50,441 bases of DNA from Methylococcaceae bacterium (lineage in GTDB: Bacteria > Pseudomonadota > Gammaproteobacteria > Methylococcales > Methylomonadaceae). A program made the position numbers and the translations under genes. Of this stretch, positions 1 to 50,441 are shown piece after piece (the stretch's first letter is position 1; every line of letters starts with the position of its first letter). The notes beneath the pieces were generated by a model. That model saw nothing but the letters and a program-made list of their open reading frames with translations. It did not search any database and was not told the origin of the DNA. Location of the stretch: NCBI GenBank assembly GCA_947506155.1, contig CANNNV010000001.1, forward strand, positions 1 through 50,441, given 5' to 3'.

Positions 1-158
1 CAGTAGGTATTAGTTGGTGTGCAACTCTTTTAGATGATTGCACCTGTCGGTTGAAACTGCTCAACCAGGACTCCAGTTGCAGGTTGAAAAACCTATCAAC
101 GGAGAGCGAATTACTTAATGCGTACATTTGCGTACAAAATTAAGAGCAGGTAAACATC

Positions 159-749
159 ATGGCTCTGGAAGTAAAACAACCAGCCGAGTGGCTTAGCGTA
201 GAGGCCTATTTACAAGGCGAACTGAGTAGCGAAATAAAGCATGAGTATATTGATGGCGCTGTTTATGCGATGGCGGGTACAAGTAAAAATCATCAGCGTA
301 TTACAGCGAATGTTTCTGGTGAATTTTGGACGCCATTAAAAAACACTCCCTGCGAAGCTTTTTCGTCAGCTATTAAAGTTAAAGTAGGCACAAAATTTTT
401 CTATCCCGATGTGATGGTGGTGTGCAACGAGGACGGCAAAAATGCTTATTACACCGAAACCCCGGTTATTATTATTGAAGTCTTATCAAAATCCACCCGA
501 CGTATGGACGAAACCGCCAAGAAATTCGCTTATCAAAGCCTGGCTACGTTAAAAGAATATGTGTTAATCGAGCAGGATTTTGTCGATGTCGAAGTCTGCC
601 GTCGCAGTGAAAACTGGGTGTCTCGGCATTATTTTATGGGCGACAGTGTGACGTTTGAATCCGTGGGTGTAACTTTATCGGTGGCCGATATTTATGACCG
701 CGTTGAAAATGAAGATGTAAGTTCTTTTCTCTTAGGTGAGGTTCAGTGA
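159..749 (+). CDS. Uma2 (DUF820) family PD-(D/E)XK endonuclease-like protein
   Basis: Typical Uma2 motifs: 'KHEYIDGAVYAMAG', 'H..I..N', 'FYPDVMV', 'IIEVLSKST', 'LKEYVLIEQD'. Confidence 0.9.
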   Translation: MALEVKQPAEWLSVEAYLQGELSSEIKHEYIDGAVYAMAGTSKNHQRITANVSGEFWTPLKNTPCEAFSSAIKVKVGTKFFYPDVMVVCNEDGKNAYYTETPVIIIEVLSKSTRRMDETAKKFAYQSLATLKEYVLIEQDFVDVEVCRRSENWVSRHYFMGDSVTFESVGVTLSVADIYDRVENEDVSSFLLGEVQ

Positions 750-793
750 TGAATCAAGCATTATCTAAGATAGATAATAAAATCCCACAGTTA

Positions 794-838
794 CGGGTTA
801 CGTTATTTCGCCACGCTCAATAAGCTAACCTGACCTAC
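794..838 (-). repeat. GTAG-type REP-like palindrome
   Basis: Minus strand reads GTAGGTCAGGTTAGC-N-CGTAACCCG, a GTAG-led imperfect palindrome in the intergenic space before bioA. Confidence 0.55.
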
Positions 839-842
839 GCCC

Positions 843-2192
843 TTGTCTAATCATTCCCTCTCCAAACGCGACCTTTCTGTTTTGTGGCATCCTTGCACGC
901 AAATGAAAGATCACGAGACTTTTCCGATTATTCCGATCAAAAAAGGCCAAGGCATCTGGCTGGAAGATTTTGATGGCAACCGCTATCTCGATGCCATCAG
1001 TTCCTGGTGGGTGAATTTATTCGGCCATGCCAACCCAGCGATCAACGCGGCCTTAAAAGATCAGCTCGATACCCTGGAGCATGTTATTTTTGCCGGCTTC
1101 ACCCACGAGTCTGCGATCAAGCTGGCGGAAAAACTGGTTGAAATAACGCCGGAAGGGTTGAACCGGTGTTTTTATGCGGACAACGGCTCGGCTGCAGTAG
1201 AAGTTGCATTGAAGATGAGTTTTCATTATTGGCGTAACCGGGGGCAAACTCAAAAAACCCGGTTCATCACGCTGGAAAACAGTTATCACGGCGAAACCTT
1301 GGGTGCCTTAGCGGTCGGCAATGTGCCGCTGTATAAAGAAACCTACGCGCCGTTATTAATGGATGTGATCACCGTGCCAGGACCTGACTGTTATCACCGT
1401 GAACCAGGTGAGTCCTGGGCTGATTATTCCTCGCGCCGTTTCGAGCTGATGGAGCAGGCCTTGCAACAGCACAGCGCTACGGTTTGCGCAGTGATTATTG
1501 AGCCTTTGGTGCAATGCGCCGGCAGTATGCGTATGTATGATCCTGTTTATTTGAAATTGCTGCGCGAGGCTTGCGATAACTACAATGTGCATTTGATTGT
1601 CGATGAAATCGCCGTGGGTTTTGGCCGCACCGGAACGATGTTTGCTTGCGAGCAGGCAGCGATCAGTCCCGATTTTATGTGCTTGTCTAAAGGCTTGACC
1701 GGCGGCTATTTACCGTTGTCGGCAGTGCTGACCACGGATCAGGTGTATCAGGCTTTTTATGATGAGTATCAAAATATGACGGCTTTTTTGCATTCCCACA
1801 GTTATACCGGTAATGCGCTGGCTTGCCGCGCTGGTTTGGCCACGATAGACATTTTCCAGCAACAGAACATTATCGAAAAGAACAAGGCGCTGGCTGAGAT
1901 CATGGCTAACACGGCGCTGCGTTTTCATAACCACCCACAGGTTGCCGAAGTCCGGCAAACCGGCATGATCTTGGCAATTGAACTGGTCAAAAACAAACAC
2001 ACCCGTGAGCCTTTCCCCTGGCAGGAGCGTCGCGGGCTTAAAGTCTATCAATACGCGCTGTCCAAAGGTGTATTATTACGCCCCTTGGGCAATGTCATTT
2101 ATTTTATGCCGCCTTATATTGTTACCGAAGATGAATTATTGTTAATCGCCGAGGTAGCTGAGCAAGGCATACAATACGCAATTAAGGACTGA
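843..2192 (+). CDS. bioA: Adenosylmethionine-8-amino-7-oxononanoate aminotransferase
   Basis: 'LWHPCTQM', 'DAISSWWVNLFGH', 'YHGETLG', 'DEIAVGFGRTG', PLP lysine in 'CLSKGLTGGYLPLS', 'HSHSYTGN'. TTG start. Confidence 0.95.
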   Translation: MSNHSLSKRDLSVLWHPCTQMKDHETFPIIPIKKGQGIWLEDFDGNRYLDAISSWWVNLFGHANPAINAALKDQLDTLEHVIFAGFTHESAIKLAEKLVEITPEGLNRCFYADNGSAAVEVALKMSFHYWRNRGQTQKTRFITLENSYHGETLGALAVGNVPLYKETYAPLLMDVITVPGPDCYHREPGESWADYSSRRFELMEQALQQHSATVCAVIIEPLVQCAGSMRMYDPVYLKLLREACDNYNVHLIVDEIAVGFGRTGTMFACEQAAISPDFMCLSKGLTGGYLPLSAVLTTDQVYQAFYDEYQNMTAFLHSHSYTGNALACRAGLATIDIFQQQNIIEKNKALAEIMANTALRFHNHPQVAEVRQTGMILAIELVKNKHTREPFPWQERRGLKVYQYALSKGVLLRPLGNVIYFMPPYIVTEDELLLIAEVAEQGIQYAIKD

Positions 2193-2935
2193 TGATGCGA
2201 GTTTCCAGATTATATACAGCTGCACTGCTTTCTACCGGAAAAATCATTGAACTGGATGAGGATAACGGCCATTACGTCCGAACCGTGTTGCGCTTGAAAA
2301 AAGATGCTGAGATTATTTTATTCAACGGTCAGGGCGGAGAATATTTGTGTACGGTTGCCGAAGTCAGTCGTAAAACCGTGTTGATAGCCATTGAGCAATG
2401 GACGGACCGCAGCGTTGAATCGTCGTTGCAGATAAGTTTGGGTCTGGGCATTGCGCGGGGCGACCGTATGGATCTGGTGGTGCAAAAGGCTGTGGAACTG
2501 GGCGTCAATAGAATCACGCCATTAATGACCGAGCGCTGCGTGGTGCAATTTAAAGGCGAAAAAAAACCGCAGCGGTTGTTGCATTGGCAAAAAATAGTTC
2601 AACATGCAGCTGAACAAAGCGGCAGAACCATCCTGCCCACTTTGCTGGAAGTTGAAGCGCTACATAACTGGGTAAATCAGCAACAGGGGCTAAAAGTCTT
2701 TCTCGATCCTTATGCAAAAACGAGCTTGACCGAATTAAAGCCAGTAAGCATGAGCGTAACCTTGTTGACCGGTCCAGAAGGTGGCTTTTCTAGCCAGGAA
2801 CGCGATCTGGCGACAGCTGCCGGCTTTATTCCGGTTCGTCTGGGCGCGAGGATATTAAGAGCCGAAACCGCATCGCTGGCCGCCTTGGCTGCCGTACAGC
2901 TGCTGTGGGGGGATTTTGGCCAAAGCAATAACTGA
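2192..2935 (+). CDS. rsmE: 16S rRNA m3U1498 methyltransferase
   Basis: 'HYVRTVLRL', 'QKAVELGV', 'AAEQSGR', 'GPEGGFS', 'LGARILRAETA'. Confidence 0.95.
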   Translation: MMRVSRLYTAALLSTGKIIELDEDNGHYVRTVLRLKKDAEIILFNGQGGEYLCTVAEVSRKTVLIAIEQWTDRSVESSLQISLGLGIARGDRMDLVVQKAVELGVNRITPLMTERCVVQFKGEKKPQRLLHWQKIVQHAAEQSGRTILPTLLEVEALHNWVNQQQGLKVFLDPYAKTSLTELKPVSMSVTLLTGPEGGFSSQERDLATAAGFIPVRLGARILRAETASLAALAAVQLLWGDFGQSNN

Positions 2936-3800
2936 TATTTTTTATGCCCTGGTGCCGCTGGTGGTGTTGCTGGTGGCTTCAGTCTTAGCCTGCATCGTCG
3001 GCTATGTTATTTTTCAACTCATAGACGGACAGTTTCCGTTACCCAAAATAATCAGTAAAGCCACGCAGTTGCTTTTAGTGTTGAGTATTTTTCCGGCCAT
3101 GGCTTACCTGAAAGTTAACAAGGCTGATTTAGGCTTTGCAGTCAAAGCCGTGTTTATAAAACAGCTCTTGCTGGGCTTCATCGTGGGCTTTGTGACCTTG
3201 ATGCCGGTATTTATAGTCCAGTATGGGCTAGGCATTCATATCATTGATGTAACGCGGCAATGGACAGCCGGGTTAGTGGCTGAAAAAATGGCTATTTCAC
3301 TGTCGCTGGCGTTATTGATTTCGATGATTGAAGAGCCGATTTTTCGAGGTATTTTGTTTGTCGGTTTAAAAAAGAAGTTGCCGGTTGTTGCGGCAATTTT
3401 GCTCAGTTCAGCTTATTATGCAGCATTGCATTTTATCAACAGCAAGACTGAAATACCGCTGCCGCAAGTTGATCTATTAGCCTGCTTTAGTTTACTGGTC
3501 GATGCCTTTGCTAATGTACTGAATCCTGAGCATCTGTCAGCTTTTTTAGCCTTGCTGATGGTCGGTGTTTTTCTCGGAACACTCAGGTCCGAGGTAAAAG
3601 ACAGCTTGGGACTCTGTATCGGCTGCCATACCTGCTGGGTATGGCAAATCAAGATGAGCAAAGACCTGTTTAATACTGATTTGAATTCGGAATATGTCTA
3701 TCTGGTCAGCCGTTATGATGGCGTGATTGGACCTTTGGTGACGGTCTGGCTAGCTTTAGCCATCCTCGGCTATATTGTTGTACGAAAAGCAAAAGCCTAG
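2916..3800 (+). CDS. CPBP (CAAX protease self-immunity) family intramembrane metalloprotease
   Basis: Multi-TM protein with 'IEEPIFRG' (EExxxR), 'YAALHF' and 'CIGCHTCW' motifs. Confidence 0.85.
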   Translation: MAKAITDIFYALVPLVVLLVASVLACIVGYVIFQLIDGQFPLPKIISKATQLLLVLSIFPAMAYLKVNKADLGFAVKAVFIKQLLLGFIVGFVTLMPVFIVQYGLGIHIIDVTRQWTAGLVAEKMAISLSLALLISMIEEPIFRGILFVGLKKKLPVVAAILLSSAYYAALHFINSKTEIPLPQVDLLACFSLLVDAFANVLNPEHLSAFLALLMVGVFLGTLRSEVKDSLGLCIGCHTCWVWQIKMSKDLFNTDLNSEYVYLVSRYDGVIGPLVTVWLALAILGYIVVRKAKA

Positions 3801-3801
3801 C

Positions 3802-4284
3802 TCAGTCCCTGAAGTTTTCAAACTGTAACGGCATGTCCAGATTTTCCGCTCTGAGCATTTTAATCACTTCCTGTAAATCATCCCGATTTTTGCCAGTCAC
3901 CCTGACTTGATCGCCTTGAATCGCCGCCTGGACTTTTAGCTTTTTGTCCTTGATCAACTTGACGATTTTTTTGGCTAGGACCGAGTCCAGTCCCTGTTTC
4001 ATAATGATTTCTTGACGCACCGATTTTCCGCCGGGCTTGGGATCACCAACTTCCATACAGGCTATGTCTACACCGCGTCGACTGAGTTTTGTGCAGATTA
4101 CACTAAACATTTGTTGTAGCTGAAACGTCGATTCAGACGTCATAATCAACTTATCATCAGTCAACTCAAAGCTTGAGTCAGTACCTTTAAAATCAAAGCG
4201 TGTAGTTACTTCTTTATTGGCTTGGTCGACGGCATTTTTTATTTCGTGTTTGTCAAATTCGGAGATGATGTCGAAAGTAGGCAT
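3802..4284 (-). CDS. yajQ: YajQ family nucleotide/c-di-GMP-binding protein
   Basis: 'MPTFDIISE', 'NAVDQANKEV.TRFDFKG', 'KVQAAIQGDQVRVTGK.RDDLQ', 'LQFENFRD'. Confidence 0.95.
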   Translation of the reverse strand: MPTFDIISEFDKHEIKNAVDQANKEVTTRFDFKGTDSSFELTDDKLIMTSESTFQLQQMFSVICTKLSRRGVDIACMEVGDPKPGGKSVRQEIIMKQGLDSVLAKKIVKLIKDKKLKVQAAIQGDQVRVTGKNRDDLQEVIKMLRAENLDMPLQFENFRD

Positions 4285-4321
4285 GGTTATGATTCAAGCA
4301 AAGATTAACAAAAGGAACGCA

Positions 4322-4350
4322 ACTATAGTGATCTTTGCTTGATTATTCAA
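4322..4350 (-). promoter_or_regulatory. Sigma70-like promoter of yajQ
   Basis: Minus strand TTGAAT-N17-TATAGT about 40 nt upstream of the yajQ ATG. Confidence 0.55.
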
Positions 4351-4623
4351 CAGTCCCGGCCATATTTATGTCGATTTAGTATGGTCGCTAGAGTTTCGTT
4401 GTTTTAGGTAAGAACAACTCAGATTGAATATTATCAGCTAATATTACGGAGGCATTCAGAAGAGTCCAATGGCTGTAGCAAATCTAGAAAATCGCAACTC
4501 ATTGATTTAAATAATAAAGGTGCGTAACCCCCGTTATTAAGTTAAAACGGCTCTATTACTTTATCGCGTTCAGATTACTAATTAGTGGTCAGCGTTATCA
4601 GCGAAAAATAATTATAAATTCAT

Positions 4624-7600
4624 ATGCTTAAAGATAAAGATAAAGACACGTCTCGCGCCGGATCTTCAGACACGCATCTATTGATCGGCTCTTATGCAGA
4701 GTTGCTGCAAATTATTGGGCTGACGGGTGCCTATTTTATAACCGGAACATTAGGTATTTTTTTGGCTATTCCTCCCGGTTATGCGACGGCTATCTGGCCG
4801 CCCTCTGGTATCGCATTAGCAGGTATTTTAATTTATGGCTACCGTGTCTGGCCCGGCATACTGCTGGGTTCTTTTCTGGTTAATGGCGTGGTCCCGGGAT
4901 TAACCGGCTTCGTCTTTGAAAGCCTTCCGTCTTTATTAATTGGGCTGGTGATTAGCCTCGGGGCCAGTTTACAAGCACTTATCGGGGCTTATTGGGTCAG
5001 GCGTTATGCCGGATTTCCGAATGCGCTTAAACGTGAAAAAGAAGTCTTGTTGTTCCTGTTATATGGCGGACTGTTAAGTGCGCTGGTTAATTCGACGCTG
5101 TCGGTGTCCACATTGGTAGTCATGGGACGGATACCTACAGCAAATTTCCTAAGTAATTGGGGAACTTGGTGGGCGGGGGATGTGTTAGGGGTGTTTATTT
5201 TTACCCCACTGGTTTTGATCTGGATGCTCCAGACTCATGATGTTTGGAAAAATAGACGGTTAGCAATAACGTTGCCGACCTTGTTGATGTTTACGTTGAC
5301 TACCAGCGCGGTTTTTTATGAGGAAAAGTCAAGCTATCAGCGAATAAAACTTGATTTTGATCAACGAGCTGTGGAATTAAAAACAGCCTTGGAAACTTCG
5401 GTTGTGCGCCATACCAATGTGCTACGATTTATTGGCGGTTTATATGCAAGTTCGACCTTAGTAACTAGGCAAGAGTTTCGAATTTTTGTGACCCAATCAT
5501 TGGGCGATTTTCACGGCATACAGGCGCTGGAATGGAGTCCACTTATTCAAGCCTCTGAACGGGAGGCATTCGAACAAGGATTTCAGCAGGACGGCTATCC
5601 AAATTTTCAGATAACCGAACGGGACGATACAGTTAAAACCATGGTGCGTGCCAAAAATAGGCCTAAATATGTCCCCATCACTTTTCTTGAACCCTATGAA
5701 GGTAATGAAAAAGCCCTAGGTTATGATTTTTTGTCCAGTGAAGAACGACAACAGGCTTTAGATCGAGCAACCGATACCGATGATCTTGCTATAACTGCCC
5801 GGGTTGTGTTGGTTCAGGAAAAAGAAAGCCAACAGGGACTGGTTGCGTTTTTGCCTATTTATCGTAACGATCTTCCTCATCAAACATTGGAACAGCGACG
5901 CCATGCCATTTCCGGTTATGCGGTTGGTATATTTAGAGTCGGTGATGTGGTAACCAATGCTCTCAACGGCCTGAATACCCAGGGTTTGTCTTATCGGCTT
6001 ATTGACCAGAGTGCGCCAGCAGCAGAACAGTTACTGTTTTTCAATACTGTGATTGACCCGCTACCCCTAATAATTCAAGAAAAAAGCTTGTTTAGTGCTA
6101 AAAAATCGCTAACAAGTCACTTAGTATTTCCAATCGGAGGTCGAGTTTGGCGACTTGAGGTGGCGCCTACTGAAGGTTATTTCTCAGCTAATGCGTGGCT
6201 AATTTTGTTGGCAGGGCTAGTGTTGACTAGCTTGGTAGAACTGGTTGCACTGGTGGCATCGGGTCGAGCGCGTATGCTCCAGCAATTGGTTGGCGAGCGT
6301 ACTGCCGAACTGGAGCGACAATATGGAATATATTGCTCTGTTATTCAAAATACCGGTGAAGGTGTCTGGCGGGTGGGTGGTGAAGGACAATTGCTGGAAG
6401 TTAATACCGCTTATCTTAATTTGACTGGGTATTCTAAAGCAGAATTGCTTGGGATGCAGGTCACCGATCTGGAGACTGAAAATGCAGCATCTCAGCTGCT
6501 CAATATAATCGATTGCACAAAGATCAATAAATTTGAAACCAAGCATTGTTGCAAAGATGGCCGGGTGCTGAATATTGAAATAAATAAGTTTTTTACAAAA
6601 GAAAATGACGGTGGATTTGTCGCTTTTATTAAAGATATTACGGCACAAAAACAGGTAGAAAATGAGAAAGATGCCGCTCATGTGCGTCTTGAATTGATAT
6701 TAAACTCCACCGGTGAAGGCATTTATGGTATCGGCCTGGATGGCGTGTGTATATTTGCCAATCGTGCCGCCATAACTATGTTGGGTTACGCTACGCCAGA
6801 GGATATTTTAGGTGAAAATAATCATCAGCTGTTTCATTATGCTCATGCAGATGGTTCAGCCTATGAACTCAATGAATGTCCTATCTATAACGCACTAAGA
6901 GGCCATCCATCGACAACCGTGGACTCGGAAGTTTTTTGGCGTAAAGATGGCACTAGCATTTCTATTCAATACCAATCTCATCCCATTAAAATAGGCGATC
7001 AAATTTTTGGTTGTGTAGTAAATTTTACCGATATTACGGAACGCAAGCAAAACGAGGCTATTGTCTTGTTGGCTAAAGATAGAGCTGAAGATTTGGCAAG
7101 ATCAAAATCAGAATTTCTCGCCAATATGTCGCATGAAATTCGTACCCCAATGAATGCAATCATCGGCCTTTCTCAGTTGTTACTGAACAAAAATATTTCT
7201 TTTGAAGTTCGGGATTATCTGGAAAAAATTTACTGTTGTTCTAATAGTTTGTTAAGTATTCTCAACGATATTCTCGATTTTTCTAAGTTGGAAGCCGGAC
7301 GATTAACAATTGAGTTCGCCGTGTTTGATCTTGATACTCTATTGAGTAATCTAAGTAACTTGTTTGCGGTTCATGCCGAGGAGAAACACTTGGCTTTCAA
7401 CATAGAGGTTAAGTCTGATGTTCCCAGGAACTTAGTTGGCGATACTTCTAGGCTGCAACAGGTTTTGATTAACCTGCTGGGTAACGCGATCAAGTTTACC
7501 GAGCAAGGCTCAGTCACTCTGACCATCAGTACTAAACAAATCGATCAGACTCAAGTTAGATTAATATTTTGTGTTACCGATACCGGTATTGGCATGTCGG

Positions 7601-8835
7601 ATAGCGATCGAGAAAAGCTATTTTTCCCTTTCAGTCAGGTCGATGGTTCCATAACCCGGCGCTTTGGTGGGACGGGCCTTGGACTGGCGATCAGTCATAA
7701 CTTGGTACAATTGATGGGCGGTGAAATTTTGGTAGTAAGTAGCCCTGATCAAGGCAGTCACTTTAGCTTCGAATTATTATTGGGTGTGTCGTCCAGTCGG
7801 TCTAAACCGGCCCCACATAGATCAGCACTGCGTGATAACAAGCTATTACTTGCTGGCGCTCGGGTTCTCGTTGCAGAAGACAACCTGATCAATCAGCAGG
7901 TTGTCTGTGAGTTTCTTACGTTGTCGGGAATCAGTGTGGAGCTGGCGGCTAATGGCAAGGAGGCGCTTGAGTTGTTGGCTCTGGGGAAGTTTGATGCGGT
8001 GTTGATGGATATACATATGCCGGTACTGGATGGTTTTGAGGCAACGCAGCTGATCCGCAGCAAAACCTGTTACGCAGCGCTTCCCATTATCGCTCTGACG
8101 GCTGGCGTAACAAAAGAGGAACAGGAAAAATGTATGGCTATTGGTATGAGTGATTTTATTGCAAAACCGATCGATCCTAAGAAATTAATGTCAACACTGG
8201 TGCATTGGATAAAACCTGCTGAAGACGTTACTATTGATGAAACCAAGACTGTTTATCCGCCCGAAACGCAGGTTGTACCCATTTTAGATTTACAAAATTT
8301 GTTAGCGATGCTAAATAATAACCAGCAACTTGTAACACAGCTGTTGCTTGATTTTATGATAAATATGGACGATTTTCCTAATCAAATTATAGGGTTGGTT
8401 AGGATTGGTGATAAGGCTTTAGCAAGAGAGTTGGCGCATAAAATTAAAGGCGCGGCTGGGAATATTGGTGCTATGCGACTACACTCGGCGGCTGAAATAT
8501 TAGAAGTTGGTCTCAACGGAGAACTATCGGCTGAGACTTTTCATTCTTTCAACCAAGCGTTCATACAAACCATATCAGTGATCGCCGCTATGCAGCACCC
8601 CAAAGATCTGTTGTCAACTAATGGTAATAGCGAGGCGCTAAAGCAGGGTGTAGCAGAGCTGGATTTTTTACTCAAAGGCAATGATTTCATTTCTGAAGCC
8701 TTGCTGAATACACTCAAACCGCATCTAACAGCGGCCCAACTTGACTTGTTTGCCGAGTTTCGTAAGTTGATCAACAATCTTAACTATGATCAAGCACGCA
8801 CGATTTTAAGGCAGCTTACTGACCAGGAGATCTAA
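4624..8835 (+). CDS. Hybrid sensor histidine kinase (MASE1-CHASE-PAS-PAS-HisKA-HATPase-REC-Hpt)
   Basis: MASE1 'YATAIWPPSG...WWAGDVLG'; CHASE 'IQALEWSP...EPYEGNEKALGYD'; two PAS blocks; H-box 'FLANMSHEIRTPMN'; 'NLLGNAIKFT', 'GGTGLGLAI'; REC 'LVAEDN...LMDIHMP'; Hpt 'AHKIKGAAGNIGA'. Confidence 0.93.
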   Translation: MLKDKDKDTSRAGSSDTHLLIGSYAELLQIIGLTGAYFITGTLGIFLAIPPGYATAIWPPSGIALAGILIYGYRVWPGILLGSFLVNGVVPGLTGFVFESLPSLLIGLVISLGASLQALIGAYWVRRYAGFPNALKREKEVLLFLLYGGLLSALVNSTLSVSTLVVMGRIPTANFLSNWGTWWAGDVLGVFIFTPLVLIWMLQTHDVWKNRRLAITLPTLLMFTLTTSAVFYEEKSSYQRIKLDFDQRAVELKTALETSVVRHTNVLRFIGGLYASSTLVTRQEFRIFVTQSLGDFHGIQALEWSPLIQASEREAFEQGFQQDGYPNFQITERDDTVKTMVRAKNRPKYVPITFLEPYEGNEKALGYDFLSSEERQQALDRATDTDDLAITARVVLVQEKESQQGLVAFLPIYRNDLPHQTLEQRRHAISGYAVGIFRVGDVVTNALNGLNTQGLSYRLIDQSAPAAEQLLFFNTVIDPLPLIIQEKSLFSAKKSLTSHLVFPIGGRVWRLEVAPTEGYFSANAWLILLAGLVLTSLVELVALVASGRARMLQQLVGERTAELERQYGIYCSVIQNTGEGVWRVGGEGQLLEVNTAYLNLTGYSKAELLGMQVTDLETENAASQLLNIIDCTKINKFETKHCCKDGRVLNIEINKFFTKENDGGFVAFIKDITAQKQVENEKDAAHVRLELILNSTGEGIYGIGLDGVCIFANRAAITMLGYATPEDILGENNHQLFHYAHADGSAYELNECPIYNALRGHPSTTVDSEVFWRKDGTSISIQYQSHPIKIGDQIFGCVVNFTDITERKQNEAIVLLAKDRAEDLARSKSEFLANMSHEIRTPMNAIIGLSQLLLNKNISFEVRDYLEKIYCCSNSLLSILNDILDFSKLEAGRLTIEFAVFDLDTLLSNLSNLFAVHAEEKHLAFNIEVKSDVPRNLVGDTSRLQQVLINLLGNAIKFTEQGSVTLTISTKQIDQTQVRLIFCVTDTGIGMSDSDREKLFFPFSQVDGSITRRFGGTGLGLAISHNLVQLMGGEILVVSSPDQGSHFSFELLLGVSSSRSKPAPHRSALRDNKLLLAGARVLVAEDNLINQQVVCEFLTLSGISVELAANGKEALELLALGKFDAVLMDIHMPVLDGFEATQLIRSKTCYAALPIIALTAGVTKEEQEKCMAIGMSDFIAKPIDPKKLMSTLVHWIKPAEDVTIDETKTVYPPETQVVPILDLQNLLAMLNNNQQLVTQLLLDFMINMDDFPNQIIGLVRIGDKALARELAHKIKGAAGNIGAMRLHSAAEILEVGLNGELSAETFHSFNQAFIQTISVIAAMQHPKDLLSTNGNSEALKQGVAELDFLLKGNDFISEALLNTLKPHLTAAQLDLFAEFRKLINNLNYDQARTILRQLTDQEI

Positions 8836-9746
8836 TGACTGACATTCCGAAACCGCCAATGATATTGGTCGTTGATGATGTGGCCACTAACGTGCAAATT
8901 CTTGCGGAAACTTTAAGCCCGTTGTACCGAATTAAAGTGGCTAGTAATGGCGAAGATGCCTTGGAAATTGCACGGCGTGAGCTGCCGGACTTGATTTTGC
9001 TCGATGTCATGATGCCAGATATGGATGGATTTGAAGTCTGTCAATATTTGAAAGAAAGTCCGGTCACCCGTAAAATCCCGGTAATTTTTTTGACTGGCCT
9101 AAATGGGGAATCTGATGAGGAGCGGGGATTAAATCTGGGTGCAGTGGATTATATCGCTAAGCCTTTCAAGATTGCGATCGTCAAAGCTCGTATTCGTAAT
9201 CATATCCGTCTCAAGCAGCAAGCTGATTTACTGGAATCACTAGCACTGCTAGACGCACTAACTCATATTGCCAATCGTCGCCGCTTTGATGAAACGCTGA
9301 TCACTGAATGGAAGCGGGCTAAACGTGATGAAACACCATTGTCGCTGATCATGATAGACATCGACTACTTTAAACAATACAACGATCACTATGGTCACGG
9401 TGCAGGAGATGATTGTTTGCAAAAGTCTGCTGCAGCACTAGCCAAATGTTTGGATAGACCTGGCGACTTTGTCGCACGTTTTGGCGGAGAAGAGTTTGTG
9501 GTCATTCTGCCTGATACCGGTCAAAAATCAGCGTTGTATATTGCTGAACGCTTGCGTAATTGTATCGAAAATCTGGGTTTACACCACGGTTACTCTGAAG
9601 CAGAATCGGTGGTCACAGTTAGTGTCGGGGTAGCCACCCAGCTCAGTATTCAGGAGTATTTTTTACCGCAGATACTGTGTGATGCAGCGGACAACGCACT
9701 GTATCTAGCAAAAGAAAGTGGGCGCAATCGGGTTTGTGTGCATTAA
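8835..9746 (+). CDS. Response-regulator diguanylate cyclase (REC-GGDEF, PleD/WspR-like)
   Basis: REC 'LVVDD...LLDVMMP'; 'DIDYFKQYNDHYGHGAGD'; intact GGEEF with RxxD I-site 'RPGD'. Start overlaps the kinase stop (TAATG). Confidence 0.93.
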   Translation: MTDIPKPPMILVVDDVATNVQILAETLSPLYRIKVASNGEDALEIARRELPDLILLDVMMPDMDGFEVCQYLKESPVTRKIPVIFLTGLNGESDEERGLNLGAVDYIAKPFKIAIVKARIRNHIRLKQQADLLESLALLDALTHIANRRRFDETLITEWKRAKRDETPLSLIMIDIDYFKQYNDHYGHGAGDDCLQKSAAALAKCLDRPGDFVARFGGEEFVVILPDTGQKSALYIAERLRNCIENLGLHHGYSEAESVVTVSVGVATQLSIQEYFLPQILCDAADNALYLAKESGRNRVCVH

Positions 9747-9861
9747 TTATGGCTGCTAACCTGTAGCACTTACTTTTTTTTTGTAGATTTTTTTTAAATT
9801 AATCATAACGATCTGAATTTTGTGCTAAAACATTTTCTTTTTTATTATTTCTGGAGCAAGC

Positions 9862-12543
9862 ATGGGTCCACATTATTTGAATCGATTTTTTAACCCAAAA
9901 TCTGTTGCTATCGTTGGAGCATCTGAACGTGAAGCTAGCGTGGGTTACCGATTATTGCTTAATATGCAAGAGGCAGGTTTTAAAGGTGAGCTTTATCCGG
10001 TAAATAACAAACGTGAAACCTTATTAGGAATAAAAGCCTATCCTGATTTGAATGCTGTTCCTGGGGATATTGACTTGGTGGTGATCGCCACACCAGCGGA
10101 GAGTGTTCCTGGCATTGTGCGTCAGTGCGGAGAAAAAGGTGTTATTTCAGTCATTATTATCAGCGCTGGATTCGGTGAGCTGGGTGCACAAGGTAAGCGT
10201 CTTGAGCAAGAAGTTCTCGATATTGCCCGTCGCTACAACATCCGCATCATCGGCCCCAACTGTTTGGGCGTGGTTCGTCCCAGTGGACAGCTTAATGCGA
10301 CCTTTGGCGATGGCACGATCAATGACGGCAATCTAGCGCTGCTATCTCAATCAGGGGCGGTGTGTACAGCGATTCTGGATTGGGCTAAGTCACAGGACAT
10401 CGGCTTTTCAACCGTGGTGTCGATGGGCAGTGCAGCGGATATTGATTTTGGCGAAATGCTGGATTATTTGGCGACCGACAGTAAAACTAGCGGTATTTTA
10501 TTGTATGTTGAAGGTATACACGATGCCCGTCGTTTTTTGAGTGGCCTGAAAGCCGCTGCACGCTTAAAGCCAGTGATATTAATCAAATCCGGTCGTCATG
10601 AGGCGGGCTGTAAAGCGGCTATGTCGCATACCGGCGCGATGGTTGGTGGAGACAATGTATTTGATGCCGCCATTGCGAGGGCTGGCGTAGTTAGAGTATA
10701 CAATATCAATGATTTATTCTCTGCTGCCCGAGTTTTAGCTAATAATTATGTGGTTAAAAAAGACCGGCTGGCTATCATCACTAATGCTGGTGGTCCTGGT
10801 GTTATGAGTACTGATCGCGCGGAAGATGTCGGTATACAGATGGCGGAACTGAGTCCTGAGAGCATAGTTGCACTGGATCAGGTTTTACCGGTGCATTGGT
10901 CCCATGCCAATCCTGTCGATATTTTGGGTGATGCGACGTCTGAACGTTACCAGAAAGCCTTAGAAATTTGCCTTAACGATAAAAATATCGACGGTATCTT
11001 GGTTATTTTGACACCTCAGGCGATGACCAATCCAACTCAGGTGGCTGAGTGTATTATTGAAGGCGCTAAAACCAGTAAAAAACCGGTATTGGCTTCATGG
11101 ACAGGTGGTGCGCGTGTACAGGAAGGCCGTAATCTTTTTGCCAACAGCAAAGTGGCTCATTTTAATACCCCAGAAATGGCTGTTGATGCGTTTTCATTTT
11201 TATCTAGCTATACCCAAAATCAAATTCTGCTTAAACAAATTCCTTCGCCTATCGATGAATTAGCCGTGCCTGACGTTGCAGGCGCCCGCTTGATAATTGA
11301 ACGGGTGCTGTCCGAAGGCCGGTCGGTGTTAACCGCGCAAGAATCTAAAGCTATACTTTCCGCATTTCATATCCCGGTTACTCAGACCATTAAGGTTTCC
11401 AGTGCTATGGATGCAATGATTGCCGCAGAAACATTGGGATTTCCTGTGGTTTTGAAAATTAATATGGTCGAATTTAGCCATAAATCGGATATTGGTGGTG
11501 TGCGCCTCAATATCAATAGCGTGCAGGAAATTTCGCACAATTTTCTAGAAATGGAAACCGCGATTAAACAAAAATATCCCGAAATTACCGAAGTTGGTAT
11601 GACGGTTGAGCCTATGTTCCGCTCCACCAGTGGTCGTGAGTTGATGATAGGCGTGGTCAGAGATCCGGTATTTGGTCCCGCGATTAGCTTTGGCTTAGGC
11701 GGAACTATGGTGGAAATTTTTCAAGATAATGCCGTCGCTCTACCACCGCTAAATGCCTATATGGTTGAGCAAATGATTGCTAAAACTAAGGCAGCAAAAT
11801 ATCTGGAGGCATTCCGTCAATTACCGGCGGTGAATAAAACACCTCTGGTAGAGGTATTGCTTAATATTTCAACGATGGTCAGTGAGCTGCCGGAGATTTT
11901 AGAGCTGGATATTAATCCCTTGATAGTTGATGAGCACGGAGTGATGGCGGTTGATGCCCGTATTAAAGTAAAAGTCTCGCATCAGCTTTCTCCTTATGCG
12001 CATATGGCGATCCATCCTTATCCACATGAATTAAGTCGTGAGTACCAATTAACTAACGGTTCTATTATTACAATTAGACCGATACGCCCAGAAGATGCAG
12101 GTATGGAAAAAGATTTTGTGCATCGCTTATCTGAGCGTACTAAATATTTTCGTTTTATGCAGTCTTTGCAGGAATTAACACCGGAAATGGTGGTGCGATT
12201 TACTCAAATCGATTACGACCGTGAAATGGCTTTTGTGGCGATAACCAAGGATGGGAAAATGCCGAATGAATTAGGCGTAGGTCGATATATGGTTAATCCT
12301 GATGGGCATTCGGTAGAATTTGCATTGGTCGTTGCCGATGATTTTCAGCATATGGGCATCGGTACTAAATTGATGAAAATCATGTTGCAAACCGCCAAAG
12401 CTAAAGGCATGTCATCTTTTGAAGGCGAAGTTTTGGCTATAAACAAGCCGATGCTGTCATTAGTTACCAAGCTTGGCTTTAGCATCGAGACCATCGCCGG
12501 GGATCAAGAAGTGGTGCGCGTTGTTAAGAATTTTAGGCAATAA
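9862..12543 (+). CDS. Pat/PatZ-type protein: NDP-forming acyl-CoA synthetase domains fused to a GNAT acetyltransferase
   Basis: 'FFNPKSVAIVGAS', 'IIGPNCLG', 'SQSGA', 'AAMSHTGA', 'NPVDILGDA', ATP-grasp 'HKSDIGGV', 'ELDINPL', C-terminal GNAT 'IRPIRPED...QHMGIGTKLM'. Confidence 0.9.
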   Translation: MGPHYLNRFFNPKSVAIVGASEREASVGYRLLLNMQEAGFKGELYPVNNKRETLLGIKAYPDLNAVPGDIDLVVIATPAESVPGIVRQCGEKGVISVIIISAGFGELGAQGKRLEQEVLDIARRYNIRIIGPNCLGVVRPSGQLNATFGDGTINDGNLALLSQSGAVCTAILDWAKSQDIGFSTVVSMGSAADIDFGEMLDYLATDSKTSGILLYVEGIHDARRFLSGLKAAARLKPVILIKSGRHEAGCKAAMSHTGAMVGGDNVFDAAIARAGVVRVYNINDLFSAARVLANNYVVKKDRLAIITNAGGPGVMSTDRAEDVGIQMAELSPESIVALDQVLPVHWSHANPVDILGDATSERYQKALEICLNDKNIDGILVILTPQAMTNPTQVAECIIEGAKTSKKPVLASWTGGARVQEGRNLFANSKVAHFNTPEMAVDAFSFLSSYTQNQILLKQIPSPIDELAVPDVAGARLIIERVLSEGRSVLTAQESKAILSAFHIPVTQTIKVSSAMDAMIAAETLGFPVVLKINMVEFSHKSDIGGVRLNINSVQEISHNFLEMETAIKQKYPEITEVGMTVEPMFRSTSGRELMIGVVRDPVFGPAISFGLGGTMVEIFQDNAVALPPLNAYMVEQMIAKTKAAKYLEAFRQLPAVNKTPLVEVLLNISTMVSELPEILELDINPLIVDEHGVMAVDARIKVKVSHQLSPYAHMAIHPYPHELSREYQLTNGSIITIRPIRPEDAGMEKDFVHRLSERTKYFRFMQSLQELTPEMVVRFTQIDYDREMAFVAITKDGKMPNELGVGRYMVNPDGHSVEFALVVADDFQHMGIGTKLMKIMLQTAKAKGMSSFEGEVLAINKPMLSLVTKLGFSIETIAGDQEVVRVVKNFRQ

Positions 12544-12553
12544 GAAATAGGCG

Positions 12554-12581
12554 TGTAGGGGCGAATAAATTTGCCCCTACA
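12554..12581. repeat. GTAG-type REP-like palindrome, probable bidirectional terminator; contains the lnt stop codon
   Basis: TGTAGGGGC-GAATAAATTT-GCCCCTACA between convergent genes. Confidence 0.7.
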
Positions 12582-14094
12582 GATGCTCATTTCTCAGCTT
12601 AGTGCGTATGTATGCGCTTAACAGCAAAATAATCATCCCTCCAATAATGGGTTTGTCACCTAAGCTTGCATAAGGCGTCATGCCGCCCATCGGGATTACC
12701 ATTCCGGTTAATACTGTTTCTTTAAATGAAACTGCCTGAGTGACAATCTCTCCCTTCGTAGAAACAATTGCAGTCATACCAGTATTGGTTGCTCGCAATA
12801 AAAATCGTCCTGTTTCCATCGCCCGCATTCTTGCCATTTGTAAGTGCTGGTGAGGTTCTATGGTATCGCCGAACCAGCCATCGTTGGTCACATTAACCAG
12901 ATAGGCCGCTTCCGGTAAACCGTGAATACTCAATTCGCCAAAGGCATCTTCATAACATATTAGCGTTATAAATGGGTAGCCACCGGCTTTTAACAAAGCC
13001 TGGCTTATTGTCCCAGGCGTAAAATCACCCAATCTTATATGTATCAGATCCAACACAAAAGTCGATAAAGGTTGTAAAGGCTGATATTCGCCAAAAGGTA
13101 ATAAATGGATTTTACGATACATGCCAGGTTCTTGGCCTAGGGTTACTACGGCATTGAATATTTTTTTCGGGGACTCTTGTACCGGAACACTGATAATTAA
13201 ATCGGTATTGTGCAACTTGGCATTATTGGCTAGAGGCTCTAAAAAAGTGTCTTTAACTTGATCAAGATAAGCGGGTATTGCAGTTTCTGGCCAGATAATG
13301 ACTTTTGAATCCCAATGCTCTTCGGTCATCTTTTTATATTTTAACAGCGTGTTGATCTTATTTTCTGGTCGCCACTTTTGATCTTGTGCGATATTGCCTT
13401 GAATCATTGAAACACGTATTGGCTGACCAATTTCATGGGTCCAGGTTTGATTGCGCAATAAGTCACCCGTTGCCCAGAGGCCTGTAATCGTTATTATTAA
13501 GCCTAGCACCGAATTCATTCGCCTTAAATGAATCAACTCGCCTAGCATTTTTACCATCAGTGTAGCGGTTAACGCGAGTATAAAGCCGGTACCATAAACT
13601 CCTACTAACGGAATGTATCCTGCCAGTGGCGTCTCTAATTGAGAATAGGCAATTTGCAACCAGGGAAAACCGTTCAGTAGCCAATAGCCTCGAAGATATT
13701 CTACAAGTATCCAGATACTCGGTATTATTAAAACCTGAGCAACTCGCTTGTTTATAGACATTGTTTTTACTATAAGGTAGCCAGATAGCGCAGGGAAAAT
13801 TGCCCAAAAAGCAACGAACAAAGCAGTCAATAAACTCGCACCGAGTACACCGGCCCCGCCAAAATCGTGCATGCTAATATAGACCCAGGATACGCCGGAA
13901 CCAAAAGAGCCCAAGCCAAATAAATAGCCTCTTAAGGCGGCGCGCTTAGGTGAAATGTTCTGCCAGCAAGCAAACAAGAACACTAGCGCTACCAGAGCTA
14001 AATAGGCATAATCAAAAGGGGAAAAAGATAAAGTAAGTAAAAGCCCGGCAATGATTGCACAAAAATCCCAATAGTTACTGTTTGAATGACACAT
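12577..14094 (-). CDS. lnt: Apolipoprotein N-acyltransferase
   Basis: 'GFPWLQIAYSQ', 'IQGNIAQDQKW', 'WPETA', 'K.HLLPFGEY', 'LICYED', 'VTNDGWFG', 'RATNTG'. Confidence 0.95.
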   Translation of the reverse strand: MCHSNSNYWDFCAIIAGLLLTLSFSPFDYAYLALVALVFLFACWQNISPKRAALRGYLFGLGSFGSGVSWVYISMHDFGGAGVLGASLLTALFVAFWAIFPALSGYLIVKTMSINKRVAQVLIIPSIWILVEYLRGYWLLNGFPWLQIAYSQLETPLAGYIPLVGVYGTGFILALTATLMVKMLGELIHLRRMNSVLGLIITITGLWATGDLLRNQTWTHEIGQPIRVSMIQGNIAQDQKWRPENKINTLLKYKKMTEEHWDSKVIIWPETAIPAYLDQVKDTFLEPLANNAKLHNTDLIISVPVQESPKKIFNAVVTLGQEPGMYRKIHLLPFGEYQPLQPLSTFVLDLIHIRLGDFTPGTISQALLKAGGYPFITLICYEDAFGELSIHGLPEAAYLVNVTNDGWFGDTIEPHQHLQMARMRAMETGRFLLRATNTGMTAIVSTKGEIVTQAVSFKETVLTGMVIPMGGMTPYASLGDKPIIGGMIILLLSAYIRTKLRNEHL

Positions 14095-14364
14095 ATTTTT
14101 TAACTTGGCTTAGGTGCGTTTATCGCAATGCTTGTTGGAATTAGCTGCCATAATACCAAAATTCAAGTACTGGACTATTATCCTGTTATTCAATACTGCC
14201 TGCATCTAGGAGTATATTTTGAAAATTGTAAAACTGCCTAAGCCGATGCGTATGGTATGGGGAAGTGCGATAGCGTACTGGCTTTCAGGTGTTATCAACC
14301 CAGCTTTTATTGCGATTGCGGTGATGATTATATTGTTCATTCCTATTTTTCTTGCCGTGTAGCC

Positions 14365-15315
14365 ATGAAAGTAGCGTTATTAATTTTTATACTGTTGTCG
14401 CTATCTTCGTTTACGGTTATTGGCCAGAAACTCTATAAATTTCAGGACAAACAAGGCATATGGCATTTTACTGACAAGCCAAACGGGATTGCTGATCAGA
14501 AAAAACTAGAAGTTAGGCAGCTTAAAGTAGCCCCCAAACAATTAGTCTGGTTATTGCAATCGGGTGAACAGCAGCATCCTCAATTTTATATCCGCAATGA
14601 TTATGTCGGCCCTGTGGAAGTTGAAGTTGATTTTTCTGAACGGGATAATGTCAGCACTACGCCAGATTTACCTCAGCGATTTGTTATTGAACCTGGAAAA
14701 TCAGATACGCTTTTTGCAGTAAAGGGCATCAATGAGCTTGAATCATGGCGGCTTGCGATTAAATATCGTTATATCATCGGCAGTCCTTTGGCTGATTATC
14801 GCTCTACGGCAAGTTATTGGCCGCCGCTAGCGCCCAATGCCTCGTTCCAAATCTCCCAGGCCTTTGGCGGTAGTTTTAGTCATAATGATGAGCAGAATTT
14901 TTATGCCGTAGATATTGCAATGCCCATAGGTACGCCGGTTTACGCGGCTAGATCTGGATTGGTTTTGGAAGTCGATAATGATTTTTATAACGGTGGCAGT
15001 AATAAAGCGTACAGTTTCGAAGCCAACAGCATCCGAATTTTGCATGATGATGGTGCAATGACGGTTTATGCGCATTTAGAATTGGAAAAAGCCCAGGTTT
15101 ATCCGGGTTTGGCGGTGACCGCAGGACAATTAATCGGCTATTCAGGCAATACCGGTTTTTCTTCTGGCCCACATTTACATTTTGCCGTTCAGATCAATAA
15201 AGGCATGGCGCTGGTTGCAGTGCCGTTTATGTTTATTAATTCGCAAGGTTTAGCCGAAAAACCCATGGTCAGTGCATGGCTTAAAGGACTGGCGCCGAGT
15301 CATGGCGTAGAATGA
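14365..15315 (+). CDS. Secreted M23 family peptidase with N-terminal DUF4124-like domain
   Basis: Likely start ATG 14365 gives a signal peptide (MKVALLIFILLSL); 'YKFQDKQGIWHFTDKP'; M23 'AVDIAMPIGTPVYAARSG', 'YAHL', 'SGNTGFSSGPHLHF'. Confidence 0.85.
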   Translation: MKVALLIFILLSLSSFTVIGQKLYKFQDKQGIWHFTDKPNGIADQKKLEVRQLKVAPKQLVWLLQSGEQQHPQFYIRNDYVGPVEVEVDFSERDNVSTTPDLPQRFVIEPGKSDTLFAVKGINELESWRLAIKYRYIIGSPLADYRSTASYWPPLAPNASFQISQAFGGSFSHNDEQNFYAVDIAMPIGTPVYAARSGLVLEVDNDFYNGGSNKAYSFEANSIRILHDDGAMTVYAHLELEKAQVYPGLAVTAGQLIGYSGNTGFSSGPHLHFAVQINKGMALVAVPFMFINSQGLAEKPMVSAWLKGLAPSHGVE

Positions 15316-15344
15316 ATAAAAGTTATGTTTATTGAGAAGGTTAA

Positions 15345-17357
15345 GTGAAGAAAAAGTTTAAAATTCACAGCCGATTTCAGCCGGCCGGTGATCAGCCTAG
15401 CGCGATTAAAGCCTTGGTTGACGGTCTGAATGATGGCGAAGTGCATCAGACCTTGCTCGGCGTGACCGGTTCCGGCAAAACCTTTACCATAGCCAATGTG
15501 ATCCATCAGACTCAGCGCCCGGCGATGATCATGGCGCCTAATAAAACGTTGGCTGCACAATTGTACGGTGAGATGAAAGAGTTTTTCCCGGAAAACAGCG
15601 TTGAATATTTTGTCTCCTATTACGATTATTATCAACCTGAAGCCTATGTGCCGGCTTCTGACACCTTCATCGACAAAGACGCGGCGATTAACGAGCATAT
15701 CGAACAAATGCGCTTGTCAGCAACCAAAGCACTCATCGAGCGGGACGATACTATCGTCGTCGCAACGGTTTCGGCTATTTACGGCCTGGGCGAGCCGGAA
15801 TCGTACTTCAAAATGGTGTTGCACCTAGTCAGAGGCGACATGATCAACCAGCGCGACATCCTGCGTCGGTTGGCAGAAATGCAATACACCCGCAATGACA
15901 TCGAGCTTCGTCGTGCAACCTACCGGGTGCGTGGCGAAGTGATTGATGTGCATCCTGCCGAGTCAGATAGCGAGGCGTTACGGATCGAGTTATTCGATGA
16001 TGAGGTGGAGCGCTTGTCTTTATTTGATCCGTTGACCGGCGAAATTATCAGGCGCCTAGAACGCTATACCATTTACCCGAAAAGCCATTATGTGACGCCA
16101 AGAGAACAATTATTGGCAGCAGTTGAGGCCATTAAAATAGAGCTTAAGCAACGTCTGGAGCAATTGCGCTCGTTGAACAAACTGGTCGAGGCGCAGCGAC
16201 TGGAGCAGCGGACGCTATTTGATATTGAGATGATACTGGAAGTCGGCTATTGCTCCGGCATTGAAAATTATTCCCGTTATCTGTCCGGCAGAAGCTCAGG
16301 CGAGTCGCCACCGACGATGTTTGATTATTTACGCGACAATGCGCTAGTGATTATCGACGAAAGCCATGTTGCAGTGCCGCAGATCGGCGCGATGTATAAA
16401 GGCGATCGCTCGCGCAAGGAAACCTTGGTTGAATACGGCTTCAGACTGCCGTCCGCGCTGGATAATAGGCCGTTGATGTTTGATGAGTTTGAAGCGAAAG
16501 CGCGGCAACGGATTTATGTATCGGCAACACCTGGGCCTTATGAACGCGAGTATTCCGGCGTGTTTGCCGAGCAACTGGTCAGGCCGACCGGTCTGCTGGA
16601 CCCGATTGTGGAAGTGCGTCCCGCGACCACACAGATCGATGATTTATTATCGGAAATCAACAAACGGGTGATTTTAAAAGAGCGGGTACTGGTGACCACC
16701 TTAACCAAACGCATGTCCGAAGATTTAACCGAATATCTGGCTGAGCATGGGATAAAAGTGAGTTATCTGCATTCCGACATCGATACCGTGGAGCGGGTCG
16801 AGATCATCCGGGATTTACGGTTAGGCCAGTTTGATGTGCTGGTCGGTATCAACCTGTTGCGCGAAGGCCTAGATATACCGGAAGTGTCATTGGTTGCGAT
16901 ACTGGATGCCGACAAGGAAGGCTTTTTGCGTTCAGTGGTGTCGCTGGTGCAAACCATCGGTCGGGCAGCTAGAAACGTCAATGGCAAGGCGATTTTATAC
17001 GGTGATAAAATCACCAAATCAATGCAGCAGGCCCTGGATGAAACCGAGCGCCGCCGGGAAAAACAGCATCAATTTAATGTTGAGCATCATATAACGCCGA
17101 TGACTATTGTGAAGTCGGTAACCGATATTCTGCAAGTGTCGATACCCGGCTCGGGGCTGACCAGCGCCACTAAGCTGCTAAGTAAAGTTGCCGAATTTCC
17201 AGCTGATTACATAGCGTCTTTGACACCCAAGCAGGCAAGCAAAAAACTGAAACAGCTGGAAGATGCGATGTACCAGCACGCGAAAAATCTGGAATTTGAA
17301 CAGGCCGCAAAAATCAGAGATGAGATCAAAGTGTTACAAGAATTGCTGTTGCTGTAA
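15345..17357 (+). CDS. uvrB: Excinuclease ABC subunit B
   Basis: 'PAGDQP', '[10 protein letters not shown]', '[16 protein letters not shown]', 'DESH', '[10 protein letters not shown]', C-terminal UVR coil. Confidence 0.98.
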
Positions 17358-17360
17358 GTT

Positions 17361-17429
17361 TTTTTTGTAGGAGTGACGGCTCGTCGCTCTGATGTTAAGA
17401 TTTTTTGTAGGAGCGTGGCTCGTCGCTCT
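17361..17429 (+). repeat. Tandem pair of GTAG-type REP-like palindromes (40-bp period)
   Basis: TTTTTTGTAGGAGTGACGGCTCGTCGCTCT followed by TTTTTTGTAGGAGCGTGGCTCGTCGCTCT. Confidence 0.7.
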
Positions 17430-17488
17430 TAGCCTGCCATAATCCGGTACAATCTATCATCACTGCACGTATCGAGTTTTCAATAGCC

Positions 17489-18823
17489 ATGAGTCTGCGT
17501 TATCAAATCAACCTGCGAATTTTGATCTCTTCCCTGGGCATACTGTTATTGGGTAGTTGGATTACCATTTGGCAGGCCCGTGATGCGGTGAATAAAGAAC
17601 TCGATTCATCGATCAATCTGGTCGTAGAGCTGATAACCTTTGGCTTTTCTCAAGTCTCGCCAACACCGTTTAATGAAACTGATTGGCTGCCGAAACTTAA
17701 TCTACTCAATCAAACCCGACATTTAAGCGTACAACTGAAAGAACCTTCAGGACGTCTACTCAGTTTTGCCCCTAAAAACCTGCAAACCCATCATGACGAA
17801 AAACCTCCCCGGTGGTTTATCAATCTGGTTGCCGTTAACTATCCTGAGGTTGTGCATCAAATCACCCGTGCCAATGGTGAACATATCACCCTGATTATTC
17901 AGGCCAATCCCTTGGACGAACTGACCGAAGCCTGGCAAGAAAGCATAGGTTTTTTTAGCTCGTTTTTTCTGCTAACACTGTTCACCTTTTTGGCAGTTAA
18001 TCTGGCTTTCAACAAGGCCCTTAAATCGATAGATGTGATTGTTAGCGCACTAAAGGCGATTGAAATAGGCCAATATCAGCAAAAACTACCGGATTTTTCC
18101 ATCCGTGAATATGACAGTATTGCCAAAGCCATCAATCACATGACCGGCGAACTCAATGTCAGCCGGCAACAAAATCGGGCTTTAACCCAGCATACTCTGG
18201 AAATACAGGAAGATGAGAGGCGGCGGCTTTCTCAGGAATTGCATGATGAGTTGGGGCAATCGCTGACCGCCATTAAAGTTATGGCGGTGACTGCAGGGCG
18301 ATCCCAAGCTGGAGCTGTCGATATTAAGCAAACCACTGATGTTATAGTCAGCATCTGCGATCATTTAATGACGGTAGTGCGTTCCATGATGCGTCAATTG
18401 CATCCGTTGGTATTGACTGAATTGGGACTGAAAGCAACAATGGAGGATTTGTTAAACCATTGGTCAATTAGAAATCCAGACTTAAAACTTACCATTGACT
18501 GCCCTGAGGCAGTTGACCATTTGGAGCAAAAGATCGCGATTCAGGTTTATAGAGTGGTTCAGGAGTGTTTAACCAATATTGTGCGCCATGCACAAGCCAG
18601 ACACGCCTCCATCACCTTGGCAATTGAATCGCAACCCGTGAGCGGAGTCGCTCTACGACTAAAAGTAACCGACGATGGACAAGGCTGTACTGTCGACAAC
18701 ATTAACACCGGTTTTGGTTTATTGAGTATGAAAGAACGAATCAACAGTCTGGGTGGCGACTTCACCCTACAGACCCAGCCACAACAGGGTATGAGCGTTA
18801 TCGCGACTATTCCGCTGCGATGA
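17489..18823 (+). CDS. Membrane sensor histidine kinase, HisKA_3 type (MoxY/MxaY/MxcQ-like)
   Basis: Two TM segments around a periplasmic domain of LapD/MoxY N-terminal style, HAMP, 'EDERRRLSQELHDELGQSLTAI', 'QECLTNIVRHA', 'DDGQG...GFGLLSMKERI'. Confidence 0.85.
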   Translation: MSLRYQINLRILISSLGILLLGSWITIWQARDAVNKELDSSINLVVELITFGFSQVSPTPFNETDWLPKLNLLNQTRHLSVQLKEPSGRLLSFAPKNLQTHHDEKPPRWFINLVAVNYPEVVHQITRANGEHITLIIQANPLDELTEAWQESIGFFSSFFLLTLFTFLAVNLAFNKALKSIDVIVSALKAIEIGQYQQKLPDFSIREYDSIAKAINHMTGELNVSRQQNRALTQHTLEIQEDERRRLSQELHDELGQSLTAIKVMAVTAGRSQAGAVDIKQTTDVIVSICDHLMTVVRSMMRQLHPLVLTELGLKATMEDLLNHWSIRNPDLKLTIDCPEAVDHLEQKIAIQVYRVVQECLTNIVRHAQARHASITLAIESQPVSGVALRLKVTDDGQGCTVDNINTGFGLLSMKERINSLGGDFTLQTQPQQGMSVIATIPLR

Positions 18824-19461
18824 AAAACACGATAAAAGTCATATTAGTCGATGACCATGCCGTAGTGCGCGCGGGCTTCAGGATGTTGTTGTCTACGGTA
18901 GCCGATATTGAAGTGATCGCCGAAGCCGATCGCGGCGAAGCGGCCTGCCAGTTGTATCTGGAGCAACAGCCGGACGTAATGGTGCTGGATTTATCGATGC
19001 CTGGTATCGGCGGACTGGAAAGCATACGCCGAATCTGCGGCCGCGACGCTGCTGCCAGAATATTAGTATTCAGTGTGCATGATGAAAAAGTTTATGTGGA
19101 CAGAGCCATGCAGGCTGGTGCAAAAGGCTATATTACCAAGAATAGCGCCCCTGGCATCCTTGTTACCGCAATACAGAAAATAGCTGCCGGCGAGATTTAT
19201 ATCGAACGGGGCTTAACAAAACAGGGCTTCCAAAGCAGCGAGACCGATTATCAAGGCCTTATAGAATCGCTGTCCGCCAGAGAGTTCGATATATTTTTGC
19301 TGTTGGCAAAGGGTTTGACCGCGCATAAAATCGCCAACGAACTTTGTCTAAGTTATAAAACCGTCGCCAATTACGGCACGCAAATAAAAAGCAAGCTTAA
19401 GGTATCATCTAGCGCTGAACTGGCACATATCGCGCTGGCGCTGGGGGTGATGAAAAATTAA
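18820..19461 (+). CDS. NarL/LuxR family response regulator (MoxX/MxcE-like)
   Basis: 'LVDDHAVVRAGF', 'LDLSMPG', LuxR HTH 'LSAREFDIF.LLAKG...IANELCLSYKTV'. ATGA overlap with the kinase. Confidence 0.88.
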   Translation: MKNTIKVILVDDHAVVRAGFRMLLSTVADIEVIAEADRGEAACQLYLEQQPDVMVLDLSMPGIGGLESIRRICGRDAAARILVFSVHDEKVYVDRAMQAGAKGYITKNSAPGILVTAIQKIAAGEIYIERGLTKQGFQSSETDYQGLIESLSAREFDIFLLLAKGLTAHKIANELCLSYKTVANYGTQIKSKLKVSSSAELAHIALALGVMKN

Positions 19462-19628
19462 TTTACCTTCCGTTTGGCCGTCATAATTGGCTTTTGGATG
19501 CAACTCTCGGTAGAATTTGAATTAGCTTGGCTATTAAAAAAAATACAAATTAAAATATCTGACGCAAAGAGTCAGCCCATTGCGACAGCATCGTGGCTAT
19601 TTCGATAGTCCAAAACCGGAAATTTAAA

Positions 19629-19853
19629 ATGCACACCCTCACACGTATAGAAACGGTTGATCAGAGCGGGTTTATACACCTTCAACTCGAAAAGTCGGCA
19701 GGCACTAAAGTACGGATTATCATCGAAGATCTTGGCCCAGATCAGACGGTGACAGCCGCTGAAAACTTGGCCTTGGCCAGACTGCAGGAACAGAGCGGTT
19801 TTGTCCAACATGTTCTAGGCTCGGCTGCGGAGGATGTCTGGAATGACTTGTGA
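19629..19853 (+). CDS. Putative antitoxin (74 aa; acidic 'EDVWNDL' C-terminus)
   Basis: Small ORF overlapping the start of a PemK/MazF-like domain. The C-terminal 'AAEDVWNDL' resembles the 'EDxxWxDL' tail of DUF2281-type partners of PemK-like toxins. ATG 19629 preferred over GTG 19593. Confidence 0.7.
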
Positions 19854-21450
19854 CATAAAAGCGGGCAGCATCTACAAGATGTCGTTTCCATTTACCGATT
19901 TTACCCAAGTCAAAGCACGCCCGGCGTTGGCCTTGACCGATAGCGATGTTTACGGCGATGCACGGTTTGTTTTTATTACAGCCACAGCGCCAGATGCCTC
20001 TGAACAAGCCATTACGCTTGAGCAGGACGATTTTTCCGGCACACCGTTACCGCTGCAATGCTATCTTCGTCTGGATAAATCCGTGCTTCTTCATCAGTCC
20101 CTGGTGATCAAACCGTGGGCAAGTCTCACCGATACAGCGATGGCCAGAGTATACCGGGCGATCATTGCGGATGACGTGACCGGCTTCGATAGATTTGGCA
20201 ATACCCGGCAAAACTTCATCCCTGGCCAAAGCGTGATTCCCCCTTCGGGCAAGGTCATCGGCGTAGCAGAACGGCAACTGATGGTCGAAGCCTCGCTAGA
20301 CGGCTGGCTGACTACTGGCCGCTTCAATACTGAATTTGAAAAAAAGCTGGCGGCTTTCATCGGCGTCAAGCACTTGATCACCGTCAACTCGGGGTCTTCA
20401 GCCAACTTGGTTGCGTTTAGCACGTTGACATCTCCCAAGCTGGGCGACCGCGCTATCAAGCCGGGCGATGAAGTCATCGGTGTCGCCGCAGGCTTTCCAA
20501 CTACGGTTAATCCCATTCTTCAATTTGGCGCAGTGCCGGTATTTGTGGATGTGGACCCTAGAACACACAATATCGACGCCAGCAAGATAGAAGCTGCGAT
20601 TGGACCCAAAACCAAAGCCATTATGCTGGCCCATTCGCTGGGCAACCCGTTCAACCTTGATGTGGTTACGGCGCTGTGCGAAAAATACAAGCTCTGGTTA
20701 GTGGAAGATTGCTGCGACGCCTTGGGTACCACGTATCGCGGCAAGATGGTCGGCACTTTTGGCGACATAGGCACCTTAAGTTTTTACCCTGCCCATCACA
20801 TTACCATGGGGGAGGGCGGTGCGGTATTTACCAACGATAAGAAACTCAAAAAGATAGCCGAGAGCTTCAGGGACTGGGGCAGGGATTGTTTTTGTCCGCC
20901 GGGAAAAGACAATTCCTGCGGCAAACGCTTTTGCTGGAAGCTGGGCGAACTGCCTAAAGGCTATGACCACAAGTACACCTACAGTCACCTCGGCTACAAC
21001 CTCAAAATTACTGACATGCAGGCGGCCTGTGGCGTGGCCCAGCTGGACAAGGCCGCGCAGTTCATTCAGGCTCGCAAGGACAACTTTGCTTTTCTAAAAG
21101 AACGTTTAAAAAGCTGCGAAGAATTTTTAACACTGCCCGAAGCGACCGAACATTCAGACCCGTCCTGGTTTGGCTTTCCGATCACGGTAAAGGAAAACAG
21201 CCCTGTTACACGTTTGGATTTACTGACTTATTTGGATCAACACAAAATCGGCTCGCGCCTATTGTTCGCCGGCAACCTGACCCGTCAGCCTTACATGATC
21301 GGCGCTAACTACCGCATCAGCGGTGATTTGACCCATACGGATAATGTAATGAACAACACTTTCTGGATAGGTGTGCAGCCGGCGTTAACCCAGGAGATGC
21401 TGGAATTTGCGGCTGGCAAGATTGAAAGCTATCTTGGTATTAACTCCTGA
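19843..21450 (+). CDS. rfbH: Fusion of PemK/MazF-like toxin domain and CDP-4-keto-6-deoxy-D-glucose 3-dehydrase RfbH/DdhC
   Basis: First ~110 aa '[24 protein letters not shown]...FVFITA...[10 protein letters not shown]' is PemK-like. Remainder has '[13 protein letters not shown]', '[12 protein letters not shown]', 'NSGSSANL', 'EDCCDALG', '[14 protein letters not shown]', 'RDWGRDCFC...C...C', '[15 protein letters not shown]'. No internal stop. GGAGG at 19829-19833 favours ATG 19843. Confidence 0.9.
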
Positions 21451-21462
21451 GCGGTACTGGTA

Positions 21463-22284
21463 ATGACTACCCCGAGCAGACTCTTTGACCCTAAAATGCT
21501 ACGCAAAACCGTTTTGGACATGGCTTATGCCGGCTCAACCGTTCATATCGGCTGTGCATTTTCGATTATTGAGCTGCTGGCCGTGTTGTACCGAAATCAT
21601 TTGCGCTATCCCGACAACGATCCATTTGCCGAGAGCCGTGATTACTTCATCCTCAGCAAAGGTCATGGGGTCATGGCTCAGTATGCCTGCCTGCGCGAAT
21701 TAGGTTGGCTTAAAGATGAGGCTTTCTCTGGTTATTTTGCCGATGGCAGTGATTTAAAAGGCTTATCTGATTCTCGCGTCCCAGGTTTGGAAGTAACTTC
21801 GGGTTCCTTGGGTCATGGTTATTCAGTGGGTGTTGGCATGGCGCTGGGGGCAAAGCTACGGGATACTAATCAAAAAACCTATGCCTTGGTTGGCGATGGT
21901 GAAATCAATGAAGGCCCGATTTGGGAGGGTGCTCTTTTTGCCGCACACCATCAGCTTAAAAACTTCATGGTGATTGTTGATGAAAACGGCTTTCAGGCCA
22001 TGGGTAGCACTGAAGAGGTGCTTAAACTGGGCTCAATACAGGCTAAATTTGAAAGCTTCGGTTTTGAAGCTGTAACCATTGATGGTCATGATCAAGCGGC
22101 CATTGACGGCGCTATCACCCAGCTTTGGGCCAGTGCTTTGACCTCACCGAAAGCACTGATCGCCAAAACAGTCAAAGGCAAAGGCGTGCCCTTTATGGAA
22201 AACAACAATATATGGCATTATACGCGACTTGATTCCGAAACTTACGCACAAGCCTTGACGGTCGTTGCCGGATGTGTGCAATGA
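21463..22284 (+). CDS. Transketolase N-terminal (ThDP-binding) subunit
   Basis: 'HIGCAFS', 'RDYFILSKGH', 'GSLGHG', 'GDGEINEG', 'TVKGKGVPFME...WH'. Confidence 0.9.
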   Translation: MTTPSRLFDPKMLRKTVLDMAYAGSTVHIGCAFSIIELLAVLYRNHLRYPDNDPFAESRDYFILSKGHGVMAQYACLRELGWLKDEAFSGYFADGSDLKGLSDSRVPGLEVTSGSLGHGYSVGVGMALGAKLRDTNQKTYALVGDGEINEGPIWEGALFAAHHQLKNFMVIVDENGFQAMGSTEEVLKLGSIQAKFESFGFEAVTIDGHDQAAIDGAITQLWASALTSPKALIAKTVKGKGVPFMENNNIWHYTRLDSETYAQALTVVAGCVQ

Positions 22285-23198
22285 GAGCGGCTTTTTCAGA
22301 AGCATTGGTTCGCCTTGCCAAGGCTGACCCCACTGTTTTGCTGCTGACGGGTGATCATGGTTACGCCTTGTTTGATGATTTTCGCAGAGCATGTCCTGCG
22401 CAATACATTAATGCTGGGATTGCTGAACAAAACATGGTGGGCATGGCGGCGGGTTTAGCGAGGGTTGGTTTCAGACCTTTCGTTTATGGTTTGGCGGCGT
22501 TCATCCCTGTGCGCGTAGTCGAGCAGATAAAGCTGGATGTAGCTCATGACCAGTTGCCGGTTATTTTTATTGGTGATGGCGCTGGGTTTGTCTATAGCCA
22601 CCTTGGTACCAGCCATCAATCGACCGAAGATATTGCCTGCACTCGAGCAATACCCAATTTATCGGTCTATTCTCCGGCAGACCGGTTTGAACTGACCGCA
22701 TGTATGGAAATGGCTTACCACTCGAAATCTGCTGTTTATTTGCGCATGGGAAAATCCGATCGCGGCGACGTTCATGTTGCCGTGCCGCAAGTAACAGCGG
22801 GGAGTTTATTGCAGGCCAAGTCTGGAAAAGCTAACGATATCGCTTTCATTGCTACCGGAGCCTTGGTACGTACAGCTCTTGATATTGCCGCAGACTCTTA
22901 TCCCGACGCGACCGTTTGGAGTGCTCCTTTTATCAAACCGCTGGATAATGAGCAAGTTACGGCTATCTGTAAACAGCATCGGGGCATTGTTGTGCTTGAA
23001 GAGCATTCCGTATTGGGCGGCCTAGGTTCTGCGATCGCCGAAATTGCGTCTGAATTTGCGCCGGTGCGGATATTGAGGATTGGCGTTAATGATCGCTACT
23101 CCGAGCACTGCGGCACTTACGAATATTTACTGAAAGAGCACGGTTTGGATCGCTTGACCATTGAGCTGAGAGTTCATGACTTCCTCACCGCGAATTAA
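22281..23198 (+). CDS. Transketolase C-terminal subunit
   Basis: 'NAGIAEQNMVGMAAGLA', 'GTSHQSTED', 'VYLRMGK', 'EEHSVLGGLGS'. ATGA overlap at 22281. Confidence 0.9.
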   Translation: MRAAFSEALVRLAKADPTVLLLTGDHGYALFDDFRRACPAQYINAGIAEQNMVGMAAGLARVGFRPFVYGLAAFIPVRVVEQIKLDVAHDQLPVIFIGDGAGFVYSHLGTSHQSTEDIACTRAIPNLSVYSPADRFELTACMEMAYHSKSAVYLRMGKSDRGDVHVAVPQVTAGSLLQAKSGKANDIAFIATGALVRTALDIAADSYPDATVWSAPFIKPLDNEQVTAICKQHRGIVVLEEHSVLGGLGSAIAEIASEFAPVRILRIGVNDRYSEHCGTYEYLLKEHGLDRLTIELRVHDFLTAN

Positions 23199-24633
23199 GC
23201 CATTCGTTATGCCAATACACCCTTTAAGCTCAGCCCCTGACGCAGATGACTATTTCCGTAACCTAATTCAACAGGGCGAGAGCGCTCGAGTCGAATTTAA
23301 AACCAGTTTTCAGAAAGAGCTTATTGAAACATTGGTTGCTTTCGCCAATTCCAAAGGTGGCGTGGTGTTGGTCGGGGTAAGCGATGCAGGTCAAATCACG
23401 GGTGTTGATATTAAAGCGGAAACTCTGCAAGGTTGGGTGAACCAATGCAAGCAGAATACTACTCCCAGCGTTATTCCTGATATTGAAGTTATCGTGCTTG
23501 ACGGTAAAACAGTGGCGATTATCAGTGTAGATGAATATCCAATTAAACCTGTAGCGTGCAAAGGCCGCTACTTTAAGCGCATCGGCAATGCGAATCATCA
23601 AATGTCGCCAACGGAAATCTCCGATGCGCACATCAAGCTGATCAACTCAAGTTGGGATTACCACCCTGATCCTGTTCATGGAATCGACAGCATCTCTCAC
23701 ACTAAGGTTCAATCCTTTGCTGCTGCGCTTTCGCTTAAAGCCTCTTTTTCGACGGTGCTCGAAAAGTTTGAACTCATCAAGGATGGTCACCCCACTTTCG
23801 GTTGTCATTTGTTATTTTCAAAAAATGATGTGTTGCTCAGCACCATTGAAGCGGGGCGGTTTGCAACGCAAACTGTCATCAAAGATAGCATAACCAGTAA
23901 AGATTCATTGATCGAACAAGTTACACGGATTATGGATTTTATCCTCAAGCACACAAACAAAGCCTATATCATTACCGGCAATCCAAAAAGAGAAGAGCGT
24001 TGGGATTATCCTATGGATGCCATTCGTGAAATAGTGATTAATATGATTGTCCACCGAGACTATCGCAGCGCCAATGATTCAACCATTAAGATTTTTGACG
24101 AACGCATTGAGTTTTTTAACCCCGGCGCTCTGCTTGAAGACTTGACGGTTGAAAAGATAAAATCGGGCAACTACAAATCCCATTTGCGTAACAAGCAGAT
24201 CGCTTCCATTTTTAAAGAGCTTGATCTGATAGAGAAGTATGGCAGTGGCGTGCGCCGGGCAATTGAAACCTTTGTAGCGTATGGCTTGCCTGAGCCGGAG
24301 TACGAAGCAACGCAGGGTGGAATGGCCGTAACCGTTTTCAAAAAACCATATAATAATGGTCAAGATAACCTTATCGAATCAAATGGCGGTGTAAGTGGCG
24401 GTGTAAGTGGCGGTGTAAGTGGCGGTGTAAGTGGCGGTGTAACCGAACTACTCCTTTATATACAATTACACCCAGGTCAACGAGCCAGTGACATTGCTAA
24501 AGGGCTTAATTTACCCCTACGGACTATTGAACGTTGGCTTAAGAAACTTAAAGAAACTAAAGTCATTGAATTTCGTGGTGCTTCAAAAACGGGCGGCTAT
24601 TTTGCGACAACTAAAGTAGAGACATCAAAATAA
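23176..24633 (+). CDS. Schlafen/AlbA_2 domain + HATPase_c_4 (RecG C-terminal-like) + C-terminal winged HTH protein
   Basis: 'GESARVEFK...LVAFANSKGGVVLVGVSD.G.ITG' (AlbA_2); 'YPMDAIREIVINMIVHRDY', 'IEFFNPG', 'RNKQIA.IF...IEKYGSGV'; HTH 'IAKGLNLPLRTIERWLKKL...GASKTGGY'. Alternative start 23209. Confidence 0.85.
   Translation: MTSSPRIKPFVMPIHPLSSAPDADDYFRNLIQQGESARVEFKTSFQKELIETLVAFANSKGGVVLVGVSDAGQITGVDIKAETLQGWVNQCKQNTTPSVIPDIEVIVLDGKTVAIISVDEYPIKPVACKGRYFKRIGNANHQMSPTEISDAHIKLINSSWDYHPDPVHGIDSISHTKVQSFAAALSLKASFSTVLEKFELIKDGHPTFGCHLLFSKNDVLLSTIEAGRFATQTVIKDSITSKDSLIEQVTRIMDFILKHTNKAYIITGNPKREERWDYPMDAIREIVINMIVHRDYRSANDSTIKIFDERIEFFNPGALLEDLTVEKIKSGNYKSHLRNKQIASIFKELDLIEKYGSGVRRAIETFVAYGLPEPEYEATQGGMAVTVFKKPYNNGQDNLIESNGGVSGGVSGGVSGGVSGGVTELLLYIQLHPGQRASDIAKGLNLPLRTIERWLKKLKETKVIEFRGASKTGGYFATTKVETSK
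24385..24442 (+). repeat. In-frame 12-bp tandem repeat (GGCGGTGTAAGT) x ~4.8 encoding GGVS
   Basis: Four perfect units plus 10 bp, in the linker before the HTH. Confidence 0.95.
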
Positions 24634-25595
24634 TGAAAATAGCTATTCTCGGTGCCACCAGCCAAATTGCAAAAGATTTGATGGTAGCCTTTTCCAAACA
24701 AGACCGTCATGAATTAGTCCTCTTTGCCCGCCGTCCAGAGATCGTGACGCAATGGCTAGCCAGTGTGGGTTTGTCAGGACGATACGCTGTCTCGGATTTC
24801 GCAGGGTTCAGTACAAAGGTACATTTTGATGCTATCTTAAATTTTGTGGGCGTAGGTGATCCGGCTCAAGCAGCGGCGATGGGTGCATCCATCTTTGATG
24901 TAACCTTAAAATACGATCAAATGGCCTTGAGTTATTTAGATCGCCATCCGCTATGTCGCTATATCTTTCTAAGTAGCGGAGCTGCGTATGGCTCCAGTTT
25001 TGACGCACCTGTTGATGAAAACACCAAGGCGATGGTTGCTATTAATAACCTGCAACAGCAAGATTGGTATGCCGTGGCAAAATTACATGCCGAGTGTCGG
25101 CATCGCTCACAGCCTGAATTATCCATCATCGATATACGCGTATTCAATTATTTCAGTCGCACCCAAGATATGTCAGCACGGTTTTTAATTACCGATATAC
25201 TACGCGCCATTCGTCATGAAACGGTGCTGAAAACATCATCTGACTACATGGTGCGTGACTACATTCATCCTTCTGACTTTTATAAGCTGGTGATCGCGTT
25301 ATTAACGTCACCGGCAACCAATGCGGTGGTTGATTGTTATAGCAAAGCTTCTGTTGATAAACCAACTTTATTGGCTACTATGCAGGAACAATATGGGCTA
25401 CAGTACGAAATTGTTTCCACGGCTATCGCTATCAATGCAACTGGCAGCAAGCCTTATTACTATTCGCAAAATACCAGAGCTGCAGATTTTGGTTATCTGC
25501 CGACTATGACATCACTTGAAGGGGTTATAGAAGAGATGAATGCACTGTTACTGGCAGATATTAAGCTTAGCGATATAGGAATGATGAACGCTTGA
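24633..25595 (+). CDS. NAD-dependent epimerase/dehydratase (sugar-nucleotide reductase-like)
   Basis: 'ILGATSQIA', 'FLSSGAAYG', catalytic 'YAVAK', 'RDYIHP.D'. Confidence 0.85.
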   Translation: MKIAILGATSQIAKDLMVAFSKQDRHELVLFARRPEIVTQWLASVGLSGRYAVSDFAGFSTKVHFDAILNFVGVGDPAQAAAMGASIFDVTLKYDQMALSYLDRHPLCRYIFLSSGAAYGSSFDAPVDENTKAMVAINNLQQQDWYAVAKLHAECRHRSQPELSIIDIRVFNYFSRTQDMSARFLITDILRAIRHETVLKTSSDYMVRDYIHPSDFYKLVIALLTSPATNAVVDCYSKASVDKPTLLATMQEQYGLQYEIVSTAIAINATGSKPYYYSQNTRAADFGYLPTMTSLEGVIEEMNALLLADIKLSDIGMMNA

Positions 25596-25677
25596 GGCAC
25601 CAGCTACTGGCATGTTCGTTAATATTAGGCGCCGCTCCGCATTTTTCACATCCTTTGATCACATTAGGCTTACTTAA

Positions 25678-26610
25678 ATGAAATTTCTCGATATAAAAAC
25701 AGATTTTGCTTTTAAAAAAGTTTTTGGCAGTGATGAGTCAAAAGATCTGCTGATCAGCTTTTTAAATTCAGTAATTGAGTTTGATAACCGGCAAACAATA
25801 ACCGATTTAACCATTGTTGACCCTTACAGCATTCCTTTATTGAAAGGCATGAAAGACACTTATGTCGATGTAAAAGCAGAACTGAGTGATAGCACTCGCG
25901 TCATTATAGAAATGCAAGTCCTGAACCATGAAGGTCTGGAAAAAAGAATCCTCTACAATGCCGCTAAAAACTATTCTGTTCAGTTAAAAAAAGGGGATGC
26001 TTACCACTTACTTAACCCCGTTATTGCCTTAACCATCACCGATTTTACCTTGTTTAAAAACAGTGATGAACTCATTAACCGGTTTAAATTACTCGAAAAA
26101 AAGCGTTTCATTGAATACAGCGACGACATAGAACTGATTTTTATCGAACTGCCAAAATTCAATAAAATCGAAGGAGAACTGATCAGCATTCAGGATAAAT
26201 GGCTGTATTTTATTAAAAATGCCGGCAGCCTGGATTACATCCCTAAAAATCTAAATCAAGAACTGGAAAAAGCCTTTAATATCGCCAACGAAGCAAATCT
26301 TAGCGAAGAAGAACTGGATCTTCAGCATAAAAAGAGAGATTGGATTTATATTCAAAAAAGTTCAATCGACTTGGCCACAAAAACAGGGTTGCAACAAGGA
26401 TTAGAGCAAGGATTAGAGCAAGGATTAGAGCAAGGATTAGAGCAAGGATTAGAGCAAGGATTAGAGCAAGGATTAGAGCAAGGCGAATGGAAGGCGAAAA
26501 TGAAAATAATAGAAAATGCCGCACGAATAGGCTTGCCCATGCAGACTATTATTGAACTTACAGGACTTGATGAAGAAAAAGTCCTGTCATTGTTGCCGAA
26601 AAATAAATGA
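25678..26610 (+). CDS. Rpn family PD-(D/E)XK nuclease (PDDEXK_2 / putative transposase)
   Basis: 'FLDIKTDFAFKKVFG', 'LISFLN', 'DVKA...IIEMQ', 'KRILYN', 'FIELPKF', 'DKWLYF', GLEQ repeats and C-terminal small HTH. Confidence 0.88.
   Translation: MKFLDIKTDFAFKKVFGSDESKDLLISFLNSVIEFDNRQTITDLTIVDPYSIPLLKGMKDTYVDVKAELSDSTRVIIEMQVLNHEGLEKRILYNAAKNYSVQLKKGDAYHLLNPVIALTITDFTLFKNSDELINRFKLLEKKRFIEYSDDIELIFIELPKFNKIEGELISIQDKWLYFIKNAGSLDYIPKNLNQELEKAFNIANEANLSEEELDLQHKKRDWIYIQKSSIDLATKTGLQQGLEQGLEQGLEQGLEQGLEQGLEQGLEQGEWKAKMKIIENAARIGLPMQTIIELTGLDEEKVLSLLPKNK
26395..26483 (+). repeat. In-frame 12-bp tandem repeat (CAAGGATTAGAG) x7 + 5 bp encoding GLEQ
   Basis: Seven perfect units read directly. Confidence 0.95.
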
Positions 26611-26912
26611 GACTAACCCTAGATCAACAATCCGCCATACGAAGCACAGTTGCAGAAACCTTTGGTGATGAAGCAAGCATTTGGCTATTTGGTTCACGGG
26701 TAGATGATAACAAACGTGGTGGAGATATTGATTTGCTAATTGAAACAAAGCAATCAGATGTCGCAGCGATAGTCCGTGCAGAATTGGCTTTTGTAACGAA
26801 ATTACAAATGAAACTGGGGGAACAAAAAATAGATGTGTTGGTAGATTACCCTACACGCCATTACACGCCTCCTATTTTTACCATTGCCAAGCAAACAGGC
26901 ATCCGCTTATGA
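26607..26912 (+). CDS. Minimal nucleotidyltransferase (MNT/MntA-like antitoxin)
   Basis: 101 aa; 'LFGSRVDDNKRGGDIDLLI' (GS...DxD), 'KIDVLV'. Confidence 0.88.
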   Translation: MRLTLDQQSAIRSTVAETFGDEASIWLFGSRVDDNKRGGDIDLLIETKQSDVAAIVRAELAFVTKLQMKLGEQKIDVLVDYPTRHYTPPIFTIAKQTGIRL

Positions 26913-27427
26913 GTCATGATATTCCGTTGTTGCAACTACAGGATGCCTGGCGCCAATGCGAACGGCATATTTATCATCTGTTCCACGCCATGTTGTCCAT
27001 CCGCACCTTCTGTCCGCTGACCGACAAGACGTATACGAACCTTACCGATGAGCAGGTACAGGATGTGGATCAGTTTATTCTGCGCTACACCAAGTTGCAG
27101 GATACAATGGGCAGTCGACTGTTTCCTGCAATCCTGGGCTATCTGAACGAGCAATTTGAAGATCGCCCGATGCTTGATAAGCTCAATAGACTGGAAAAGT
27201 TGGGTTTTATTGACAGTGTCGAACAGTGGGAGACAGTTCGCAATATTCGCAACAAGTTTGCCCATGATTATCCAGACGATTCTAACAAAAATGCAGCGCA
27301 TTTGAATTTTGCTTTAGAATCAGTCAGTGTTTTATATGTCATGTTAACCACTATCAGCACCCGATTAAACACTGCGTATCCTTTGCTTGAACTGGGCAAA
27401 GCGCTGCCAGCGTATCCACAGGATTAG
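26909..27427 (+). CDS. HEPN domain RNase (HepT-like toxin)
   Basis: RX4H motif 'RNKFAH(DYP)'; 'DQFILRYTKLQDTMG', 'DKLNRLEKLG'. ATGA overlap with the MNT gene. Confidence 0.82.
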   Translation: MSHDIPLLQLQDAWRQCERHIYHLFHAMLSIRTFCPLTDKTYTNLTDEQVQDVDQFILRYTKLQDTMGSRLFPAILGYLNEQFEDRPMLDKLNRLEKLGFIDSVEQWETVRNIRNKFAHDYPDDSNKNAAHLNFALESVSVLYVMLTTISTRLNTAYPLLELGKALPAYPQD

Positions 27428-27574
27428 CTACTGTGGTTTAAGTGCTTTTTAATCGAGTTTGGCCCTTAATTCTCAATATGACTTCGTTTATGATTTTTTG
27501 TAGTAAATTTTTTGACAAGCTAATGCAATTGCCAAACTCAGTTCAGGTAGGTCGCAGTTGAGCATAATTCCCTT

Positions 27575-28948
27575 GTGAAAAATTTTCTCCGCTACATGGG
27601 TATTGATCAGGCCATTATTTACACCTTGGCTGGTCGAGGCTGGGGATTGTTTTCCGGCATAGTGATGTTGTTTTTAGTCGTTCGTTATCTGACGCCCGAT
27701 CAGCAAGGCTATTACTACACTTTCGCAAGCATTTTGGCCATGCAGATATTTTTTGAGCTAGGCATGAGTTATGTGGTGATGCAATTTGCCAGTCACGAAA
27801 TGGCTGGTTTGACATGGTCAAACACCGGGACTATCGAAGGAGAGGCAACGGCAAAAAGTCGACTTCATTCATTGCTGGTGCTGGTGCTGAAATGGTATGG
27901 AGTGATAGCCATATTGCTGCTGGTGGTGATACTGCCAGTCGGCTGGCTATTTTTTTCGATGAACCCGGCCCCTACAGAAGTGCATTGGAAAGCTGCCTGG
28001 CTATGGTTGGTCATCACCGCCGCCGTAAATATTTTTGTCATGCCGTTGCTGGCCTTATTGGAAGGTTGTGGCCGCGTTATGGAAGTCGCTCGATTAAGAA
28101 TGTATCAAAGTATGATCGGCAGTTTACTGGCCTGGACGGTTTTAGTTTTAGGCGGAGGCTTGCTGGCTATTCCGGCGATGAATGCAGGCCTGGCCATTAC
28201 CGTGCTGGTCTGGCTGTGGCGTACCCAACGCGTGTTTTTTAAAAACTTGTTTGTCCATCCGGCAGCGGGTACAGGCATTCAGTGGAAATCCGAGATTTGG
28301 CCTTTCCAGTGGAGAATCGCCTTAAGCTGGCTGAGCGGCTATTTTATATTTCAGCTATTTACCCCGGTTTTGTTTGCTTACCGTGGCGCTGTGGAGGCAG
28401 GGCAAATGGGTATGAGCATTGCGATCGCCAATGCACTTATGAGTATTGCGATGGCGTGGATGAATACCAAGGTACCCGGATTCGGAGCTTTAGTTGCCAA
28501 GCGGGATTATCGTAAGTTGGATCAAGTCTTCGGTTTTATCTTATCCCGATCGCTTGGCGTCATGGTTGTTGGAGGGGTAATGTTATCAGCCATCAATTAT
28601 TTCATTCATATAAATCCTGTTCCGTTTGTAGACCGGATACTTGAGCCCTTGTCCTTCACATTCCTGATGCTGGCAACCATATTAAATTATGTGAACTATG
28701 CCCAGGCTGCCTATTTAAGAGCGCATAAGGAAGAACCTTTTATGTGGATTAGCCTGGTGAGTGCGGTATTTATTGGAGCGCTCACTTTTGCTTTGGGCCA
28801 AGAATATGGTGCAATAGGCATTATGTCCGGTTATTTGGCGGTATGCAGCAGCATCGGGTTTGGTTGGGGCAGCTGGATATTTTTTTCAAAGCGGCGAGCG
28901 TGGCAAAAACAGTCTGGGCGGGAAGTAGCCAGTGAAGGAAGGCTGTAA
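27575..28948 (+). CDS. wzx: O-antigen flippase (Wzx-like)
   Basis: About 12 hydrophobic segments; 'LTPDQQGYYYTFASI...FELG', 'WPFQWRIALSWLSGYFIFQ'; position in a polysaccharide locus. Confidence 0.8.
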   Translation: MKNFLRYMGIDQAIIYTLAGRGWGLFSGIVMLFLVVRYLTPDQQGYYYTFASILAMQIFFELGMSYVVMQFASHEMAGLTWSNTGTIEGEATAKSRLHSLLVLVLKWYGVIAILLLVVILPVGWLFFSMNPAPTEVHWKAAWLWLVITAAVNIFVMPLLALLEGCGRVMEVARLRMYQSMIGSLLAWTVLVLGGGLLAIPAMNAGLAITVLVWLWRTQRVFFKNLFVHPAAGTGIQWKSEIWPFQWRIALSWLSGYFIFQLFTPVLFAYRGAVEAGQMGMSIAIANALMSIAMAWMNTKVPGFGALVAKRDYRKLDQVFGFILSRSLGVMVVGGVMLSAINYFIHINPVPFVDRILEPLSFTFLMLATILNYVNYAQAAYLRAHKEEPFMWISLVSAVFIGALTFALGQEYGAIGIMSGYLAVCSSIGFGWGSWIFFSKRRAWQKQSGREVASEGRL

Positions 28949-29959
28949 ATGACTGACAATTTAATGAACGATACCCAGCTATTGCTGACTATCGCCATAC
29001 CAACCTATAACAGGGCTTCCTATCTTGATCTTTGTTTAAAGCGTATCAGCGAGGAGCTTGATAGCCTAAATGAAGATCAACGTAAATTAATCAAAGTTTA
29101 CGTCTCGAATAACGCTTCAACAGATGATACAGATAAAATAGTATCCCAATATCGGTTGATGCAAGCTGGGGCATTCGAAGTTGTATGCAATCGGGAGAAT
29201 ATTGGAGCGGATTTTAATATTGTGCAATGTTATTCCTCTGCTATCACGCCTTATGTTTGGGTGTTGGGCGATGATGATGTGATACTTCCGGGAGGATTGA
29301 AGAAGGTTCTTGACGTTTTATTAAAAAACGATGTAGATATTTTGTATTTAAATAATTACTGGTTTAAGGATGACTATACCGAGAAGCTGGTTCGTTACGA
29401 AAAACGAGACATTTTAAGATGTAAGGATTCAGTTGATTTTGCCCGGAGGACGAATGTGATGCTGACTTTTATTTCTGGACTGATAGTGCGTAGTGGCATT
29501 GGTCTTGAGCATTTCTCAGATGTCTTACATGGCAGCAATCTTTCACAATTAGGGTGGGTGCTGCCGCTATTGCGAGAGGGTAAATGTTTTGTCGTTGTTG
29601 AAGATGTAGTGGTCGCTGCGAAAGGATCAAATTCGGGTGGTTATGAATTGGTTAAGGTATTCGGAAATAATTTGAAGAAAATTACAGATAGTATTTTGCA
29701 GAACAAGCCAAAACTAGCCAGAGCCATTCAAAATGGTGCTATCGTAAATTTTTTCCCAGCTTCTATTCTAGAATTTCGAAAAGGAGTTAGTCGATATTCA
29801 GATAAGAATATGGTTAAGGGATTGGAAGAAGCATTTTCTGACAATTGGAGATATTACATTTTTCTCTCGCCATTAATTTTCTTGCCACTACCGATGGCGG
29901 GTTTTTATCATATGCTGCTCAGAGTCTTTCGTCGTCTTTTTGGCTCAGTTATAGTGTAA
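28949..29959 (+). CDS. GT2 glycosyltransferase (RfbV/abequosyltransferase-like)
   Basis: 'LLTIAIPTYNRA.YL', 'NNASTDDT', 'NIGADFN', 'YVWVLGDDD', 'TFISGLI'. Confidence 0.85.
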   Translation: MTDNLMNDTQLLLTIAIPTYNRASYLDLCLKRISEELDSLNEDQRKLIKVYVSNNASTDDTDKIVSQYRLMQAGAFEVVCNRENIGADFNIVQCYSSAITPYVWVLGDDDVILPGGLKKVLDVLLKNDVDILYLNNYWFKDDYTEKLVRYEKRDILRCKDSVDFARRTNVMLTFISGLIVRSGIGLEHFSDVLHGSNLSQLGWVLPLLREGKCFVVVEDVVVAAKGSNSGGYELVKVFGNNLKKITDSILQNKPKLARAIQNGAIVNFFPASILEFRKGVSRYSDKNMVKGLEEAFSDNWRYYIFLSPLIFLPLPMAGFYHMLLRVFRRLFGSVIV

Positions 29960-30046
29960 CTGAATAAGTAGGAAACTGTGATGCCGGCTTAGGCCTATAT
30001 ACTGCCCATACGTTTGAAGTATTATTTTCGTTGAACATAATAAATT

Positions 30047-31147
30047 ATGATTAAAGATGTAAGCTGTAAAAAAGCAGCGCGCGTAATTGCTTTTTATCTA
30101 CCCCAATTTCACCCCACTCCTGAAAATGATGAGTGGTGGGGCAATGGTTTTTCCGAATGGACCAATGTCGCCAGTGCCAAACCCTTGTTTGAGGGGCATG
30201 AGCAACCTGTTATTCCAGCGGATTTGGGATTTTATGATCTCAGATTGGCTGAAACTAGAGTGGCACAAGCAGAAATGGCTGCGGCTTTCGGGGTAGAAGG
30301 TTTTTGCTATTGGCATTACTGGTTTGGTGGTCGGCGTATGTTGGAGCGACCGTTTAATGAAGTGCTTTCCTCCGGTTCACCAGACTTTCCCTTCTGTTTG
30401 GGATGGGCCAATCATTCGTGGAATGGGATATGGAAAGACGAACCCCATCGATTATTAATTGACCAGACCTATCCCGGCGTAGCGGATGACAAGGCGCATT
30501 TTGATTACCTGTTAACGGCCTTTCGAGATCAGCGTTATATAACCGTGGATGGAAAGCCGCTATTTGTCATTTTTAAGCCTACCGACATTCCTGATGCAAA
30601 AAAGCGATTTGATTTTTGGCGCGAGTTAGCGTTGCAGGCAGGACTTAAAGGCTTACATATTGTAGGCATTAATATGTTGGACTTTAAAGATGCCGCTGCT
30701 CTTGGGCTAGATGCCGTCATATTATCCACACTCGCGGTGACCAATACAGCGAATTCGGTAGTTAATGAAGCGACAAGGATCATCTGGGGTGTCAGAAGGC
30801 GCTTGTCGTTGGGTGGTCCGCGCATTGTCGAGTATAGCGAAGCGATCAAACATTTGGTCCCTGATCTCAAGCAGTTTGATTGTCAGTCCTATCCTTGTGC
30901 CTATCCCAATTGGGATAATACGCCTCGCAAGGGGCGCAAAGGATTGGTGCTGGCCAATTCAACGCCTGCACTTTTCGAAAACCATTTAACCAATGCCGTG
31001 AATGCACTAGGTGACCGCGAAGATGAACACAAACTGGTGTTTGTGAAATCATGGAACGAGTGGGCAGAAGGCAACCATTTAGAGCCTGATACCAAATGGG
31101 GCTTGCAATATTTGCAGGCACTTAAGCGAGTGCTTGATGAGCCGTAA
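30047..31147 (+). CDS. WbsX family / GH99-like domain glycosyltransferase
   Basis: 'IAFYLPQFHPTPENDEWWG.GFSEWTNV', 'LGFYDLR', 'FCYWHYWF', 'PNWDNTPR', 'SWNEWAEGNHLEPD'. Confidence 0.88.
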   Translation: MIKDVSCKKAARVIAFYLPQFHPTPENDEWWGNGFSEWTNVASAKPLFEGHEQPVIPADLGFYDLRLAETRVAQAEMAAAFGVEGFCYWHYWFGGRRMLERPFNEVLSSGSPDFPFCLGWANHSWNGIWKDEPHRLLIDQTYPGVADDKAHFDYLLTAFRDQRYITVDGKPLFVIFKPTDIPDAKKRFDFWRELALQAGLKGLHIVGINMLDFKDAAALGLDAVILSTLAVTNTANSVVNEATRIIWGVRRRLSLGGPRIVEYSEAIKHLVPDLKQFDCQSYPCAYPNWDNTPRKGRKGLVLANSTPALFENHLTNAVNALGDREDEHKLVFVKSWNEWAEGNHLEPDTKWGLQYLQALKRVLDEP

Positions 31148-32063
31148 TCATGTTACAACGATTGTTGTTATCGGCGCATCCGGTTTCATTGGTGAGCATC
31201 TTTTAACGGTTCTTGCGGACGTTAAGGATATAGATATTAGAGCATTGGTACACCGTAAACAAGCAAGCAAGCACCGCAATACTAACGTCATAAATGCGGA
31301 TTTACTCAAGCCCGAAACTCTGGATGCCTTGTTCAGCGACAATTGTACGGTTATCAATCTCGCTTATCTTGAGCAGGGTAATCTTGATGCGATGGTTAAC
31401 CTTGCCAAGGCTTGTGCCAGGAATAAAATTCGGCGTTTGATTCATTGCAGCACAGCTGTTGTTGTCGGAAATACGCATAGCGACAGCGTGACTGAAAATA
31501 CCTGTTGTGTGCCGATTTCAGAGTACCAGCAAACCAAGTTACAGATGGAAGCTATTTTGCTTGAAGCTGCGGCCGGAAAATTTGAGATTACCATTCTTCG
31601 CCCGACAGCCGTTTTTGGCCCGGGAGGTAAAAACTTGCTCAAGCTGGCCAATGAACTGAGCAAGGGAAATCGGTTGATCAACTATCTCAAGTCTTGCCTG
31701 TTTAATCGCAGAAGCATGAATTTGGTTTGTGTTGAAAATGTCGTTGCGGCACTGGTATTTTTGATTAATGCCGAAAAAATAGATGGTGAAGTGTTTATTG
31801 TTTCGGATGATGATGCGGGATGCAACAATTACCTGGACATCCAAAAACAGCTGATGAAACAGTTGAGGATTCAGGCTTTGCCGCTGCCCGTGATTCAGTT
31901 TCCGATGGCACTGTTGGCCGCAGTGCTGAGACTGGCAAATAAATCTCAGACCCATCCGGTTGTGAAATACAGCGATCAAAAGCTTGCTGGAGTGGGCTTT
32001 AAAAAACCAATGTCGCTTGAAACAGGGATAGATTCCTTCTCAAGCTGGTATAGAAACCAATGA
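31134..32063 (+). CDS. NAD-dependent epimerase/dehydratase
   Basis: 'IGASGFIG', 'HCSTA.V.G', 'YQQTK', 'ILRPTAVFGPG'. Confidence 0.85.
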   Translation: MMSRNHVTTIVVIGASGFIGEHLLTVLADVKDIDIRALVHRKQASKHRNTNVINADLLKPETLDALFSDNCTVINLAYLEQGNLDAMVNLAKACARNKIRRLIHCSTAVVVGNTHSDSVTENTCCVPISEYQQTKLQMEAILLEAAAGKFEITILRPTAVFGPGGKNLLKLANELSKGNRLINYLKSCLFNRRSMNLVCVENVVAALVFLINAEKIDGEVFIVSDDDAGCNNYLDIQKQLMKQLRIQALPLPVIQFPMALLAAVLRLANKSQTHPVVKYSDQKLAGVGFKKPMSLETGIDSFSSWYRNQ

Positions 32064-33178
32064 AAATCCTGAATGTTAATCATACGATAGATGCAGTATC
32101 CGGGGGAGGAACCGCAGAAAGGACAGTTCAGATGAGCCAGCAGCTTATTCTGAGCGGCATCGATTGCTCGATATTGACCATGAAAACGGCAGGGTCGTCG
32201 GCTAGAAAACTTCAGCAGGGAAACATCATAGCGTTGCCCAGTCTATCAAAACGTTTCCCGTTTCCACGCTGTGCTCGCGGTCGCATTAAACAGATAGTTG
32301 CTGAGCATGACATCATACACTTGATGGGCCACTGGACGATCTTGAATGCGATGGCCTATCTCGCCGCAGCAAGCCTCAATAAGCCTTATGTATTTTGTCC
32401 TGCAGGAGCGCTCCCGCTTTTTGGCCGGTCAGTGTGGTTAAAGAAAAGTTATAATTGGCTTATAGGCGGAAAAATCGCCAAAAACGCAGCTCAGTGCATT
32501 GCCATCACCGAGGCTGAAATCGATCAATTTCTCGACTATGGCGTGGCTAGAGACTGTATCCAAGTCATCCCTAATGCAGTCAATGCGGCTGATTTTGTAG
32601 TATTCAATGAAGCTGCCTTCAGAAGCAAGTATGGACTTGCCAATCGACAAATTATTCTTTTCTTTGGCCGGTTGAATCTGATCAAAGGACCGGATTTATT
32701 ATTGAGCGCCTTTTTTCAGCTTATGGAGAAATTTCCTGATTACGATCTTGTTTTCGCCGGACCTGATGATGGTATGCTTTCGCAATTGAAAGCGTCTGTC
32801 ACTCAACAGCAGGCAGACAGCCGGGTACATTTTTTGGGTTATCTGGGCGGCGAAGACAAATCCAGCGCCTTTCATGCCGCGAAGCTTCTCGCCATTCCAT
32901 CCAGACAGGAGGCTATGTCGATTGTTGTACTTGAGGCTGGAATTTGTGGAACGCCTTCATTATTCACCGACCAATGTGGTTTGAATGCGTTGGCGGAGGC
33001 CTGTTGCGGTTGGGTTGCGCCGGCCACGGTCGAGGGCTTGAAAAAAGGCCTGGAATCGGCCTTGTCGGACGACGTCAAATCCATAGGAATTAAAGCGCGT
33101 GATTACGTTGAAATTAATTTTTCGTGGACTGCCGTTCTTGAAAAATACAGACGGCTTTATGAAAACCTCATGAATTGA
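32060..33178 (+). CDS. GT4 glycosyltransferase
   Basis: 'GGGTA', 'VIPNAV', 'FFGRLNLIKGPDLL', 'PSRQEAMSIVVLEA'. Present stop codon lies in the end of the adjacent IS remnant. Confidence 0.88.
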   Translation: MKILNVNHTIDAVSGGGTAERTVQMSQQLILSGIDCSILTMKTAGSSARKLQQGNIIALPSLSKRFPFPRCARGRIKQIVAEHDIIHLMGHWTILNAMAYLAAASLNKPYVFCPAGALPLFGRSVWLKKSYNWLIGGKIAKNAAQCIAITEAEIDQFLDYGVARDCIQVIPNAVNAADFVVFNEAAFRSKYGLANRQIILFFGRLNLIKGPDLLLSAFFQLMEKFPDYDLVFAGPDDGMLSQLKASVTQQQADSRVHFLGYLGGEDKSSAFHAAKLLAIPSRQEAMSIVVLEAGICGTPSLFTDQCGLNALAEACCGWVAPATVEGLKKGLESALSDDVKSIGIKARDYVEINFSWTAVLEKYRRLYENLMN

Positions 33179-33315
33179 CATCCTCCCCCACCTAAAGGAA
33201 GGGGATTCCTAGTTTCCTAAGAGTGAGTATGTATCGCTACTGCTCACTGGTTTCTGCTGCTGACGGCATTACTGCACCGTTCACTTCACAGACTAGCCCC
33301 GCCTATCCGGCGGTT
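33175..33315 (-). ncRNA. TnpB omegaRNA (reRNA)-like scaffold
   Basis: Minus strand 'GCTAGTCTGTGAAGTGAACGGTGCAGTAATGCCGTCAGCAGCAGAAACC...AGGAATCCCC...GATGTCAA' matches the pattern I recognise at tnpB 3' ends; 5' boundary approximate. Confidence 0.65.
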
Positions 33316-33543
33316 ATTTTACTATATTTAATCGAATAGTCAGACTTTCACCTATCGCTTGGTTTTTGCTGAAAGTGATTTTGAAGTCTTTATTTTAAAA
33401 ACTAAATTGCCGTCGTAGAGCGAGCCTAAAGCGTCCTCTGATAGCAACTGCGAATAATTTTAACAAGCCGTGTATTATGAAGCAAGTAGAATTGAGCCGC
33501 TTACATCCCCGCCCTGAACGGTGGGGTTTTACGCTATTCTGTG
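33175..33543 (-). mobile_element. Non-autonomous IS200/IS605 derivative (PATE-like, 369 bp)
   Basis: Minus strand: TTTAT | CACAGAATAGCGTAAAACCCCACCGTTCAGGGCGGGGATGTAAGC (left-end hairpin) ... GGAATCCCCTTCCTTTAGGTGGGGGAGGATGTCAA (right-end hairpin, TCAA end). No tnpA/tnpB ORF. Removal restores ATG AAA TAA AC ATG coupling of the flanking genes. Confidence 0.88.
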
Positions 33544-33549
33544 ATAAAC

Positions 33550-34779
33550 ATGAAAAAAATTTTAATCGTTAGCCAATATTTCTGGCCGGAAAGTTTTCGC
33601 ATCAATGACGTTGCGAGAACCTTGCTGGAAAAGGGAGTCGAAGTCGAGGTACTGACAGGTAAACCGAACTATCCGCAGGGAAAGATATTTCCAGGATATA
33701 AAGCCTGGGGCTGCCAGCGAGAAACCTATCAAGGCCTTAATATCAACCGCCTGCCTTTGTTGGCTAGAGGCCGGGGCGGAGTGCGCTTGGCGCTGAATTA
33801 TGTGTCTTTTATTGTGTCGGGCTTGATATTTGCGCCCTGGATGTTGCGCAATAAAAAATATGATGTCATCTTTGTTTATGCACCTTCCCCGATACTTCAG
33901 GCTATCCCTGCGATTTTCTTGGGCTGGCTGAAGGCTTGCCCTGTTGCGTTATGGGTGCAGGATTTATGGCCGGAGAGTTTATTGGCAACAGGGTATGTAC
34001 AAAACCGGGTGGTGCTTAAACTGGTCGAGCGAGTGGTGCGCCTCATTTACAAGCATACCGATTTGCTGCTGGTTCAATCAAAAGCATTCCTCGCTCCGGT
34101 TGCAGCGTTGGCCAAGGGCCAGCCTATTGTGTATTATCCCAACTCGGTTGAAGCGGCATTCTATGATTTTCCTGCCGTCTCCTTGCCGGATATTCCCAGT
34201 TTAGCAGGTAAATTTCCGGTACTGTTTGCCGGCAATGTTGGTGTAGGGCAGGCGGTTGAGGTCATTGTTGAGGCCGCAGAGTTATTGCGTGCTTATCCCG
34301 ACATCAGTTTTGTGGTGCTGGGCCAAGGCAGTCGATGGACGTGGTTGCAGGAGCAGGTTCAAACCCGAAACCTGAGTAATCTTCATCTTGCGGGAAGCTA
34401 CCCGGTAGAAACCATGCCGGGATTAATGCGGCAGGCCGCTGCATTATTGGTGACATTAGCCGACCAGCCAATTTTTGCTGCGACCATACCGAACAAAATT
34501 CAGGCTTACATGGCCGTCGGCAAGCCGATTTTGGCGTGCCTGAATGGCGAAGGTGCACGGATAGTCAGTGCAGCGAATGCCGGTTTGGCTATCCCGGCTG
34601 AAAATGCAGCAGCCCTTGCCGAGGGAGTATTGCATCTCTACAGGATGTCTGCCGAAGAACGAGAAAAAATCGGACAAAATGGACGTGAATATTTTCGTGA
34701 ACATTTCGATCATGAGCGATTAGTGAACCAGTTAATCGATCATTTGCATGAGTTAACATTGTCTTTTAAGGAAAAGTGA
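33550..34779 (+). CDS. GT4 glycosyltransferase (WbuB-like)
   Basis: 'KILIVSQYFWPE.FRIND', 'VLTGKPNYP', 'WVQDLWPES', 'FAGNVG.GQ', 'TIPNKIQAYMA.GKPI'. ATG 33550 chosen because GTG 33541 lies in the IS end. Confidence 0.88.
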   Translation: MKKILIVSQYFWPESFRINDVARTLLEKGVEVEVLTGKPNYPQGKIFPGYKAWGCQRETYQGLNINRLPLLARGRGGVRLALNYVSFIVSGLIFAPWMLRNKKYDVIFVYAPSPILQAIPAIFLGWLKACPVALWVQDLWPESLLATGYVQNRVVLKLVERVVRLIYKHTDLLLVQSKAFLAPVAALAKGQPIVYYPNSVEAAFYDFPAVSLPDIPSLAGKFPVLFAGNVGVGQAVEVIVEAAELLRAYPDISFVVLGQGSRWTWLQEQVQTRNLSNLHLAGSYPVETMPGLMRQAAALLVTLADQPIFAATIPNKIQAYMAVGKPILACLNGEGARIVSAANAGLAIPAENAAALAEGVLHLYRMSAEEREKIGQNGREYFREHFDHERLVNQLIDHLHELTLSFKEK

Positions 34780-35633
34780 TGAGAGTTTTGGTATTGGGCG
34801 CGAATGGCATGATAGGCAGTACCATGATTCGTGTTTTTAGTGAGCGCGATGATTGGGAGGTCTATGGGACAGTGCGCCAGGAAAGTGCCAAGCAGTATTT
34901 TTCGGCCAAAATCGCTGAGCGCTTGTTAGCTAATGTCGATGTGGCTAATTTTGATTCGCTGGTTGAGGCTTTGGCGCGCACACACCCTGACGTAGTGGTT
35001 AATTGTATTGGCGCGACTAAACATAAAGCCGGGGGCAATGAGCCCTTGATGGCTATACCGCTGAATGCCTTATTGCCTCACCGCTTGGCAACATTGTGTG
35101 CTGCGGCTCATGCACGGTTGGTGCATGTGTCTACCGATTGCGTTTTCTCCGGCAAGAAAGGGAACTATAGCGAAGATGATCTTCCCGATGCCGAGGATGT
35201 GTATGGAAAAACCAAGGCGCTAGGCGAGGTTGATTACCTTAATGCGATTACCTTACGTGCATCGACTATCGGACATGAGTTGCACAGCAGCTATGGTTTG
35301 CTGGATTGGTTTTTTACACAAAAAAATAGCTGCAAAGGCTTTAAACAAGCGCTATTTTCCGGCTTGCCGACGGTCGAGTTCGCCCGGGTGATCCGCGACT
35401 TAGTCATTCCTGACGCCAATTTGCACGGTCTTTACCAGGTTGCCGGGCCAATTATTGCAAAATATGAGCTGCTGAAACTGATTGCCGAGGTTTACGGCAA
35501 AGAAATCGAGATTATTCCCGAACATGAGTTTGTGCTTGACCGTTCGCTGAATGCGCGGCGTTTTCAGGTTGCGACCGGTTACCAATCACCGCAGTGGCCC
35601 GAGTTGATCAAGCTGATGCACGCTTATCAGTAA
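34776..35633 (+). CDS. RmlD-like SDR reductase (QnlA/WbvR-like, UDP-L-QuiNAc pathway)
   Basis: 'LGANGMIG', 'VVNCIG', 'HVSTDCVFSG', 'YGKTKALGE', 'FSGLPT.E'; adjacent to fnlA and a 2-epimerase gene. Confidence 0.8.
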   Translation: MMRVLVLGANGMIGSTMIRVFSERDDWEVYGTVRQESAKQYFSAKIAERLLANVDVANFDSLVEALARTHPDVVVNCIGATKHKAGGNEPLMAIPLNALLPHRLATLCAAAHARLVHVSTDCVFSGKKGNYSEDDLPDAEDVYGKTKALGEVDYLNAITLRASTIGHELHSSYGLLDWFFTQKNSCKGFKQALFSGLPTVEFARVIRDLVIPDANLHGLYQVAGPIIAKYELLKLIAEVYGKEIEIIPEHEFVLDRSLNARRFQVATGYQSPQWPELIKLMHAYQ

Positions 35634-35643
35634 TTAACAGAGA

Positions 35644-36660
35644 GTGAAGATGTTTAACGATAAAGTTTTAATGATTACCGGCGGAACCGGATCATTCGGC
35701 AACGCCGTGCTTAAGCGATTTTTGGCGACCGATGTCCGGGAAATTCGTATTTTCAGCCGCGATGAGAAGAAGCAGGAAGAAATGCGCATTGCGCTGAATA
35801 ATGACAAGCTGAAGTTTTACATCGGTGACGTCCGCAATTACGACAGCCTTTATCAGGCGATGAAGGGTGTGGATTATGTGTTTCATGCGGCAGCACTGAA
35901 ACAGGTTCCGTCATGCGAGTTTTACCCCATGGAAGCAGTACGTACCAATGTCCTTGGCACAGAGCATGTTATGGCTGCCGCTACTGCCAATGGAGTCCAG
36001 CGCGTCGTGCTGCTGAGTACCGACAAGGCAGTGTATCCGATCAATGCGATGGGCATATCCAAGGCCATGGCCGAGAAGCTGCTGGTTGCCAAAGCGCGGA
36101 TGCAGTGTGAGGGAGAAACTGTTTTTTGTGCGACACGCTATGGCAATGTGATGGCTTCGCGTGGTTCGGTTATCCCGTTGTTTGTCTCGCAACTGCAAGC
36201 AGGGCAGGCGCTGACGGTCACCGATCCCAATATGACGCGTTTTTTGATGTCGCTGGAGGATTCAGTGGATCTAGTGCTGTATGCTTATGAGCACGGTCAG
36301 CAGGGTGATATTTTCGTACAGAAAGCACCCGCAGCAACGTTGGCGGATTTGGCGCAAGCGCTCACTGAGCTATTTGGCGGAAAGGAACAGCCACGGATTA
36401 TTGGTACGCGGCATGGCGAAAAGCTTTTTGAATCACTGATTTCACGGGAAGAGATGGCGCGTGCCGAAGATCTGGGCGGGTATTACCGGATTCCTGCCGA
36501 TAACCGTGATCTCAATTATGCAAAATATTTTAGTGATGGCGAGGAAAAAATTTCTTGCCTCGATGATTACACATCTCACAATACCGATCGCCTGGATGTA
36601 GCGCAAGTGAAGGCATTATTACAGAATTTAGATTTTATTCAGGAACAACTTCATGCTTAA
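35644..36660 (+). CDS. fnlA: UDP-GlcNAc 4,6-dehydratase/5-epimerase (FnlA/WbjB/CapE-like)
   Basis: 'ITGGTGSFGN', 'FSRDEKKQ', 'HAAALKQVPSCEFYPMEAV', 'STDKAVYPINAMG', 'RYGNVMASRGSVIP', 'GTRHGEK'. Confidence 0.88.
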   Translation: MKMFNDKVLMITGGTGSFGNAVLKRFLATDVREIRIFSRDEKKQEEMRIALNNDKLKFYIGDVRNYDSLYQAMKGVDYVFHAAALKQVPSCEFYPMEAVRTNVLGTEHVMAAATANGVQRVVLLSTDKAVYPINAMGISKAMAEKLLVAKARMQCEGETVFCATRYGNVMASRGSVIPLFVSQLQAGQALTVTDPNMTRFLMSLEDSVDLVLYAYEHGQQGDIFVQKAPAATLADLAQALTELFGGKEQPRIIGTRHGEKLFESLISREEMARAEDLGGYYRIPADNRDLNYAKYFSDGEEKISCLDDYTSHNTDRLDVAQVKALLQNLDFIQEQLHA

Positions 36661-37789
36661 AGTGATGACTATCCTCGGGACTCGTCCCGAACTTATTAAA
36701 ATGAGCCGTGTAATCGCCGAGCTAGACCTGCATATGCAGCATATTCTGGTACACACAGGCCAGAATTATGATTATGAATTGAACCAGATTTTTTTTGAAG
36801 ATCTGGAAATTCGTAAACCCGATTATTTTCTGGAGGCCGTGGGGGACAACGTCGCGCAAACCATTGCCCAGGTTATTCAAAAATCCGATGCGGTGATGGA
36901 GCAGGAACAACCGGATGCAGTTTTACTGTACGGCGATACTAATTCCTGTCTAGCGGTTATCGCGGCAAAACGGCGTAAAATTCCGGTCTTCCATATGGAG
37001 GCTGGAAATCGCTGTTTTGACCAGCGGGTACCGGAGGAATTAAACCGCAAAGTGTTGGATCATTTGTCGGATATTAACCTGGTGTTAACCGAGCATGCCC
37101 GCCGTTATTTGATCGCCGAAGGCATCCGGCCTGAAACCATTATTAAAACCGGTTCGCACATGCGGGAAGTGCTGGATTATTATCTGCCAAAAATTTTGGC
37201 GTCCGATGTAGTTACGCGCTTATCCCTGGAACCAGGGAAATTCTTTCTGGTCAGTATCCATCGTGAAGAGAATGTTGACTCGGCGGAAGCTTTGCGGGAC
37301 TTGATGGAAACATTGAATGCGGTAGCTGCAAAGTATAATTATCCAGTACTGGTTTCTACTCACCCAAGAACACGTAAGCGCCTCGAGGAACTGGGCCTTT
37401 CGGCTATGGATGAACGGATTATCTTTGCCAAACCTTTCGGATTTTTTGACTACATCAAATTACAGATGGAAGCCTGTTGCGTTCTTTCCGACAGCGGCAC
37501 GATTACCGAAGAAACTTCCCTGCTGAACTTGTGTGCGATTACCCTGCGTAATGCCCATGAGCGCCCTGAAGGTATGGATGTCGGCACTTTGATTATGAGT
37601 GGCTTGAAAAAAGACCGGGTGCTCGAAGCCATCGACCTGGTGACTTCCCAATATCGGCGAACTGCCCGGGTGGTTTTACCGATTGCAGATTATGAAAATC
37701 CTCATGTTTCGACACAGCTGGTAAGAGTTGTCGCAAGTTACGTGGATTACATTAACCGGGTGGTATGGTCAAAGCCCGATGCCAAATAA
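36653..37789 (+). CDS. Non-hydrolysing UDP-N-acetylhexosamine 2-epimerase (FnlC/QnlB/WbjD-like)
   Basis: 'GTRPELIK', 'HTGQNYDYEL', 'GDTNS', 'HMEAGNRCFD', 'HREENVD', 'SDSGTITEE', 'HERPEG'. Confidence 0.88.
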   Translation: MLKVMTILGTRPELIKMSRVIAELDLHMQHILVHTGQNYDYELNQIFFEDLEIRKPDYFLEAVGDNVAQTIAQVIQKSDAVMEQEQPDAVLLYGDTNSCLAVIAAKRRKIPVFHMEAGNRCFDQRVPEELNRKVLDHLSDINLVLTEHARRYLIAEGIRPETIIKTGSHMREVLDYYLPKILASDVVTRLSLEPGKFFLVSIHREENVDSAEALRDLMETLNAVAAKYNYPVLVSTHPRTRKRLEELGLSAMDERIIFAKPFGFFDYIKLQMEACCVLSDSGTITEETSLLNLCAITLRNAHERPEGMDVGTLIMSGLKKDRVLEAIDLVTSQYRRTARVVLPIADYENPHVSTQLVRVVASYVDYINRVVWSKPDAK

Positions 37790-38747
37790 TACGGCTTCGG
37801 TGCTGGTTACCGGTGCTAATGGCTTTATCGGCAAAGCACTTTGCGCCGAGTTGCTTCGATTTGGGCACTCTGTACGTGCGGCAACGCGGTCTACCGAAAA
37901 TGCTCAGACCATAGCCATTGGTGAAATAAACGCCGAGACTGATTGGATGGATGTCTTATCCGGTATCAAAGTGGTTATTCATCTTGCGGCGCGAGTGCAT
38001 ATCATGAATGATAATTCAGACGACCGGCTGGATAAATTACGCAAAGTCAATGTTGACGGTACGCTTAATCTTGCCCGGCAGGCAATTCAAGCCGGCGTGC
38101 AGCGCTTTATTTTCATCAGTTCGATCAAGGTGAATGGTGAAGGAACCTTATTAAACCAGCCTTATGGCGCTGACGATTTGCCCGCGCCGATCGATGCTTA
38201 CGGCGTATCTAAACGCGAAGCTGAGGATGCGTTGCGCCAGTTGGCTGAGCAAACCGGCATAGAGGTGGTAATCATACGTCCACCTCTGGTTTACGGGCCA
38301 GGCGTCAAGGCTAATTTTCACAACATGATGCGTTGGCTGAAAAAAGGCGTGCCGCTACCTTTCGGTGCGGTTCATAATAAGCGCAGTTTTGTCGCGCTTG
38401 ATAATCTGGTTGATTTAATCGTAACCTGCATAAGCCATCCGGCAGCCGCTAACCAGACATTCTTAGCTGCGGACGGTGAGGATTTGTCGACTACCGAGTT
38501 GTTGCAACGTCTGGGTAAGGCCTTGGGTCAGCCTGTTCGACTGTTGCCTTTGCCGATCTGGGTCTTGAAAGCTGTCGCTATGTTGCTGGGAAAACCTGAT
38601 ATGGCCCAGCGTTTATGCATGTCATTACAGGTTGATATGAGTAAAACCGCTGATTTATTGGCTTGGAAGCCGCCAGTCAGCGTTGATGAGGCGTTGCAAA
38701 AAACGGCTACAGATTTTTTACAAAAATGCTTCCGCGAGTCCAGATGA
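37779..38747 (+). CDS. NAD-dependent epimerase/4-reductase (WbpV/WbpK-like)
   Basis: 'VTGANGFIG', 'HLAARVH', 'FISSIKVNGE', 'YGVSK.EAE', 'IRPPLVYGPGVKANF'. Likely ATG 37779. Confidence 0.85.
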   Translation: MPNNTASVLVTGANGFIGKALCAELLRFGHSVRAATRSTENAQTIAIGEINAETDWMDVLSGIKVVIHLAARVHIMNDNSDDRLDKLRKVNVDGTLNLARQAIQAGVQRFIFISSIKVNGEGTLLNQPYGADDLPAPIDAYGVSKREAEDALRQLAEQTGIEVVIIRPPLVYGPGVKANFHNMMRWLKKGVPLPFGAVHNKRSFVALDNLVDLIVTCISHPAAANQTFLAADGEDLSTTELLQRLGKALGQPVRLLPLPIWVLKAVAMLLGKPDMAQRLCMSLQVDMSKTADLLAWKPPVSVDEALQKTATDFLQKCFRESR

Positions 38748-39751
38748 TTTTTTTTCTGCTGTTGCTAACCGTTACAGCATCCTGGACCCTGACTAGTTTT
38801 TTGCGCCGGTACGCGCTGGCGAAAAATTTGATCGACATTCCTAATCAGCGCAGCTCGCATTCTGTGCCTACACCTCGGGGTGGCGGTGTCGCCATTGTGG
38901 TTTCGTTTCTGACCGTACTTGCTGTTTTAAACAGCCTTGATTGGCTCGAACCCCCTGTATTTCTGGCTTTGACGGGTTCTGGTGTCGCCGTTGCGGTAGC
39001 CGGGTTTCTGGATGACCACGGCCATATTGCGGCACGCTGGCGCTTGTTAGTGCATTTTGGCGCGGCGGCCTGGGGGCTTTATTGGCTGGGCGGTTTTCCC
39101 TCGTTGACGGTTTTTGGTTATTTTGTCGATCTGGGTTGGCTGGGTTATTTAGGCGCATCACTTTATATTGTCTGGCTGCTTAATTTGTATAATTTCATGG
39201 ATGGCATTGATGGTCTTGCCGGCATAGAGGCGATCACGGTTTGTTGCGGTGGGGCGTTGATGACCTGGCTTATTGCGCCGGAGTCAAATACCTGGGTGTT
39301 GCCACTACTGTTGGCTACCGCTGTTTTGGGTTTTTTGAGCTGGAATTTTCCGCCCGCCAAGATTTTTATGGGCGATGCCGGCAGCGGTTTTTTGGGCCTT
39401 ATGCTGGCGCTGCTTTCGGTACAGGCGGCAGCGGTTGAGCCACGATTATTTTGGATTTGGCTGATCCTGCTGGGGGTTTTCATCGTTGATGCAACCGTGA
39501 CCTTATGTCGCCGCGTAGCGCGGGGAGAGAAGTTTTATGAAGCGCATCGCAGCCACGCCTACCAGCATGCGTCCCGGCTATTTGGTCGTCATCGCCCTGT
39601 GACCCTGGCAATAGGCGCGATCAATCTGTTTTGGTTGCTGCCTATTGCAAGCTTGGTTGCCCTGGATAGCTTGGATGGGATTACCGCTCTGCTGGTCGCG
39701 TATTTGCCCTTATTTTTAGCCGCCTATCGTTATAAAGCCGGTCTTGGATGA
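38744..39751 (+). CDS. Undecaprenyl-phosphate HexNAc-1-phosphate transferase (WbpL-like, MraY/WecA superfamily)
   Basis: 'DIPNQRSSH..PTPRGGG', 'GFLDD', 'NLYNFMDGIDG', 'NFPPAKIFMGDAGS', 'AHRSHAYQ'. ATGA overlap at 38744. Confidence 0.9.
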   Translation: MIFFLLLLTVTASWTLTSFLRRYALAKNLIDIPNQRSSHSVPTPRGGGVAIVVSFLTVLAVLNSLDWLEPPVFLALTGSGVAVAVAGFLDDHGHIAARWRLLVHFGAAAWGLYWLGGFPSLTVFGYFVDLGWLGYLGASLYIVWLLNLYNFMDGIDGLAGIEAITVCCGGALMTWLIAPESNTWVLPLLLATAVLGFLSWNFPPAKIFMGDAGSGFLGLMLALLSVQAAAVEPRLFWIWLILLGVFIVDATVTLCRRVARGEKFYEAHRSHAYQHASRLFGRHRPVTLAIGAINLFWLLPIASLVALDSLDGITALLVAYLPLFLAAYRYKAGLG

Positions 39752-39768
39752 GCGATTATTAAGCAGTC

Positions 39769-39815
39769 AAAAACGACAACTATTTGACTTATGAATCCGT
39801 CGTTTGTCGTTTTTT
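39769..39815 (+). terminator. Inverted repeat after the polysaccharide locus, possible terminator
   Basis: AAAAACGACAA ... TTGTCGTTTTT(T); long loop, so assignment is tentative. Confidence 0.4.
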
Positions 39816-39935
39816 ATTGGTTTAAAGTGGGCTGAAAAGTGATATTTTTGGTCTACTTTGACCCATTTATAAAAAATAGTATGTTACAGTCCAGTCGTGA
39901 TCCTAATCCAATATACGTCACCGTGAGAATATTTC

Positions 39936-40907
39936 ATGAGTAAACCCAAAGTCTTTGTTACTCGTCGTTGGCCGGCCTTGGTCGAAGAGAAACTCAAAGC
40001 CCTCTACGAGGTCACGTTAAACACAGATGACCGACTATTAACAGCTGGTGAATTAAAGTTTGCGCTGCAAAATTACGATGCTGTATGTCCTACTGTTTGC
40101 GATGCCCTTTCTGCCGACATCATCAATGTCGACAACAAACGCTGTAAAATTCTGGGTAATTTTGGTGTCGGTTACAACCATATCGACATTAACGCGGCGA
40201 AGCGCCAGGGTTTAGTCGTGACTAATACTCCTGGCGTACTCACTCACAGCACCGCCGATATCGCGATGACCTTATTATTGATGTCGGCAAGGCGCGGTGC
40301 AGAGGGCGATCGCCTAGTTCGGGCCAAACAATGGCAGGGCTGGTGCCCGACGCACATGCTGAGCAGTGATGTTACTGGCGCAACCTTGGGTTTGATTGGC
40401 TTTGGCCGTATCGCACAAGCTATGGCAAAAAAAGCCCATCACGGCTTTGGCATGAAAATCGTTTATTTCAAACCTAGTCCGGCGGATGAATATGTGACCG
40501 ATGATCTTAAGGCTACCCGCTGCAATTCTATAGAAGAGTTACTGCAACTATCTGATTTTGTTTCATTGCACTGCCCCGGTGGCGATGCAACTCGGCATTT
40601 AATCAATGCTGGCATGCTTAAATTGATGAAACCGTCTGCGCATTTAATCAATACTGCTAGAGGCGATGTTGTCGATAGCGTAGCGCTGATAGCTGCACTT
40701 AAAAACAACAAAATTGCCGGTGCAGGTCTCGATGTCTATGAAGGCGAGCCTGATGTGCATGAAGGTTTTCTGGCGCTAAATAATGTAACGTTATTGCCGC
40801 ACTTGGGCAGCGCTACTTTGGGTACACGCACAGCTATGGGTGAAAAAGTGTTAGCTAACTTAGCTGCGTTTTTTGCAGGGGATCATCTGCTTGATCAGGT
40901 TTTTTAA
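39936..40907 (+). CDS. D-isomer-specific 2-hydroxyacid dehydrogenase (D-glycerate dehydrogenase / glyoxylate-hydroxypyruvate reductase)
   Basis: 'NFGVGYNHID', 'NTPGVLT', 'GLIGFGRIA', 'INTARG', 'GLDVYEGEP', 'LPHLGSAT'. Confidence 0.9.
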   Translation: MSKPKVFVTRRWPALVEEKLKALYEVTLNTDDRLLTAGELKFALQNYDAVCPTVCDALSADIINVDNKRCKILGNFGVGYNHIDINAAKRQGLVVTNTPGVLTHSTADIAMTLLLMSARRGAEGDRLVRAKQWQGWCPTHMLSSDVTGATLGLIGFGRIAQAMAKKAHHGFGMKIVYFKPSPADEYVTDDLKATRCNSIEELLQLSDFVSLHCPGGDATRHLINAGMLKLMKPSAHLINTARGDVVDSVALIAALKNNKIAGAGLDVYEGEPDVHEGFLALNNVTLLPHLGSATLGTRTAMGEKVLANLAAFFAGDHLLDQVF

Positions 40908-41106
40908 GGTGTTGGTTGACCGCTTGCTGATGGACGGACTGAGTTCAAAGTGTGATAACAAAACCGTAGAACAGCTAGTTTTCATTATCAATAAATCAAA
41001 AACTATGTTTTCTTACAAAAAACGCCTGAGACAAAAAACACAACATTTACAGAAAAATGTCGGACACCGTTTATCTCAACTACCATAACAACTGAAAAAA
41101 GCGTTT

Positions 41107-41330
41107 GTGAATTACCCCGACCTAAAGGACGGAGCTTCTAGCTTCAATGGGACAACGCTCGGCACGAATGCAGGAGTCTTATGTTCCCTCGACTAGCAGT
41201 ATCGGCTATTCCTTCCGGCAGGTTGACTACAGGGCGCAAGCGCCATCAACACGTGATAATTATGGCACACACAAAATCAAAAGCATCCTTATATCACAGA
41301 CCTGAAGTAATGGTATTTACGGACAATTTG
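41107..41330 (-). mobile_element. Second non-autonomous IS200/IS605 derivative (224 bp) with omegaRNA-like right end
   Basis: Minus strand: TTTAA | CAAATTGTCCGTAAATACCATTACTTCAGGTCTGTGATATAAGG (degenerate left end) ... TTGAAGCTAGAAGCTCCGTCCTTTAGGTCGGGGTAATTCAC (right end, TCAC). No ORF. Confidence 0.78.
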
Positions 41331-41363
41331 TTAAAATAGCAAACGCTGAGCATCAGAATGGTG

Positions 41364-41395
41364 CTAGGAATTCCCACGCAGCGGGTGGGAACTAG
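41364..41395. repeat. REP-like palindrome (TTCCCAC-GCAGCGG-GTGGGAA)
   Basis: 7-bp perfect stem flanked by CTAG on both sides; resembles the 'TTCCCACGCAGAGCGTGGGAAC' repeat type. Confidence 0.55.
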
Positions 41396-41439
41396 GTATA
41401 ATTTACAACTATTTTTACATTGATTTTACACGGTGAACT

Positions 41440-42621
41440 ATGAGCATCAAACTTTCTAACAGAGTCCAGGCAGTTAAACCCTCTCCTACCTTGGCGATTA
41501 CCGCCAGAGCCGCGCAAATGCGTGCGGCTGGCAAAGACATTATCGGCCTAGGTGCTGGCGAACCGGACTTTGATACACCGGATCATATTAAAGCGGCGGC
41601 GGTTAAGGCGATAGCCAGCGGTTACACTAAATACACGGCGGTTGACGGTATACCCAGCCTGAAAAAAGCCATTATCGCGAAGTTTAAAAATGATAACGGC
41701 CTTGATTATCAAGCTAACCAGATTTTGGTTTCCTGCGGCGGCAAACAAAGCTCTTATAATTTGACTCAGGCGCTGCTTAATTCCGGCGATGAAGTCATTA
41801 TTCCTGCGCCATTCTGGGTGTCTTATCCTGATATGGTGTTATTGGCTGATGGCGTGCCGGTTATTATTGAAACCACCCAGGCGCAGAACTTTAAAATATC
41901 ACCGGAACAACTGCGCGCTGCGATTACCGATAAAACGCGCTTGATTTTTATCAACAGCCCGTCTAATCCGTCCGGGGTTGCCTATAGTCTGGACGAGCTT
42001 AAGGCTTTGGGCGATGTGCTAATAGACTTTCCGGCTATTATCATCGCCACCGACGATATGTATGAGCATATCCTTTGGCAGCAAGGCACGTTTGTTAATA
42101 TTTTAAATGCGCATCCTGAATTTTATGATCGTACTGTGGTCATGAATGGCGTATCCAAAGCCTATTCCATGACCGGTTGGCGTATCGGTTATGCGGCTGG
42201 CCCTGCCGATTTGATCGAAGCCATGTGCACCGTACAATCCCAAAGCACTTCCAATCCGACGTCAATTTCACAACATGCCGCTGAAGCCGCGTTAACCGGC
42301 GATCAAGGCTTTATTAATGACATGTGCGTCGAATTTAAAAAACGTCACGATTATGTCGTTGCTGAACTGAACAGCATTGATGGCGTTGACTGTGTTGAAA
42401 CTGATGGTACTTTTTACGTATTCCCTAACGTAGAAAAGCTGATCGCGAGACTCGATAACATCAACGACGATCTGGACTTTTCTGAATATTTGATCGAACA
42501 CGCCGGTGTTGCGTTAGTGCCGGGTTCTGCGTTTGGAACTCCTGGTCATATCAGAATCTCGATAGCCACCAGCATGGAAAATCTGCAAAACGCGTTGCAG
42601 CGGATTAAACAGGCAATTTAA
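41440..42621 (+). CDS. PLP-dependent aminotransferase class I/II (aspartate aminotransferase-like)
   Basis: 'VKPSPTLAI', 'GAGEPDFDTP', 'NSPSNPSG', 'DDMYE', 'GVSKAYSMTGWRIGY', 'VPGSAFG'. Confidence 0.93.
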   Translation: MSIKLSNRVQAVKPSPTLAITARAAQMRAAGKDIIGLGAGEPDFDTPDHIKAAAVKAIASGYTKYTAVDGIPSLKKAIIAKFKNDNGLDYQANQILVSCGGKQSSYNLTQALLNSGDEVIIPAPFWVSYPDMVLLADGVPVIIETTQAQNFKISPEQLRAAITDKTRLIFINSPSNPSGVAYSLDELKALGDVLIDFPAIIIATDDMYEHILWQQGTFVNILNAHPEFYDRTVVMNGVSKAYSMTGWRIGYAAGPADLIEAMCTVQSQSTSNPTSISQHAAEAALTGDQGFINDMCVEFKKRHDYVVAELNSIDGVDCVETDGTFYVFPNVEKLIARLDNINDDLDFSEYLIEHAGVALVPGSAFGTPGHIRISIATSMENLQNALQRIKQAI

Positions 42622-42720
42622 ATTTTTGGCTAAAGCATTGACAGACTTGTTACCTTAATGATAAACCACTAACGTGCACAATAGCGTTCACCTGATTAAC
42701 AACTTTAAGAGGATACATTT

Positions 42721-43284
42721 ATGCGTATTAAAAATTGGCTGATTGCTGCCTTATGTTTGGTATCACCTTCGCTTTATGCTCATACCGGAGGTCATATTGA
42801 TCACAGTTTGATGAGTGGTTTATTGCATCCCTTAACCGGCATTGATCATTTACTGGTCTTAATGGCGGTGGGTTTGATTGCGGCTAAACAGGGTGGCAAA
42901 GCTTTGTTTGCCTTTCCAGCTGTTTTTCTGGCATTGATGGCGGTCGGCGCCTTACTTAATGTTTATGCGGTTCAAATACCGTTTGTTGAAACATTTATCG
43001 CCTTATCGTTGGTCGCGTTTGGTTTACTGGCTAGCGTTGGATCAAAGCGTATGTCCAAGCTAGCTTTGGGTGTATCCTTTTTTGCCATCTTTCATGGCTA
43101 TGCTCATGCGACGGAAATTCCGGCTGATTCTAGTGCCCTGATGTATTTCTCGGCGTTAATGCTGATGAGTCTGGCGTTATGCCTGGTCGGCAGTGTTGTG
43201 GGACTAAGTACCGGTAAACGTACTAACTATTTGTTGTCATTGCTATGCTTAAGCAGTGGTTGGTATTATTTAGTCGCCGGATAA
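42721..43284 (+). CDS. HupE/UreJ family Ni/Co transporter
   Basis: Signal peptide ending 'LYAH', 'GLLHPLTGIDHLLVLMAVG', 'FAIFHGYAH..E'. Confidence 0.9.
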   Translation: MRIKNWLIAALCLVSPSLYAHTGGHIDHSLMSGLLHPLTGIDHLLVLMAVGLIAAKQGGKALFAFPAVFLALMAVGALLNVYAVQIPFVETFIALSLVAFGLLASVGSKRMSKLALGVSFFAIFHGYAHATEIPADSSALMYFSALMLMSLALCLVGSVVGLSTGKRTNYLLSLLCLSSGWYYLVAG

Positions 43285-43306
43285 ATTAAGTTTTCTGGGG
43301 GAGATT

Positions 43307-44116
43307 ATGAGTATTCTGGATGAGTTGCGACAAAAAGCGGATCAAAAAAAAGCCGAGCAACTTCAGCAGGAATCTACTCGGCAGAATTTAGAGGCCATTT
43401 ATCAATCAGCGTTGTTGCCTAAAATGCAATATTTTTACGATTGCCTGAATGAGACGATCAAGCATCTTAATTTTCTCGAAGAAGCTATCCTGATCAATAA
43501 CTACAGCTCTCGGTATCCGCAATTTGGCCAGCTTTGTCAGAAAAATTATAAAATTAACACCGACGGTTATAGCGGCCTAGCCGACTATAATCGTCTTATG
43601 CAAATCAACGTGAGTTTTTTTTGCGAGGCTGATGGTGAGTTTACTTATACTTTGGAATCCAAACGGCTGATTGAAGCGGAAGTTGCTTTTTTGCACGCCA
43701 GACGGCTGGGGTTTTCCTGGAAAAATAAAGGTACCGCAACGGCCATGGAATGCGCAAGTTTTACTATCCGACGAAAAATTCCAGTCAGTTTTAAACTTGA
43801 AATTGACTATCTACTTTCATTGTTGAAAGTGACGATCAATAACCATGAAAATCTTGAATTTTTTTTCAAGAATTATTTGCCAGAACAACTGGATGATGAC
43901 TTGCTGGATGTTTTGGTAAGTTACCTTATGCGTCGTGACAACCGACTAATAAGACTTGATATTTCCGATGCACACAAAACAACCATACAAAACCAGCTAG
44001 CTTTTCAACAACGAGCTGATCTCGACAAAATAAACTACGAAGAAGATAGTAAAGCGTCATTCAAAATAGCCAATCCGGTCAAAGCTATTTTTTCAAAATG
44101 CAGCAAAAAAAACTAA
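43307..44116 (+). CDS. Hypothetical protein
   Basis: 269-aa ORF with GGAG SD, N-terminal coiled coil; no motif recognised. Confidence 0.75.
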   Translation: MSILDELRQKADQKKAEQLQQESTRQNLEAIYQSALLPKMQYFYDCLNETIKHLNFLEEAILINNYSSRYPQFGQLCQKNYKINTDGYSGLADYNRLMQINVSFFCEADGEFTYTLESKRLIEAEVAFLHARRLGFSWKNKGTATAMECASFTIRRKIPVSFKLEIDYLLSLLKVTINNHENLEFFFKNYLPEQLDDDLLDVLVSYLMRRDNRLIRLDISDAHKTTIQNQLAFQQRADLDKINYEEDSKASFKIANPVKAIFSKCSKKN

Positions 44117-44176
44117 CTTCGCATAAAGTCAGCATTGCTGGCGCCTCGATCATTTCCTAAAGTAGGATAAGTAACT

Positions 44177-45286
44177 TTGTGTAACACCACTAATGCAGCA
44201 GTCCCGGCAAGAATTGATTATATTGATGTCTGGCGATTTTTCGCCGTTATCATGGTCATACAGTCACATGTTCTTGTTTATAGTGGTTTAAAGATAGCAT
44301 TTTTAGCGCCTTATTTAGATCAGCTGGATCGACTCGGTGAGTTGGGGGTTCTGATCTTTTTTGTAATCAGTGGTTTTGTGATTTGTTCGGGTCTTGTTGT
44401 GGAAAAAAGTCGGACCGGCACGATTTGTTTACCGGCATTTTATGTGCGACGGTTTTACCGGATCATTCCTCCTCTTTGGTTATACTTAGGCTGTCTGTTG
44501 CTGCTATCGGTAACTGGCATGATTGAAATTTCATCTAAGCAAGCGCTCACCTCGGCCTCATTTTTATGCAATATGCCCTTTCCTGATGGCTGCTCCTGGT
44601 TTGCTGGACACACCTGGACCTTGGCTTACGAGGAGCAGTTCTACCTAGTTTTTCCTTTGTTAGTGCTGTTTATTCCGCTCATTAACAATAGTTTACGCTT
44701 TTATTTTGTGATAATCGGTCTGGTTGCCGGTTCGGTGTTATTGCACAGCGTGGGCTATCTGTTTATGGGTGAATATTTAATGTACTTTGTATTTTTGCTC
44801 ACAGGTTGCTGCTGCGCTTTGTTGCCAGAAAATACTATCAGCCGCATTCGTAGGTTGCCTGTTGCCGCGTGGTTAAGCGTTATCGCGCTGCTGCTTATGG
44901 GCATAGGCTATGTGTCAGACCCAATAGAACCCCTGCTCAAGGTGGTTTTTTATCCGGTATTGATTTTGCTGCTGGTGCTGGGTACGCCCACACGGCTTAA
45001 ACTGATTGCCGTTGTTTTTAAAAATAGGCAGTTATGTTATTTAGGGAAAATATCTTATACGGTGTATTTGTGGCAGGAATTAGTGACAGGTAATTATGTC
45101 GGTTGGTTAAGCTTTGTTTACCTTGCGCTTGTTTTTGTTGGCGCAATGCTTTCGTATCGCTATATTGAGTTGCCGTTGCAAAGCATGGCTACGTTGATCT
45201 CCAATAACTTGAAGGCAGATGCAGTGGCTTCAGTTGAGAGTGCTGTTAAGCCTGGATTACCTGCTGTTTGGCAAACCAGGCAATAA
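44177..45286 (+). CDS. Acyltransferase-3 (OafA-like) membrane O-acyltransferase
   Basis: 'IDVWRFFAVIMV..H', 'GVLIFFVISGFVI', 'FYVRRFYRIIP', 'HTWTLAYEEQFY', 'LGKISYTVYLWQ'. Confidence 0.9.
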   Translation: MCNTTNAAVPARIDYIDVWRFFAVIMVIQSHVLVYSGLKIAFLAPYLDQLDRLGELGVLIFFVISGFVICSGLVVEKSRTGTICLPAFYVRRFYRIIPPLWLYLGCLLLLSVTGMIEISSKQALTSASFLCNMPFPDGCSWFAGHTWTLAYEEQFYLVFPLLVLFIPLINNSLRFYFVIIGLVAGSVLLHSVGYLFMGEYLMYFVFLLTGCCCALLPENTISRIRRLPVAAWLSVIALLLMGIGYVSDPIEPLLKVVFYPVLILLLVLGTPTRLKLIAVVFKNRQLCYLGKISYTVYLWQELVTGNYVGWLSFVYLALVFVGAMLSYRYIELPLQSMATLISNNLKADAVASVESAVKPGLPAVWQTRQ

Positions 45287-45288
45287 AG

Positions 45289-45615
45289 CTATTTAGCCGA
45301 AAAACTATGCACCCATACCAAGCTGTCGGCTTCCCAGGTCATGCCAGCATGCATTTTCAAAATAATGTCCCGGTACATATCCAGACTTGGATAGCCCTCA
45401 GCTTTTGCGTCGGCATCAGTCATATCACCTAAACGTTGACGTTGTAAATCAGTAACAATGAACGTCATTCCGTCTAAGTCAAAGGTTTCGCCAGGCCAGC
45501 CATAGACGCCATCACGACGCTGCTGTGTTTTCATGCCCGCTTTGGTCGCTTCTACTAGCTTCGCGTGAGTGACCAGACGGTCTATGGAACAGGTTTTATC
45601 GGGGTAAGTTTCCAT
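45289..45615 (-). CDS. ASCH domain protein
   Basis: 'G.KTQQRR' (GxKxxxxR), 'LGDMTDADAKAEGY', 'VWVHSF'. Confidence 0.8.
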   Translation of the reverse strand: METYPDKTCSIDRLVTHAKLVEATKAGMKTQQRRDGVYGWPGETFDLDGMTFIVTDLQRQRLGDMTDADAKAEGYPSLDMYRDIILKMHAGMTWEADSLVWVHSFSAK

Positions 45616-45735
45616 TTTTGATCCTAATTAACGCAAAAATTTTATTATACACTAAGCACTTCGCTACTGAGGCAGGTCCGATTTTTTAGTTGATGTGTTA
45701 TTTTATGGCTTTTTTATTACCTAATAGCGCATACG

Positions 45736-46392
45736 ATGATTGATTGGACAAAGGTTGACACTGTTTTGCTGGATATGGACGGTACTTTGCTGGATTTGAA
45801 TTTTGACAACCATTTCTGGAAGGAGTTTGTGCCACTTAAGTTTGCCAAAAAAAACGGCTTGACGATAGACGCTGCCAAGCAGCAACTGGAACCGCGTTTT
45901 AAGAGCATGGAAGGTAAGCTGGAATGGTATTGTCTGGATTACTGGAGTGAGGCTTTAGAACTCGATATTGCTGGATTGAAAGCGGAAATAGCCGGGTTGA
46001 TCTCGGTATTGCCACATGTCATGGAATTTTTGGAAAAAGTTCATCAGTCGCCAAAGAAAGTGTATTTAGTTACTAATGCGCATCGTGACAGTCTGGACTT
46101 GAAAATGGAAAAAACCTGTTTGCAGGGATTTTTTGACGGCATTATCAGTTCCCATGATTTCGGCTATCCCAAGGAACATGCCGAGTTTTGGCGCTTGTTG
46201 CAACAGCAACAGGGCTTTGAGAAACAAACTGCTTTAATGATTGACGATAGCCTAGCCGTGCTGGATTCGGCTAGGCAGTTTGGCATAGCCTATTTGCTTT
46301 CAGTCAGTAGACCAGATACTCAACAAGCTAAAAAAGACATTACCCGCTATCTTGCCATTGAAGATTTTAGAGAGTTGATGGCGGGACTGTAG
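45736..46392 (+). CDS. yrfG: GMP/IMP nucleotidase (HAD family)
   Basis: 'IDW..VDTVLLDMDGTLLDL.FDNHFW', 'WYCLDYWS', 'LVTNAH', 'IDDS'. Confidence 0.88.
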   Translation: MIDWTKVDTVLLDMDGTLLDLNFDNHFWKEFVPLKFAKKNGLTIDAAKQQLEPRFKSMEGKLEWYCLDYWSEALELDIAGLKAEIAGLISVLPHVMEFLEKVHQSPKKVYLVTNAHRDSLDLKMEKTCLQGFFDGIISSHDFGYPKEHAEFWRLLQQQQGFEKQTALMIDDSLAVLDSARQFGIAYLLSVSRPDTQQAKKDITRYLAIEDFRELMAGL

Positions 46393-47674
46393 CTTTGATG
46401 GTCGTATTTTCTTGATGAGGACGTTTTCCTTTATATCCGGTTTTGATCTTCTCCGGTCTTTTTTCTGGAATTACAATGTCCGCCAAAAGGTCTTCGGTGA
46501 TCGCGAGTACCGGAATTTTCTGATCAATGTAGTCTTCGATATCCGGCATTGAATAGGCGTATTGTTCACAGATAAAACTGATGGCTACGCCGCTGGCGCC
46601 AAAGCGCGCAGTTCGGCCAATTCTGTGTACATAATCTTCTGCATCTTGCGGCAAATCGTAATTAAACACATGGGAAACATCGGCAATGTGCAGGCCTCTG
46701 GCTGCAACATCGGTGGCAATTAGCAAGGTGATCTTGTTTTCCTGGAAATCAGCAAGCAGGCGCTGGCGTTTATCCTGCGGTACGTCACCGCTGAGTGCCG
46801 CAGTTTTATAGCCATTGGCATTCAGGATGTCATCCAGTCGTTCAGCGCACTTTTTGGTGTTAACAAAAATAATACTGCGCTGCGGTTTGTGCTGATTCAA
46901 TATGCCGATTAATAAAGGAATTTTCTGCTCATTCGACGGACAAAAGGCGCTTTGCTGTATGTCTTTAGAGGTAACTTCTTCGGTTTCGATGCGAATCAGT
47001 ACCGGATTATTCATGTGCTCGTAAGCCAGTTCGGTGACTTTGTAAGATAACGTTGCCGAGAACAGCATGTTTAAACGCTGATCTGGTGGCGGCATGCGCC
47101 GTAGTAGAAAGCGGATATCTTTAATGAAACCCAAATCAAACATGCGGTCGGCCTCATCCATCACGGTGACTTTTACATTATCTAGGGTGAAGGTATTTTG
47201 CCGGTAAAAGTCGATGATGCGCCCTGGCGTACCGATGATAATATCGACATTGGCTTTTAGGCTCTCTTGTTGCTTTTGGTAGTCGGTGCCGCCGTAAATC
47301 AGTGCCAGTTTGAGATCAAGATACTTGCCCAGTTGCACAGCATCTTTGTGGATTTGAATCGCCAATTCACGGGTAGGCGCAAGAATAATGGCTCGGGGAT
47401 TTATGTTGTGTTTAGGTCTGGTGGTCGGTTCTTTGGTTTCAGCGTTTTCAGTATCATTCAATAAATACTGAAAAGTGGCAAGCAAAAAGGCCGCCGTTTT
47501 ACCGGTTCCGGTTTGGGCTTGTCCCGCAACATCCATACCTCGTAATGATAGCGGTAAGGCTTTTTGCTGGATTGGGGTGCAATAATCAAAGCTGGCGTCT
47601 TTTAAGCCGCGCAGGATGGAATCGGACAATTCAAGATTGCAAAAGCGAATTTTTGTTAAATGGGTATTATTCAT
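46367..47674 (-). CDS. rhlB: ATP-dependent RNA helicase RhlB
   Basis: 'CTPIQ', 'GQAQTGTGKT', 'PTRELAIQI', DEAD box 'DEADRMFDLGF', 'HRIGRT'; divergent from trxA-rho. Confidence 0.93.
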   Translation of the reverse strand: MNNTHLTKIRFCNLELSDSILRGLKDASFDYCTPIQQKALPLSLRGMDVAGQAQTGTGKTAAFLLATFQYLLNDTENAETKEPTTRPKHNINPRAIILAPTRELAIQIHKDAVQLGKYLDLKLALIYGGTDYQKQQESLKANVDIIIGTPGRIIDFYRQNTFTLDNVKVTVMDEADRMFDLGFIKDIRFLLRRMPPPDQRLNMLFSATLSYKVTELAYEHMNNPVLIRIETEEVTSKDIQQSAFCPSNEQKIPLLIGILNQHKPQRSIIFVNTKKCAERLDDILNANGYKTAALSGDVPQDKRQRLLADFQENKITLLIATDVAARGLHIADVSHVFNYDLPQDAEDYVHRIGRTARFGASGVAISFICEQYAYSMPDIEDYIDQKIPVLAITEDLLADIVIPEKRPEKIKTGYKGKRPHQENTTIKATVPPSTL

Positions 47675-47773
47675 AGGCTATAGCATAACGTAAAAATCAA
47701 ATCGATTGAAATTGATTGACTACCAGCGTCATCCCTCCTATAGTTTTGCCTTTAACAATTTGGAGAAATTAAA

Positions 47774-48100
47774 GTGAGCAAATCAGTCCTTCATGTAAGT
47801 GATAGTGAATTTAACGAAACGGTTATTAAAGCTGCAGGTCCGGTGCTGGTTGACTATTGGGCTGAATGGTGCGGACCTTGTAAAATGATTGCACCAATTT
47901 TAGACGACATTGCCATAGAATATGCGGATAAACTAACTGTTGTAAAATTGAACATAGACGAAAATACAGAAACGCCTCAACACTATGGTGTACGTGGTAT
48001 TCCAACATTGATGCTGTTTAAGGACGGCGAAGTGGAAGCTACTAAAGTAGGCGCATTGTCAAAATCTCAACTCGCTGCCTTCCTTGATAGTAATCTTTAA
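47774..48100 (+). CDS. trxA: Thioredoxin
   Basis: '[13 protein letters not shown]', 'GVRGIPTL'; between rhlB and rho. Confidence 0.97.
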
Positions 48101-48305
48101 AAACATCCCCTACCACTAGCTCTTGCTCAGGCCTGTTACAAAAAATTGGACGGGGCTGAGTACTTGAGTTACACTTATGCGGTGCGAAATCTAAGCGCAC
48201 CCATCATATCGTCCATATCGTCCGATAAACTACACCCCTGAATTATATCCTGTCCTAGTAGTTGCGGTTTAACACCGTATTACTTTTCTTTGAGTTATCT
48301 TTTAT

Positions 48306-49562
48306 ATGAATCTGACTGAGTTAAAACTAAAACAAATAAGTGAAGTTATTGAAATCGCCGAGTCTCTTGGGCTTGAAAATGTAGCTAGATCACGAAAGCA
48401 GGACTTGATTTTCGCGATCCTGAAAAAGCAGGCAAAAGCCGGTGATGATATATCAGGCGATGGAGTCCTGGAAATTTTACAGGATGGTTTTGGTTTTTTA
48501 CGAACGCCGGGATGCTCTTATTTAGCAGGACCTGACGATATTTATGTTTCACCCAGTCAAATCAGACGATTTTCTTTAAAGACCGGCGACACGATTAGTG
48601 GAAAGATTAGACCTCCCAAAGATAACGAACGTTATTTCGCAATGCTCAAGGTTGATCAGATCAATTTTGAACCCCCAGAAAACACCAAGAATAAAATCAC
48701 CTTTTCTAACCTGACGCCCCTATTCGCCAAGCAACGATTTGTTCTTGAACAGGGCAATGGTACTAGCGAAGATTTAACCGGGCGGATGATCGATTTAATA
48801 GCTCCGATTGGAAAAGGCCAGCGTGGTTTGATTGTATCCCCGCCTAAAGCCGGAAAAACCATGATTTTACAAAGTCTGGCTCAGGCAATTGCAGAACAGA
48901 ATCCCGAATGTTACCTGATTGTTTTACTAATTGATGAGCGCCCTGAAGAAGTCACAGAAATGGAGCGTTGCGTACGCGGTGAAGTCATTTCCAGTACCTT
49001 TGATGAGCCTGCGACACGGCATGTACAGGTTGCAGAAATGGTTATCGAAAAAGCACGTCGTTTGGTTGAACATAAACACGATGTAGTCATTTTGTTAGAC
49101 TCGATTACCCGTCTGGCCAGAGCGTATAACACCGTGGTACCTTCATCGGGCAAGATATTAACCGGTGGTATTGATGCCAATGCGCTGGAAAAACCCAAAC
49201 GTTTCTTTGGTGCGGCGAGGAATATTGAAGAAGGAGGTAGTTTGACCATTATAGCGACTGCACTGGTTGATACTGGTTCAAGAATGGATGAAGTGATTTA
49301 CGAGGAATTCAAAGGTACAGGCAACATGGAGTTGCATCTGGATCGCAAAATCGCCGAGAAAAGAATTTACCCTGCGATCAACATCAATCGTTCCGGCACA
49401 CGTCGTGAAGAATATTTGGTTGATCCTGATACCTTGCAAAAAACCTGGATTTTACGCAAGATACTGCAACCCATGGATGAAACTGCGGCTTCAGAATTTC
49501 TGATTGGTAAGCTGAAAGATTTCAAAACTAATGCAGAATTTTTTGAATCGATGAAGCGCTAG
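48306..49562 (+). CDS. rho: Transcription termination factor Rho
   Basis: 'MNLTELK', 'DGFGFLR', '[12 protein letters not shown]', 'PPKAGKT', '[13 protein letters not shown]', '[10 protein letters not shown]'. Confidence 0.98.
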
Positions 49563-49641
49563 TTTTAGCCGAGTAGTGCGATTTCGCGATAGCAAACGGC
49601 CACTTAGGAATGAACCCGAAATAACTTGAGTATCACTCCAA

Positions 49642-49661
49642 CCCTCTCCAGCAGGAGAGGG
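49642..49661. terminator. Hairpin between convergent rho and yggX (REP-like / bidirectional terminator)
   Basis: CCCTCTCC-AGCA-GGAGAGGG perfect 8-bp stem. Confidence 0.55.
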
Positions 49662-49678
49662 AACTCGTCAATCCTTGA

Positions 49679-49951
49679 TTAGTCCTTCGGCGGCACATAG
49701 CCTTCCGGCATGTCATTATTACCTTCAAACAGAAACTTGGTTCTTTCTTCGGCTAGAAATTCCCGGGCTTTCGCATCAAAACTGGCCAATTTACCTTCGT
49801 TAACCAGCATGGTTTGCTTAGTTAACCAATCCTTCCAGGCCTGTTTGGATATTTTCTCAAATATTTCCTGACCTTTGGGGCCGGGAAAGGGCTGCGTATC
49901 CAAACCTTCGGCTTCTATTCCCAATTTTACGCATTTAACCAGTCTAGTCAT
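49679..49951 (-). CDS. yggX: Oxidative damage protection / Fe(II)-trafficking protein YggX
   Basis: 'MTRLVKCVKLGIEAEGL', 'ISKQAWKDW...QTMLVNE', 'PEGYVPP'; follows mutY. Confidence 0.93.
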   Translation of the reverse strand: MTRLVKCVKLGIEAEGLDTQPFPGPKGQEIFEKISKQAWKDWLTKQTMLVNEGKLASFDAKAREFLAEERTKFLFEGNNDMPEGYVPPKD

Positions 49952-50298
49952 TTTATTCTCGCTTGTGATTGTTGCAACAGCAGCTTAATCGGCGCAGCTA
50001 AGCCTAGCTTGTTAACTTGATTAGCTTTATACCAGACAGTTTGATTGGCTTCCATCACAAAATTACTAAGGTTATTCGTTGTTATAAGCTGCGGAGTGTA
50101 ATCCAGGTGATAATGGGAAAAAGTGTGGCGCTGAGTTTTCAGTATCTGCTGATCGGCAATAGGAATGTTTTTGATCAAACACCAGTCTTGCACAGCTTCG
50201 ATACTGTCAAATTCCGGTAGACTCCATAAGCCACCCCAGATCCCGGTTGGCGGTCTTTTTTCCAGCAATATTTGATTGTCGGTATTTCTTAATAATAA
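49948..50298 (-). pseudogene. mutY: 3' fragment (NUDIX-like domain) of A/G-specific adenine glycosylase, interrupted by an IS
   Basis: 'LLEKRPPTGIWGGLWSLPEF', 'HTFSHYHL', 'GLAAPIK.LL', directly upstream of yggX. Homology stops at 50298. Confidence 0.85.
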
Positions 50299-50441
50299 CT
50301 CACGGTTCGCTAATTTCAAACTCAGTTCATGAAATTATGGCAAACTACTCCAATTTGCCATGAACACAGCACCTACCATAACAAGAATTGAACGGTCGGA
50401 CGATGTACCCCTGTTATTAGCACAAATGGAAAAAATGGAGG
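50299..50441 (+). mobile_element. Left end of an IS1634-like insertion sequence; transposase ORF from 50360 runs off the window
   Basis: ATG 50360 reads MNTAPTITRIERSDDVPLLLAQMEKME, resembling the 'ERVDDIPLLLAQM' N-terminus of IS1634/DUF4277 transposases; putative IR starts CTCACGGTTCGC at the mutY breakpoint. Confidence 0.7.

Follow-up and report, generated by a model that had tools for sequence, protein, structure and literature searches.

In the window, a 50,441-nucleotide stretch of a Methylococcaceae bacterium genome (assembly GCA_947506155.1, contig CANNNV010000001.1), a PemK/MazF-fold domain is joined in frame to the O-antigen enzyme RfbH, behind a small overlapping antitoxin-like gene. 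The fusion is real, and we conclude that the pair is probably a type II toxin-antitoxin (TA) system with an unusual lifestyle, in which the toxin is tethered to an enzyme and alleles are swapped. Its best explanation, to which comparison of sequences gives a somewhat better than even chance, is an addiction cassette that is tethered to the enzyme and spreads through recombination events with their anchor in the 5' end of rfbH.

The fusion protein and its junction

The open reading frame runs uninterrupted from 19834 to 21450 (+ strand), with no stop codon across the PemK/RfbH junction. ATG 19843, rather than 19834, is the likely start, because its anti-Shine-Dalgarno (anti-SD) pairing is the stronger (-9.5 vs -3.4 kcal/mol), because the database copy of the fusion has the 535 residues that this start gives, and because the resulting antitoxin/toxin overlap of 11 nt recurs in relatives. 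The fusion gene is thus placed at 19843..21450 (+; 535 aa). In agreement with the continuous reading, contigs from the DNA runs X3, X5, X10 and X14 and from the RNA-library run X16 span the junction without an indel. Four independent public runs give junction-bridging contigs, and a single contig of X10, 2270 nt long, extends from the upstream regulator across the junction. RNA-library contigs of X16 and X18 span 19646-20214; we do not take them as proof of expression, since they come from a single study, with identical ends and without a silent control. One contig of run X14 carries a 32-letter insertion at window 19461-19466, just past the regulator stop codon.

Could the fusion be an artefact of assembly or annotation, or could RfbH be made separately from an internal start? 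The first is contradicted by the bridging of the junction in five runs and by the recovery of 64 distinct fused proteins, some of them from single-contig genomes. The second finds some encouragement in a Met codon at the junction, ATG 20140, where the preliminary description of this DNA had seen neither a Met nor an SD sequence. The absence of an SD stands (pairing of -0.2 kcal/mol), that of a Met does not, and this Met is not conserved. Only 13 of the 64 fusions have any start at the junction whose anti-SD pairing reaches -4 kcal/mol, vs 78% of the fusion starts, and no internal start is conserved. We rejected both possibilities, which we regard as extremely unlikely. The preliminary description also had the last helix of the toxin replace the N-terminal helix of RfbH. 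The two helices appear merged instead, since AF2 predicts a single helix at aa 97-119 (20131..20199, +) and the RfbH first-helix pattern R..I...V..Y/F...F, common to 42 unfused RfbH, is retained in the fusions.

The N-terminal domain (aa 1-110; 19843..20172, +) was assigned by profile, AF2/Foldseek and alignment. Against Pfam PemK (PF02452) it scores E=1.1e-4 and 22.8 bits, for a curated cut-off of 23.1 that seven of nine other intact fused domains scanned do pass. A profile built from 44 fused domains matches MazF structures (best E=6.5e-6), and the Foldseek matches listed for the AF2 model of the domain (pLDDT 86) include MazF chains at TM ~0.7; the predicted fold is the MazF beta-barrel with a C-terminal helix. 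Arg26 (19918-19920, +) and Thr46 (19978-19980, +) align with the MazF catalytic pair, in the RP and IT motifs of S. aureus MazF; the accessible part of PMC7354611 gives the MazF catalytic residues as Arg25 and Thr48. At position 73 the window toxin has Cys where most homologues have Ser. The domain is the sole PemK match in the source genome.

The C-terminal 430 residues are RfbH (NCBIfam NF011936, E=1e-220, 732.7 bits vs a cut-off of 423), and the E1 dehydrase 3bcx is the top match both by sequence and by fold (TM 0.95 by target). Within the RfbH/E1 core (20239..21450, +), defined by the 3bcx/3bb8 alignment and by residues invariant in alignment A2, the catalytic His318 (20794, +) sits opposite the residue that is mutated to Lys in 3bb8 (H220K). 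Cys349, Cys351, Cys359 and His376 (+), which presumably include the exact ligands of the [2Fe-2S] cluster, are invariant in A2. E1 is described, in the available text of PMC8987622, as having a His in place of the PLP Lys and a Cys-rich [2Fe-2S] motif. Each of the 63 full-length fusions retains all three RfbH motifs, and by these motifs the RfbH part would be an intact enzyme. Both halves of the reading that the preliminary description gave of this frame, a PemK/MazF-like N-terminus with its Arg and Thr and an intact RfbH with its His and Cys cluster, are therefore upheld.

Distribution and conservation of the pair

In the family to which the window belongs, 59 of 346 genomes have RfbH, with 62 matches in all. 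Fused matches number 35 (34 that are complete or reach a contig edge with most of the toxin present, and G143, which is split where a contig ends) and unfused ones 23 (21 read, two judged by frame length); the others comprise one fusion with a frameshift in RfbH (G149), one antitoxin-RfbH (G317) and two cut by contig ends. The nearest named relatives among the matches listed are Methylobacter proteins (~75% over the toxin domain). Beyond the family, a scan of contigs gave 376 loci, the best 80 of which include fusions in Competibacteraceae, Chromatiaceae, Comamonadaceae and Rhodocyclaceae and in five further phyla: Nitrospirota, Chloroflexota, Chlorobiota, Campylobacterota and Neomarinimicrobiota (MAG). 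Cultured strains with the fusion among these best 80 are Limnohabitans sp. DCL3, Rhodoferax antarcticus and two Thiorhodococcus isolates. The architecture, sought in independent genomes, is thus widespread, and many of its carriers are bacteria of freshwater and sediment. Its distribution is patchy: among 400 genomes drawn evenly from the phylum, 39 have RfbH (33 read, six judged by frame length), none has an intact fusion, and five, all of one family, have a decayed PemK-like domain. In the ESM Atlas, PemK stands beside DegT in 41% of a 530-aa cluster and in 25% of a 798-aa cluster. Named members, as listed, are called RfbH or dehydrase only, with the PemK part unmentioned, so that a common architecture has gone unrecognised under the name RfbH.

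Several observations concern the edges of this survey. The 798-aa RfbH cluster has 56 members, most commonly from Verrucomicrobiota, and another RfbH cluster is 75% viral. The DCL3 fusion belongs to a 90% cluster with 309 members. Most of those listed have 450 aa, and the three that were checked are unfused. Long open frames in G607, G408, G401, G669, G459, G554 and G507 proved not to be fusions and were counted as unfused.

The antitoxin-like gene (type A, 74 aa; 19629..19853, +), which overlaps the toxin start by 11 nt, encodes a protein with a beta-rich N-terminal part and the C-terminal motif GF..L....EDVWNDL. It belongs to no Pfam, NCBIfam or PADLOC family, and its profile finds nothing real in the PDB; the nearest named cluster in the ESM Atlas, DUF2281 at 0.79, is a lead only. 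The overlapping antitoxin-like gene of the preliminary description proves to be a regular companion of the fusion: an intact partner gene overlaps the fusion start by 4-26 nt in 57 of 59 intact fusions. The two exceptions are L075, at a contig edge, and G243, in which the toxin is intact and the antitoxin has a nonsense codon ahead of the conserved C-terminal motif (one MAG; an assembly error is possible). Antitoxins of this family occur in 41 of the 346 family genomes, almost always at the rfbH locus. A small, overlapping, co-inherited upstream gene is what a type II TA system would have, and the proposal that a TA pair is hard-wired to RfbH gains support from these comparisons. Two loci have unusual antitoxins. 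At L179 (G149; 4660-6493, +) a chimeric-looking antitoxin, with a type A-like N-terminus and a type B-like acidic C-terminus, stands before a further toxin variant. At L225 (G317; 4679-5761, +) the toxin is deleted and the N-terminal half of the antitoxin is in frame with the first helix of RfbH.

The MazF motif is present in 59 of the 64 distinct fused proteins, with the Arg in 59 of 59 and Thr/Ser in 59 of 59. Five decayed PemK-like domains (hhalign probability of PemK likeness 97.3), carried on RfbH in family f55 and away from rfbG (L203, L204, L206, L207 and L210), are all without the catalytic Arg and without an antitoxin; belonging to one family, they are kin and may go back to one event. 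Median dN/dS within groups is 0.09-0.19 for the toxin, 0.10-0.21 for the antitoxin and 0.04-0.07 for the RfbH core, and 0.37-0.50 for the decayed domains (medians of pairs, which are non-independent, with saturated pairs dropped). This pattern of conservation and purifying selection is what an active, neutralised toxin would leave, and from it we infer that the PemK domain is likely to be an active RNase restrained by its partner.

The same domain might instead be harmless, a dimerisation or stability module for RfbH with the partner as its structural companion. Such a role would accommodate the five decayed domains kept on RfbH without a partner, the nonsense codon in the G243 antitoxin and the confident AF2 model of the whole fusion chain (pTM 0.86). 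It is at odds with the catalytic Arg, which is invariant exactly where the partner is retained, with the unfused RfbH that are common at the tips of the same, fused clades, and with G317, which lost the toxin and fused half of the antitoxin to RfbH. We hold a harmless module to be very improbable as the general explanation.

Exchange of cassettes between rfbH alleles

The fused toxins form three clades, A, B (with the decayed domains beside it) and C+D, and the antitoxin tree requires three changes for the four toxin types A-D, which is the minimum. A single origin of the fused toxin is not rejected (AU p=0.45, on 97 rows from which context-less P rows, the five decayed domains, two long-branch and ten near-duplicate sequences were omitted), and so repeated independent capture is not shown. 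Six 'standalone' toxin representatives within the fused clades are without genomic context and look truncated. The RfbH bodies tell a different history. On the RfbH tree of 54 family rows, the AU test rejects one clade for carriers of A (p=4e-48), of B (3e-6) and of C+D (2e-36); on a tree of 112 rows the fused/unfused state changes 23 times; and near-identical RfbH bodies bear a toxin of type A, B, C or none. These results argue that the toxin-antitoxin unit is repeatedly exchanged between rfbH alleles, whatever the ancestry of the RfbH.

The limits of the exchanged segment can be seen in the window itself. Compared with G030, the RfbH core is 97% identical, the toxin 19% and the antitoxin 25%; compared with G009, the toxin is 75% identical and the core only 70%. 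DNA identity to G030 begins at 20239, and identity to G009 drops ~90 nt further on, which puts the exchange points within the first ~30 codons of the RfbH core. The conserved 5' core bounded by these breakpoints (PPSGK...GWLTTGRF; 20239..20330, +) is the putative recombination anchor.

Exchange has left relics. An antitoxin of another type lies upstream of the current pair in 9 of 64 fused-locus regions, intact in two and broken or partial in the rest: B before A in G033 and G008, C before A in G119 and L057, D before A in G123, intact B before C in G030 and G108, A before D in G323, and remnants of both A and B before C in G134. Among 42 unfused regions there is one such case, G140, with an intact C antitoxin before an unfused rfbH. 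After the old antitoxin there remain only 35-115 nt, with the opening 6-7 codons of the old toxin in clear cases, and a search for displaced toxins across 107 regions gave no toxin-like stretch scoring above 28 bits. The TA pair itself stays intact despite deletion (G008) or frameshift (G149) of RfbH. At L222 (G008; 5437-6893, +) an rfbG remnant, a broken type B antitoxin and an intact type A pair are followed by an rfbH that has lost ~300 codons.

These loci bear on two further functions that the preliminary description had proposed, both of which couple the pair to regulation: either RfbH would control the RNase through its dimerisation, cofactor or substrate state, or the sugar operon would be autoregulated by the TA complex. 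A link of this kind would suit the finding that any recognisable second domain in proteins of >124 aa among the best 150 profile matches is RfbH (save one tandem PemK repeat), together with the fixed register of the junction and the place of the pair in the source genome, where it comes first in the operon, after a two-component regulator and a gap of 167 nt. MazF is a dimer. So is E1, according to the accessible part of PMC8987622. However, unrelated toxin types, or none, sit on near-identical RfbH bodies, and the pair persists on the dead RfbH of G008 and G149; for these reasons the sensor reading is weakened. As for autoregulation, 39 of 64 fusions have rfbG as their immediate upstream neighbour, mostly no more than 40 nt away, so an operator would have little room; because the pair is usually placed within the operon, immediately after rfbG, such control is unlikely as a general rule. 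Promoter-like sites upstream (5, vs 2.2+-1.5 in shuffles) are not above chance. We consider regulatory coupling in either form improbable. The claim that the pair is the first unit of the operon is right for the source genome and fails elsewhere; this position is a local rearrangement peculiar to the source genome, since the pair there follows the two-component regulator and rfbF-rfbG are on another contig (G000:C107). On that contig (L180; 8081-9942, -) rfbF-rfbG are directly followed by F-type ATP synthase-like genes, recognised by eye.

The addiction reading and its context

Addiction of the cell to the locus, the remaining function suggested in the preliminary description, is the option that the retained antitoxins, the stranded old antitoxins and the swapping of cassettes best support. 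Antitoxin and fusion would be made together by translational coupling, and fusion to rfbH would supply an operon promoter and a conserved right-hand recombination arm in an often-exchanged locus. Exchanges could have two arms (39 of 64 fusions have rfbG directly upstream) or a single one, the left joint then being illegitimate; the latter kind of event is known in transformable bacteria (PMC6382021, from the part available) and may act here. Once a cassette had been swapped out, its long-lived fusion protein would persist beyond the antitoxin and cleave RNA. Recombinants sparing the old antitoxin gene would therefore survive best, the spared gene decaying later, and cells that replaced the cassette without its antitoxin would be arrested. 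For the host, retention of the 3,6-dideoxyhexose step would be a by-product. Roles of type II TA systems in addiction and competition are discussed in the accessible portions of PMC12548467 and PMC4826407. To a fuller picture we give a little under an even chance: selfish TA cassettes without a mobile element, having grafted the toxin on the N-terminal helix of a host O-antigen enzyme, would pass from one rfbH allele to another and from phylum to phylum through recombination with its anchor in rfbH, displacing rivals and taxing serotype switching, with the toxin tamed to a passive domain in one lineage.

Some findings count against addiction. The 39 of 64 fusions directly behind rfbG have no stranded antitoxin and 23 of 62 family rfbH are unfused; the cassette is therefore gained and lost cleanly at times, unless its relics erode quickly. 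The stranding of antitoxins could be partly geometry, as an exchange anchored in rfbH removes the toxin first. Since the five decayed domains persist without a partner, a non-toxic role is conceivable. The nonsense codon of G243, the Cys73 of the window toxin and its score below the Pfam cut-off (22.8 bits) are further points on this side.

Defence by abortive infection offers another use for the same parts: phage shut-off of host expression would free the RNase, and the tie to a receptor operon and the cycling of types would reflect an arms race. It is compatible with addiction and would produce the same conservation signals (Arg/Thr, partner retention, dN/dS). The sugar loci are rich in TA- and defence-like genes, with AlbA_2 in the window and MNT/HepT, Phd-PIN, YafQ, HipA, AIPR and putAbiC genes in the loci of relatives, and the available text of PMC12548467 treats TA systems as phage defence. 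Against this, PADLOC has no match for the toxin, the antitoxin or the fusion, defence would not need the fusion, and the stranding of old antitoxins but never of old toxins is left unexplained. We judge abortive infection unlikely.

Comparison with known systems places the pair. With MazEF/PemIK type II TA systems (PF02452; S. aureus MazF 4mzm/4of1, B. subtilis EndoA 4mdx) it shares the fold, the Arg/Thr positions and a small overlapping upstream partner, whereas the toxin here is the N-terminal domain of a 535-aa biosynthetic enzyme, the partner has no Pfam family, and the antitoxin family is found almost only at rfbH (346 genomes). With the RfbH/DdhC/AscC E1 dehydrases (NF011936; 3bcx) it shares the full core, the His for Lys and the Cys/His cluster motif, but it adds a 100-aa RNase-fold extension ignored by database names. 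The nearest precedent we found is PhoAT-PhoH2 of mycobacteria, as presented in the accessible part of PMC4826407: a PIN toxin domain fused to the PhoH helicase with the antitoxin upstream, that is, the same two-gene layout with an N-terminal toxin on a larger enzyme. In that system PhoH complements the RNase; in ours the enzyme, RfbH, serves a sugar pathway and is unrelated, and several types of toxin are swapped onto it. The inferred penalty for loss is that of plasmid or island TA addiction and anti-addiction (PMC12548467, in part), and stranded antitoxins are a feature shared with orphan antitoxins (PMC7192599, in part). In contrast to plasmid or island systems, no mobile element was matched: the type A domain plus junction has no match in 72,556 plasmids and 50,697 phages, and the cassette appears to travel by recombination into a host gene. 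We found no description of a PemK-RfbH fusion in titles and abstract openings of open-access papers, and the available portions of PMC3493377, PMC2701414, PMC7285500 and PMC3879964 do not contain it.

Four apparently live toxin types, stranded antitoxins, loss of the toxin and a tamed domain make up a natural series that would allow a direct test of the debated addiction by chromosomal TA systems. Exchange of O-antigen is the main escape from phage receptors. If addiction is true, cells replacing this part of the O-antigen locus would be punished, which suggests a brake on such exchange in abundant lake methanotrophs and in Comamonadaceae.

The surroundings of the pair in the window have features of their own. 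Upstream, the search for a known RNA or riboswitch gave only one chance Rfam match (E=0.58). A single query for the E3 reductase brought up no clear candidate, its best match being at 23% identity, in a genome that is 90% complete. Downstream, in the same sugar operon and outside the cassette, Pfam identifies split transketolase-like N and C genes (21463..23198, +), which suggest that a branched dideoxy sugar may be made; split transketolase genes also come directly after rfbH in the G119 and G123 loci. Further along, a gene with Schlafen AlbA_2, HATPase_c_4 and HTH domains and GGVS repeats is inserted into the operon at 23176-24633 (+), and AlbA_2 fragments recur at the G030 and G140 loci. 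An Rpn/PDDEXK_2 gene with QGLE repeats lies inside the operon at 25678-26610 (+) and has a close copy in the G008 locus.
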